Shown: positions 1-64,000 of the stretch, piece after piece
Position numbering within the stretch: the stretch's first letter is position 1
Layout: every line of letters starts with the position of its first letter
Origin: Rhodosorus marinus CCMP1338
Taxonomy: Eukaryota > Plantae > Rhodophyta
Direction of reading: 5' to 3'
DNA length: 64,000 bases
Assembly (NCBI GenBank): GCA_029953675.1
Contig: JAMWBK010000009.1
Span: forward strand, 310,001-374,000
Made by a program: the position numbers and the translations under genes
Notes under the pieces: model-generated
Database searches by the model: none
The model's input: the letters and a program-made list of their open reading frames with translations, nothing else
Told to the model about the DNA's origin: nothing

Positions 1-253
1 CCTCTCTTTGGCCTTGGTCTGCCCTGCGTTGTCAATTCTGGAAGCCTTCAAGGTGCTCTCAAAGGGGCCTTGGAAGTTAATGGGAGTGCAGTGATGTCTC
101 GCCTACGCGGTTGATGTTCCCTCTCAGTTTTGGCAGCTCACAGTTTCCTTTTGGATCTCTCCTCCGTTAAGAAACGTACTGCGGACGGCGTGCCTGAGTT
201 TGATACGGATGCTCGTTTACTTAAGACCTTAGTCGAGGGTATCGGTTTGATTC

Positions 254-3200
254 TTAGCGAACTGGAGTCGGTACAAAACCATTTGGATTCCAGTACACGT
301 CCTCGCCTTGGACGTCACCGTTTAGGAGGACGTGTGGAATCACCTTCGGCCCCAGAGGCAGCCCTTCCAGCAGCTTGGGTGTTATAATAAATGTTTGTTG
401 CGATTCTCCAGTCGTCGCGTGGTCGATCATCATCCCCATGAGCGCTCGTTCGTTCCTTTGATCCACCCCTTGGTTCATCTCGTCAACGATCTGTGTTTGG
501 CCATAGGAAAAAGAATCTTAGCCAAACTCGCCCTTTCCTGAAGAGTCAATATATGAGCAGCGGACAGCACTAACCCGGAAGGCAGCGTTGGGCGTTAAGC
601 GCTGCAGAGCGAAAATGTAAATCATCGTAGCCATCATCTGCTCCCCACCGGACTGTACGCTGGCCTTCAAGGAGGTCAGGTCATCCTTATCCCGATAGCT
701 GACTCGGATATCGACTTCTAAGTCTCGAACACCTCCCTCGTCCTTCAGCATGACCATCCCGCTGCAGTCGATCAGCTTGTAAAGCTCTGCAAACTTTACG
801 CTGATGTCATCCACCTGTATGCCGACCGAGCTAACTTTCAGAAACCTGCTGGATGGATGGGGCGCCCTGTACTACAACGATGGCTCTTCGTAGAGAACTT
901 ACGAATGATTTGACCTTGACGATGAACTCATCCTTTCTCTGATCAAGGTCTACCTTTTTGCGTTCACTAACAGCTTGATCATTTCCTATTCTCCTCTCAA
1001 GCTCCGCAATCTGCGTCCTTCGCTTCTCGTAGTCCCGGATAACCATGTCATTCGCAAAGAACGCCTCAGCCCTCGCCGTTTCGTTTTCGATCAAGTCTTG
1101 GAGCTCCTCCAGATCCTGCGGCAGCGTTGCAAACGTCTGTCGCGCCTCGGCGTCACTGCAGTAGAGTAGAACAGCACTGAGATCAGTATCGCGTGCGAAC
1201 GCATGCTGAGGTCAGTGAACTTCCTGGCATACATATTTGCCTCCCTCTCCGCACGAGTCTTGCACGCTCGCATTTCCTTGACCGAGTCCCGGTAAGCTGT
1301 ACTAAGATCCTGCATTACATTTCGTAGCTGATCCACAGACGCTTCCAGTGATCGCAGACCGCGAGTCTTGATCTTTTTCTCCTGTAGCGCCGTGTTGTAC
1401 AGGGCTGTTCGCAAGTACGAACGGGAAAGACATTTTCAGCTGAAGTAGCTAAGCAGACATCCTATCTCTTCTGTCCACCATGGTTTTATGAACACGTACC
1501 AAGCCGTGAGTCAAATTCCTTCAGCTTGCTCAGCTGCTCCTCGTGTTTTGTCAAGAATTTTTGAATCTCGTCCTTGAAAGAGGACCTCATTTCATTGAGC
1601 TTTCGGCTTTGGGATTCCACAGTCCTAGAATTGTAATTCCTCTCCTCATCTTCGTATTGAGCGATCGAATCCTTGCAAGCCTTGATGCTGTCGTCCAGCT
1701 TCTGAACTGCGCGTCGCTTCCTCTTCAGGCCCTCAATGGACTCCCCAACCGAGCCACCCTCGCTGGCACACATTGCGCTTTCCTGCAGCAGTGGGTAGTT
1801 CTCACGATCAGATCGTGATTCCTAGCAGAGGCCGTCTAGAGTCCAACAATCATGCCGATATGTTCACTCACCGCGCTGAGTTCCTTCATTTTCGCAACAG
1901 CAGCTTCACGTTGGTGAACGGCCTCGTCAATGTCTTTTCTGAGCCGGTCAATTTCCCCTCTGTCCTCCTGGCTTTCTGCGAAAAACCTTGCGGGCTTCAA
2001 GGGATTGATCAAGGTTGACCTGTTTCGATTGCCGTATTTAGACCGCTTGACAGAGTACGACGACTCCGGTGTGAAAAATAGTTTGACACCTTGTTCGCTG
2101 ATCTCGTCAAGTTTCATGGCTGCTTGTTGGTTTCCAAGGAGCATACTATGCAGCGGAAACTGAGAAGCACAAGATGGAAACTGTCAGCGCTCTTCGGCAG
2201 AGTTCAGGCTCAGTGCAACACGACTCACCTGTGCCAAAATTGCTCGCTTCACACTGACAGGAGCTTCGAATACAGTGTCCGCGTATGAATCTAGTCCAAA
2301 ACCTCTCAGCTCATCGATAGGTTTGGGATTGTTGAACGATATGTCCGAACGCTTCGGTATCGAGAGGATATCTACCCTCAGCCCCTGGGAACGAGATTTT
2401 AACGAATGTATTAGATTTTCGTAGTCACTAAGGCGCGATGCTCGATCCTTGGTGCTTACCTGACGCTCTTTCAGCTCCCGCAAAAGCAAGTCTCGGTCTT
2501 CCTGCGTTTCAACTACGAGCGCCGCCATTGCCCATGGAGGAACAGAAGTCTCCAGGACTTTGGCATGAAATTCATTGCCAACTTTGAGCTCAGTGGCTAC
2601 AGGTCCGAAAACACTACCGCGAAACCTGTCCCTGTTAGCTTGTACAAACCTGCGAATAAGAGCAATAAAAGGAAAGCCCGTTAGCAATCGTGCACGCGGA
2701 GCTTGCTGCCGCGGCAAATACTCTCTTTGCCCGTCCATACTCATAGGATTTAATCGGAGCGTTGTTCCCATCTCTTCTGAACTCTGTGAGCTTCTGCAGC
2801 AGCTTTTGTTTCGCGTTCGCCTGTGACTCCAGCACCGATCTCAACCTCTTTTGTCTCCGATCTGCTTCCGTGATCTGGTTCTGCAGGTCATGCTTCTGTT
2901 GCGATATTTCACGTATACGATCAGTAATAGTCTGCCTCTGCCCAATAAGCTCATGTATTTGGTCGTTAAGACTTTCGACTGGCTCCACAACGCTCTTTTC
3001 CTCAACCAGGTTTCTCAGGTTGTCCTCCGCCTGGCATTACCGCAGACACGGAATCGACTTAGCTTCAGGAAAATACCAGAGGAAAGCTTGAGAGAAAGTC
3101 AAGTTTGGTCCTATACCTGAGCTTTCTTGTTTGCTCTCGTCTCAGCTTTTTTGTTCTCCAGTTTGATATCCCCCTCCGCGTCATGGTAATCAGTTTCCGC

Positions 3201-4612
3201 GCCTTCGATTTTTCGGGCCAACACGCGTAGTTCGGAGCTGTTCTTCTTCACAGTCTGTTCGAGTAGCATAAACTTTGCCTCGTGGTCTTTCACAACAGTC
3301 TGACAGAAACAAAGAAGACTTGTTGGACCCTTGCTCGTACTTTGGTTTCTAGAAACGGCGAACATTACCTCCAGTTGTTTGGTCGGTGCCATGGCCTGCT
3401 TCAACTCCTCATCATGTTCTTTCAGCTCTCCTTTGGCTGCATCGAGCTCGGCTTTCGTCTCCACAGCCCGGTCCCGCGCTAATGAATATTTAAGCCAGGG
3501 CTTGTATTGCTCGTAGGTTTTGATCTATGCGAATGGTCGTTGCAAACGGGTACATTAGTACCCGTTGCCGTTCCTGATTCAAGGAGTTCGGACTGTATTC
3601 TGTTCGCCGTACCTTCTCCAGAATGGCTTGGCGCTCATGGAAAAGCTGAACGTCGCTCTCAAGATCTTTGTTCTTCCTCCTCAAAGATTCTAAAGTCTCG
3701 GCGTCGCTCTTCCCCTTCCTTTCATGCTCCTCCAACAGGCGATACTGGTCCTTGAGATCCTCAAGGGTTGTGGCCTTTGTAAAACAAAACGCAAGGGCCT
3801 TGTCAATAGGCACCGCATGTTGCTTTGGTATTCCAAGATTTGGAACAGAACGGTCAATACCATGTCACTACCGCCGATGCTAGTGATTGTGTTGATCAGT
3901 AGCCCATGCGGTGTTTGTTGCGCGAACTCTGAAACCCTATCCTGGGGTAGGAACATACACAAATTCTCCAACTGGATATTGTATGCGACTCGGAGCTTAT
4001 CCACATCTCCAGCAGACGCCTTTTTCCCGTCAATGAACCATTGGCTCGAGGGCGCTCGGTCGAAAATTCGTTTGACCTGGATTACAGGTAATAAAGATGC
4101 TCAGCCAGGCCAGCACAACGAGGAACCGACCTCCAGGGGATCCATTTCGAAATTCTTACCGTTCTTACTCCTCGCCTGTGTTCAGCATCATGTATTGAAA
4201 CCTCGACCGACGCCTTGTTCTTTCCATGTCGGATGAACGACTCAAGCTTGTTCGAACGGCCAAGTAGTTTTAGACTACCATTCAAGCCAATCAAAACTGC
4301 ACCAACGACGCTAGACTTTCCGGATCCGTTTGGACCTATCGACCATTTCGCAAAAGAGTTTCAGGAACGAAATACTTCGAGCTGTGCACTGCGGACGAAG
4401 TTACCGATAACCAGGTTCAAGTCGGGACCAGGGTGTAAAGTACTGTCAACGAATGTCAAGAAGTTCTTCATGCTCAGTTGCACAATATTTCCCCTCTTAA
4501 ACGCTCCCAGTTCGACCAGCTGCGAGCCAGCCAAATACCCTGAACCATCCGACCCGCTCGCATCATCAGCTGAGTCGTCCGACCCCGCGGCCCCTTCCCT
4601 CTTTCTCTTCAT
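254..4612 (-). CDS. SMC5: Structural maintenance of chromosomes protein 5, multi-exon
   Basis: N-terminal MKNFLTF..PGPDLNLVIG-PNGSGKSS (Walker A); LENLCMFLPQDRVSEFA; long coiled-coil exons; C-terminal SGGEQMMATMIY signature, DEINQGVDQRNER Walker B and IITPKLL, all typical of SMC5. Confidence 0.93.
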
Positions 4613-5446
4613 CCCAAAAACTCGGCTACAATCGGCGCTCTATTAACGCTCAACCAGAAGAGGAAAGCATTCAAATCCAAATTCCCTTAGCAGGACACCC
4701 ACAACTCCCGGACAAGCAACGAAGCTTGCTGCCTCAGGACCTTCTCAGGAACCCGAAAACACAAACCTTCCCTTTTCAAAAAGACCAATGAAAGCTTATC
4801 ACCTTCACGAACGCAGGTTTCCTGGGGTTTCTTCCCTCTCTTGTAACCCCGGTTCCCCCCAAGCCTCCCAACTCCTACCAACCCCTTCCGTCCCGTCCGC
4901 TCAACAGATAAGATGCCCCACGAAAATAAAAAATCCATCCCATCCCAAAATTTGGATTACAACAATTTTTAAAACCCCGTATTCATATAATAAAACAAAA
5001 AAGAGCATCCAAATCTCCCGCGAAAATAATTCCCGCGCAAAATGGAAAAGACACGCGTCGTATGATAATTTGATGAAAGAGATCAGGGTCCACGGCCATT
5101 ACTCGCAAGTTTTCGGAGATGTTCATCGAGGTAGTAAGGAAGGCAACCTGCTTATGTACTTCTGAGAGCGTTCGTATCACTGTCTAGCAGAAGAACATAT
5201 GCGTGCCTAGATGCTTCAGTAACTGCTTATGTGGTGTCCAAGCCCGCAGGCAGTGAATCTGGGATGATTGGGTCTAGTTTTTTGATGATATCCTAGGCGT
5301 GTTTGGTCCCATTCGGTGGTTTTTCTTCTATGATAGCTTTCCGACGAGATCCAGATCTGGGATATTGAAATGGTAGGAAGTGGCAGTCAAAGCCTGTTGC
5401 GGAGGTGGGTGGTAGGGGACTGGTGAATGTTTAGACAAGCTTCACG

Positions 5447-6290
5447 ATGAGGAAATCGGCGTTTATTGGAGTTGGGCTAGGCCCTTCACTGCCTTCAAGG
5501 CATAAAGTTAGAGCCAGGAGTAGAGGGGTGTGCAAAATGGTGGAGGAGAAGCCATTGTTTGGGGCGCTTCCTGGGGTGAGTTGTTTCTCTTCCATGCTTG
5601 TCTCCGCTATTTTATCCTGAGCGAATTGAGCTTCTGTGGGATAGGATCCCAAAGCCAAGACCTGGAAGGTCAAGGTGTTTGATTCGAAGACAGGAGAAGT
5701 GTACACGGCGGATGTACCAGAGGACAGGTTTGAGATACCAGACACCGACGACTTCTATTCACAAAGCTTTCTTTGACGCATTTTCTGCTAACCATGACAG
5801 GTACATCCTGTATTACCTTGCAGAGCAAGGAATGGAGATGCCTGCACAGTGCAGAAACGGATGCTGCACAACATGCGCTGTGAAACTGGTCAGCGGAGGT
5901 ACGTCTGACACAGCCAACTAAGATGATGCAGAGATATGCAACACTTGATAAAAGTTTCGTAGCTGAACGGGTTCTCATAAAATCGTTGTTTCATGTCTTC
6001 TACTCGACGATTCACAGAGGTCCATCAGCCTGAGGCTCTCGGTTTGCTCAAAGAGATGAAAGACGAGGGGTATGCATTGATGTGTGTTTCCTACCCAAGA
6101 TCTGATGTCGAGGCCACCACTCAAGATGAAGATGAAGTTTATGTCAAGCAGTTTGGAGAGTCATTTGAGAGCGGAGGTCAGTCCCACGTAGAACCCGTAA
6201 GCGCTTTTCTAATTGCTAAAAGCAGACACCTATTTCAACCGAACAGGAGTAGTTCCCGGCGCCGTTCTTGACGCTATTGAAGACGACTAG
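5447..6290 (+). CDS. Plastid [2Fe-2S] ferredoxin, FdC2-type with C-terminal extension, multi-exon
   Basis: Transit peptide MRKSAFIGVG; spliced product contains CRNGCCTTCAVK, QPEALGL, GYALMCVSYPRSD and TQDEDEVYVKQFG, matching the FdC2 ferredoxin subgroup; last exon GVVPGAVLDAIEDD*. Confidence 0.85.
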
Positions 6291-6406
6291 CTATATGAAC
6301 ATACCAAATACAAATCGAAAGAGCAAATGCTCGTACCAGTTCAGCGTTTCCACCATGGATCTGTGCCAAGCAGTCAAGGGGTAGCAACGCGCCACAGAAA
6401 ATAAAG

Positions 6407-6757
6407 CAGACCCGCTGATTCTTAGCAGCAGCAAGCGAGCAAACAGAGATTTTCACTTTTAATCGTGTGGCACAGAGGATCAGCGATTGTGATTTGCAGC
6501 GGATGGATGCTTAGTCGTCAACCAACCAAAGCAAATGAAAGATTCATCCACAACTCGTCACGTGGGGATCCGACCCCAACCAGACCCGCTGATTCTTAGC
6601 AGCAGCAAGCGAGCAAACAGAGATTTTCACTTTTCATCGTGTGGCACATAGGATCAGCGATTGTGATTTAGCAGCGGATGGATGCTTAGTCGTCAACCAA
6701 CCAAAGCAAATGAAACAGCCATCCACAGCTCTTCACGTGGGGATCCGACCCCAACCA
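6407..6757. repeat. Tandem dimer of a ~174-175 bp intergenic unit
   Basis: cagacccgctgattcttagcagcagc...ggggatccgaccccaacca occurs at 6407-6582 and 6581-6757 with a few substitutions and indels. Confidence 0.95.
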
Positions 6758-7167
6758 CGATCACACAAAGAGACACGTGCTACACAATAATTAGATGATA
6801 CTACTTAAGATTCCGTAAAAATCGGTACACAGTTGCTAAAGTATCGTAATTCAGGAATAAATTCGATGAGTACCCTAAAAAAAGAGTCTATGGACGCGTG
6901 CCAAAAGACGATTGAACAATTTTATTTGTATAATTAAAATATTATCGGGTATTGAGATATTTAAAGTGCGAACGCGGTGGAACTTTTGTCTACATATTGG
7001 AATGTGGAGAGGGAGGACGATGAGTGGCGAAGGGCTAGGAGGAGTTTTAGGGCATAAGGTTTGAAGAAAGCTTGTTCCATTGAGCGGAATTGTGAAATAG
7101 CTTAAGCTCGTATTCGATTGCTTTGTACCTGTCTAAAGTTTTTTTTTGTTGGTCTTATTTGGCCGGA

Positions 7168-9202
7168 ATGGGGGCTGATGGTGCGGTTTTCCCGTACCTT
7201 CAGTGTGTGGCCGCTTTTCGGGTGAGTTTAGGGGATCCAGAACTATGAGATTTTATCTGTGTTGTGATTGAAGAGGAGCTAAACGAGTTTCTGATATGTG
7301 GTATAGGTTGCTCTGGAGGCCTTTGAGCTAGTGCTAACGTTGCGCCAGCGCAGGAACTTTTTTAGTAAGAAAATGAGGCCGGAGATGGAGGGCTTGGTTC
7401 CTGAAGAGAAGTTCCAGAAGGCACAGGCGTATGGAAAGGAGAAGATCGATTATGGAATCGTTGAGACTGCGTTCAACGTGACTTTAAATCTCGTTTTCTA
7501 CTTTACCTACTTCATGCCGTATGTCTGGGATTTGTCGTTGAAGATTATGCAAGTTGCAAAACCTGAATTTGGTATGTATTCGTTCATCGTCAGAGTGCAT
7601 ATTGTGTCGTGTTTCTCAACTGTATCAAAATACCGCACGTCTCAACTCAGATTCGTCTAACGAGATCGTCAGGACGATCGTATTCTGCGGTGTGAACTAC
7701 GTCGTGGGAGTGGTCACTGGTATCCCATTCAGCTTGTATTTTAACTTCGTGATTCAAGAGAAATACGGCTTCAATCGTCTGACTGGACTCCAGTTTGTGA
7801 AAGATCTCCTGCTAGGTGGTGTTGTCTCTGCCGTGATAGGTGATTACTCTTTTTGTGGACAGATCATGTCGGAACTGTGTGGTTTGTGCTGAAACTCTTC
7901 CGCTGGCTCCAATCTAGGTTTACCCGCAATCGTGGGCTTGTGGTATGTCATTGAGTGGGGAGGAGAATTCTTGTGGTTGTACTTCTGGCTCTTCTTCGTG
8001 TAAGCGATTACCATTCTTGCACCTGAATGCACCCAGGGGCGCTGTGCGACTAAGCAAGCTTTTCCCTTTTCGGTTTAGTGCCTTGACGTTCTTCCTCCAG
8101 CTAATTTACCCCACAGTGATTGCACCCCTTTTCAACAAGTTCACGCCGCTCGAGGATGGTAACGTCCGCAACATGCTCGCTTTGCTTTCAATGGAGGTGC
8201 TTATGTGTGTGCCGTTAAACGGCCCTACTTATTTGGACAGGCAAACTGAAAGACGGGATAAACTCTCTCGCCGACGGCATGAAGTTCCCGCTGAAGAAGA
8301 TCTACGTGATCGATGGTTCAAAGCGGTCTAATCACAGCAATGCGTACCTGTTCGGGTTGTTCGATAAGCGGATTGTGCTTTACGATACTTTGCTTGAGCA
8401 GAACGAAGGTCATGATGAGAGGATTCTGGGTGTACTGTGTCACGAACTTGGTCACTGGGCTCTCGTACGCATTTCGCAGTTATTCAATCCATCGAGCTAT
8501 AGCGCTTAGTCTGGATCTTGTTGTCTGACATGAATTTCTACTCAACTCGTTCTAGAGCCACTTGCGGAAGACAATGGCGGTTGCGCTAAGCCACATGCTT
8601 TTCATTTCGTGGCTGTACGGGAAAACTTCACAGAATGTGGAGATGTTCCAAAGCTTTGGGTTCAAGGATACCCCCCATATAATCGGGCTTCTCCTGTTCT
8701 CTGAAATCAATGCACCATTGGAGAGCATTTTGGGACTGGCTATGAATTGGATGAGTAGAAGGTATTGAGCGTTTGCCTCTAACAAGCACGGAGTTGGATG
8801 CTAATCATAGCTTCTGAATGTTTCATCTTATTTTCAGATACGAATATCAAGCGGACAAGTTCGCTAGCGGGATGAACTACACGAACGAGCTTGCAGAAGC
8901 ATTAGTGACACTGCACATCGAAAATCTCTCGAATATGAATCCGGTAAGCCACTCGACCAGCCGGAGGATCAGCTTTTCTTGGATGCTACTATTTCATGGA
9001 TGTCTCTGAGTGTGCTTTTCTTAACGAACGACGCCAGGACCCGTTCTACTCGGCATACCACAACTCGCATCCAACTATGATTGAAAGGCTAGAGGCCCTT
9101 GGCGCGAAACCCAGGAACATGGATCTGAAAACGGTTACTGGCGCCAAGGAAACAAGCACGGAATCCGCCGAGAAGAGCCAAGCTGAAAAGAAGGAGAACT
9201 AG
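7168..9202 (+). CDS. STE24: CAAX prenyl protease 1 (STE24/ZMPSTE24, peptidase M48), multi-exon
   Basis: [48 protein letters not shown] (HExxH), [35 protein letters not shown]. Confidence 0.95.
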
Positions 9203-9471
9203 AAGTGTGGTGAATGTTATCTCCATCAGACGGATTCCGGTCATGTTTATTAGTTCGTAGTTTGGAGACCCAGCGAAATTAGCTACTGTTCAAATCGGTC
9301 GGGTGTTTTTTTGCTACTCTGCAAATCTTTCGTTTAAAACGAAAATCAAGGAGCCGTTTGCAGTCTGCAAAACTCCTTTGCGCCATCCCTTCGTTCTAGC
9401 AGGATCCGCGGGGATTTCATTTTCCGTTCGAATTCCGCACTTTCGCTCATTGGCTCTGCAGCATAACGGCG

Positions 9472-12400
9472 TCACTTCCTCCGCAATTTGGTCCTCGCTT
9501 TCGCTTGGTGAACCCCGGGCACAGCTTGTTCATCCACTCTCTTCAGTTTCTTACGGTTCTTATTCCGCCCACTGAGCAAAGCGGTTTGACCTTCCCACTC
9601 CTTCGCTCTCTCGATCTTCAGCTCTTCCTTTTCCTTCCTCCTCTTTTCCGCTTCTATCGCTCTCCGCTCGCGCACTTTCCTACTTTCCTCAACAACATTG
9701 ATGCCAGCTCTTTCTAGGTAGCTGACATCCCGTATGTGTGGCCTTGAAACAAGCTTGGGGTACCAGGCTACGAAGGCCTCCGCGATTCTCTTTTTCGTAC
9801 TATCGTTGTCAATGAACAGCTCCAAAATCCCCGAGCACAGATCTGTCGGATCTGTCCATCCGTGTTCCGGGTTGCATGTGCTTTCCACAGCCGCAATAGT
9901 CTCGCGGATATCACAGAACTTCACGTAACCGCGAATGTAGCTAACCACCGTCAAAGCTCCTCGAGCCACTTGTCGCTCGTCCAGGAACGACCAAAACTGC
10001 TCAGCTGACAACTTCCCAGCGGATAGCCATAGAGCGTCGATTGCTCCACAAACAGCATTCTGGTTCAGTAAGTTCGCGGAATCTTCGAAACGACAAACCA
10101 TTTTCCTAAGACCCCGGAGATCATCCGCGGTAGCAAGTGCGTAGAACATTGCGCCGACGACGTTCGCGTTCAAGTCTGGTGGCGGAACAGAGCCGAAAAT
10201 ATCATGCGCGTCCTGAATATTCCCCGCCCGACCAGCCCGGCAGATGCGGTACGCTTCAAATAGTCGCCACGATCTCCAAGCTTCGAAATCTTTGAATGGA
10301 TCGCCCTCGTACTTTGAGAATCTTGGGTCAAAGGCGGTTTCAATCATTCGCTTTAACCTAGTATGGGTCTTCCGGGATAGTCTCATATGTGGAACCTTCA
10401 GTAGCTTTTCCAGATACTTCACTGCCTGCTCCACGTCATTATATAAGGCATACAAGGCGACCAGACGGTCGAGATGTGACATTCCCGGTTTGAAACCCCT
10501 CTCCCGCATATCTCCAATAACGTATTTCGCCGTCGGCAGTTGTTTCAGTTGAAGGCAGGAGCTCAACGCAAGTCTATAGGATCTGCCAGTTATACGCCGC
10601 TCCTTATCTTGTCGTAGCAGCATGTACGTCTCGATCACTTGTCGGTGCATTTTCCTATTAGTAAAGTAAGTCATTAATAATTCAAAGGTTAGGGCGTTGC
10701 CCTCAACCCCCTTATGGTACATCTCACGCCTCGCCCAGCGCAGCAAATTCCGCATCGTACTCTCGTCGGCGTCCTTTACTCGAAAAATTGAGAACGCGTT
10801 GTTGAAAAATCGGGCGGTTGGGTGAACCCTGCGTTCCATCATATCGGCGTAAACTTCAAGAATACCATTGAAATCTTCAGTCCTGGAGTAGTAGTCAACA
10901 ACCTCCTCAAATATCTATCGCCGCATTCGCCAATCGAACAGAATATTGGAGCCGATGTTTGAGATGATGACGACATGAATGGTTTGCCTGCAACAACGGA
11001 TTTACCTTTGCGCTGACGACGGGGAAACTCTTTGCTTTGTGATAGTAGTGTTCGAGTTGATCCTTACGGGAAAAGCTCGCATAGGCTTTGATAAGGATGA
11101 CGCAGATGCCCTGATCAAGCTCTGCTCCAGACTTCTCCAGACCCTTAACGGCGGTTTCAAGGCCTTGAAGGTCTCTCTTAACTCCGTGAGCTACAACCAG
11201 AGAGCTATATGCTGAAACAAGTTCTTTTGAGTCCAGATTTCTCCCGAGTTGGTGCTCCGCCTTCATGCTGCCAAAAAGCTCGTAGCACTCGTCCACGTAC
11301 CCGGCACAGGCGAGGGATAGCAAAGCCTTGTGTTGAAGCGCAGGGGAAGCTAGAAGAATTCGGGCAGTATTATCTTTCACCAGTTTTCGCATAGCTTCAT
11401 AATCCCCGTGATAACGCAGCTTTGTCAGCACATGGCTTACAACGTTTGCTTTAGCGTCATCACTCTTTAGAACACGATTGGCGCTCCTTACTAGCCTTGG
11501 AACCGCACCCGATTTCCCGTGCGCAATGAGGACTTCTGCGGCATAGGTATACACAGCCCTGGATGGGAAAATTTTGAGTCTCGAGGCCTGACTCAAAAGG
11601 TCCGAGGCTTCACTATAAGCCCTTTTCTTACACGCTTCTTCTAGGGCCTCCTCTAAAACATGTACAGGACGTGTACTGCTACGTTCTTCTATCATAATTT
11701 CCAGCCCAGACCTCTTTCTACTCTCAGCAGCCTCCATCTCAGCTTGCACTTTCTGCTTTGCAATATTCAACAGCCCCTGTGGAACGCCCACATGGCTTTT
11801 TCTTATTTCATTTGCCTTTCCATCTTCTCCTATTCTCTCATATCCAGAAGACAATGAACGCCAAAGCTGCGAGGACTCACTAAACCGAGCCTGAATCGCT
11901 TGTGCAACCTTGTCCAGGACTTTGACGTCTTTGCATTTTGTCAACGTCTACACGATAGCAGAAAAAGCATGACATTTAGGGCCGGGTAGTTCTCTCCTCG
12001 TTCGCAAGTTGAACGCTAGTCTGCTTACAAGTAAAATCTTGAAGTTCCATTCGAAGCCCCTAGACTCCAGAGCGGTGAGAATCTTCCCCACGAATCCAAA
12101 GTGATCGCTTTCCACGAACGCTCTGATAATGGCTCCATACGGAGCACTACTCCCTGATGGAATTAAACCCTTCTCTTCTGCCTCCAACGCTGCCTTCATG
12201 GCCTCTTCCGGGCTCTTCTCCCTAAGATGCTGCTTGGTAACTCTGTACATTGCATCAATACTGAGGGGGCAGTTTTCCACATTGTGAGCCTCCAGCAAAG
12301 TTTGAAAGCCATCCTGTCCTCGGCCAACGAGATTGTTCCGAATAAGGCTAAGCTCAGCCGCGGGTAAATCCACATTCGCTTTTTTCGCGCGTAGATAGAG

Positions 12401-12861
12401 ACTGGACACCTCATCAGCCCTGCTCAACCTTGAAAAGGCCCTGGAGAGCGAATATCGAAACAAGCAAAATCATTTCTCGTCAGCGGACTCGAATAGTCGG
12501 ACAGCTGCTTAGATTAGCCCTGTACTTACAGCATAGCCCCCGTGTAGAGATGCTCTAGTTCCACTCCCTTACGCCTTCCTAGTTCACTGAAGAATAGCTG
12601 GGCTTTGCCTCTTCCGTGGAGGATTGCTACGTTCGTAATGAAGTGGTCAACTGCTTTCACCCCCAACCCGCTGTCGACTCTGGACAAAAGCAGTTCGTAT
12701 CGATCAACCAGGCGCCCAATGTCACCCTTCGCTGATCGAACGAATAGCGGTACTCTGATGGCCAACATAGGATAACGCACTATCTCACTAGACGGATTGG
12801 CCCCCGCGGACCGCAAAGCCGCGGTGCCCGATGCCCGTCCAGCGCTAGCCCTCATGGCCAT
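9472..12861 (-). CDS. Large pentatricopeptide-repeat-like (PPR/alpha-solenoid) protein, roughly 1000 aa, about 4 exons; 5' end provisional
   Basis: Four consecutive minus-strand ORFs joinable by GT-AG introns (e.g. AAG|gtaaat...cgatag|ATA TTT GAG); degenerate PPR-like helix pairs such as SYRLALSSCLQLKQLPTAKYVIGDMRERGFKP and YGAIIRAFVESDHFGFVGKILTALESRGFE. Confidence 0.65.
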
Positions 12862-13780
12862 TTCTCCTCTATCCGCCTATAGATAGCGGCAAAAAAGTAC
12901 AGCTCTCGCTATGTCACCTCTCCTGAACGCATCTTGTAAGTAAAATTCGAAAAATGTACTCGGAAGCACTTTCTAGAACTCACATAGCACCAGAGACTAT
13001 TGTCAACCTCCCCAACCTTACAATGTCACGGCCGGTTTTCAAGTAGCTGGCACCGTTCGTCGATCAAACGGATTGCAAAACGTCTTCACGCACGTCGCCC
13101 TTTTTCTTTCTTTTTTTTTTAGCAATTAGTCATTGACATAGGACGTTTTCGTGAAAAGGTGGACGTTCGCTGTCATGATTGATGACGCTCTTCTTCTGAC
13201 TGAAGTCATACGCACCCGGACAAAGTTTTGTGTTTGTTGACGATCCATTGACGTGTGTCGCGTACGACACACGTCAAATGGGTCGGAGGTGATATTCTGG
13301 ATGGAGCGTTTGCTGTCACGATCGAAGACGCTTGTGTTGTCAAACGTCAAAGGATGACGTCGACTCACGTGAAAAACCAATGAAAACTCGAAACCGTTTA
13401 GTTGTTAAAAAATCCTCGGCGGCATACATCTTGATAGGAAACGCGCACCCCAACGGACTTTTCCCATCAAGAGCTGATGCTTTCTTGCTGGAATTATCTA
13501 CTGATCTAATACATCTTTCATGCGAAGGCAGTCAACCCGGTACGCTTTAGAGGTTTGCCCCAGTGAGATGAGTTCGCGAGGAAAGCATGGGCAATCCTGG
13601 AACGAAAGAAAGAACGTATTAGAGAAGAGACATTACGGTCTCAGATGCGATGAAAGAATAAGCAAGTCATGGTGGTCAACTGGTTTAAGCCATGCTTAGG
13701 ACTGGCGGTTTGGATACGTTTGATGTAGAGTAAGGGCTGTGAAGAAGCTAGGAGGAAGGTTTCAATCTCGTCTTTCCGGG

Positions 13781-16700
13781 ATGTGCTCAGTACGGTCAAA
13801 ACAAGGTGTACTAAGTTTTCCGTGAGACTTATGGAGTCTTGAGTTTTTGTAGGATAAGTGATAGACGAGTTTTTGGACATGTCTTTGCAAGGTGGGAGAC
13901 TAGAACGCGTTCACTCCCTGCCGGTGGCCCTGAACCTTCTAGCAAAGGAGGCCTCAGCATGGGAGTCCACCAAGGGACAAGATTTCGAGCAGGAATGTCG
14001 AGTTGTGCCCGAACCCGACGTCTTTCAGTGGCAACTAGAACAGACTAACGTCCATGTCCAGGTTAGCAGTTTTCAGAACTACTTGTGATCTGCCGAGGAA
14101 TCTTTCTAATCCTGTCCGTTGTGTGGTTCGATTCACACGTGATAGACATACATGTGTCTCCCCCTTGTTTCCTTGTCTGAGTTTGCCGGCGTAGGGAAAT
14201 GTATCGCTTCAGGTAGCCTCGAGTACCGCACGACTTGTTGGGTAGATCAAGATGACAGGGAAATGTTTTCACCCATCACACTGAGAAGATCTCAGGATGG
14301 GACAACGCTCAATGTGTACATACCAAGAGCGCAGTCGACAGCAGCCGTTCAGACATTACAAAAACTCGCGGCAAATGCGAGGTCGACTAACCATCATCAG
14401 TGCCAGTGTGCAGACACGTATCGCCTGATGGAGTTCGAAGGTGTTTGTATGAATCTGAAGGATTCGCTGCTTTTCAAAGCAAGTCATGTATTGCGCTCGT
14501 GTAGAAAATCTGTCCCGACGTTCATGATCGAGTCAAGCAGTGAAGAAGTGAAGCTGTGAGCAAAGCTCCACAACCATACTCATAATTCTCGTTTGCTTGC
14601 TTCCTCACAGTCGGGATGAAGCTCGTTTTCTTGCGAGCTATCCTATCTACTGGAACTAATCGTACTCCACTGCGCATTGCTTCTAGACATCTCCCCGAGT
14701 CAGCCGTTGAGAACCTGCTGACTGTCCCCAATGCTGCGAGAGGTTCTGCCTCCGCTCAGTTTAATTGGTTCTTCTTTCCAAAAACTGAATCAATAATTTT
14801 CTCTTGGATTTCCCGAAAAGGAGCGCGTGACCTATCAGTTCGCCTGTCAGGAAGACAGGAATGTGTTCAGCCAAGGCCCTGCACCGTAACTTTCAGCAAG
14901 CGGAAGAGGCGATGGACTGGACCACAGCTGGTCCTTTCAGATGAAAGTAATCGTGTCGGTTCGGTTAGTCTTAGGACACAGCCGAACATCAACGCGGTGT
15001 GGGGAGTAGCTGTTGTGGAGGTATACCAGGGTCAAAAATTGACGTATCAACTCAAATCGCCTTCCTTGCGTTCTCGAACCTGACTATTGCTCCTTATTGC
15101 AGGAGCTGTCTCGACTCGGCGTAAATTTCTTTTTCGTAGCACCAGGGTCCAGGTCAACTCCCTTGGCGTACGGTCTTAGTCGCGTCACATCGATTAGGTG
15201 AGTCGTTTGTATGGCGAGGGACGCAGATGACCGGCCTTACAGGATCTCATTCAATGTTGGCGGTCGGCTGTTGCCAGGTATTTCATGGTACACGACGAAA
15301 GGATAGCTGGTTTTATGGCGTTGAACTACGCGAAAGCTTCTGGCAGGCCCGCAGCGGTTGTGACGACATCGGGAACTGCGGTAGCGAACCTCTTCCCGAG
15401 CGTCGTGGAGGCCTCGAGCACCGAAGTTCCGCTGATCCTTCTCACTGCTGATCGCCCGTCAGAGTTAAGAGACTCAGGAGCTCCTCAAACGATTGATCAG
15501 GTGGGCCCTGAGCGGTTTGTGAGTATTATAATAGTTGGGGTCCGCTAACGAGGTACGTCCGCTCTTCAGGTGAAAATCTTTGGCAGATACGCTAGATTCT
15601 TCTGCGATGTACAGAGCCCAATAGACGCCATCCCTCTGCGATCGGTGCTGAGCACTATTGATCACGCTGTCATGAAAGCAACTTCGACCTATTCGGGGCC
15701 CGTGCACTTGAACCTAATGTTCCGCGAAAAGCTTGCACCAGACCCGACATCGTGGGACCATGTCAAAGTTCTTCAAGGCCTTGATGAATGGGAGAGCGGA
15801 GGACGACTTCCATTCTCGATAATTCCGCAGAAACTTGACGATAGAGGTAAGAGCTGAGGTCGATGAGACGGGCAGTTCAAGCGTGAAGCAGGTTATTTGT
15901 TGGCTTTAAGCTCGGTGAGCACTAAGCGTTTTCGCGTACTGGCCAAACAGATTTCTCGTATGAAGTTGAACTGTTCATCACGCTTCTTGCTAGTACAAAT
16001 CGCGTTCTTGTTGTCGCTGCCGGATCTCTCACCGACCAGGATGCCCACGCAATTAGATCGTTTTCCAACATGTGAGTTTCGCTGTATCGACGCTAGGCAA
16101 CACTAGCGTCCTCATGAATTTATCGCCGCCTTTCTTCATCTCCGTTAGAGTGCAAAGTCCAGTTGTACCTGATGTGCTTTCCGGACTAAGGTTTGATAGA
16201 GCTGAACTGAAGTACTCGAGGATTTCATATATGGACCAACTCCTCCTGGTCCCCGAAGTTTTCAATTTCGATGACGATTTCATCGCCTTGCAGTTTGGAG
16301 AACGGGTCTGAGTTCCACCATTCAGCTGAGCATACATCGACATATGTGGCAATGAGGTCTGAACCCCAACCTTTCCCTTTAATGCGGCAGATCGTTTCAA
16401 AGCGTATCAACGCGCTCCTATCAAGAAGCAGACGCATTGTAGTTTCACGGTCCGAAGACCGGTTCGATGATGATCATAACGTTCTCCTGCGAATTAGAGC
16501 GAGCCCAAGCTCATTCCTCCTGAGATTGATGAATAGCGGGGACCTACCACTTGCAAACGGAATGCAAGATCTTGCTGAGGTCTCGGGCCTTGTGAGGGAC
16601 TTCTACAAAGAGAGTAAGCGTTTCGATGTTTAGACTTCCTTCTCTTGCGTAGATCTGTTAACTAATCCGAGTCCCTCTGTACAGGCTTCACGAGAGAACT

Positions 16701-17428
16701 AGAGAGTAACGGCGTACCTTCGGAGGCACTCCTCGCATGGTGGATTACGGAAATGCTACCCGATGATTCGACTGTATTTGTATCGAACAGCATGCCCATC
16801 AGGGACTTGAACTTCTTCGGTATTGACAGGTAATTAGGCATGAAACACGGACGCGAGCAGAGGACGAATCAACTCAACAACTTATTTTTCATATCCTGAA
16901 CCCTTCAGTAAACGTTTAAAAGTACATTCTAACAGAGGCGCTAACGGGATCGATGGGATAATAAGCAGCGCTCTAGGGTTTATGGTCGCGCAGGGGAGAC
17001 CCGTTACAGTCGTTATTGGGGACATGGCGATGCTGCATGATCTAGGTGCACTTCATGAGGTGCAGCAGCTGAAGAAGAAAAACTTGAGAGGCCCTGCTAA
17101 GGCGGACACGAAAGGCGAACCAGGCCTGACAATCATTGTGGTCAACAATGGGGGGGGGGGAATCTTCAACTTCCTCCCCGTGGCTAAACACGAAGAGTTC
17201 TTGACCGAGTTTTTCCAGACAAATCACACTGTCTCATTTGCGGACTGCGCAAAAAACTTCAACCTTCGCTACTCTTGCGCGAAGAGTACGGGTGACCTTA
17301 AGTCATGGGGCTCGGATCCTCCAAAGGAATCGTTTCGTATGCTAGAGGTGAAATGCAAATCTCTCAATGAAAATGCGGAGGAGCACGCGCTACTCCAGAA
17401 GCACCTGGTGAAGTTTCTCCAGAGATAA
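13781..17428 (+). CDS. menD: MenD (SEPHCHC synthase) with an N-terminal degenerate MenF/isochorismate-synthase-like region (PHYLLO N-terminal-half architecture); start provisional
   Basis: MenD motifs [104 protein letters not shown]; upstream exons ([24 protein letters not shown]) resemble by eye the MenF-like N-terminus of plant PHYLLO. Confidence 0.85.
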
Positions 17429-17715
17429 ACGAGAAAGGTTTAGTTAACTTATTGTGAGCTGCAGCGGAGGATCAATCTAGTAGGCAATACGGCTTGTTTA
17501 GATTTCTATTGTGTCGTCTCCGCCCTCATAAATCGTTCTGATCCTGATGTACAAAGTTTCCGACAAGAAGGCTAGAAGAGGAACTTAAACCTTTCGCGAT
17601 TCTCTTTCTCGTGCTCTCCGTCATCTGCGGTTTGGTTTTAGCAACGAACGGGAGATCGACTCAGAATGTGCACATCGAAGTAAAACGATTATTGGGTTTT
17701 CTGGGAGGCGCAAAG

Positions 17716-20700
17716 CTACTCACCCAGAATCCCAGCATCTCTCAAGTAGCTTCTCACGCTCATATCCTGGCCAACTAGAGAGGTGATCAACTCCTTAGGA
17801 TCACGGCTGCCACCATACATTAAGAAGTCGAATCGTAACCTGTCGCCTGATGCTCTCGAGGTAGGGTCATTTTGGAAGAGTGCCTGCCAAATCTCAGAGG
17901 CAATCACTTTGGCGTAGAGGTAACTAGGAATTTTAGGCACAGAAAAGTAGTCTTAGCAAAGCTATGTCCGCAACGAGATGATCACATTCCGGGATCAGCA
18001 CCTGTAGTAACCCGCTCCGTATCCAACGACGTGTCCAAAGGTTGTTTCCCACGGAACATTGTTAGCTGGTGTGATGCAAGCGAACGTCTTGAACAAATCT
18101 GAATAGACTTGAGTCCAGTTCGAGCTGGAAGGTTTCGTGTGCAGCTCAAGGTCAAAGGCAGAAAGCAGTATCTGTTGCTGGATGTCCATCCCGGAAAACT
18201 GGACAATGAGAAACATTCTCATCAATCAGCGAGGCGAGGTTCCTTGCATTTAAGCAAAGTGCGGTGGTCTGAGTTGGCGGTTTACTTACCATGGTAGAAT
18301 CCTTTTGAAAGCGGTCAATCTCATTCTGGCTTATAGCTCGTCCTGTGTAGACGCTCCTGGCAAACTTTGAAAGCACTCGATGGTCCCAAATAAAGTGCTC
18401 GAACAGGTGCGATGGAATTTCCACAAAATCTACTGGCCCGCGTGTCCCCGAGAGGTGCTGAAATTTCGTCCTCGACAGGAGAGAATGACATGCGTGCCCA
18501 AACCTACGAGGGAACAATCCTAGTCAGTCACCATCCACAACTCGGGTGCACGATCACACACGAGCCAAAAAAATGATCAGTCATTGCCTGTGAAACTTAC
18601 TCATGGAACAGCGTTTCCGCCTCTCCGTGGCTTAGCAGAACAGGGTCAGAACCGGACGCGTTTGTGAAATTACAGACAAGAGCTACCACAGGCTTCTGGT
18701 AATCTAGTCCGGGTCCCTGCTCCCGTCCGCAACTAAACAAAAAGCATGAAGAAATTTCAGTGAGAGCGCGAATATGTTCTTGCTCGACCGCGGTTTCGAT
18801 GAATTACCGAATTGTGAATTGGGCAGCGTGATTGTACTTTCCAGCGCGTGGGTACAGATCTAGATATATGTAGCCAAGGACGCCTTCCGTTTCATGTCTC
18901 ATTTGCATCTACGCGAACAGGAAAGCGAACGAAACTCGATGAGCCGGACACAGGCTGATTGGGTGTAGGATCATTATGGCCGAAGCATGAGCACCTTCTT
19001 AACATCAGAGTGCCACAGCTCATTCTCCGAGGCTTCACATTCGAGTAGGTCGATACCGAAGAGCGATTTGACGAGCATGCCCATTCCTTCAACGCAGGAT
19101 GATAACGAGAAATACTCGCATAAGCTCGATCCATCCGAGGGCTTTGACATTTTGGCTTTCGCTTGGGCCATGTAGTAACTTCGATCCCAGCTGAAGGATG
19201 CGATTACAATACGAGACTTCGATCATTCAGCAATCTGCAAATCAATTTTTGTGGTCTCGAACTACTGTTGATCAGCGCAAAGCTCACGGGTATATGTGCC
19301 CTCCCGAACCAGCTCCTTCAGCCTCATTCTTCAATGATTTCAGTATCTTCACTTCTTGCTGAGCCTTTTTCTCAACCTATTGTAAAACGAAAACTGCGCG
19401 ATCAGCAAGTGCGAACTAACCAGTCGAAACAACCAATCACAGTTCACCTCCTTCGACAAGCTCTCCAAGAAGTTCATGGGAGACTCCGTTGACGCGCGAT
19501 CTCTCAGCGAAATGCTCAAGTAGTTGTCAAAGCTCAGGGCATTCGCCAAATCCTCACGAACGTTTAACAGATGCTTAAGAACCTAGAATCCAAAAGTTGA
19601 ACGAGACTTGTGAGGCTGTGGTCCTTTGCTTCCGCCGTCGCGGCCTAGCGCGTTGACGTCTTTGTTGTTGTCATCGTCTACGGTCACTTACCTCTGTGTT
19701 GGGATGGCACACGCTTGCTTCATATACTTGTCTTCGAACCGTTGGGTTTGAAACCCATTGCATTACAGTGCTCACTGCGCTTGGCAGCATAGGGATAATC
19801 ACCTAGTGACAGCATTCGTGGAACTTTTCTTTCTAAGCCATCTGTCCGGGTAGGCTAGACTCATGTGTCTATACGTCATTGTGGCTACAAAACAGGTTTG
19901 ATCGTACCTTGCCGGGATCCGAGCTGGATCTTTTCAGAGATCTTATCAGCGCAGACGGCAGCGGCTTCAGCGCTTCCGGGTGAAAGCTTATCTGGACGAA
20001 GAGAAAGTCCAACAGATTCGTATTTCAGATAACCTAGAAAGTTTTGATCGGTTGGCGGAAGGCCCCACACCTCTTTCAAGGTGTTCTGTTGTAGGTTTTG
20101 CGTGAATTGGGATCCAAGTTCGTGCATTCTGCTGTTCAAGGCGACAACGGTGCCCCTGTCAGCAGTGCCCAGTCCAATTCCTCCTTGTTCAAAGTCTTTC
20201 TTAAGTGACGCTGACTGGTATGATCAGCAGTATCCGAGTGCCGTTAGTTACAGCGACAAGTTGAGTTCTGAAGAGACTGGACGCAGCATGTTACCATGAT
20301 CCTCTCCTCCGCGCTCAAATCGTGACCGGAAGCTTCCAGCTTCACAAGTGCGTCATATAAAGCAGCGTGGGCGTTCAACCCCTGCATGTATGCGCCGACG
20401 TCACTAAACGCGTAGTCCGCTGCCGATCGAAAGTCTGCAGAGCGCAGCGGTTTCGCATCACGGAATGAGCTATTTTGCTGCTGTTCTGCAAATGGAGCTG
20501 CCTGACACCTACCTGGATCCGGATGAACGTTTCTGCAAAGCTCGGCGCAATCTACGACTCTACAAAGAGTATCCGAGAGCGCATCAAGATGTTGCAAAAC
20601 GATGGGGGACACAGTGGAGCCAGTGGAGCATTTGGTAACTAGAGCATTACATTGTTCTACGCACTGAGAAGAGATTTTAGACCAGTCCGACGGTCTGTGC

Positions 20701-20931
20701 AGCCCCTGCAGGAAAACAAAAATTAGGACAATTAGGACAATGGGCAGGGTTGAGTAGTCACGTCCGCCAGAACCTCAACAGATAAAAAGACCATACCCTC
20801 AAGCCGAACTGCCCAACATCATCAGCATGCGTTTCATGAACCGAAGACACGGCAAGCCCATCTTTTCTCGAGAAACTGGCGGAAAACAATCGTCTTGCGA
20901 ACCTCACTCGCAACGATTGACATCGCAACAT
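17716..20931 (-). CDS. MIP: Mitochondrial intermediate peptidase (M3 family, MIP/Oct1), multi-exon
   Basis: LDALSDTLCRVVDCAELCRNVHPD, YFSLSSCVEGM, FHE-FGHACHSLLSRT (HExxH), HLSGTRGPVDFVEIPSHLFEHF, FGHVVGYGAGYY-SYLYAKVIA; Arg-rich presequence MLRCQSLRVRFARR. Confidence 0.92.
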
Positions 20932-21185
20932 CCTACGAACGGGGTCCGTCAAAGCGCGGGAAAACGGATATCCAAAAATACCTTGGCTAAATAATAGCCT
21001 ATTACATATCCATATATTCAATAGTAATCACCAAAAACAGCTCATGTACCCTCTTCAGGACACAGCAGCTACTACCCAGACTCCTCACCATCGCCCAATA
21101 GCACTGACACGATCCCCATCCGCAACGAAACCTTAAAACCAAACAATTTCCACAGAAAAACTCACACGGCATGAATAAATCCATT

Positions 21186-21533
21186 TTCAATATTTACTTC
21201 AAAAACACTTTAGAATGGATCGGAATCGGCGAAAAGATAATACCTGTTATTATTTTATATATTCTATATAAACTGTAAGCTGCGGTCAACACCGCATTAG
21301 ATATTCACAAATAACTACTGGTTATAGTGTTTTATTGTATTTATTACCGTTTGTCTTCGATCTTCAATATTTACTTCCAGAAAACTTTAGAACGGATCAG
21401 AATCGTGGAAAAGACAATACGAACTATTATTATTTAATTTATATAAATTGAGAGCTGTAGACAATACGGCATAATATATTTAAAATAAACATGAATTATA
21501 GTGTTTTAATTTATTTTTGCGGTTTGTCTTCGA
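21186..21533. repeat. Diverged tandem dimer of an AT-rich ~173-177 bp unit
   Basis: ttcaatatttacttc...tttgtcttcga at 21186-21360 and again at 21363-21533, with collinear blocks (ctttagaa.ggatc.gaatcg, ttattatttt, ttatagtgtttta). Confidence 0.85.
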
Positions 21534-21887
21534 AATGCGACATTACGAAGTCATCGGGTGGATGTGTGGGGGACCTCGGTGTGGGCAACACAGCTAGTAG
21601 TTTATCGTGGTGTTCATCACATCCAATGTCCCTGCTCCTGATTGATGATCTAGCTTACAGGACTATAACGCCGAATCTAAACAGTAAGATTCTGGTTTGA
21701 CAGATTGTCGAATCAGATGAGTTCTGTAGCCTGCGGGCTTCTGCCAACTAGATAGGAGGTAGGTTCCCCGCCGTGCATTTCTCGGTCTTTTTATGGTCCA
21801 GATACCTGCCAAGCACATGGACAGAAGTGGCATCGGATGGCTTAATTAGCAGAGATAACACAGCATCGTCAGCGTTGAAGAGACTTC

Positions 21888-23853
21888 CTACCCGGCCTGG
21901 CATGCGAACTCAATGGCATCACAATTACCAACGGCAAAGGCGGTCTGCCGGTTAATATAGTTCGCCAAGAGCTCAAAGTTATGGTTGAACTGATGAACAA
22001 GCTTTGCAAATGAAGATGGTGTCATGTCATTGAGCTTGAGGTCGTCTGTATACAGTGGAAGAGCTTTCCAACCAGGATCCTGTCGTATGGCAGGTCCGGG
22101 ATATTAGTTCCTTCAAGTCGTATGTCCCCATGATCACGACGACTAGTTGCTTACGTTGTGGTTTCCTCTCGCCGATTCAAAGTTCGCTTCTTGCAGAGGG
22201 AAGACATAGTCCTGAAAGTCCACGAGCGCCTTGGTCGAGCTATCAAAGAACACTTGTCTGAACATTGGGTTGCTTCCTTCAAGGGATGGTCGCCTAGGGG
22301 TCAAACCTGTATAGAGTTGGATCCTTTCAGTAGACGCGAGTGTTGCTGAAGAGTTGACAAAGCCAAAATACACGTAGCTCTTACCAGGCATGATGAAGGA
22401 CACGGATAGAGGCTTGTTGGAGCTGTCATAGAAAACCCGGAGCTCGTTTCTGTTGTGATCTCCATAGAACTGTGCGACTACAGTCGACTCGTACTGTTTC
22501 AGGAGCGTCTCGAATGCCTCCAAGAATCGCGGACACCAGTTGTATTCCCGCTCTTTCGCTCCGGGGGATATGTGGGACATTAAGTACACCTTTTCTCCGT
22601 CCTTTTGAGCTCGGAAAAGTTGCTTCTGCATCCACGAAAGCTGCTTGAGCGGGTCATCCGGACGATTGCTGTGTCCACATCCCAATGACTCGTAGATGTT
22701 CAGCAGAGGGTTCCACCTCTTCAGCTTAAGCTGAAATTAAACAAATGATAGAGGCTCGCCCATGAGAAACGGGGCGACCGGGCTTAATGCTTATGCGTGA
22801 CGAGACCTACAGTATAGTACATTGAGTTGTATACGATAACGCGCAGACCTGGGACAGGTTTGATCGTGTAGTATCCGCCCTTTGTAAACGTGCTCTTTGC
22901 CAAATCAGCGGTGTTGAACCAATCTACAGCATCGTAGGCGTCGAAAATACGCCGTAGCTGCGGATCTGGTCCCAGCTCGACATGGTTGGCTGGATAAAGA
23001 TCAATATTCCCCTACATAAGCAAAAACAAGCAAGCAAGGACTTCGCAGTCAGGAGGTATCCTCTGTTCCTCCAGCAAGCGGATGATTCAAAGTTTGCAGG
23101 TTGACGTACCACTGCGACGATGACTCTGGTGTTTGGAAAAAATTTTGTGATTTCTGTGGCAGCCTTTCGAAACGTCGTCTGCAGCAGTTCAGGACAAGGA
23201 AGACCATGAGCTAGTGGCCAGATTGTGACATGAGCTGTGAGAAGGTAATGACGAGTAATCTGGAGCCTCTGCGGGATTGATGTACTGACTTACCAACCAC
23301 GTCGCCGGTGAGAATAATAAAAGGCGGTTTAGAATCTAACGATTTCATCTTCTTCAGCATAGATTCAAGTAAGGACAGTGGAGGATCACATCCAATCCGT
23401 CCAAAGGGAAAGGCGCCCCCGTTGACGGAAAAGGACGCCGATGGGCATCCATCCGCGGGGGAGACACTTCGTCGACATGCCCCGTCAGCGTTCGGTGGCG
23501 TCTGATAGTCGTAAAGCGGCTCAAGGTGCAGATCAGAAATCCAAAAAAAGGAGCTGACGTTCTCAGAAGTTCGCCACGGTGGGAAATTTTGTTTCGAAGA
23601 CCACGCCACAAGTAGAGCCAAGCAGCCCGAAGCGCAAACCGCAACAAAGACAGCAATAAACGCTCGCCACTGACCAGATCGTCACACCCGCCCCAGGAAA
23701 AAAAGCCATTCCACAACGTTCAGACCCGAGCCAATCAAAAAAACTACCCTATCCTCTGCCAAAGAAAACTCAACAACTCACCCATCCTGTCCCAAATCCA
23801 GTCCGTCTCCCCCCAGACGTCCCGACCAATGCCGAGCTCTCACCAGGATCCAT
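21888..23853 (-). CDS. Acid sphingomyelinase-like / PPN1-like calcineurin-type metallophosphoesterase with N-terminal membrane anchor; 3' end provisional
   Basis: SDLHLEPLY, FGRIGCDPPLSL, ILTGDVV.H, KGGYY, YLMSHISPG, PGLTP...SNPMFR; hydrophobic AFIAVFVAVCASGCLALLVAW near the N-terminus. Confidence 0.8.
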
Positions 23854-24369
23854 GGTTTCAAACCTCAACAAAAACAGACAAACAAATGAGGTGAAAGTCC
23901 TACTTTCCAAACAAACCTCTACTATCAATAGACCTCTATCCTCCAGAAGCCCTCCTTCAGAATTTCACCAAATGCTTCCATGGAACTTTCATTCCAACTC
24001 ACATCAGTCTCTCTGTCACAACAACCATCCCCCGATCGCGACTCTTCTCAAACCCCAAAAACCGTTTCATTGAAAACCAGCCAAACTGCAATATAAAAAT
24101 CCAACTAAAAAATTCAAAATATATTAAAAAATAAGCCAATTATCTTATCGAATACTCGTTACGAAGCGAAACTAACCAATAAAATACAATTATCGTTTAA
24201 TTATGATTGGGGATATAGTATTTTAGAATATTTATGTTTATTTTTTTGTTTTCTGAATGACGGTTGTATTTAAATTGTTTTAGTTTTTAAATGATACATG
24301 AGGTTTTCAACCAATGAATGTGCGCTAATTGAGGTCTTTACCCAATCAAGGATTTTTGAGGGTAGTTGA

Positions 24370-24886
24370 AAGCACTGGGAGTCGCGTTTCTATTTGCGAT
24401 GTGGATAATTTGGTTTTGGCGGAGTCTTACAGTGATTTAGAGGGTAAGAGGCCGTGAGAGAGCACTGGATAGACGCTCGTTTAAACGATCAAGGATGATT
24501 TGGTTTAAATAGACTTGGCCCCCACACCCCCTTTTCACCGAATCGAGAGCATGGATGTGGTGGAGACTGAATCCCTCAGCATGGACGATGAAATGGTTAC
24601 TAACGCTCTGAGCGAAGGGATTCCTCGTAAATTTACTCTTTCGTCCGTCATTATATGGAGAAGATCAAGCGAGCAGTACCTTGATCTGCTCCGCTTCCGA
24701 TCAGGAATGTTGCCAGTAGCTTTTAGTAGACTTCTAGTCAGAAGCTTACTTTTTTTTTTTACCCAGCATTGATTGAAGTGCCCATCGAGATCGATGAGTT
24801 TCCTGAGCCGAACTGCGCCAGGAGAGTGAAACACAAGGCAGCAAACCGGCGACGGCATCCGTCGCGTGAGGAGGATAGACGCAGTT
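24370..24886 (+). CDS. Possible small multi-exon gene of unknown function
   Basis: Coding-like segments (ICDVDNLVLAESYSDLE|gtaag; DLAPTPPFHRIESMDVVETESLS; LIEVPIEIDEFPEPNCARR) with plausible splice sites; no start or homology recognised. Confidence 0.25.
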
Positions 24887-25137
24887 AAACAGTTTTGAGA
24901 AGATATGATGCCACCTCAATGCTCCTGGCGGATGGTGGTAGACAATCGCCTCCGCATTCCGTTCTCGGAGCGTTGTTTATGTGAGTCAACCGAAAGAAAA
25001 GATCCTTGAATTGTGGCGTTTGGGTTCGAGCTGATCGCTAGCGTTTCTGGGCTGAGCACCGGGTACTGGCTTCTTTGGAGTGTCTTGCTGGTCGCATGGA
25101 AGTATGAACAGCTTCGTTGATGACATGCTGGGATTTT

Positions 25138-26970
25138 ATGGCTGAGGAACTCGATACCAAGCGCTGGACGTTGATTGTGGCTAGAGCATTTGATCAGGGA
25201 GGAGCGAGGAGCGGTCTCTTGTGTTCGGATCTCGTGCACGAAAAGTTACAAGGTGTTCAGGTTGCCAGAGGTGATACGAAGAGGATAGAGATCCTTCGGG
25301 GGAGAACAGAGGCATGGATAACGGTTCATGAATGCATTGGAACTGGTCCGCTAGTCAGTGCAGAAACAGAGGTCTTCCTCCTCCCATCTTTGCCTGCTTT
25401 CCTCAAGCACAGCCCAGTATCCTCTGAACCCGTTTCCAAGTTGCTCAATCTCTTAAAAAATTCATCGGATGTTGAAGTAGGAGCTGTCATCGGAGTGTAT
25501 GGTCCATCTGGTAGCGGAAAGACGGTAGTTGTGAATGAAGCCTGCAAGCATGCATCCGTGGTGCTCATCAGGATACCTGCTGATGAGGTCCTGCGCCGGA
25601 GCACGGATTCGGACCTTGGAAGGCCCCTGAACAAGTTTCGTTCCATTGCAAGCAATCTCAGAGCACACGGCATAGAAGCGGTTCTGCTCATTGAGGACGT
25701 AGATGAGTTTGAATCAAATCCCTCAACGACGGCGTCGATGACATTGGCTATTCGGAAGGCTTCAGAGGAGGATGATCTAGTAGTTTTCATGACATATGAA
25801 TCTCAAAAGTCTCTTCCAGAGAAACTGGCTTTGCTCTTGGACCACTGCGTGGGAGTCACCCCCCCGAAAACCGTTGAGGATCGCGTCGCAGTCGTGAAAA
25901 ACTGCCTCCTGAGAGTCGGTAAGAACGTCAACACCGACGAGCTCCACTTGCTGGCCACAAATTCGGCTGGGCTGCTGCCATGTGAGGTGGCTGCTGCTAT
26001 TGCAGAACCAGGTGACCCGTCCAAAGCGCTGAACTTTGTTCGTCAGCAGGCTCGTGCAAAAGTGGTTTTCGATTCCCGTTCTCATGGAGGGGCGGACCAA
26101 TGTCCCAGCTCAGAAGTTTATGGCCTTGAGCAGGCCGTGGAGGCCGTTGAAGAGGCAGTGATCTGGTCTAGAGAGCGCCGCGGTGACCTAGAGCGGTTAG
26201 GCATCGAAGCGCCAAGGGGAATCCTGCTCTACGGAGCGGCCGGAACTGGAAAAACGTCACTGGCAAAGTCCGTGGTTCAGCGATTAGAGTGCGCTCTAGT
26301 TTCCCTGGACGCTGGTGCTCTTGTGAGAGGAGAAGTTGGAGCATCTGAGGAGAATCTTGAGAAATGTTTCAGCATTGCCCGGTCCCTGAGCCCATGCTTG
26401 CTGTTCATCGATGAGATCGAATCACTGGTTCCGAGACGCAGCCACGATTCTCCTACAGCATCACGGTTAGTCTCAGTGTTGGCGCAGGAGTTGGATCGAG
26501 GAGAGGTTTCCATCCTGGGTGCGTCGAACAGACCGTGGGAGGTGGATCCTGCGTTGATTAGGATAGGAAGGTTTGAAAGATGTATTCACGTACCGTTGCC
26601 AAACGAACGAACTCGGGAGAATATTTTGGTTCACCAGGCGAGCCAGGTGGGATTCCACTTCGGAACTGAACCATCTTTGGCAGAGTATGTTGGAGCAATC
26701 GCATTTTTTGGGCCTCTCAAAGTGAGCAGATCCGGAACTAACTAGCTCTATGGTTTTTTTTTCAGAGTTGTGGCGAAAACGCAGAGCTGCACTGGAGCTG
26801 ATTTGGTCGGCCTGTTCAGATCCGCACAATTGCAGGCATCAGTACGCGCTGCACGATCAGGTGACGCGCAGAACAACCTCGAAGCGGAGGACATATCTAG
26901 TGCGTTACGCAACATCCGACTGTCTGTTTCGCCCCATGAGGTGCAGAGGCTTGTACACTGGCATCCTTGA
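25138..26970 (+). CDS. Double-AAA ATPase, CDC48/AFG2(SPATA5)-like
   Basis: D1 GPSGSGKT with LLIEDVD; D2 PRGILLYGAAGTGKT, LFIDEIESL, SNRPWEVDPALIRIGRFE; final exon CTGADLVGLFRSA. Confidence 0.85.
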
Positions 26971-27037
26971 CGAAATTCGTCCCCTTCTATATGGTCTAAA
27001 TCATACCTGAGATATGGCTAGACCCGCACACCAATAC

Positions 27038-27760
27038 TCAAGCGACTCTACTGTACATATTTCTTTCCCAGACGAGTAGCACCCAAAAGAAAGACTGGGG
27101 TCGCTGATTAATCAGTCTGCAAATAATCTGCTGCGAAAGAGCCACGCGAATTCTTTGTTTCTTGAAAACCTTGCTCTGGAACGAGTCATAAACTCGGTCC
27201 TTGCGGAACAGCCAAAGCGAGGAAATCATCCTTGCTCAAGCGCTAACCTTCTCAAAGCTGATTTCCCCCTGCTCCTCCTGAGCCGGGTGCCTTAAAACCG
27301 CAAAGGCAATGAGATGAGGAGAATTGGGTGGGGGATATGATATAGACAGGCTCTCCAAGTCATTTTCCAACTGTTCTAACACTACCATAGCGTGCAGAGG
27401 CATCAACTTTCCCAACCAATCAGCGCATACTCTCTTCAGCACGGGCATTTTCCAGTGCCTGCATGCCGTGCTTGATACGAAAGCAATACAAAAAGGGAAG
27501 CAAGCGGATATGTAGAAATTGTTCTTGGACTCTACAGACCCTATTCCAATCCCCAGCACCCAACTTTCCAAAGCAATCCATCCGTACTCCCTCGAGCGCG
27601 AGCGGTTTTTTCAAGCGTTCACGCTGTGGTTGGTGCAACTGCTATACAGAGACCACTAGGCGAATAGCTGTGCTTGCCAAACTGATTTTGGAAGCGCTCC
27701 AATCTTGACCTAACAAAGCCAGGACTCAGCTCTTCCAAGCATTCCCCAGACTAACGTAAC
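27038..27760 (-). CDS. Possible multi-exon gene of unknown function
   Basis: Several coding-like minus-strand stretches (ELSPGFVRSRLERFQNQFG; VVLEQLENDLESLSISYPPPNSPHLIAFAVLRHP; FRKDRVYDSFQSKVFKKQRIRV); no motif recognised. Confidence 0.3.
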
Positions 27761-28212
27761 CCAAGCGCGGGCGGTCCCTTGTCAAGTGGTTGATGCAACA
27801 GCTATGGAGAGAGATGACGAAGCCGATAGATGCGCTCTGAAAACTGATTTGTTAGACGCTCTAATCGTATCATAACGAAAACAGGACTCAGATTTCCAAC
27901 GGAAGCTATCCCTACTCACACCCCCCTCCCTCCCCAGTTCCCGGGCTTTTCAAAGCAGTCTTGAAAGCCGAGAGGCGGGTGCAATATGTGCCGATGAGAG
28001 GATGAATGGGATGGGAGTAGTTGGTACTTTTCAATCTTTGAGGAGTGCGCGACTGCTCAATATTTAACCAAGAAGACATAGGTTTAGTATAGCAGAGAAA
28101 GAAATTCGATTCTTGATGAGGAGGAATGAGTATTTTTAAGGCGTAGTTAATCTGTTTGGAACGTTTTTCTGGTTTGAGTTTCGATTGACAAAATTGAGGT
28201 TTTGTGAACTTG

Positions 28213-28850
28213 ATGTCAGCGTTTCCGGAGGTACTGGCAAGTACGATGTTCGACGCTGCTGATGTCCCCGTAGGGACTGATTTGTTGGAGTATTCTGGGT
28301 TGCGGAAGGACCTGAATGAACTAAAGCAACTTGCTGCTAGAGGAAAGATGAGGTCCAGTTTTTCTCATCTGATAGCGGATATTCCTGGGGAGGATACTCC
28401 AATAAATCCCAAGTGCTCGGCGGGGTCGATTTGTGAGGTTGCTCTGCAACCAGCTGCCGAAGACGAGAGGAACTTTGAGCCGTTTGATGAGAGAGCCCTC
28501 AGGTATATAGGCATGTGACGGAATGAAATTGTTGAGGAGTGAATCGTATTCTAAGCACTTGTCTTTCACTCCTGTCCACTGCGTCATTTGAAAAAAGGCT
28601 CGCTCTGGTTTTGAGTGAGGATAAGGAACCAATTCCTCAGCCAGCTTGGCTGAAAATAGACCAAGCCGCGATCGGTGACGAAAAGAAGAGGCGCAAGAAG
28701 AAGAAGAAGAAGAGGAGAAAAAGAGGAAACGACACCGGTGACGACAAGTACGACTCCGAGCGCAGAAGCAAGCGCAGAAGAAAAGAAGGCATGGACAGTG
28801 ATGGTATTGGCCTGGACACTGACGCCGACAACGTTGCGAATATGAGCTAG
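28213..28850 (+). CDS. MED19: Mediator subunit 19-like protein, 2 exons
   Basis: GTDLLEYSGL...SFSHLIADIPG...FEPFD followed by a Lys-rich KKRRKKKKKKRRK tail, matching the MED19 layout (G.T.LI..Y.L...LS.FL.DLPG, then basic tail). Confidence 0.6.
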
Positions 28851-28929
28851 TTGTAAAAGCCACTGTCCTAATTTCTAGCTCCCTATAGCGGCAGTACTTT
28901 CACATAGAAGAGAGCATATATAAATCGCT

Positions 28930-29535
28930 ACCTCTAATATTCATCAGGTGCCGTTTAAAACACGAGTTCTGCTCTCTGACAAACTGCCTTATCCGGCAAT
29001 GGGATGAGTCTTGGTCTTGGAATTGGCCACTCTCTACCTCGCTGTCCGGATGGGTTGCAAGTAGTAGCCCCTCAGCAGTTACTAGTTGAGTACACCCCTT
29101 GAAGCCTACCATTGGAGAGCCGCTGGCTGCTGCCAAAAGCTGTCGACAATATTGTCCGTATGCGGATGAAAAGGGCAGAACATCCCTTTTGGATTACTTG
29201 TAGAAAGGTTCCTACACTCAATGGAAACGGCCTGCTCACATGCAATAATTCATTTCAGGACTCCACACCCCAGCAAAGATTCGCTATCAACATTCGACCA
29301 GTCAGGAGTTCCTGAGCAAAGAGGGTAAACACCTCCTCCTGTGTCAGATGCCATCCAATACGACGACGTGTTGATCCCGTTCGCTGCAGTAACCCAGGGT
29401 GGACCACCCATCCAAGCTACTCACCAAACAAATCTTCATAAGCCGCCCCTCATTTTCTCACTCCGCCCTCTTTCCCCCTCAAACAGTATCACCTGAGGAG
29501 CTTCTTCCGACCTATCTCGCTCCATACCAGAACAG
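28930..29535 (-). CDS. Possible small multi-exon gene of unknown function
   Basis: MERDRSEEAPQ|gtgata, EDLF|gtgagt...ctgcag|ANGINTSSYWMAS, MFCPFHPHTDNIVDSFWQQP with canonical splice signals; no homology recognised. Confidence 0.2.
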
Positions 29536-30055
29536 ATCTAGTGCTCTACACTAGCTTCAGTTGATTTGAGGTGGTCTTCATCGACACAGCATCAGCGTCG
29601 CCGCCATAACCACAACACCTTCTCACTCCATTCCAGAACACCCACTCCCCACAAGCCCGTTAGAATCGCCTATATGGCATGCGTTGGGGCAAATTGGGGC
29701 ATCAAAACCGTTGAAATCTGCACCATTATTTCAGTATAGCACCGGGGCCATTAAGGCAAAACACATTGAAATTTGCAAACATTATTCCACATGGCATGGG
29801 GCATGCCCCCAAAAACGTGGCTGTACTTGTAAAATAGTAAAATATTAGTACACACACAGATACTTCCTTTTTCCCGTCGTAATGTTTTAACTTGGTGAAG
29901 AAGATGGGCGGGGTCGGTTAGTTGAGGGAGGAGAATGAGAGAGGTAGGGAAAGGTGAGAAAGGTAAGGATATTCTGGAATTTAAGAAGAGCATAGACTAT
30001 TTGGAGAGTTGAATAATCTGTTTGTAGGTTGTAGTTTTAGAGATTCTGTGGAGTC

Positions 30056-31434
30056 ATGGGGAAGGCGAAACCAAAATTTAAAGGGCCGCAGAAGGAGATG
30101 ACTGCTGAGCAAGCGGAGAAGTTAAGGAAGTGGCATGACGTGGCGTTGAGCTTGAGGAAACCAGGAACAGTAGATTGGAGGGAGGCTGTTGTGTCGAGAA
30201 CCAGAGTAGAGTACTTTAGGGGAAAGGATATGGCCGAGCACTTGAAGAGTCATACAGCTACAATCGACAACGCCCTTGATGGTAACTACAGATAGAATTT
30301 GGCAGAGACTTGAGTGGTTATTTAAAGCACGCTCAGGACTGATAGGCTTATACTGTTCTTATGGATAAGGAATTGATACGGCGTCCATGCCCGTGGACGA
30401 GCAGGTTCAACTATTCATGACAGTCATGATTCAGATGGGTCTTGCAATTAGAGCGGACAGGGTAGAGGCAGACAGGACCCCTCGACAAGGAAAGAAAGGA
30501 TTGATAAAGTGGCCAAAGAAGCTGTTGCAGCTCCCCGGCGAGGTAGGAAATATGTTTGTTCACATCAACGAGAATTAGCGCTTGAATTGCGCGACTAAAC
30601 TGTGTTCTTGCTGGGTCTTCTTCAACAGGATCAAGTGTGGAATCCAAAGGCGTTCTATATCTGGTCGTTTGCCAGACCAACATCACCCTGGTTGTATTTG
30701 GGGTCGATTTCTATCGTATTGTTGGTCGCCGCCGTATGCCTGTATCCTCTCGCTCCGCTGAAGCTTAAGTGGCAAGTGATTTCGGTCTTGTCCGTACTCT
30801 TGATCCTCATGTTCGTCCTCATTGCATTGAGGGGGCTTATTTACGCAGTCATCTGGCTCGCAACAGGACGGTACGTCAGTTGCCAACATGAACTTCCACT
30901 AGATCCTGGCTTGTGGCTGCCATGTCAACATGCTGACACCAGCAGAAACTCTCTGCAACTTTCTGCAGGCATGTCTGGTTACTTCCACTTTTCTTCGCGG
31001 ATGTATCCGTGAGAGAATCCTTCTCAGTCTTAATAGCGGAATCAGTCGACGATGATGGAAAACCAGTTGAGAGGTCGCCATTCTGGACTCGCCTTGTTGC
31101 GATCGCCGTTGCTGTTGCCGTTGTCCACGCGCTCAGAAGCGTTGCTCCCGATCGAGCTGCTACAGCGAGAAGAGTCAAACGAATGAACCGCTCTGTAATG
31201 GAATACTTTGAACTGCTATCAATGGACGACATGGCGAAATTAGGAGGCGCATCAGGAGATTTTGTATCTGAAGCTGATGCCGCGAATATTGATCTTTCAG
31301 AAACTCAGCCTGGAGATTTGAACGAGGACGCCACGGGAGGCACGTCCTCCGCTGCAGATGGGGATACACGTGCAAATCCTGACCAGTACAGAGAGGGCGC
31401 ACCAAATCAACAAATCCACGACGAAGAGCTGTAA
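30056..31434 (+). CDS. SEC62: Translocation protein SEC62, multi-exon
   Basis: RVEYFRGKD, KKWPKKL-like KWPKKLL, FYIWSF, AVCLYPLAP, two transmembrane helices, RGLIYAVIW..G-HVWLLP.FFAD.SV.ESF. Confidence 0.88.
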
Positions 31435-31555
31435 ATCCGGTTTCATTCGTCCAGCAAAAAGTGAGACCTGTTTGCAGGCAAGACAGAAAACGCGCTTGCT
31501 TTGCTCACGGACATTCATGACGTTGGGACGATCTTTTTCAAAGGGAAACCCTATT

Positions 31556-32010
31556 GTAAGCGCGAATCCTGAGCCCGTCTCCTTAATGCACTGGGATTGG
31601 TAGCTTCCAGCAGCTCGAGACTGTTCCTCGGGGCGTCGAACTGCCGAAAAGGTCAGCAGATCACGTGTAGTACATTACACCTCCGCTGAGCCTTGTTGTC
31701 GCTTGATTTCCACCCCCTTTAACGCGACTTGTACACGATTATCTCTAACAGAGAGGGAGGCAGTATTTCTGTGACTGAAGCTATCCCACCCAGTGGGTGG
31801 GCGCGCACTAACAGCAGAAGAAATCTTCTTTCAACTCACAATCTACTGTAGGCGCTAGAGTCTAAGGGGACCAAAGGGCGGCACAAGATAGTTGTAATAT
31901 ACGGAAGATAAAATTATCTAGAACGTCCCAACTGATTTATAAAACTTCAAACCAACTCCGTCCCTGTGTGTCGTTACCCGCCTGATAAACCGTCGTCCTC
32001 TGACCCCCAT
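31556..32010 (-). CDS. Possible small multi-exon gene of unknown function
   Basis: Spliceable segments DNRVQVALKGVEIKRQQGSAE|gtgtaa...ggcag|FDAPRNSLELLEATNPSALRRRAQDSRLQ*; no homology recognised. Confidence 0.2.
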
Positions 32011-32409
32011 CCATCTCCCAATAGGAAACGAGGTTCTCTTTAAAATCGGGAAAAATTATAGACGAATATCCATAGCAAACTAAAATCATATAAAACCTGA
32101 GAACTCAAACCTCCAACCTTCCAGCAGGGCAAGAAGCTCTCCCAATCAAGACTCTTGAAAGTCTTTCGTGAACCAATTTTAGATTAAAAAAATGACGTAC
32201 CTCGATTGCAGCTCATCAGCGATATAAAATAAAGCTGGCAAATAACTAATTATGTTTAGACACGCGTCCGTTGAATGGAATCGTCTGTTGATAACTCTAT
32301 CAGATGAGTTTTTTTTTGTTCCAGCTAAGGTTAGCTGGAGCTTGAGTAGTGTTTCCAAGTACTAGAAATAGAGATGGGCAGGACTAAGTCTAGCGCCTGT
32401 CCGTACCGG

Positions 32410-32990
32410 ATTCAATGATAATCCAGTAGTTGCTGTGGTGACATAACCTCATCGTCATCGTCATTTCCTCGGAGACGGCCAAACCCTGAAGGAAATATAC
32501 ACACCGAAGAGGGAGAACGGAGTGTAGCCGGGACTTGGCTGCAGACCGGTCGGTTTAATGAACTACTGTGTCAGCATATCAGAGATTGACGTACACGTTG
32601 AAGGAGGAGTTTTGAATAGACTCATGATGGTCATCATCATCCAAAGAAGCAAACATCTTCGGCGGGACTTCTGTACAAGCACTAGGAGGCTAAGTAGTAG
32701 TCTGGCTAAAAACCCGCTACGAGGGGGTATTCGGCAATCGTCGCTATTAAACCGACCTGAATTGTCGCATTCAGCCATCTCCTGCACTGAAGGAGGAAAA
32801 TGCTCCTTGCTGAAGGAGAGATTCCTGCCCATCACCGGACAGGGAAACCGCTAGGAACTGTCGAGGACGACAAGTTTTGGCCAACTATGATCAAATACTT
32901 AAGATTGCAGAGAAATTCTTAGTACTTCCTTGCTATTCCTGGTGTTGAGAACTAGCCAGCTTCCTCAGTCCCTGCTCAAATCCCATCGCC
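32410..32990 (-). CDS. Possible small multi-exon gene of unknown function
   Basis: Segments EVPPKMFASLDDDDHHESIQNSSFN|gtac and cttcag|GFGRLRGNDDDDEVMSPQQLLDYH*; no homology recognised. Confidence 0.25.
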
Positions 32991-33818
32991 ATGCCAACCT
33001 TCCCACATCGAACACCAATCAAAACAAGGAAACACTTTAGGATTCCAGCTCTCCCTCCCCATCCTAAATAGTCCTCCATATACTAAATATAGAAAATATA
33101 GTACTCAAAAATAGATCGATCAAATCCGTAATTGTCTATTAAGCAGCATCTGATTCGCCAAACAGATAAAAATACAAATAAGCCCATTTGGATTTTGTTC
33201 AAAATAACAAAGAAAAAATGGCCATCTATCTCTGCAAAATAGTCTTAGCCAAGTTTCTATTGATATTCGATTCCCCCTTCCCCCCGATTTTTGCCTTCTC
33301 AGCTTCGGCAAATGTTCCGCACTAGCAGCACCTTTTGGCCTCACAAAGCTGGGCAAAGGTCCCGAGTGGAACATTTGCCAAGGTGGAATCATGTACCTGA
33401 AAATGGCCAGCCAAAAGTAAAACACACAAAGGGGGTATATTTTAGTCTACTACAGTATTCTAATATGCATTTATCTAAGGGGTATATAAAAACTATACTC
33501 TCAAATTAAACTTGAATAGAGCGTCTCCATACCCCTCTCCCTTTACGTGAGCTAAATTTGCAAATGGATTGTTAGCCGTTCTCACAGGGGGTAAATTAAT
33601 TTTTAGGTCATTAGGGTAACGAGGATTTGTGGAGTTGGGAGTTAGTGGTCGTGGTCCCTGTGACAGAAGAGGGTTTGGAAGATCTCTAATCGTTATTAGG
33701 GAGGAACGGGGGCTTTGGTTTGGGTGTGTGTAGTGAGAAGGGAAGAGTGTGGGTTTTTTTCTTCTCTTTTCTTTCCTTTCTAGGAGAGTATGTGATTCTT
33801 TACCCTGTATCGTTAATC

Positions 33819-35659
33819 ATGAATGGTAGTGGAGAATCCGGATATGGATCGAGCTCTGGTGGGACTGGTGACGATGATGAGGAACCTGGGGTTTTCATGC
33901 GCCAGAGGGGTTTGATGGATGAAGTTTTTGAGGAGGCTAAGGCCCAGGTGCAGTTGATGTTACCCACAGCATTGGTGTATGCTTCGTCCGTTCTGCTCTG
34001 GCTGGTGTCCTTTGCGGTGTTGGGAAGGCTAGGAGAAAAGCAGCTTGCTGGCGCGTCGCTTGGAATGACTTTGTCGAATCTTTTCGGGAATGTGGTTACT
34101 CTAGGGCTCTCTTCGGCATTGGATATCCATCTAACTCAGGTTTGTACAGTGCACCCCGCCCCGTCCGACTGTATTGGGCTGGTTACTGATGACAGAGCTT
34201 GATTGTGCTCGGACATGTTCCAGGCGCACGGTGCAAGGCAGATCAGATCTATGCAAGCCGCACTTCAACGTGGTATGCTGGTTTTGACCATCGCTTGCGG
34301 ATGCCTTTCAATCATCCTGTTCAATGGGGAAAGGATCCTGCTTTTGGCAAAGCAAGATCCCGAGCTAGCGAAAATTGGAGGTGCGGGGAACACGATTCAC
34401 TAAACAGGTCCTTCGGCAGCGCATAAGAGCCAGCAAAAAAATTCTAATCTGGCGTGTTTGGGATCGATAGGCACGATTATGAAGTGGACGTGCATCGCCA
34501 TCTGGCCAATGACTATGTTCGACATCGTCAAGCGTTATTTTCAAGCTATGTCACGGCTTCGACCTGCCCTAGTGACAACTCTGTTTGCGCTGGTCGTTAC
34601 GATCCTGTCAAACTTCCTCCTCGTGTTTGTTAAGGGATATGGAGTCAACGGCGTCGGAGCGAGCCTTTTCCTTGGCAATTTGTCTATGTTTTTAACGATA
34701 TTTGCGTATTACTGTTACAGTGAAGTGCCAGATACTTGGTGGCAGCTTTCTGATGAGGCCTTTGAAAGATGGCAGAACTTTCTGTCCCTCGCGTTCCCTT
34801 CATTGGTGAGCGCGACCAAGTGCAAGCATTTCCTCTCCTTCAACGGGTTTTTTGTCCTGACCACCTCCGAATCCCGGCAGGTTATGATGTTCTTCGAGTG
34901 GGGTTCTTTTGAAGTTGGGCTGCTCATAATCAGCTATCTCGGTCCGGAGACAATAGCCACCCAGACGATTCTCATGAACGCGGCCTATTTGCTCTTCACG
35001 ATACCAGCGGGCGTTTCGACTGCGGCAGTTACCAGAGTAGGAAACCACCTTGGCGCCGGGGATGGTAGGGCTGCTGCAATCGCAAGCAACGTGTGCGGTG
35101 TCCTTGCGGGTCTGTCAGGCATTGTAGCCGCAGCCTTGCTTACCTTCACCCGAAATTACTGGCCTTACATTTACACCAATGATGAGTCCCTCCTAGCGGC
35201 CGTCATAGAGGTGAGTTGACGGGCTTGGCCGCGCAACATGTAGTATCCCTGCCAACTGATCAAGGAGTATTTTCTTTGCAAGTGTAGGTATCACCGTGGC
35301 TTGCGATATTTGAGCTTACGGATAACATCCAGACAACCCTAGGTGCTGCGGTGAAAGGCACAGGAAGGCCACACTTGGGCGCCATCCTCACCGCTATTGG
35401 TTTTTGGGTGATCTCCGTGCCTCTGGGATCGTATATCTCGATAACGCAAAAGACAGTTGCGGGAATATGGCAAGGATTCCTCTACGGAGAAATAGTGTTG
35501 ATCTCATCGTACGTATACGCCTTGTATGTAACGGATTGGCAACTGATGGTCGAGAAAGCGCAGCATCTCGTATTATCGGATACCAAGAGTCGGGATCCGC
35601 TCTTGAAACGTGCGAATGCCATTCCTCCTAGTCCCATTCCGGAGACAATCTTTGTGTAA
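33819..35659 (+). CDS. MATE family efflux transporter, multi-exon
   Basis: VLGRLGEKQLAGASLG, GLSSALD...QAHGA, LAFPS..MMFFEWGSFE, IPAGVSTAAVTRVGNHLGAG, GAVKGTGRP; about 12 hydrophobic segments. Confidence 0.92.
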
Positions 35660-35851
35660 TAGAATCGTCGACCGCAACTAATTTTTATAACACGAATAAA
35701 CATGTTAGTAAACGCGATGCGCGACTACAGCAGACAGAGGAAAAAAAAAAACAGGAAGCAAACTCGCATTGTAGAACCACACAGTTGACAGCTTCGCTCA
35801 TGCGCGCCTTCTGCGGAGTGCAGCTGCGTTTGACAGAGCTCCCGGAATACT

Positions 35852-37259
35852 CTAGTTTGGCACCGGGTCAGCGCACTCTTCTACAGTCCTCGTAGCAAAT
35901 GGGATCTCCTGCACAACCCCCTTGACACCGTTCTGCGCCTGTACTTGAAGACCTGCACCTCCAAACTGGGGAGACAAAACCCTTTTAGAATATGAGGCAT
36001 CCTGGACAAGTTGCTGCTACCCTACCTTTCGTCTTATATAGGCGAGGCCGATCCCTTTACCATCGTCAGCAGCTATGCAGCTGGTGACGACGCCAGCCCT
36101 GTTATCTCCAGCGAACAGTTTCTCTCCCACGGGAACGGGCTCGGAGAATTCGACACCGTACAAGTTCTGTTTTACACCGTCGTACGTTTTCAACTTTGCG
36201 ATGGTCTCCTGTCCTATGTAGCATCCTTTAATGAAGCTGACCTGGAGTGTATGGGGAGGTGCAACGGTCAGCGAGAACTCGGAGGACGCGGTTAACAAAC
36301 TTCTGTAGAAGGGAACTCAACAGTTTTCCAGAGTCCAGCTTCCAGAGGATTGAAATCCTCAGTGAGTTCTTTTCCTACGAGTGGACGCCCATCGAGGATC
36401 CTACAGCAGAACACTCGAGGTAAGATGTTTTCGTTGTTGCAGGCATCGTTAGAAGATTCCCGGTTACCTGCGTAGATCCCATTCATTTTCGTTGATCTCA
36501 TTCCCAAACCCAGACTTGGTCAGAAAGCTGACAATTTTGCGCGCCTGATCTTTTTCGGCGAGTACCGTGAAGCCGTCAAGAGTAAGTCCACTGCCGTGTA
36601 TGATCGTGACGCTCGTATCGTCTATTTGAGTTTGCGTAAAGCACCCGCGTTCGGGTGTGAGCACGTCTTGGTCGGAAAGTATTGAAAGGTCTCCAAAAAC
36701 CGAAATCGCTGAGAGCTTGTCCGAGCGATTATCAATAGCGACCTTATCGCGCGGAAAGATGTACCTTTTGAAAATGGTCCAGGGTGAACAGTTAGCCTCC
36801 TCTGAGCTCCTCCACACGGCTGAAGAGAGTTGCGCTCAGCATCTTCAGCGGAACAGAATCGTACATATCAAAAAGCGAGTAGAGCGAATCGGCGCTTTCT
36901 CCCGAGAATAGGAGGCTCAAGCTATCTTCGCCAGCCAAGACGGTGAGTAGTTCAAGAGTCCGGCCAGTCTGGTTGGTCACGGTTGTCAATTGAGTCTGGC
37001 CGGGTTTCAACGCCTCGATGTTGTTCGTACTCAGATTATGCAGAAACCGCACCCGATCGGCTCCCGATATCTCGATGAATCCAGGATTCGAGTCCTCGAA
37101 AACCGCATTCTGCGTCGTCACATCGGAGCCCATCGAGGTACGCCACACCGTCGAGCGGACTCTGCTTGACGATTTAAACCGTCTCCGCTCGCATCTGAAC
37201 TTCTCATTGCCACAGAACAACGAACGAGAATTCGATAGCAAAGGAGAGACGAATGCCAT
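35852..37259 (-). CDS. YgfZ/CAF17-like folate-binding aminomethyltransferase-family protein, plastid-targeted
   Basis: MAFVS transit peptide; IEISGADRVRFLHNLSTN; FNPLEAGL; signature KGCYIGQETIAKL. Confidence 0.9.
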
Positions 37260-38336
37260 ACTTGAGACCTTCGTAGCTTCCACAAGCTAATGACCTTATC
37301 TCCCTCTCTACCAGCAGTCCCTCAGACGGCACAGATACCTTTTCGATCCCTAACCACATCTGTTAAACATATCTCCCGTAATCTAATTACCTCCGAATTC
37401 AGAGAAGCCAACAGCAGTCCAATGAACTTCAACAAAATTATCCTGCGACAGACCCTCTAACCAATAAACGGATCTAAGAAAATCAAACACCGAATAGAAC
37501 AATGAGAATCAGCGGAGACCTCCAGTTTCTACACAATTACGCAAAAGCAAAAATAAAAAAGCGTAATTATCTGACAGACAATTCTGCTATCTTGAAATTC
37601 ATAAATAAACAGACACAATATTAAAGCCGAAATCCATCCGAGCTTGAAATGCTTTAATAATTAGACATAAAACAGCGCCAGCAGAATCCTAGTGGTCCAA
37701 ATTATTAAAGTAAAACAAGGAAACCGACCGGCGAACCAATTTATCCGTTCGTTTTTCAGATTCGATCCAAAAACTACGCAAATACATATTCACGGAACAT
37801 CTACCATTTACGATAATAACGAACGTACTACCCTAATAAAGAATAAAGCAATGCATAATAAGAACAAAGTCCGGAAAAGATTTACACAAAGCAGATAAAT
37901 ATATCTAGATTAAGAATACTTTTTAAACCCAAAGATCCTCAGAAGATTCTTAAAAATCTTTAATATCCTATTTTAAGATCGGTTTCAGCAATAAAATTTT
38001 CTTAAAAGATATTCTTGGCCTACAATGTGCCTAAATTGTTCTTAATGAAGGTTTGGCCATGGTCGTGAGCTGGGGATTTCTATTTTGTGGTTGTTTTGAT
38101 GGCGACGAGGGTTTGTCATGAAAAGGTCTTCTCTTCGATGGGTCATTTTTTCTCTTCTCTTTTCTTGTGGAACTGATTTTCTGGTATATGAACTCTGCGC
38201 GGTTAAGCTCTTTCCGGGGCAAGTCTGTTGGGAGAGGGAAGAGAGAGAGGATCAGGGTTTATTTGGGATTGAATCGAGAGATTAGGCGCGTTTTTTTGCC
38301 AAATTTGGATTGTTGAAAGCGAAGTTGAGATCCAAA

Positions 38337-40222
38337 ATGTCTGTTTGTTTTGTCGGAGGGTTTGGGTTGGGAAGCGCGCTAAGGGCGCCGAGGTTGTCCT
38401 CCCATCGGAGTAGAACGATGCTGACGCGAGCGAGTTTGTCTGTAGAGGTTGAAACGGCGACTGTTTTGCCGATTAAGAAGATTTCCGGCGAGGTAGACTG
38501 TGACTGAAGGATCAATTCTAGTGGTTCCTCCGGCGGCGGATGAGACCCAGCAGGGGGCGTGCCGGCTAGCCGTTCAGCGCAGTGTTAGCGTTGCTAACTA
38601 GAAACTTTCCTGATGCTATTGTTTGTGTGGTTTGCAGGTCACGCTGCCGGGATCTAAATCCTTGTCGAACCGAATGCTGCTGTTGTCGGCTCTGGCTGAA
38701 GGCAAAACGGATGTCCTCAACTTATTGCACTCAGATGATATCACGTACATGCTTGGTGCGCTTACTGCGCTTGGCATTCCGTACGAGTACAACCAGGACG
38801 ATAAGAAGGTTACAGTGGATGGGTGTGGGGGAAAAATCCCCAGCGAAGGAGCTGAGCTTTTCTTGGGAAACGCTGGCACGGCCATGCGCCCGTTGACCGC
38901 AGCTCTCTGTGTTGGAAACGGAAAGTACGTCAATACGAGCCTATGGATTTTTACAGTTTCATGCGAATGCCTGTTCCCTATCTTCCTGACCTGGCTTTTC
39001 CCGGCTCAGGTTCATCCTCGATGGCACCGCGAGAATGAGAGAAAGACCAATTATTGACCTCGTCGATGCTCTTCAACAGCTGAACGTTGATATTACTTGC
39101 AGCGACACCGGGTGTCCACCAGTCGTTATTAATGCGAGTGGCATCCCGGGAGGCAGGACCAAGGTATCGCTCCGTTCCTCTTCTCCTCACGCGCTGAGCC
39201 ATATGCGATTTCTCGCAGAGCCAGTTGTCTCAAGCGGCTTTTCTGCTTATCGCGCTCCAGGTCAGCGGCAAGATTTCGTCCCAGTATCTTTCCGCGCTCC
39301 TCATGGCGTCGCCTTATGCAAAGAGTGACGTTGAGATCGAGATAACTGACACACTTGTGTCTGTTCCTTACGTGCTGATGACGATCAAGCTCATGGAACG
39401 TTTTGGAGTGGTTGTGGAAAATCTTGATAACAAAGTGTTCAAGGTTGCTGGAAACCAAATGTACAAGGCACCAGGGAGAGCGTTTGTTGAAGGTGATGCT
39501 TCGTCAGCGTCCTACTTTCTCGGAGGTGGAGCAATTACTGGCGGTCCCGTGACGGTCGTTGGATGCGGTAAGACGTCTCTGCAGGGCGACGTTGAGTTTG
39601 CCAATGTTCTTGGATTGATGGGCGCCAAGGTGAGTTCTTGGAGAGCGCACTCCGCGAGCACCGCAGCTAGCTTATGGTGTAAGTGGTGGTACATTTACAG
39701 GTCGAATGGTTTGACGAGAAGATCACAGTTAGCCGCCCGGAAGGTACAACACTCAAGGGCATCGATGTCGATTGCGGGGACATCCCGGACGCGGCAATGA
39801 CACTTGCGGTAATCGCATTGTTTGCAGAAGGCAAGACGGCAATCAGAAACGTGTACAACTGGAGAGTGAAGGAAACCGAAAGGATGAAGGCGATCGTAAC
39901 CGAGCTGAGGAAACTTGGTGCTACAGTGGAAGAGGGCCACGACTATTGCGTGATTGAGCCTCCAGCGGTAAGCTGCTGCTTTGGTAGCGCCAAAGAAGCT
40001 GTCACTCTTTTTTCCGCACGCTGACCTGCTAGGTTGATTTCCTGTTTTACCTTCTAGAAACTCAACGAAGCGAGCATTGACACGTACGATGATCATCGCA
40101 TGGCCATGGCGTTCTCACTTGCAGCATGCGGTTCCGTACCCGTGGTGATCAACGACCCAAAATGTACTGCAAAAACTTTCCCAACTTACTTTGACGAGCT
40201 GCAAAAATTGATCCAGGAGTAA
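38337..40222 (+). CDS. aroA: 5-enolpyruvylshikimate-3-phosphate synthase, plastid-targeted, intact copy
   Basis: [86 protein letters not shown]. Confidence 0.97.
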
Positions 40223-42986
40223 AAACCCAGTTCACTTGTTCTTCCAGTCCGGCTTTTGCCCTGATCGCGTTGCCCTTCCTTTTTTTCCCTCGTTCGAGCA
40301 AACAAATCGGTGATGTGAGGCCTGCCCGTGCTTGCGAATGCCGTAACCGGGAGAGCTCGCGGGATAATGTGTCGGCATCCATTCGCGGTTGAACAGAGCC
40401 TGCCCTCGTCCACTACGAAAACAGTTCATCGACGCCCGCCGGGAGCTGAAAGTACGAGTCGATCTCTTCGACATCGCTGATAGACTTCAGACTCCACTTC
40501 GGATTTCTGTCCTTATCAATTAGAGCGGCCCGGATGCCCTCATAAAAATCTCCGCCTCCACTCTGCGTCACCAAGTTGGCTACTAGAGCAAACTCCATCT
40601 CAAAGCACTCTCTCAGGGTGCTCTGGGATCCTCTCTTCTGTGCTTCAAGGGCCAACTTGAGCGACACTGGGTTTGCTTTTGTCATCGAATCGATGGCTTC
40701 CTCTGCGAACTCCAAAGCCTCACCACCATTGGCCTTCAGTTTCTCAAGTTCTTCCAGAATCTCTTCCACTGTATCTTTTCCAAAGCAGCTTTCTATGTTC
40801 TCTATATTTGGGTAGTTTCCGATGGGGGCGACCGCCTCCGTACACTCTTCCAAAGCTAGAGTCACGGTTTTAGGCTCGAACTCCCTCGTGTTGATTACCT
40901 CGGACAGTCTTCTCTCCAAACCATCCAGGAGAGAAGTAGGCACGTAGTGCGTCGCAACGCCAGCAGCCACAGCTGCAGCTCCGTTGAGTCTAGCGCCTGT
41001 CAAAGCAAGGTATCTGTACAGGCCACAGTCGAGAAAAAGACAAATCTCAGTACTGGTGGTTGAGTCCATTCTAGCGGCTCCCTAGGTTTGGTTTTCGAAT
41101 GTACTAACCTTCCAATTTGTTTTGGCAGCCTTGGAAGGAAATACGAAGCTCCGATGTCCGGTATAAGTCCAATGTTGCACTCGGGCATGGCAAAAACAGT
41201 GGACTCTGACGCGACTCGATAGGATCCATGCACGCTTATGCCCGCTCCGCCGCCCATACAGATCCCTTCAATGAATGAAATCTGTTTCGTGGTCTTGAGA
41301 CTGCCTAGGAGGTAGTCCAAGTGGAATTCGTGCCTGAAAACGTCAAGAGCTTCTTCAAACAGGCCATCTTTACAAGCCAGCGCAACTTTCCGCGCGTCAC
41401 CGCCGGCGCAGAAAGCCTTTGGCGTTGTCGATCGCATAATAACTTTCGGAGAAGAAGAAGGATAAGACAACCTTCGGGTGTCGGTGCTCCTCGTGATCAA
41501 AGAACCGTCAGAGTTTCCTTACCCGCAGAGACCAAATCAGATTCATCGAAGCGGGAGACCCTTTCAAACACTCTCTTGCACATTGATGTGCTCAGAGCGT
41601 TAAGAGCTTTGGGCCTGTTCAAAAGAAGCGTCCTGGCATTGCTCCTGTTAGGCGTTGCCACCCGCTCAAGAACCTCGGCCGTCCCATCGACATCGAAAGC
41701 CGTTGACCCGTCCTCCAAAACCTCTTCAACCGGGAAAACCGTCGAACTCGACATCCAGCGCCTCGGTGAAAGCCTCCTCCTGCAGTGTCCAACAACGACA
41801 GGATGAATGCTCATCCCACAAGTATTAAATACAAAACCAAGCTCTCTCAATCTCGCCACAGCGCTTTTACTTGATCATAGGTCCTTCAAAAGCCATACAA
41901 AAAGAAGCCCTAACAAGTCAAAGTCGATCCAGTATTCAATCCCTTTGCTAGCATCCTCATCCGTTCATTGATCCTTCCATACATCCTCACTCTACATCAT
42001 ATCATCTTCTTCGTCAGCCTCCATATCGTCGGCAATGAGACACGAGGGTGTGGCCAAAAAAACCAGATCGGATCGATGCAAGAGAGATTATGATCAAGTA
42101 TCGGCTCAACGTATCCTCTCTAGAACATGATAGCATAGGTTAAACATACCGCCCTAGTTTGGAAGCAGGTGTGTTAAAGCCAGATCCGATCGATTCACTG
42201 GTTCGGATCTGGATGGACGAGTCAGATATGCTTCGCCGGGATCTGCTGAACAATCTTCTCTGATCGGCTGAGCGGATTGGATTGGGCTGGAAACAACCCT
42301 CTTGAGACCTTGGACGATCAGTGAACCTGAAGCGGTGTTCGTTTAGTCCAAGAAGCAATATGTTCACCACCGCGAATCTAAGAGAGAGATCCCGTCTTTT
42401 GGAATCAGCTCCAACGTATCCTCTCCTGTTCGATGAGTTTATTACCTGAGCAGATTGCGTTAGGCTGGAAAGCTTTACTAAGCGACCCGACTGCCAGAAC
42501 AGATCCAAGCTCCTGTTCAGGTTCTGAGGAATCAACTGAGCAAATCCTCTTGAAGTACCTGAACACAGGCGATGCTACACTCTACGCCTCGTGACCTGGC
42601 ATGGACCGTACCAGTTTGTTCCATTCATCATCGAGTGCTTTGGCTTAGTTGGTAACACAGCTCTCCTTGGCTTCGTGCTGTCTCTTTCGGGAGCGACCCA
42701 GGGAGTCTTGGTAGCCTCCCCACGGAGATGTCTTTGAGTCTCTGGAGTTCAAACGCGGCTTTATTGCTGGACGCGCGTCCTCAAGTGTCTTATTTCTAGC
42801 TTCTCGCGGTGGCTAGGCTATGGGATGCTGTTCGAGGCGAATGACTCGCTCAGTCACTGTGAGCGATGTGCTGAGCGACACTAATTCATCGGTCGCTGGT
42901 TCAATGCGACGACTAAAGGAGTCTCAGTACGTTATGGCGACGACTCCTCCAACCCTTACGGGACTCTGCGTCGTGTCTCTGGTTTG
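39500..42986. repeat. Segmental duplication copy 1 (EPSPS 3' half, HIBCH, orphan segment)
   Basis: Collinear and about 99% identical by eye to 44041-47529. Confidence 0.95.
40413..41814 (-). CDS. HIBCH: 3-hydroxyisobutyryl-CoA hydrolase, copy 1 (mitochondrial crotonase fold)
   Basis: LNRPKALNALS, KAFCAGGD, GICMGGGAGISVHG, FAMPECNIGLIPDIGASYFLPRL, YLALTGARL, DFYEGIRAALIDKDRNPKW. Confidence 0.93.
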
Positions 42987-44041
42987 GTACCAAGCGGAGG
43001 GAGGGGGGGAAAGAGAGCTACCCACCCACCTGGACTGATAAAAAAAACGTTGCAGATTGACCCAGTAGCCTGAGTCAACATCAATTCACACCTCTTCAAC
43101 CCAACAGCAGACACTAGTAGCGTTCAACAGAACGGTTGAGAAAGAAGGCGTTTCAGATACTGTACCGAGCGGAGGGAGGGGGGGAAAGAGAGCTACCCAT
43201 CCACCTGGACTGATAAAAAAAACGCGTTGCAGATTGACCCAGTAGCCTGAGTCAACATCAATTCATACCCTCTTCAACCCAACAGCAGACACTAGTAGCG
43301 CTCAACAGAACGGTTGAGAAAGAAGGCGTTTCAGATACTGTACCGAGCGGAGGGAGGGGGGGAAAGAGAGCTACCCACCCACCTGGACTGATAAAAAAAA
43401 GCGTTGCATATTGACCCAGTAGCCTGAGTCAACATCAATTCATACCCTCTTCAACCCAACAGCAGACACTAGTAGCGCTCAACAGAACGGTTGAGTAAGG
43501 CGTTTCAGATACTATACCGAGCGGAGGGAGGGGGGGGAAGAGAGCTACCCACCCACCTGGACTAATAAAAAAAGCGCTGCAGATTGACCCAGTAGCCTGA
43601 GTCAACATCAATTCACACCCTCTTCAACCCAACAGCAGACACTAGTAACGCTCAACAGAACGGTTGAGAAAGAAGGCGTTTCAGATACTGTACCGAGCGG
43701 AGGGAGGAGGGGAAAGAGAGCTACCCACCCAACTGGACTGATAAAAAAAGCGTTGCAGATTGACCCAGTAGCCTGAGTCAACATCGATTCACACCCTCTT
43801 CAACCCAACAGCAGACACTAGTAGCGTTCAACAGAACGGTTGAGAAAGAAGGCGTTTCAGATACTGTACCGAGCGGAGGGAGGGGGGGAAAGAGAGCCAC
43901 CCACCCACCTCGACTGATAAAAAAAGCGTTGCAGATTGACCCAGTAGCCTGAGTCAACATCCATTCACGCCCTCTTCAACCCAACAGCAGACACTAGTAC
44001 CGCTCAACAGAAAGGTTGAGGAAAAAGGCGTTTCAGATACT
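42987..44041. repeat. Tandem array 1: six units of a 174-178 bp repeat
   Basis: Units start at 42987, 43162, 43340, 43514, 43690, 43866 (gtaccgagcggagggaggggggg...ggcgtttcagatact); a few differences between units. Confidence 0.97.
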
Positions 44042-44765
44042 TCGTCAGCGTCCTACTTTCTCGGAGGTGGAGCAATTACTGGCGGTCCCGTGACGGTCGT
44101 TGGATGCGGTAAGACGTCTCTGCAGGGCGACGTTGAGTTTGCCAATGTTCTTGGATTGATGGGCGCCAAGGTGAGTTCTTGGAGAGCGCACTCCGCGAGC
44201 ACCGCAGCTAGCTTATGGTGTAAGCGGTGGTACATTTACAGGTCGAATGGTTTGACGAGAAGATCACTGTTAGCCGCCCGGAAGGTACAACACTCAAGGG
44301 CATCGATGTCGATTGCGGGGACATCCCGGACGCGGCAATGACACTTGCGGTAATCGCATTGTTGCAGAAGGCAAGACGGCAATCAGAAACGTGTACAACT
44401 GGAGAGTGAAGGAAACCGAAAGGATGAAGGCGATCGTAACCGAGCTGAGGAAACTTGGTGCTACAGTGGAAGAGGGCCACGACTATTGCGTGATTGAGCC
44501 TCCAGCGGTAAGCTGCTGCTTTGGTTGCGCCAAAGAAGCTGTCACTCTTTTTTCCGCACGCTGACCTGCTAGGTTGATTTCCTGTTTTACCTTCTAGAAA
44601 CTCAACGAAGCGAGCATTGACACGTACGATGATCATCGCATGGCCATGGCGTTCTCACTTGCAGCATGCGGTTCCGTACCCGTGGTGATCAACGACCCAA
44701 AATGTACTGCAAAAACTTTCCCAACTTACTTTGACGAGCTGCAAAAATTGATCCAGGGGAGTAAA
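44041..44765 (+). pseudogene. aroA: 5'-truncated EPSPS fragment
   Basis: Begins mid-exon at (D)ASSASYF with no start or transit peptide; 1-nt deletion near 44362 (ttgtttgc to ttgttgc) and +2 G near 44757 relative to copy 1. Confidence 0.85.
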
Positions 44766-44954
44766 AACCCAGTTCACTTGTTCTTCCAGTCCGGCTTTTG
44801 CCCTGATCGTGTTGCCCTTCCTTTTTTTCCCTCGTTCGAACAAACAAATCGGTGATGTGAGGCCTGCCCGTGCTTGCGAATGCCGTAACCGGGAGAGCTC
44901 GCGGGATAATGTGTTGGCATCCATTCGCGGTTGAACAGAGCCTGCCCTCGTCCA

Positions 44955-46356
44955 CTACGAAAACAGTTCATCGACGCCCGCCGGGAGCTGAAAGTACGAG
45001 TCGATCTCTTCGACATCGCTGATAGACTTCAGACTCCACTTCGGATTTCTGTCCTTATCAATTAGAGCGGCCCGGATGCCCTCATAAAAATCTCCGCCTC
45101 CACTCTGCGTCACCAAGTTGGCTACTAGAGCAAACTCCATCTCAAAGCACTCTCTCAGGGTGCTCTGGGATCCTCTCTTCTGTGCTTCAAGGGCCAACTT
45201 GAGCGACACTGGGTTTGCTTTTGTCATCGAATCGATGGCTTCCTCTGCGAACTCCAAAGCCTCACCACCATTGGCCTTCAGTTTCTCAAGTTCTTCCAGA
45301 ATCTCTTCCACTGTATCTTTTCCAAAGCAGCTTTCTATGTTCTCTATATTTGGGTAGTTTCCGATGGGGGCGACCGCCTCCGTACACTCTTCCAAAGCTA
45401 GAGTCACGGTTTTAGGCTCGAACTCCCTCGTGTTGATTACCTCGGACAGTCTTCTCTCCAAACCATCCAGGAGAGAAGTAGGCACGTAGTGCGTCGCAAC
45501 GCCAGCAGCCACAGCTGCAGCTCCGTTGAGTCTAGCGCCTGTCAAAGCAAGGTATCTGTACAGGCCACAGTCGAGAAAAAGACAAATCTCAGTACTGGTG
45601 GTTGAGTCCATTCTAGCGGCTCCCTAGGTTTGGTTTTCGAATGTGCTAACCTTCCAATTTGTTTTGGCAGCCTTGGAAGGAAATACGAAGCTCCGATGTC
45701 CGGTATAAGTCCAATGTTGCACTCGGGCATGGCAAAAACAGTGGACTCTGACGCGACTCGATAGGATCCATGCACGCTTATGCCCGCTCCGCCGCCCATA
45801 CAGATCCCTTCAATGAATGAAATCTGTTTCGTGGTCTTGAGACTGCCGAGGAGGTAGTCCATGTGGTATTCGTGCCTGAAAAAGTCAAGAGCTTCTTCAA
45901 ACAGGCCATTTCTACAAGCCAGCGCAACTTTCCGCACGTCACCGCCGGCGCAGAAAGCCTTTGGCGTTGTCGATCGCATAATAACTTTCGGAGAAGAAGA
46001 AGGATAAGACAACCTTCAGGTGTCGGTGCTCCTCGTGATCAAAGAACCGTCAGAGTTTCCTTACCCGCAGAGACCAAATCAGATTCATCGAAGCGGGAGA
46101 CCCTTTCAAACACTCTCTTGCACATTGATGTGCTCAGAGCGTTAAGAGCTTTGGGCCTGTTCAAAAGAAGCGTCCTGGCATTACTCCTGTTAGGCGTTGC
46201 CACCCGCTCAAGAACCTCGGCCGTCCCATCGACATCGAAAGCCGTTGACCCGTCCTCCAAAACCTCTTCAACCGGTAAAACCGTCGAACTCGACATCCAG
46301 CGCCTCGATGAAAGCCTCCTCCTGCAGTGTCCAACAACGACAGGATGAATGCTCAT
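44955..46356 (-). CDS. HIBCH: 3-hydroxyisobutyryl-CoA hydrolase, copy 2 (closer to family consensus)
   Basis: Same motifs and exon structure as copy 1; carries GGDVR and FFRHEYHM. Confidence 0.93.
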
Positions 46357-47813
46357 CCCACAAGTATTAAATACAAAACCAAGCTCTCTCAATCTCGCCA
46401 CAGCGCTTTTACTTGATCATAGGTCCTTCAAAAGCCATACAAAAAGAAGCCCTAACAAGTCAAAGTCGATCCAGTATTCAATCCCTTTGCTAGCATCCTC
46501 ATCCGTTCATTGATCCTTCCATACATCCTCACTCTACATCATATCATCTTCTTCGTCAGCCTCCATATCGTCGGCAATGAGACACGAGGGTGTGGCCAAA
46601 AAAAACCAGATCGGATCGATGCAAGAGAGATTATGATCAAGTATCGGCTCAACGTATCCTCTCTAGAACATGATAGCATAGGTTAAACATACCGCCCTAG
46701 TTTGGAAGCAGGTGTGTTAAAGCCAGATCCGATCGATTCACTGGTTCGGATCTGGATGGACGAGTCAGATATGCTTCGCCGGGATCTGCTGAACAAGCTT
46801 CTCTGATCGGCTGAGCGGATTGGATTGGGCTGGAAACAACCCTCTTGAGACCTTGGACGATCAGTGAACCTGAAGCGGTGTTCGTTTAGTCCAAGAAGCA
46901 ATATGTTCACCACCGCGAATCTAAGAGAGAGATCCCGTCTTTTGGAATCAGCTCCAACGTATCCTCTCCTGTTCGATGAGTTATTGCCTGAGCAGATTGC
47001 GTTAGGCCGGAAAGCTTTACTAAGCGACCCGACTGCCAGAACAGATCCAAGCTCCTGTTCAGGTTCTGAGGAATCAACTGAGCAAATCCTCTTGAAGTAC
47101 CTGAACACAGGCGATGCTACACTCTACGCCTCGTGACCTGGCATGGGGCGTACCAGTTTGTTCCATTCAGCATCGAGTGCTTTGGCTTAGTTGGTAACAC
47201 AGCTCTCTTTGGCTTCGTGCTGTCTCTTTTCGGGAGCGACCCAGGGAGTCTTGGTAGCCTCCCCACGGAGATGTCTTTGAGTCTCTGGAGTTCAAACGCG
47301 GCTTTATTGCTGGACGCGCGTCCTCAAGTGTCTTATTTCTAGCTTCTCGCGGTGGCTAGGCTATGGGATGCTGTTCGAGGCGAATGACTGGCTCAGTCAC
47401 TGTGAGCGATGTGCTGAGCGACACTAATTCATCGGTCGCTGGTTCAATGCGACGACTAAAGGAGTCTCAGTACGTTATGGCGACGACTCCTCCAACCCTT
47501 ACGGGACTCTGCGTCGTGTCTCTGGTTTGTGCCGCTGATCATAAAGTGCCTTTGGGTTGTTAGACAGTGTTGCTTCTCGCTGGCTTCATCGCGTTTTTCA
47601 CGATGCCCCCTAGCCGTCTTGACAGCCTCCTCACGGAGCTGTCTCTGACTCCCTGGTGTTCGAATCGAAATGTTGCTTTGTTGCTGGACACGCGTCATCA
47701 GTGTCTCCCTTTCCTCTCGTCAGAGTGGACGGGTTCTGATGCTGTTAATAGGAGTTTGGTCCTTGAGGATGATGAGGAGGAAGAGAATCGGAGAGGAGGA
47801 CTGAGGAGTGTGG

Positions 47814-47920
47814 GAGAGATTTGGTATTGAGTGGGGAGGAGGGAGAGAGATTTGGTGGGAGAGATTTGGTATTGAGTGGGGAGGAGGGAGAGAGATTTGG
47901 TATTGAGTTGGGAGGAGGGA
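47814..47920. repeat. 31-bp purine-rich minisatellite (3 full units plus 1 partial)
   Basis: gagagatttggtattgagtggggaggaggga at 47814, 47859 and 47890, partial at 47845. Confidence 0.9.
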
Positions 47921-47993
47921 AGGAGTACTTTGGGTTTTGAGAGGGTTGGTATTGTTGGATGAAGGTATTTGTTGTGAATTGGTAGTTGATAAG

Positions 47994-49715
47994 ATGGGGG
48001 TTGATGATGGTGAAGAGGAGGTGAAGGAGAGGGTAGGTGAAGGGAGTGGTGGGGAGGAGAGTGGTGGTGAGTCTGGTAGTGGAGAGGAGAAGGGGAAGGA
48101 AGAGGATGAGGAGGAGGAGGGGGAAGAGGAAGAAGAAGAAGACGAGGAAGAAGAGGATGACAACAAGGATGAGGAAGATGAGGATGATGGTGAAGAACAA
48201 GAAGAGGATGAAGAGGAGGATGACGAGGAGGAGGACGACGATGACGACGAAGGTGATGATGATGATAAGGAGGGAGACCAGGGTGGTGATGATGATGATA
48301 AGGAGGGAGACCAGGGTGGTGGTGATGATGATGATAAGGAGGGAGAGCAAGAGGGGGATGAGGAAGATGAAGGGGATGAGGAGGATGAGGAGGACGTGGA
48401 GGATGAGGAGGATGAGGAGGATGAGGAGGGTGAGGAGGATGAGGAGGGTGAGGAGGATGAGGAGGGTGAGGAGGATGAGGAGGATGAGGAAGAGGAGGAG
48501 GACGACGACGCGGACGAAGAGGATGATGATGAGGATGAGGAATCTAGGAAAGAGTCTGGAGCGGATGGGGAGGATGAGGGAGAAAACGATGAGGATGGGG
48601 AAGAGGAGGATGCCGAGGGAGAAGAAGGTGAGGAAGATGACGACAAGGACGAGGACCAAGGGGACAAGGATGATGACGAAGAAGATCAGGAGGAGAGGGA
48701 TGATGATGATGAGGAGCAGGGGGATAATGACGACGAGGAGGAGCAGGATAAGGACGCTGAAGATGAGGAGGCAGGGGACAAAGACGACGAGGATGAAGAG
48801 GATGAGCAGGTCGAGGATAGGGACGACGAGGAAGAGGAGCGAGAGATTAAGGACGACGAGGATGAAGGCGAGGAGGGGGAAGAAGTGGAGGATGATGATA
48901 TGGAGAAGCGACAGAGCGAAGTCGAGGACGGTGAGAACGAACAGGATGATGAACGGGATGACGATGAGATGCAAGAGGACAGTGAGCTCGATGCGTCACC
49001 TAAGAGGGGGGATGAGGTGGGAAAGAGCGCTGAGGATCGAACCGGAAAAGGGAAGAATAGGAATACTGGTGGAAATGGAGGGACGAAGCGAAAACTTGAA
49101 AGAGAAATCTCTCCTGAACACGGTCGAAAGTCCAAGAAGGTTGACAAGAAAATAGACGAGGATGCTAAAGCACAAGATGAAGATATAGACGAAGGGGATA
49201 CCGAGGAGCTCGCTGAGCTCGCTGAGAACGATGCGCAAGCGGAACTGGAACGGCACCGAACTTCAGAAGATAGGATGGACGCAGATGCAATAGCAGAAAA
49301 GCCATCTCAAGGGGACGACCCCTCAATGCTAGAAAGTCAAGCAAGCACGGAATCTATGCCTCCGTCCCCGCCACCTTCGCCACCACCTTCCCCGCTGAAA
49401 ATGAAACGGTTCGAATTCGATGGAAGCGACAACCTCACTGCGGAGGAACGGATTGAGGCGGTAACAAGTTGGCAAAGACAGCACGTATCGTCCTACTGTG
49501 CAACTTTGAAAGGTCACCATCTGCACCTGAAGAAACTCATGCGAAAGAAGACTCAACGCCTAAGAGAGAGAGATCGACTGGAAACCGAAGCCGTTCGAGT
49601 AGCTCGCGGCCAAGTCGACGGACGATGTAGCAAATACCGAATGCCACTGGCAGCTTTCATGCCTTCTCGCCCACCGAAAAGTCAAACACCAGCTAAATTA
49701 CCAAAAGTAGACTGA
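47994..49715 (+). CDS. Orphan, intronless, extremely Asp/Glu-rich protein (~573 aa) with basic NLS-like patches and a short non-repetitive C-terminal region
   Basis: Uninterrupted ORF from ATG 47994; about 320 aa D/E tract with internal EEDEEG and DDDDKEGDQGG repeats; GTKRKLERE..RKSKKVDKK; PPSPPPSPPPSP; C-terminal FEFDGSDNLTAEERIEAVTSWQRQH... Confidence 0.6.
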   Translation: MGVDDGEEEVKERVGEGSGGEESGGESGSGEEKGKEEDEEEEGEEEEEEDEEEEDDNKDEEDEDDGEEQEEDEEEDDEEEDDDDDEGDDDDKEGDQGGDDDDKEGDQGGGDDDDKEGEQEGDEEDEGDEEDEEDVEDEEDEEDEEGEEDEEGEEDEEGEEDEEDEEEEEDDDADEEDDDEDEESRKESGADGEDEGENDEDGEEEDAEGEEGEEDDDKDEDQGDKDDDEEDQEERDDDDEEQGDNDDEEEQDKDAEDEEAGDKDDEDEEDEQVEDRDDEEEEREIKDDEDEGEEGEEVEDDDMEKRQSEVEDGENEQDDERDDDEMQEDSELDASPKRGDEVGKSAEDRTGKGKNRNTGGNGGTKRKLEREISPEHGRKSKKVDKKIDEDAKAQDEDIDEGDTEELAELAENDAQAELERHRTSEDRMDADAIAEKPSQGDDPSMLESQASTESMPPSPPPSPPPSPLKMKRFEFDGSDNLTAEERIEAVTSWQRQHVSSYCATLKGHHLHLKKLMRKKTQRLRERDRLETEAVRVARGQVDGRCSKYRMPLAAFMPSRPPKSQTPAKLPKVD

Positions 49716-49879
49716 CAAACGCGCGAAAGCAAAAAGCATTCTGCGTCCAAGAAGTGACGATGTACCGTATCTATTAAACGTCAATACCTAACATTTCAAA
49801 GCTCGTTCCGGAGGAGGAGATACTCATGGCCGAGAAAGAACTGAAATAGTCTAGTGAAATCAACCTGGAGAGCCGTGAC

Positions 49880-50659
49880 ACACCAGTAGCCTGAGTCAGC
49901 ATCAATTCACATGACCCCAACCCAACAGCAGACGCTATTTGCATTCAGGAGAACGGTGGAGGGAGAAGGCGATTCAGATAATGTACGGAGCGGAGGGAGG
50001 GGGGGAAAGAGAGCTACCCATCCACCTGGACTGATAAAAAAAGCGTTACAGACCGAACCATTTAATCTGAGTCAACATCAATTCACACCCTCTTCAACCC
50101 AACAGCAGACGCTACTAGCGCTCAACGGTTGAGGAAGAAAGCGCTTCAGATACTGTACGGAGCGGAGGCAGGGGGGGGAAAGAGAGCTACCCATCCACCT
50201 GGACTGATAAAAAAAAGCGTCGCAGATTGACCCAGTAGCCTGAGTCAACATCAATTCATACCTTCTTCAACCCAACAGCAGACACAAGTAGCGCTCAACA
50301 GAACGGTTGAGAAAGACGGCGTTTCAGATACTGTACGAGCCATCCACCTGGACTGATAAAAAAAACGTTGCAGATTGACCCAGTAGCCTGAGTCAACATC
50401 AATTCATACCCTCTTCAACCCAACAGCATCACTAGTAGCGCTCAACAGAACGGTTGAGAAAGAAGGCGTTTCAGATACTGTACCGAGCGGAGGGAGGGGG
50501 GGAAAGAGAGCTACCCACCCACCTGGACTGATAAAAAAAACGTTGCAGATTGACCCAGTAGCCTGAGTCAACATCAATTCACACCCTCTTCAACCCAACA
50601 GCAGACACTAGTAGCGCTCAACAGAACGGTTGAGGAAGAAGGCGTTTCAGATACTGTAC
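49880..50659. repeat. Tandem array 2 of the same ~176 bp repeat (one partial plus four units)
   Basis: Partial unit from about 49880; units start near 49982, 50154, 50333 (internal ~30 bp deletion) and 50480; ends cagatactgtac at 50659. Confidence 0.95.
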
Positions 50660-50890
50660 GGATGGAGATGGGCTTAATGTGGAAATTGAACTGAATCGAA
50701 AATCGGTTGAACATGTTTTAGAAATATTTTATCTGAGTTTTGGGCGGAGGTAGTCTTCTGAGAGGAGTTTTCGATAAGAGGAATGGGGATGTGGGCTGAG
50801 GGGGGAGGGGGGAGGGAGGGGGAAGGAGGTTTTGTTGTAGAAGATGCTTGGAGCAGTCTGTGAAATTGTAAGATTGAAGAGCTTGAGAAG

Positions 50891-52055
50891 ATGGCAGAAT
50901 TAGCTGGTATCGATGATGCTGAAAGAAACCGTTTAGCGGTTTCAACAGCGTTGAATGTTCTTCGTCGACATGATAGTGCTGTGGAAAGGATCTTGTGTTC
51001 TGCATCCCACGTGATTGTTTATGAGCTTGAGAGGACTTCGAAGAAAGCCGCTCCAAGATGGAAGCATACAGATATCCAAGGCGTTTTACATGTTATTGAA
51101 AGGAAAGGTGATCCGAGGTTCAGGTTTCTTGTGATGAATCGGAAGGGCATTGATAACTTGGTCGAGAATTTGATCCCTGGGGAGATAGAGCTCGAGTTCT
51201 CAGACAAGCTTATTATGTATAAAAAGATGTCTGGCAGAGTGAGGAGCATATGGTTTTACGATTCTGAAGAGTATGACAAGGCGAGGGCCGTCATCGAAAG
51301 CATAGCAGAAGGATCGGTAGGTTGAAACTGCGGGACACTAGGATCATATCACAAGGAGCCTGTGTGTTCCGCGACCATCATTGCGAAAAGACACGCTCAT
51401 GCTTTCTGCTCCTCTCAGTTCACACCTCTGATTCGTTTCCCTTTCCCCTTCGCCGGTCCACCTCTAGGACGCATACTTGGACATTGTCGGTGAACCCTAT
51501 TCTTCCGATCCTGTTGACTACAAGGGTAGCAACCTGAAGCCAGCACCAGAGGACGACATAACAAAGTTCTTTCCGGACCTCCAGATTTCGTCGGTGAGAC
51601 TACGTCTCCTGTTTCTTTCCAACTAAGCTCTACGCTATCTAAACACGTGCTTTTCGACACATCGGCCTGACCAGGAACAACCTCAGTTTCAAGAGCCCGA
51701 AGAACCCTACTATATTGAACCTGATCCCAAAGCTCCGCCACCGTACTCGAATCCTGACATACAACCGGAGTTGCCTGATATCATTACTATGTTACAAGGA
51801 GCGGAAGCCGGAGCGGCAGCTCCTGTGCCGTTCCACGATACCGCCATACTTGCACAGTCAGAAGCGCTCGGTGATGGTGCGGCACAGCCGGAGTCTTCGA
51901 GGGAACAGGAAGAGCTTGTAAACTTCCTGGCGGAGACAGCTCACAAGGACCGGAACAAATTGGGAAGAGGACAACTCATCAAGCTTCTTGAGCGGATGAT
52001 CGATGATCGAGACTTTTTCGAAGAAGTGTACTCCACTTATGCCGGGAAATTTTGA
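50891..52055 (+). CDS. DCP1: mRNA decapping cofactor DCP1
   Basis: LNVLRRHDSAVERILCSASHVIVY, W...DIQGVLHVIER..DPRFRFLVMNR...NLVE, IWFYD (EVH1 domain); C-terminal QLIKLLERMIDDRDFFEEVYSTY trimerisation-helix-like segment. Confidence 0.9.
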
Positions 52056-52390
52056 GAGGAGACAGAAAAGCGTCAACCATGTAAAGCAGCGGACGAAACA
52101 GCTCCAACTATTCGTGGCTTGCTTGGCAAGCCAAAAGAAGACCCACATCGAGGCCATCGAGAAGAAGAACCAGCCTTTGAAGACAACTCGACGAGCTCGA
52201 GCGAAATAGCGAAAGAAAAACGCCGTCTGGAGAGAGCCTTGCGCAAGGCCTCGGCTGAAGCCACCCGGATAAAGGCTGAATTGAAATATGTATACGCTCT
52301 AGGGATGCGGGTGGGTGTTCAGTACGAGACTTTTGACTTTCTCAATCTCGTTCAGTATTGGATATGGTTTTTTGGGGGTTGGCTTTGCTT

Positions 52391-54360
52391 CTATGAAGCG
52401 GACTCCTCGCTTGCAAGATCGTTCGTATCCTTCTCCGAATCTGGTCTCTGCTTCTTAAGATCCTCCTTCTGATAATAGTAATGGTAGATCCCGCTGAAGT
52501 CCTTTTTCCCCGCTCCTTTCTCGCTCATGGATTTGAACAAGGCTGCTGTTAAAAGGCCGAGCGGGGCTTGCCTAGTTCATATCAAGGATAAAAAGTTTGG
52601 ACAGGCACGAATGGCCATCTAATGATCAGCTTCAGAGTCCACTGCGACGCACATCTCCGACCACGTGTATCTGCGTTGTTGCTTTTGGAAACACGTACGC
52701 TTCCACTCTTTTCGCTTCCTTGATCGCGATTCCTAGATCCTTCAGCATCAAGTCGCAGGCAAAACCTTTATCATAACCATTTGATGACGGAACGTTTTCC
52801 ATGACGTTCGGTACCTACGATGTGACCTAGAATCTCAGCTGGGGAACACCAAGGGCACAAGGGGGCTTTCGGGGTTAATTCCTCACCGGATGGTATGTGT
52901 CCGATGACCAGCAACGGCCCGAGGAAGAGTTCACGATATCCGTCAAAGGTTGTGCCTCCATTCCGAGCCTTTTAGCAAGCGACATTGCTTCAGAGACCTG
53001 AGCAATTAGAACTCAGATGAGACTATTCAGCGTCGGCGAGAATGGCAGTGGTGGTGGTGAACGTGAGCGGTTGTCGACTAGGCTTACAGCTGTCATTGAG
53101 ATTCCCAGTATCAGATTATTGCAGACCTGAATCCGACAATGAGAGATATCCGGTTAGGACCATGGGGAAGTTTTGAGGTTGAACCCTCTGCACGCACCTT
53201 TGCAACTTGCCCACTCCCAGCATCTCCGCAGGAAATTGCTCTCTTTCCCATGCACATGAACAATGATTCTAACGGGCTCAAGGTTTCTTCAGAACATCCA
53301 GCCTGCAAAATGTTTTGGGTCCTGTCAGCTCGTTCTTTCTATCCTGCACTTAGCCCGTCCGGAACAAGGGCGCGACTGGCTTGCTGGAAGAAACGTAGAG
53401 GGCTGACCCACCATGAAAGTCAAAGTCCGGTTGACAGCTCCAGGAACACCGCCAGAAACGGGGGCATCAATGAAGAGCGCGTTGGGGTTTTTGGTCACTA
53501 GCGCTGCCTGTAAAAGGATTATACGAGAAGAAATGAAATGCACCCTTAGTTGTCGATGTTCTGCGTCCGCGCTGTTCGTGCTCCAAGTCTATAATCTTAC
53601 CGAGAGGTCTTTCGCAGTCGCCGGCTCAATTGTTGAGGAGTCAATAAAAACTGATCTGGATCTCGCTTCCACGAAGAGTCCTAGTCGACGCAATACAAGC
53701 AGCAGATAAGCAACGCACCAGAGGAAGCCTCTAGACATGTTGGGCTTGTTGGGTATAGCTCCTAAGCTCATGTCCAACCTTACCGTTGTCAGGATCAAGG
53801 CAAACTTCCCTGACCTCGCTAGGACCTGGGAGCATGCTGATAACTATTCTACAGTTCGCCGCAACCTATTCAATTGTGCAGCTGACCTGGTCAGCACTAG
53901 CATCTTCGCTTGAACGATGGCGTTCCGTACCTCCCTCGGCGTTTCTGCCGTGACTGCGCCGTTGAAAACCTTTTTAAATCTGTGCAAACCGGGAACGGTA
54001 TTGGAATACTAAGTGCAGGAACGATTTGTTCAGTGGCTTTTGCTGTATCGATGAGAACGTACTCACTAGCACGGAAGGGATCTCGATCGTACACAACCAT
54101 TCTATGTCCAAATTTCGCCAAATTCGCAGCCATCGGGGCGCCTGATGTCGTTGAAGAACTTTTTCGATTCAGCTCACTTCCCAAAACGCACAAGAATCAA
54201 CCAGCCCTGAGACGAGAGTACGATATCCCCTACCCATGTTACCAAGACCGACGAATCCGACATTAGAAGCATCCTTGACGTTAGAAAGCGACCGAGCTTC
54301 AAATCTAGAAGCGCCGAAGACTGACTTGCTCAGTCTTAAACTGCCTCGCAGCAAAGCCAT
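52391..54360 (-). CDS. HIBADH: 3-hydroxyisobutyrate dehydrogenase, mitochondrial, multi-exon
   Basis: [23 protein letters not shown]...[19 protein letters not shown]...[56 protein letters not shown]. Confidence 0.92.
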
Positions 54361-56826
54361 GCTCAGAAACACACCAGGACCTCTGCTTTTGCTGGGACAG
54401 ACTCCCTAACCTACTCAGCAAACGAAAACACCAGAGCTAGCCCTCAGAAGACCCATTCGCGGACATGAAAAATCCTAGTATCGGCCTATCAGCTAGCAAA
54501 GATGCCAAACACACCAGAGATGCGACAGTCACCAAACCCCAGCTGCCAAGAAGCACGACCGCCAAGAAAACTCAACCAGACCCAAGCTTATCAAGATCCA
54601 ACTTCTTGTGAGTCAACGCTTGCAAGAAAACCCAAGTGCACGTCCAATGCCACCCTCAAACCTCATTACTCAGAACAAAACAGACAACAGAGCCCAGCAA
54701 CGTTTCCAAATGACCCAAGCAGCTCGCCACCAGAGTCGCTACTTATGACCAATCCAATGCTCATCGGCCAAAAAGCATATCTAAAATCTGCCAATTGAAA
54801 TATTATCTCCAAAAGTGTTGTCCATCCAATATGGACAGTTGACGCTCCTTTCTGGTCCACTGATAAAAAAAAAGTTATTAGCGAGAAAACAATCAACATC
54901 AACGTATCCTTTCTAAAATTAGTTGATCTGTTCCCCATACAAAGCAAATTATTTTCTAAAAAGACAACGTTCCGGTGAAAAGAGTATTCCAGATATAGCT
55001 ATAACTGTAACATTAGGTAATTTTGAGGGAGGATAGGTTCTTCATATCATATTGTGAAAATAATATGTAGGATGAGGATCTAAATAAAGAACTATATTTT
55101 CCTGATCTAGCAGCCACGTGTGCCGGTTCTGATTAGATTCATATTTCATAGGAATTCAAAGAATATAATAGGGACTATGGAGGGAGCATTTGCGTTCCTG
55201 GAACTTCCAAAACAGATGAGGTTTCTATTTCTGAGAAATTTTCAATGGAAAATGATTGGGTTACGATTAATTTTTTTTTAATTAATTTATATACGATTTG
55301 GAATGGGACTTTTCTCATGTCTAAAAAAGTTACTTTCTATTTCCTCTTTCTAGCAAATCCTCAAGGCGTGGAATTTGGAAATTTTGTTAAAAAAACATTG
55401 GCAATTGATTTGGAGGCCAATCATTGGGGTAAAATAAGAGAAGAGAGAAATAGTATTAATTAAATAATTAGATACAATTGGAATAGCAATCACGCGCTTT
55501 GCTTCTGGGACTAGCTGAAGTGCGGTCGAGGTTGGCGACGATCAATGAAGAGATTTCCGCCCACGACTGAAAGCCAGCATCAAGTCTGAGATGTTGAAAT
55601 CGAACCAACAAAAGACCCGTTGACGGTCGAGCTCCGTGGATTGTTCGTAGCCGTCGATGCTCGCCGATCGTTCCCGTTTCCAGTCTAAATGCTTGAAGCA
55701 TTTTTATTCTCTACGCGCCCCTCAATGCCGAGTAGCTTGCCTGATTTGAGTCTCAAAAGACCGACGAACTCAGGACTATCTCTCAAACTCCGAAAACGCG
55801 GATCTAGACGTCAAGATTTCCTACTCTATCCCCTTACTATTCAGGCATACCTGGACAAGACTCCTCGATGACCTCTGAAATGCTTCACAGACTTCGTCCT
55901 AACCCAGGGAAGACCGCTATGTACGAATACGTAGGAAACATCGATACCGAAATTAGTCAATAAAATCAAGCACGACATCCCATCAGATCAGATCCGTTCC
56001 TATTTATTTACAAAATACCATCTTTACAACCTTCCTAATTATTTCTAGGATACATATATTTCGCAAACCTAATGAGTGATAATTTTTAATGTTATTCCTT
56101 TTTAGCTGATGCTTTAGTAATTTCGGCCTCACAAAGAGCATAGAAACGATCACAAACCCTTTAAATGTCTTCTAAAAATTGGGAGGCTAGACTGGGCTTG
56201 ACATTTATGCACTATTCATGCATATGAAGATTGAAAAGTACTAAAACCAAGTGGTTGCTTCTAATTTCTTTGAGAAAAGGGTTTCTATAAATAAAACGGT
56301 GGGCGGTTAGAAATCCGTTGTTCAGTTGGGACCGGAATGGCTGGGTCTGTAATACTCGTACCGGGAGAAACGCCTCTGCGCCTTGACAACAAGAGCACCT
56401 CCATCATAGCTCTAGGTCAGAATGGATTCGAGGGAGCCATAGACCCGGTTTTTGGAGGTGGAACGAAACCGCGACCACTCGTAGCCAAAGCTCTGTGCTC
56501 TTTTAAAGTTCGGTGGATTCACACACAGAGTCAAGTTACGAACTTCCTTGGCGGTCGTCAGGTACTATCTATGCCGCGCATTCGATTTGGACAGTACCCT
56601 GATCTGCAAAATGCATCCAGTGGGGTAGCTAGTAGACCCTGCAAAAGCAAATGCCTGGTAGGATTGTGATCAAGCCGAGAACCAAAGTCCTTTCCCTTCT
56701 AGCGCGGCTCCTGAGGCCTGGCCTACACAGCCATCCGAACAGGTCTTCCCGTGCATTCGAAAAACTAAACAGTTAGGTCTTCTTTGTTTAAGCTGACTTT
56801 GTCTTGTCTCGAAGTCTACTTCCGGA

Positions 56827-59011
56827 TTATAACCTGTCCTTGTAATAGCGGTATGCTTTTGCTGTTCCGTATGCAACGCCGCTGATTACTGCAATGGCTG
56901 CAACGAGCTTCAGTGACGTCACAAGGGCGCTTCCCGACGGCTCATCAAAGTACGTCGGACAGGCAATATGAGGATACAAGCCTACTCCAATGAGCTGTTT
57001 GTACAAGTCAGCGTCCTCCTTGATCTTCGAGGAGATGTTCACGGGTTCTGGGAGGCCATGAATCTCGGTAAACTCTGATGGGCGTATTTCGTATCTCTGC
57101 GATACAGGCTCCTGCTCCGTCTTCGTTGCCACGAAGACAGTCGGAAGTGAATGCCGTACTTTCTTGAGTTCCTCATAAGTTCTTGCGATGAACTCAAAGC
57201 TCGTAGGATCCGTAACATCATACACAAAGCAGACCATATCACATGTATCAAGCAACCCTTTGGATATAGTGAGATCAGCGATCTCCTTGTCCGAGATCTA
57301 TTTGAGAACGATACACAGCAAGGCGTAGGAACGTCAGCACGAAATCGCTCGAAGTTTTGCAAATGGACGAAACAGCCAACGAACCTCTTTCATAATTAGG
57401 CCATACGGTCTTCCCTTCTCGATCTCTATCGTTCTCGCTGCCGCCACATCCTTGTCGCACGGAACCGATTCCGCGCTGAACGGTTGCCCTGTCAGCCCGC
57501 GGATGAGTTCAGTTTTGCCCGATTTGGAGCTACCTATGACGTAACAGTAGAAGACCTCCCTCGTCACCACCTTGCTCCTGCGATCCCTCCGACGACGTCG
57601 TGTAATTCGCACTGCCGTCGCTGGCTCCCCGGAGTATCCCATGTACACAATGGTTAGTAGAGCACTTCGGAAATCGTCGAAAAGGAACAAGTTCCATCTG
57701 TCGAGAAAGGCCTCCTTTGTCATGTAACCCGCCGTAGCCGATTGCACGGTCCACCTTACAAGCGTGGGGTCCCACGGGTACTCTGGGCAGGTGGAGAACA
57801 GATCCCGGAGTTCATCGGGCGACAAAAGACCATCCTTGTCAGCATCCGCAGTTTCAAAACTAGTCAATAGGAATTCCTTCCCTTTCTCCGACAGTTCTAC
57901 GCTCTGGTCATCCGCCTTTGACAAATTGATGTTTGCGTAGGTGTCGCTTAACCTCAAATCATCATTGTACCCAAACGTACGGAGCACGATCCAAGTTGTC
58001 TCTATTCGGCCCTTCTCGATGAACAATCTGTGGAGGAAAATGAAGCCCGGCAGCGACAGGTGGCCGTTCGCTGTTAGACCTCCCGGGCAGTTGGCACGTA
58101 CAACGTTCTTCACTCCCGCAAGCTCTTCAGCATTTAAATGTACATTGAAGCAGGTGTATTGAAAGTCATTCAGTTCCTTGTCGTTGAGCTCTCCATTCTT
58201 GTCCTTGTCGCAGAGGCGGAACACGCGAGAAAGCGCGGCCTTCGCGGCTGGGCGTAGCGAGTGCGAAGATACGTCGAACAGCGGGGTTGTTGGGTGAATA
58301 ACCGCTCTCTGGGCGAAGTACAGAACCTCATAAATATTGAACTCAACCTTGGCCGAGCACTGAATACAAGCTTCTACCTCACGAAACTCCTCCATTATCG
58401 GCTTGATTGTACGCTCAACGTTCGAGTCGCTATACTCCTCCTTAGGGAGGTCCTGCTTATTCCCGACGAGGATGACCGGTACATCCAGACCGAGCTCCCT
58501 CATCCTTGGCAGCCATTTGGTTTTGACGCGATCAAGCGTCTCAGTTCTCACCAGGTCGTAAACGAGTACTACGACATCGGCCCTGTTTAGCTCAGATTCT
58601 ACTTCGTTGAGGACGTTCGATGTATCTACAATAGTGGCGGAGACAGGTTCTGGCGCAACTTCTGGCGGTATCGTTACTGGAGGGTGCACCTCAGGCACCT
58701 GCATCATAAGATTCATTCACTCGTTCTTCAGACCACAAAATGTTTGTTGCAGGGAGAATCCAGTCATACATCACTTGGTTTTTTTGCTCACATTTTCCTC
58801 GGCAAAGCTCTTCGAGATCAGACATCGTATAATCGACGTCTTCCCTACCCCATCTGATAAAAGGACGCAAACATAATCCCATTCTTTAGTACGCCAACTC
58901 CTACGCCCCCAAGCCGCTCTACAAGCAAAACAACCAAAACTTCAAACAGCAAAGAAAGCCAGAGTAAAACTCACCATCACCACAAATCACGATCCTGATA
59001 TGGCTCTTCAT
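56827..59011 (-). CDS. MIRO: Mitochondrial Rho GTPase Miro (GTPase-EF-EF-GTPase-TM)
   Basis: MKSHIRIVICGDG-GVGKTS, IVDTS, VILVGNKQD, CIQCSAK, AQRAVIHPT.PLFD, EF-hand DKDKNGELNDKEL, RIETTWIVLRTFGYNDDL, second GTPase VIGSSKSGKT, C-terminal TM helix. Confidence 0.95.
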
Positions 59012-59156
59012 CCGGCCGGTCTTCCCCCCCCCCCCTCCCCGCCTGCCCCCTTCACACACAGATCCCCCGACAACCAAAAAACAAACTGCACACAAAACTC
59101 TGAATGAAATCCAAGACCTTTCAACCTTCTTAAGCCTCCATAACCTTCCCCCCCTC

Positions 59157-59182
59157 CACACACACACACACACACACACACA
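59157..59182. repeat. (CA)13 microsatellite upstream of Miro
   Basis: Direct read of 26 nt of CA repeats. Confidence 0.95.
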
Positions 59183-61645
59183 CCCCTCAAACACCTAATA
59201 CCTATATCATCCACCCTCCCTCCTCCCTCCCCACTAGACCCAATTCTCCAAGCTCAAGTCATCCACTTCAATCAACGTCAATCCTCAAATTTCAAGTTTT
59301 TAAAAGGCCCTCCACGACAACTCAATCATCATCCAATTTTCCTAATAAAAAATGCTGCCTGGATGGATTTCCTCTAACCCCCCCCTCCCTCCTCCTCGCA
59401 AAATTTCATTGCCGCCGGATTTTTGCCCCTGAGTAAATTACACGATGTTATGATGGAATCTCGATATCCCCACCCTCTGGATATAATTTTTGTTCTTTCA
59501 CAAATAATTTAGAGGGCACCGCACGATTTTTAGATTTGCTTCAGAGTTTGCGCCTACCCGTAGTAAAAAATCTATCGAGCCCTTTGAAACTTAATATTAA
59601 AGGGGGGGGGGGATGTATAATTGTTGGGATATCGAGCGGAAAAAAAATCTGGTTATTGTTTTTATCTAGTTTTAGGCGGATTTTGATTGTTTGCACTCGA
59701 GCGAACTTTGTTTTTGAATAAATTTGCTTCACAATAGGCTTAAAAAGCGGGGTTTTTTAGAATATTTTGGGATGGACCGCCGTGGCTTGTTTTTTGGTAG
59801 ATTTGGGGTTGATGTAGGAAATAGTGCACAATTTCTATTCGATTTGGATGACAAAGTGATTGCTTGCGAGCGTCAAAGTCTGTGGGGCTCGTAGCAGAGG
59901 CTGGGAGGTTGTTGACCTTCACATTCAGTGGTCTAAGATGAAATTTTGAGTGTATGTTTTTGTTCAAATTGTTGACTTCTGAGCAGCTGTCTGCTTGGGT
60001 CGGGCCACACTCAGATGTCTCATTCAACCAGCTGAGCCTGATCGATTCGCGTTTCGAGGTGATTTCCGGGTGGAGTCATCAGGTCGATGACGGGGTTGAT
60101 CTGAGTTCCTGTATTTGATGTCATGCTTTAGATGGTTTCTAGATTCGTTGTATGATTTGATGGTCAGTTCTGAACTGAGCTTTTCTTGGACTGGACCAAG
60201 TACAATCAACCCGCGAGTCCTGATTCTACGGAATATGTATGGGCACAGGCTGGGTCGATCGACAAGATCACCATTAGCTAAGCTTCTGAGTCCCTTCGTT
60301 TTGAAGCTGACGGATTCAGGTGAGGAATCTCAGACGCTCAAACAGACAAGCCCAGCTTTGAGCAATCAAAATTAGCAGTTATCGAACTGCATGGCATTCG
60401 TTGACGACCAGACGGTGATCGACACAAATTGCTCACAGATCAGTTGGTGCGACCCGGTTAATTCGGGTTCGCTAGACTCTTGGACTCATGAAAATCAAGA
60501 AGATAGAACCAATTCCAAAGCGGGAGGGTCAGTATGGTAGGAACAAGGTCAAAACGCATCGCAGCCCGATGAAGGCGATTTTCCATTGAAAACCTAGTAC
60601 TTAAGACCCTCCCCTTCACGCGGTTATCGCTCCTCGCGCTGAAAACTTTCAAGCTACTCCAGTGTACGATCCGGAAAAGCCATCCCAGGTCTCTTACATC
60701 CCAATAGGTGAGCCGACCAGCTGGACAAACGCGCCAGAGTGCGACCAACCCTTCAACCCAAACCCCGCCCCCTCCCCCCGCAGGACAGACTGTCAAGCCT
60801 TTTTTAATTCAAAATCTCCATATTAAGCACCATAATCACTAGACGGGTTCGATTTCAACCCGGCGCGGAGATCCATTTATCCAGGGAAAAATCCTGGGGT
60901 ACGACTTTATATCTTCATCGATCAAACTATTTCTTTTTTTCACTATCCATCAATTCAACTCTACCATGCAGGGGTAGATATCATTCAACCGTGAAACGCA
61001 TGGGTCAAATCCCGACCAAGGGGTGAAAGGTACTCGAAAAGTCTGGGGTTATTTACTTTCTCAAATATTTTTTTGTTCTAGCTGACGTGAAACGTGAGGG
61101 GCTCAAAGTCTGTCTATTCGTGCGAAAAACCGTCCGTTTGCCATAAATAAATTTCCATTCTATTTTGCAATTATTTAGTAAAAGAAGCTCCCAAAAACCA
61201 ACGAAAATCAACGTCATTTGCATTATTTTGTATACACCCCTGAAATGAACACATTATACGATCTAACTGTCCTACGTAAAACTAAGAATATTAAGGGTTT
61301 TTAGGTAAATAATTATTCTCAAAAGGTTGTACTAGTAATGACTAATAAAATGTGCTAATTTTGGTTTTGGGTTTCTAGAGGAGGGGTGGTCTTCAGATCT
61401 TCACCGGAGATAGTTCAGGTTGGATCTTAACGGATTTTTTTATTAGTGGAACGATTTTATGGACGTAGGGATTTCGATGGGTTTTGATAAGCTCCACGGC
61501 TCTGCGGCTTTGAGGGATTTGGGGTGGGGGAGAAAGGCAGTGAGGTTGGTGAGGATCTCTTGGGAAGGTAAACACCAACGTCTTTTAAAACTACTAGGTT
61601 TTACGTACTTTATTGGAAAAACCATTTGTTGTTTGGAACGGAACG

Positions 61646-62743
61646 ATGATGCGGGTACAGGCAGGGTTTTTATCATCGACGGCGGTTTGCGGGCGGTCAG
61701 CGTCTCTGAAACCGTCTGTTTGTCGGGCTAGTGGATCTGTGTTTCAGACACAGAGGAGCTATCGAAGGGCCAATCTCGTCCGTGCGAACTTGAAGTATGT
61801 GGAGCATTCTCAATTTTGTGCTTTGTGCCGGATTGCGGTTTTGTGGATCAGTGGAGTTCTAATCGCAGAAACCTGACTGGATCGTTTCGTAGGACCATTG
61901 ATGAGGGTGAGCAGGGCACTCTGGAGTACCGCCTTGCTTTTCAGCAAGACAGCAAGAAGGTTTCCCCATGGCATGACGTTCCGCTTTACGCCAACGATGA
62001 AAAGACGCTGGTGAACTACGTTAACGAGATCCCCAAGGGAACCTCCGCGAAAATGGAGATTGCCACCGAGGAGGCCAACAATCCGATCAAGCAGGACGTG
62101 AAAAAAGGCGCACTCAGGTACGACCGGCCAAGTTACCTTTTCGGATCAATCGATCTTGCGTTTACATACTTCCCATATGCCCGATGTAGGTTCTACAAGT
62201 ACAGTGACTCGCTGATCAACTACGGTGCTCTTCCCCAGACATGGGAAGATCCGAACGAAAAGAACGAAGACACGGGATGCAACGGGGATAACGACCCAGT
62301 GGACGTTATTGAAATTAGTGCCGACGCGAAGCCAATGGGTAGGAAAATCACTACCGCTCAACGGAGACCGCACGATTTGCAGTTGCTAAAGGTCGTCGAT
62401 TCATGCAGGTGCTGTTTACGCTGTGAAGCCGTTTGGAATCTTGGCGCTTCTGGACGAAGGCGAAACTGACTGGAAGGTCCTGGCAATTGATGCGGCCGAT
62501 CCGAATGCTGAGAAGATCAACTCGGTGGAGGACGCGAATGAGATCTACCCAGGACTTGTGGACAAGGTAACCGATTGGTTCCGCATGTACAAGACCGCTG
62601 AGGGCAAGGGTGAGAACGAGTACGCCTTCGGAGGCAAAGCGAAAGACACTGCCTTCACCATGAGGATCATCGCCGAAACGCATGACAGCTACAACAAGCT
62701 CAAGGCCGGTGCTATCCCCAACGAAGACTTATCACTCAACTAA
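61646..62743 (+). CDS. PPA: Soluble family I inorganic pyrophosphatase, probably plastid-targeted
   Basis: SPWHDVPL, VNEIPKGTSAKMEIAT.E..NPIKQDVKKGALR, NYGALPQTWEDP, GDNDPVDVIEI, LDEGETDWKV, WFRMYK. Confidence 0.95.
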
Positions 62744-63034
62744 ACGAGCACCACCACTGAGACAAACAGCAAAGGCCCACAACTTCTAGAAACCTCAGAC
62801 CTATAGACCTACAGCTCATGACGGGAGGGGCACATACTAGGGACTGGATGGCGAGCACATCACCGCATGTGCAGAATCGGCATAGAAGTTGGTCCCAGCG
62901 TTGCGTCAAAGTCTCGTATTGGAAAAAGCAACCGAAAACTCTCCCGACCTCGACCTTCAGAAAACTGAAAAGTCCGACTCGGAATCTAGATCCCAAAATC
63001 AAGCCGTGGTCTCCCCAACTCCTCTTCAAAGCTT

Positions 63035-63146
63035 GTACCATCCACCAATACTCAATCTACCGGAGAAACCATTCGGTTTCTTTGGTACCATCCACCAATA
63101 CTCAATCTACCAAAGAAACCGAATGGTTTCTCCGGTAGATTGAGTA
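63035..63146. repeat. Perfect 39-bp inverted repeat with nested palindromes and an overlapping 27-bp direct repeat
   Basis: 63049-63087 is the exact reverse complement of 63108-63146; gtaccatccaccaatactcaatctacc occurs at 63035 and 63085. Confidence 0.95.
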
Positions 63147-63621
63147 GTTTTCAATGTCACCAAAGCAAAACACCCCGGACAGAATCGACAATCGATGGGG
63201 ACGAAGAACTCGATCCCATAGGAAACATATCAAAAATATGAACAAGACAGCGATCGTCTAATGTGCCAAACCGTTCCCTAAAACAGAAACGGAGACAAAA
63301 TATTGATGGCGATGAAGTCAGCCTTATCAAGCTGTGAACAAGGCGACCATCCATTCGGCGCCAAATTGAAACGGAGGTCACTCAGAAAAAGAGACAGCGA
63401 TCCCCTTTTTAATGGGAGGAAGGTCACACAACCTGATCGGTAGTTTGCACAAAGAAAAAGGCTCAAGGATATCCACTCATCGGAACAACGGAGGAAACTG
63501 ATTCCACGATGGGGGAAATATGATACGCCCACTAGTTGGAGAGAGATAAGGACCTGAGGCTGAGGGTGTTGGAATTCTGTTGACTTTTTCAGGGTTGAGC
63601 TTCGGGCGCCCCTGAAGAGAG

Positions 63622-64000
63622 ATGTATCATTCACCGTTAGCTCGACATGTCTTTCGACGAGGGGATTTGATAGGATGTATTGGTGACGGAAGAAGAAACC
63701 TTCATCGCACTGGCGTCGCGTTGAGGACTTTCCGAGGGGTGAGTTTTCGGTTTCTGTCTTTCCCCTGTGTTGAAAGAAGGTTACTCCAGTTCTTAACTAC
63801 TCCGACACGGACTCTGTGGATACGCCTAGGGAGATGGAACGAATTCATCCAGTCGTTCCAGGAAGCCCCTACCGATGAATCTTGGGATCATTGTAGTACC
63901 CCAACAATCGAACTACATTGTCGAAAGGTTCGGGAAATTTTATCGTCTGCTTAATCCTGGAATCGAGTTCCTTATTCCGCTCGTAGACCAGGTCGCATAC
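63622..64000 (+). CDS. Stomatin-like protein 2 (SPFH/band 7), 5' part, runs off the window
   Basis: After an intron: PMNLGIIVVPQQSNYIVERFGKFYRLLNPGIEFLIPLVDQVAY, the typical SLP-2 N-terminus; first exon Arg-rich, presequence-like. Confidence 0.85.

Follow-up and report, generated by a model that had tools for sequence, protein, structure and literature searches.

The locus described here lies in a 64-kb stretch of DNA from the red alga Rhodosorus marinus, referred to below as the window. It comprises an EPSPS gene, a tandem duplication that begins inside this gene, a block of satellite monomers placed between the two copies, and a second array of the same satellite further downstream. The features are as follows (coordinates, strand, description, basis).

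38623..40219, plus strand: EPSPS gene, intact, stand-alone and intron-containing, with its true start upstream of 38623 (Pfam PF00275)
39495..39500, plus strand: GATGCT in an EPSPS exon, just before the duplicated segment; microhomology partner of the satellite-terminal GATACT (direct reading)
39501..42986, no strand: duplicate copy A, 3,486 bp (self-BLAST, 99.06% against 44036-47529)
40413..41859, minus strand: ECH_2/3-hydroxyisobutyryl-CoA hydrolase-like (HIBCH-like) gene, copy 1, three exon ORFs (PF16113)
42986..42987, no strand: left junction, end of copy A against the first satellite base, blunt, no extra bases (direct reading)
42987..44041, plus strand: insert S, monomers S1-S6 of the 176-bp satellite (TRF, unit alignment, nhmmer)
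44036..44041, plus strand: satellite-terminal GATACT, matching GATGCT at 5 of 6 positions, the final ct being assignable to either partner (direct reading)
44042..44857, plus strand: promoter-less EPSPS 3' fragment, Pfam positions 237-417 (Pfam, translation comparison)
44042..47529, no strand: duplicate copy A' (self-BLAST)
44955..46401, minus strand: ECH_2/HIBCH-like gene, copy 2 (ORFs, codon comparison)
47529..47530, no strand: intact right boundary of the duplicated segment, with the original sequence that followed copy A before the event (junction reading)
49883..50672, plus strand: Array 2, same satellite family (TRF, BLAST, unit alignment, nhmmer)

The 3,486-bp segment 39501-42986 is present again at 44042-47529 with 99% identity. 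In the self-BLAST alignment of 39495-42986 with 44036-47529 (99.06% identity), 27 mismatches and 5 gaps were counted. The divergence between copies A and A' is 0.77%, and the substitutions are unevenly spread, with none in one stretch of 657 bp and eight in another of about 89 bp. The 1,055 bp between the copies contain nothing but six satellite monomers of 174-178 bp.

The duplicated stretch starts midway through an EPSPS exon and ends between genes, the left edge of copy A falling within the EPSPS gene at 38623..40219. The exon ORFs of this gene match PF00275 at profile positions 10-109, 157-284 and 280-368. The duplicated part starts at position 237 of 417 and thus covers the 3' 43%. The second EPSPS copy lacks a start codon and 5' exons, as judged from ORFs, Pfam and translation, and a GG insertion at 44756-44757 shifts the frame in the C-terminal tail of the fragment. 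The exon ORFs of HIBCH-like copy 1 match PF16113 at profile positions 2-37, 39-148 and 148-328; in copy 2 the exon frames are open, the sole new stop found by codon comparison lying in an inferred intron. The best HIBCH homologue in the protein collections searched is only 50% identical. A preliminary description had spoken of a gene-containing tandem duplication involving EPSPS. This is correct for the HIBCH-like gene, which lies whole within the duplicated segment, but EPSPS is represented in Pfam terms by a 3' fragment only. EPSPS gene amplification is ruled out on the same ground, and no rise in EPSPS dosage follows from duplication of the 3' 43%.

TRF on 42987-44041 returned a period of 176, 6.0 copies, 94% matches and a score of 1880. 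When the insert is cut at CAGATACT, units of 175, 178, 174, 176, 176 and 176 bp are obtained, which sum to 1055 bp, and nhmmer found six full-length monomer matches, bearing out the earlier count of exactly six whole units of about 176 bp at the junction. The units are heterogeneous: S1-S6 share 92.7-96.6% pairwise identity, and their identity shows no periodicity with lag. Each differs by 3-8 substitutions from the consensus-like unit B5 of Array 2, where 1.36 per unit would be expected at the divergence of the flanks; the total is 30, against some 4-8 expected. Furthermore, the minor allele is common to insert units and Array 2 units in five variable columns. As the units are far more divergent than the duplicates (0.77%) and share variants with Array 2, the block was taken from an existing heterogeneous array, as had been proposed from the differences among the units. 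The absence of lag periodicity also speaks against rolling-circle copying of a smaller circle, and a concatemer made in this way from a single monomer or a few, which had been offered as a source of the unit boundary, was rejected on this ground and on the substitution count. Concatemer units in Helitron and other rolling-circle arrays are identical when formed.

Array 2, an older array than the insert and in the same orientation, is found 2.35 kb beyond the right boundary of the duplication, on its downstream side. A partial unit starting at phase 76 is followed by units of 172, 178, 147 and 176 bp and by the first 7-17 nt of another. Unit B4 carries a 29-bp deletion starting near phase 8, while B5 (50480-50655) is the nearest Array 2 match to each of the insert units (95.5-97.7%). 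Even the best pair, S1 with B5, reaches only 97.7%, so that near-identity is not seen for any extant unit of Array 2; the units that served as donor have therefore disappeared, changed since or reside at another genomic site. Within the 64-kb window, nhmmer found the family at two sites only, the insert and Array 2, and no further copies or solo units; the distance between the two before the duplication was 2.35 kb. The satellite core and a boundary-spanning 21-mer had zero matches in the metagenome, prokaryotic-genome and viral collections. Two other relations between the arrays were considered and discarded. One is a single array that was later split; the phases do not fit (one ends at 176, the other resumes at 76), and unique genes are duplicated in between. 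The other is a mirror-image order of variants, S1 to S4 against B5 to B2, which is attributed to chance, given the few characters and a conflict in two of four at column 40.

Both junctions can be read against undisturbed sequence (a slash marks the join). On the left, ggtttg/gtacc is to be compared with ggtttg/tgccg at 47529/47530; no base is of ambiguous origin there, so the join is blunt and without microhomology. On the right, cagatact/tcgtcagcg replaces the original ggtgatgct/tcgtcagcg, and the BLAST alignment of the duplicates reaches through the six nucleotides 39495..39500. The microhomology at this side, reported earlier and confirmed by direct reading, comprises 2 nt exactly (ct) and 5/6 overall, with P(>=5/6) = 0.0046. 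Since the ct may come from either partner, the satellite share of the insert is 1053-1055 bp, that is, six units minus 0-2 nt. The insert ends are thus in register within 0-2 nt, for which the chance with two independent ends is 1/176 to 3/176 (0.6-1.7%). No target-site duplication (TSD) and no terminal repeats were seen at the insert on junction reading.

It had also been stated that the first bases of insert and unit coincide. This statement is circular: the TRF consensus is phased from the first base of the array, and the unit start is therefore set by the insert itself. The in-register ends are the only real fact behind it.

A circular donor of six monomers, derived from a nearby array and reinserted as ordinary repair filler at the junction of the tandem duplication, is our preferred explanation, held tentatively at somewhat less than an even chance. 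Directly observed are how the locus is built and how its junctions read, that the insert ends are in register, and that the units are heterogeneous and share variants with Array 2; from this we infer a single event, a local donor and a circular intermediate. In nuclear DNA, one rearrangement would have produced the 3.49-kb tandem duplication, with a ready-made six-monomer block joined between the copies. The most likely source of the block would be the family's own array, at a distance of only 2.35 kb from the right breakpoint. Homologous recombination between monomers may have cut out a six-monomer circle, a process that always yields a whole number of units, and after linearization at one break the circle would have been ligated between two chromosomal ends, bluntly at the left and through the GATACT-GATGCT microhomology at the right. 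The break phase, ACT/GTAC, lies about 8 nt upstream of a G-rich polypurine tract; it would be a matter of accident or, at best, of a fragile spot, and no enzyme would be needed to define the unit boundary.

A donor circle that is opened once has its ends in register automatically, whatever the phase. The expectation voiced earlier, that filler DNA should not respect unit boundaries, does not hold for such a donor, because integer units come of themselves from a recombination-made circle broken once. Satellite extrachromosomal circular DNA (eccDNA) has been described as consisting of integer multiples of the monomer, generated via homologous recombination (PMC2543021). In Drosophila, a truncated first and last repeat that together make up one monomer have been proposed and observed for eccDNA reintegration (PMC7403614), and in Tribolium satellite eccDNA and spread into gene-rich regions have been reported (PMC11610590). 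Double-strand breaks are also reported to capture DNA, in yeast as linear fragments (PMC1976456) and in vertebrates from proximal chromosomal sites (PMC2671141). The insert shows several of the features by which eccDNA reintegration is recognized: monomers only, an integer length, end-joining junctions without TSD and the heterogeneity of the source array. As this is one event, picked post hoc, the register may still be a coincidence at the 1-2% level. Luck would also have some part in it if the ends were trimmed first and microhomology then determined the right junction.

The main rival is replicative template switching of the FoSTeS/MMBIR type, which we consider unlikely on balance. A nascent strand would leave at 42986, copy about six units of the neighbouring array, either within its own molecule or from the sister chromatid, and re-anneal at 39501 via GATACT and GATGCT; the register would be a coincidence or the result of repeated stalling at the G-rich tract of each unit. 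The presence of a same-orientation array of the family 2.35 kb from the breakpoint suits this mechanism, and the shared orientation is expected from local template switching, with free-fragment capture giving it in 50% of cases. The 5/6 microhomology at the right fits as well, the mismatched position carrying the satellite base, as with primer-end extension. Moreover, there is good published documentation of tandem duplications with templated insertions at the junction (for example PMC8654963 and PMC5120786). However, microhomology is looked for at every switch and the left junction has none, a register within 0-2 nt would arise by chance in only 0.6-1.7% of cases, and the present Array 2 units appear too distant to have been the template, at 3-8 substitutions per unit where 1.36 are expected.

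The preliminary description had gone further and taken the unit boundary to be mechanistically defined. On this view ACT/GTAC would be a site of defined cleavage, nicking or recombination or the end of a processed RNA, and in a chromatin-based variant the linker between phased nucleosomes; whole units would be released from it and patch breaks. This is improbable. The exact register of the insert ends is in its favour, and GTAC is palindromic. Three discontinuities, moreover, cluster next to the polypurine tract, no further than ~17 nt into the unit: phase 0 is where both ends of the insert fall, Array 2 breaks off on the right at phase 7-17, and the B4 deletion begins near phase 8. Periods of 174-177 bp recur in two unrelated tandem duplications of the window.

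The right end of Array 2 is the only independent anchor for a special phase, and the claim that this array, too, ends at the unit boundary was not upheld. Past the last CAGATACT, Array 2 reads on with GTACGGA, a 7/7 match to the start of B2 and B3, and the continuation possibly extends to ~17 nt with a gap. The array thus runs past the boundary for 7 nt or more, and on the left it begins at phase 76; the integer count in the insert demonstrates register and nothing beyond it. A processed RNA end finds no support either. At Rfam E<=10 the unit gave only chance-level lncRNA and miRNA matches far below the gathering score and no ribozyme or RNA family, and no match at the gathering score was obtained over the whole window. 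Single-stranded DNA folding with DNA parameters, used in the search for a hairpin or cruciform at the boundary, was no better than shuffles (z from -0.96 to +0.86). Helitrons have 5'-TC and 3'-CTRR termini and a subterminal hairpin, and insert between host A and T. Compared by eye with this textbook definition, the unit starts with GTACC and ends with GATACT, and the left host base is G, so that the termini are not Helitron-like, and they are accompanied by no TSD. In addition, the heterogeneity of the units excludes a concatemer of a single template, and RepeatMasker on the published R. marinus assembly listed no rolling-circle elements.

In a weaker form the idea is possible: DNA may break easily at the boundary, where the G-rich polypurine tract has its 5' edge. 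The broader proposal is that sequence or chromatin, for example a nucleosome linker, makes ACT/GTAC a preferred cleavage point, and that released whole-unit blocks patch breaks and seed gene duplications; it likewise has only a slight chance of being right. The same quantum of ~176 bp may lie behind the two unrelated tandem duplications of 174-177 bp elsewhere in the window.

It is quite improbable that the tandem arrangement or the insert is an assembly artefact, for instance two alleles or paralogues set in tandem. For what is probably the source assembly, Nanopore reads were assembled with NextDenovo and the result was polished with Pilon, and the five indels between the copies could be polishing noise. 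Nevertheless, the 27 unevenly spread substitutions mark the copies as distinct sequences, not one sequence read twice. Long reads easily span the 4.5-kb repeat period, and an allele mis-join explains neither a clean block of six satellite units nor a microhomology junction in the middle of an exon.

A mitochondrial source (a NUMT) is very improbable. Here, the 176-bp repeat would stem from tandem repeats in the constant region of a mitochondrial minicircle, captured by end joining. According to the published account, the mitochondrial DNA of R. marinus does consist of 2-6-kb minicircles with tandem repeats in their constant regions, and its nad4 has ~47% GC, so that base composition is compatible as far as this one mitochondrial gene goes; GC content was accordingly dropped as a case against mitochondrial origin. 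However, ACTAGT (SpeI) occurs in every insert unit, whereas the same account describes a single full-length SpeI band for the minicircles probed. Both arrays are pure unit, without other constant-region or coding sequence, and two independent insertions of the same repeat within 6 kb are unlikely.

Least probable of all is a plain tandem duplication followed by insertion of the satellite block exactly at its junction: nothing in the sequence forbids it and junctions can be fragile, but it needs a hit on one phosphodiester bond with flanking bases neither lost nor gained, and the microhomology between satellite and EPSPS exon is naturally explained by the direct joining of those two.

If the structure is real, it constitutes a natural case, at base resolution, of a satellite block of whole-number length acting as filler in a gene-containing tandem duplication. 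Satellite dynamics and repair outcomes are almost unstudied in unicellular red algae. Two topics that are usually kept separate are linked here, the dispersal of satellites via circles into gene-rich DNA and the birth of tandem gene duplicates. The outcome of the duplication is a second, already diverging HIBCH-like gene together with a dead EPSPS fragment. The case alone reveals no new mechanism, says nothing on EPSPS dosage and does not prove a special cutting site. A whole number of monomers at an arbitrary phase is the signature published for the reinsertion of a satellite circle that arose by recombination between monomers.

Among known systems, EPSPS amplification in glyphosate-resistant weeds concerns the same gene. 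In Kochia (Bassia scoparia), tandem EPSPS duplication is linked to a mobile element (PMC6808082). The R. marinus locus resembles Kochia and Amaranthus palmeri in combining the EPSPS locus, tandem duplication and repetitive DNA at the junction. However, two copies are present instead of the 3-8 or more in the weeds, the junction element is a satellite block and not a transposon, and there is no sign of herbicide selection.

FoSTeS/MMBIR or polymerase-theta duplications (e.g. PMC8654963, PMC5120786) also pair a duplication with an insertion and a one-mismatch microhomology junction, and have a candidate template nearby in the same orientation. The present case differs in its other junction, which is blunt, and in an insertion of 1 kb that is integral in units, which those mechanisms do not predict. 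In repair by filler or captured fragments (PMC1976456, PMC2671141; NUMT-mediated, PMC2567098), foreign or nearby DNA similarly comes to lie between broken ends with little or no homology, and here the probable donor is within a few kb. In the present case, by contrast, tandem-repeat units whose outer ends are in register serve as filler, and they join the ends of a duplication and not those of one resealed break.

Finally, the reintegration of satellite eccDNA, as described for Rsp-like arrays in Drosophila simulans and D. mauritiana (Sproul et al. 2020, PMC7403614) and for plant eccDNA (Navratilova et al. 2008, PMC2543021), differs in that the block described here sits at the junction of a 3.5-kb duplication of unique DNA and not inside a satellite cluster. 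The present case is, moreover, a single event in a unicellular red alga, with the circle inferred from sequence. Both share an insert made of monomers only, ends that sum to whole monomers, end-joining or microhomology junctions, and a short array placed in gene-rich DNA.

The satellite insert S (42987-44041), lying between the two copies (A and A') of a 3,486-bp tandem duplication, is probably ordinary pre-existing satellite that filled the junction when repair or replication went wrong, with no need for dedicated boundary machinery. In a self-BLAST comparison, 39495-42986 aligns to 44036-47529 at 99.06% identity; the alignment has 27 mismatches and 5 gap openings. A second array of the same family (Array 2) lies downstream of A'.

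Layout of the duplicated locus
Before 39501: upstream DNA
39501-42986: copy A
42987-44041: insert S
44042-47529: copy A'
2.35 kb between A' and Array 2: unique DNA
49883-50660: Array 2, 2.35 kb past A'
40413-41859 and 44955-46401, minus strand: two copies of a gene resembling 3-hydroxyisobutyryl-CoA hydrolase (HIBCH-like), exon frames open in both

Tandem Repeats Finder (TRF) reports S as a strong array (period 176, 6.0 copies, 94% matches, score 1880) and Array 2 as more degenerate. Splitting S at each CAGATACT gives units of 175, 178, 174, 176, 176 and 176 bp, summing to 1055 bp, in agreement with the six whole units of the preliminary description. A unit profile search detected the satellite nowhere else in the 64-kb window, and it had no match in the searchable metagenome, prokaryotic-genome and viral collections. 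CpG dinucleotides reach 0.57 of their expected number in S, compared with 0.91 over the whole window. Between A' and Array 2, a long ORF (47937-49715) encodes an extremely acidic, Glu/Asp-rich protein from GAG/GAT-type repeats, the source of many TRF rows.

At the left junction, ...gtctctggtttg/gtaccaagcgg, the counterpart in A' runs on as ...ggtttg/tgccgctg, while the satellite bases preceding gtacc within arrays are ...atact. With no ambiguous base, this is a blunt join without microhomology or filler. The right junction reads ...gcgtttcagatact/tcgtcagcg, against the original ...gaaggtgatgct/tcgtcagcg. Its terminal ct can be assigned to either partner, and base-level reading confirms the microhomology noted earlier, with five of the last six bases matching (P(>=5/6) = 0.0046). 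The mismatched base comes from the satellite, the result expected from extension or ligation of an annealed satellite 3' end. Neither flank of S shows a target-site duplication or terminal repeat.

The units of S are mutually 92.7-96.6% identical. All of them are nearer to B5, the final full unit of Array 2 (95.5-97.7% identity), than to one another, so B5 approximates the family consensus. Over 3,486 bp, 27 substitutions separate copy A from A' (0.77%); at that divergence a unit should show ~1.36 differences from its source. Against B5, the six units carry 3, 3, 3, 7, 6 and 8 substitutions; minor alleles are common to some units of S and of Array 2 in five variable alignment columns, and identity among the units of S shows no periodic change with lag. 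The earlier proposal that the units were copied from an existing array is thus upheld, and the excess divergence, shared variants and missing periodicity support S having come as one piece, several units long, from an array whose units already differed. Growth from one monomer, or rolling off a small circle, is ruled out by the unit heterogeneity and absent lag periodicity.

Placing the start of S at base one of the unit is circular, because the unit was phased from that very base; the two ends are nevertheless truly in register, with an offset of 0-2 nt. For two independent ends, the chance of so close a match is 1/176 to 3/176 (0.6-1.7%), which is notable, yet concerns a single event chosen after the fact. 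The simplest history would be one event in which the end of A (42986) was joined to its start (39501), with S in between, either between sister chromatids or in the course of replication. Two families of mechanism fit this history. In one, a free satellite fragment, possibly a circle from homologous recombination between monomers, would have been captured by end joining. Such a circle must contain whole units only, so that one break, at any phase, gives an insert with its ends in register. Whole-unit lengths of satellite extrachromosomal circular DNA (eccDNA) have been shown experimentally in plants (PMC2543021). In Drosophila, the resulting signature, first and last repeats that are truncated but jointly form a complete monomer, was put forward and also seen in six new Rsp-like arrays (PMC7403614), and satellite spread into gene-rich DNA via eccDNA has been proposed for Tribolium (PMC11610590). 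The other, replicative template switching by way of the adjoining array, accounts for the proximity of Array 2, the orientation it shares with S and the microhomology on the right, but leaves the blunt left junction unexplained and the register to chance. Since a coincidence of 0.6-1.7% is weighed against an automatic outcome, from a prior somewhat favouring template switching, we give circle capture slightly less than an even chance and consider template switching possible but rather unlikely, on the basis of one event in one assembly.

A defined cleavage site at the unit boundary, including a nucleosome-linker variant, is improbable. The preliminary description favoured such a mechanistically defined boundary, but the searches lend it no support. 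No ribozyme was found in 42800-44200, where Rfam at E<=10 returned only chance-level lncRNA/miRNA hits far below gathering scores, and the whole window gave no match at gathering thresholds. Folding of single-stranded DNA, both across the unit and inside it, gave z = -0.96 to +0.86 against shuffles, and the boundary lies in no hairpin loop. On direct reading, the unit ends (GTACC...GATACT) and host bases are unlike Helitron termini, and RepeatMasker lists no rolling-circle elements or annotated satellites for the published R. marinus assembly. Array 2, said to end at the same boundary as S, instead overshoots it, running past its last CAGATACT into GTACGGA, a 7/7 match to the start of its units B2 and B3 (GTACGGAGCGG) that possibly extends to ~17 nt with a 5-nt gap allowed. 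Its left end falls at phase 76 (counting from the first base of S as phase 0); one end is thus near but not on the boundary, the other far off. Three features fall at the 5' edge of GCGGAGGGAGGGGGGGAAAGAGAG: the ends of S (phase 0), the point where Array 2 stops on the right (phase 7-17) and the point where a deletion in unit B4 begins (near phase 8). Judged from sequence, this clustering could mark a fragile spot. Unit B4 (50333-50479) has lost ~29 bp, the entire G-rich polypurine tract (GGAGGGAGGGGGGGAAAGAGAG), which hints that this tract is unstable.

Besides the satellite and acidic-gene repeats, only two tandem duplications of 60-1200 bp were found in the window, of unrelated sequence and each exactly about 2.0 copies:

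6409-6757: period 174-175 bp, 95% identity
21180-21533: period 177 bp, 78% identity, AT-rich

Counting the satellite, every mid-size tandem repeat in the window, three in all, has the same ~176-bp quantum, which may reflect nucleosome-length duplication.

An assembly artefact is quite improbable. The genome paper (PMC10250338) describes a long-read, NextDenovo, Pilon-polished nuclear assembly of R. marinus CCMP1338, 31.2 Mb in size. It also reports a mitochondrial genome of 2-6-kb minicircles with tandem repeats in their constant regions, and unusually abundant nuclear mitochondrial insertions (NUMTs), which together make a NUMT a specific rival for S. A NUMT is very doubtful on indirect evidence: every unit carries a SpeI site, against the single full-length SpeI band described for probed minicircles, both arrays are pure satellite, and two occurrences of the repeat within 6 kb suggest that it arose locally. 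Base composition does not help to decide, since nad4, the sole R. marinus mitochondrial gene covered, has ~47% GC. Two separate events are the least probable history.

The duplication was rightly called gene-containing, but the gene contained is not EPSPS. On the plus strand, ORFs between 38623 and ~40219 match successive parts of Pfam EPSP_synthase (profile 10-109, 157-284, 280-368), and EPSPS here is a stand-alone gene with introns. The duplication starts inside one of its exons (profile position 237/417); copy A completes the intact gene (C-terminus ...LQKLIQE*), and all that A' has of it is a 3' fragment without a promoter. Relative to A, this fragment carries an inserted GG at 44756-44757 that shifts the frame of its last few codons, reflecting either decay of a dead fragment or a homopolymer polishing error. 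Homologues and Pfam identify the complete three-exon gene within the duplicated segment as ECH_2/HIBCH-like. Eight of the 27 substitutions fall within ~89 bp of its exon 2 (41306-41395 vs 45848-45937), causing six amino-acid changes and one synonymous change, while the 657-bp last exon shows zero differences, a pattern that suggests gene conversion in patches, or one copy diverging rapidly. Its protein has no close match among 5.8 billion proteins (best 50% identity), although that collection includes R. marinus transcriptome proteins: a Miro GTPase ORF of 460 aa in the window shares 98% identity with a protein of Rhodosorus marinus MMETSP0315, and the named matches that rank next are other red algae. 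The HIBCH-like gene may be weakly expressed or lineage-specific.

Among known systems, S belongs neither to the ribozyme-bearing repeats nor to the Helitron arrays. EPSPS amplification was rejected as a parallel, since only a fragment is duplicated here, against the whole copies amplified in Kochia in association with a mobile element (PMC6808082). The locus resembles template-switch products without fully matching their definition, one junction being free of microhomology, and agrees with eccDNA reintegration or filler capture in every sequence-level feature compared. The pattern is a new instance of an already described signature in a new lineage, at an unusual site, the join between tandem copies of unique DNA that carries genes.
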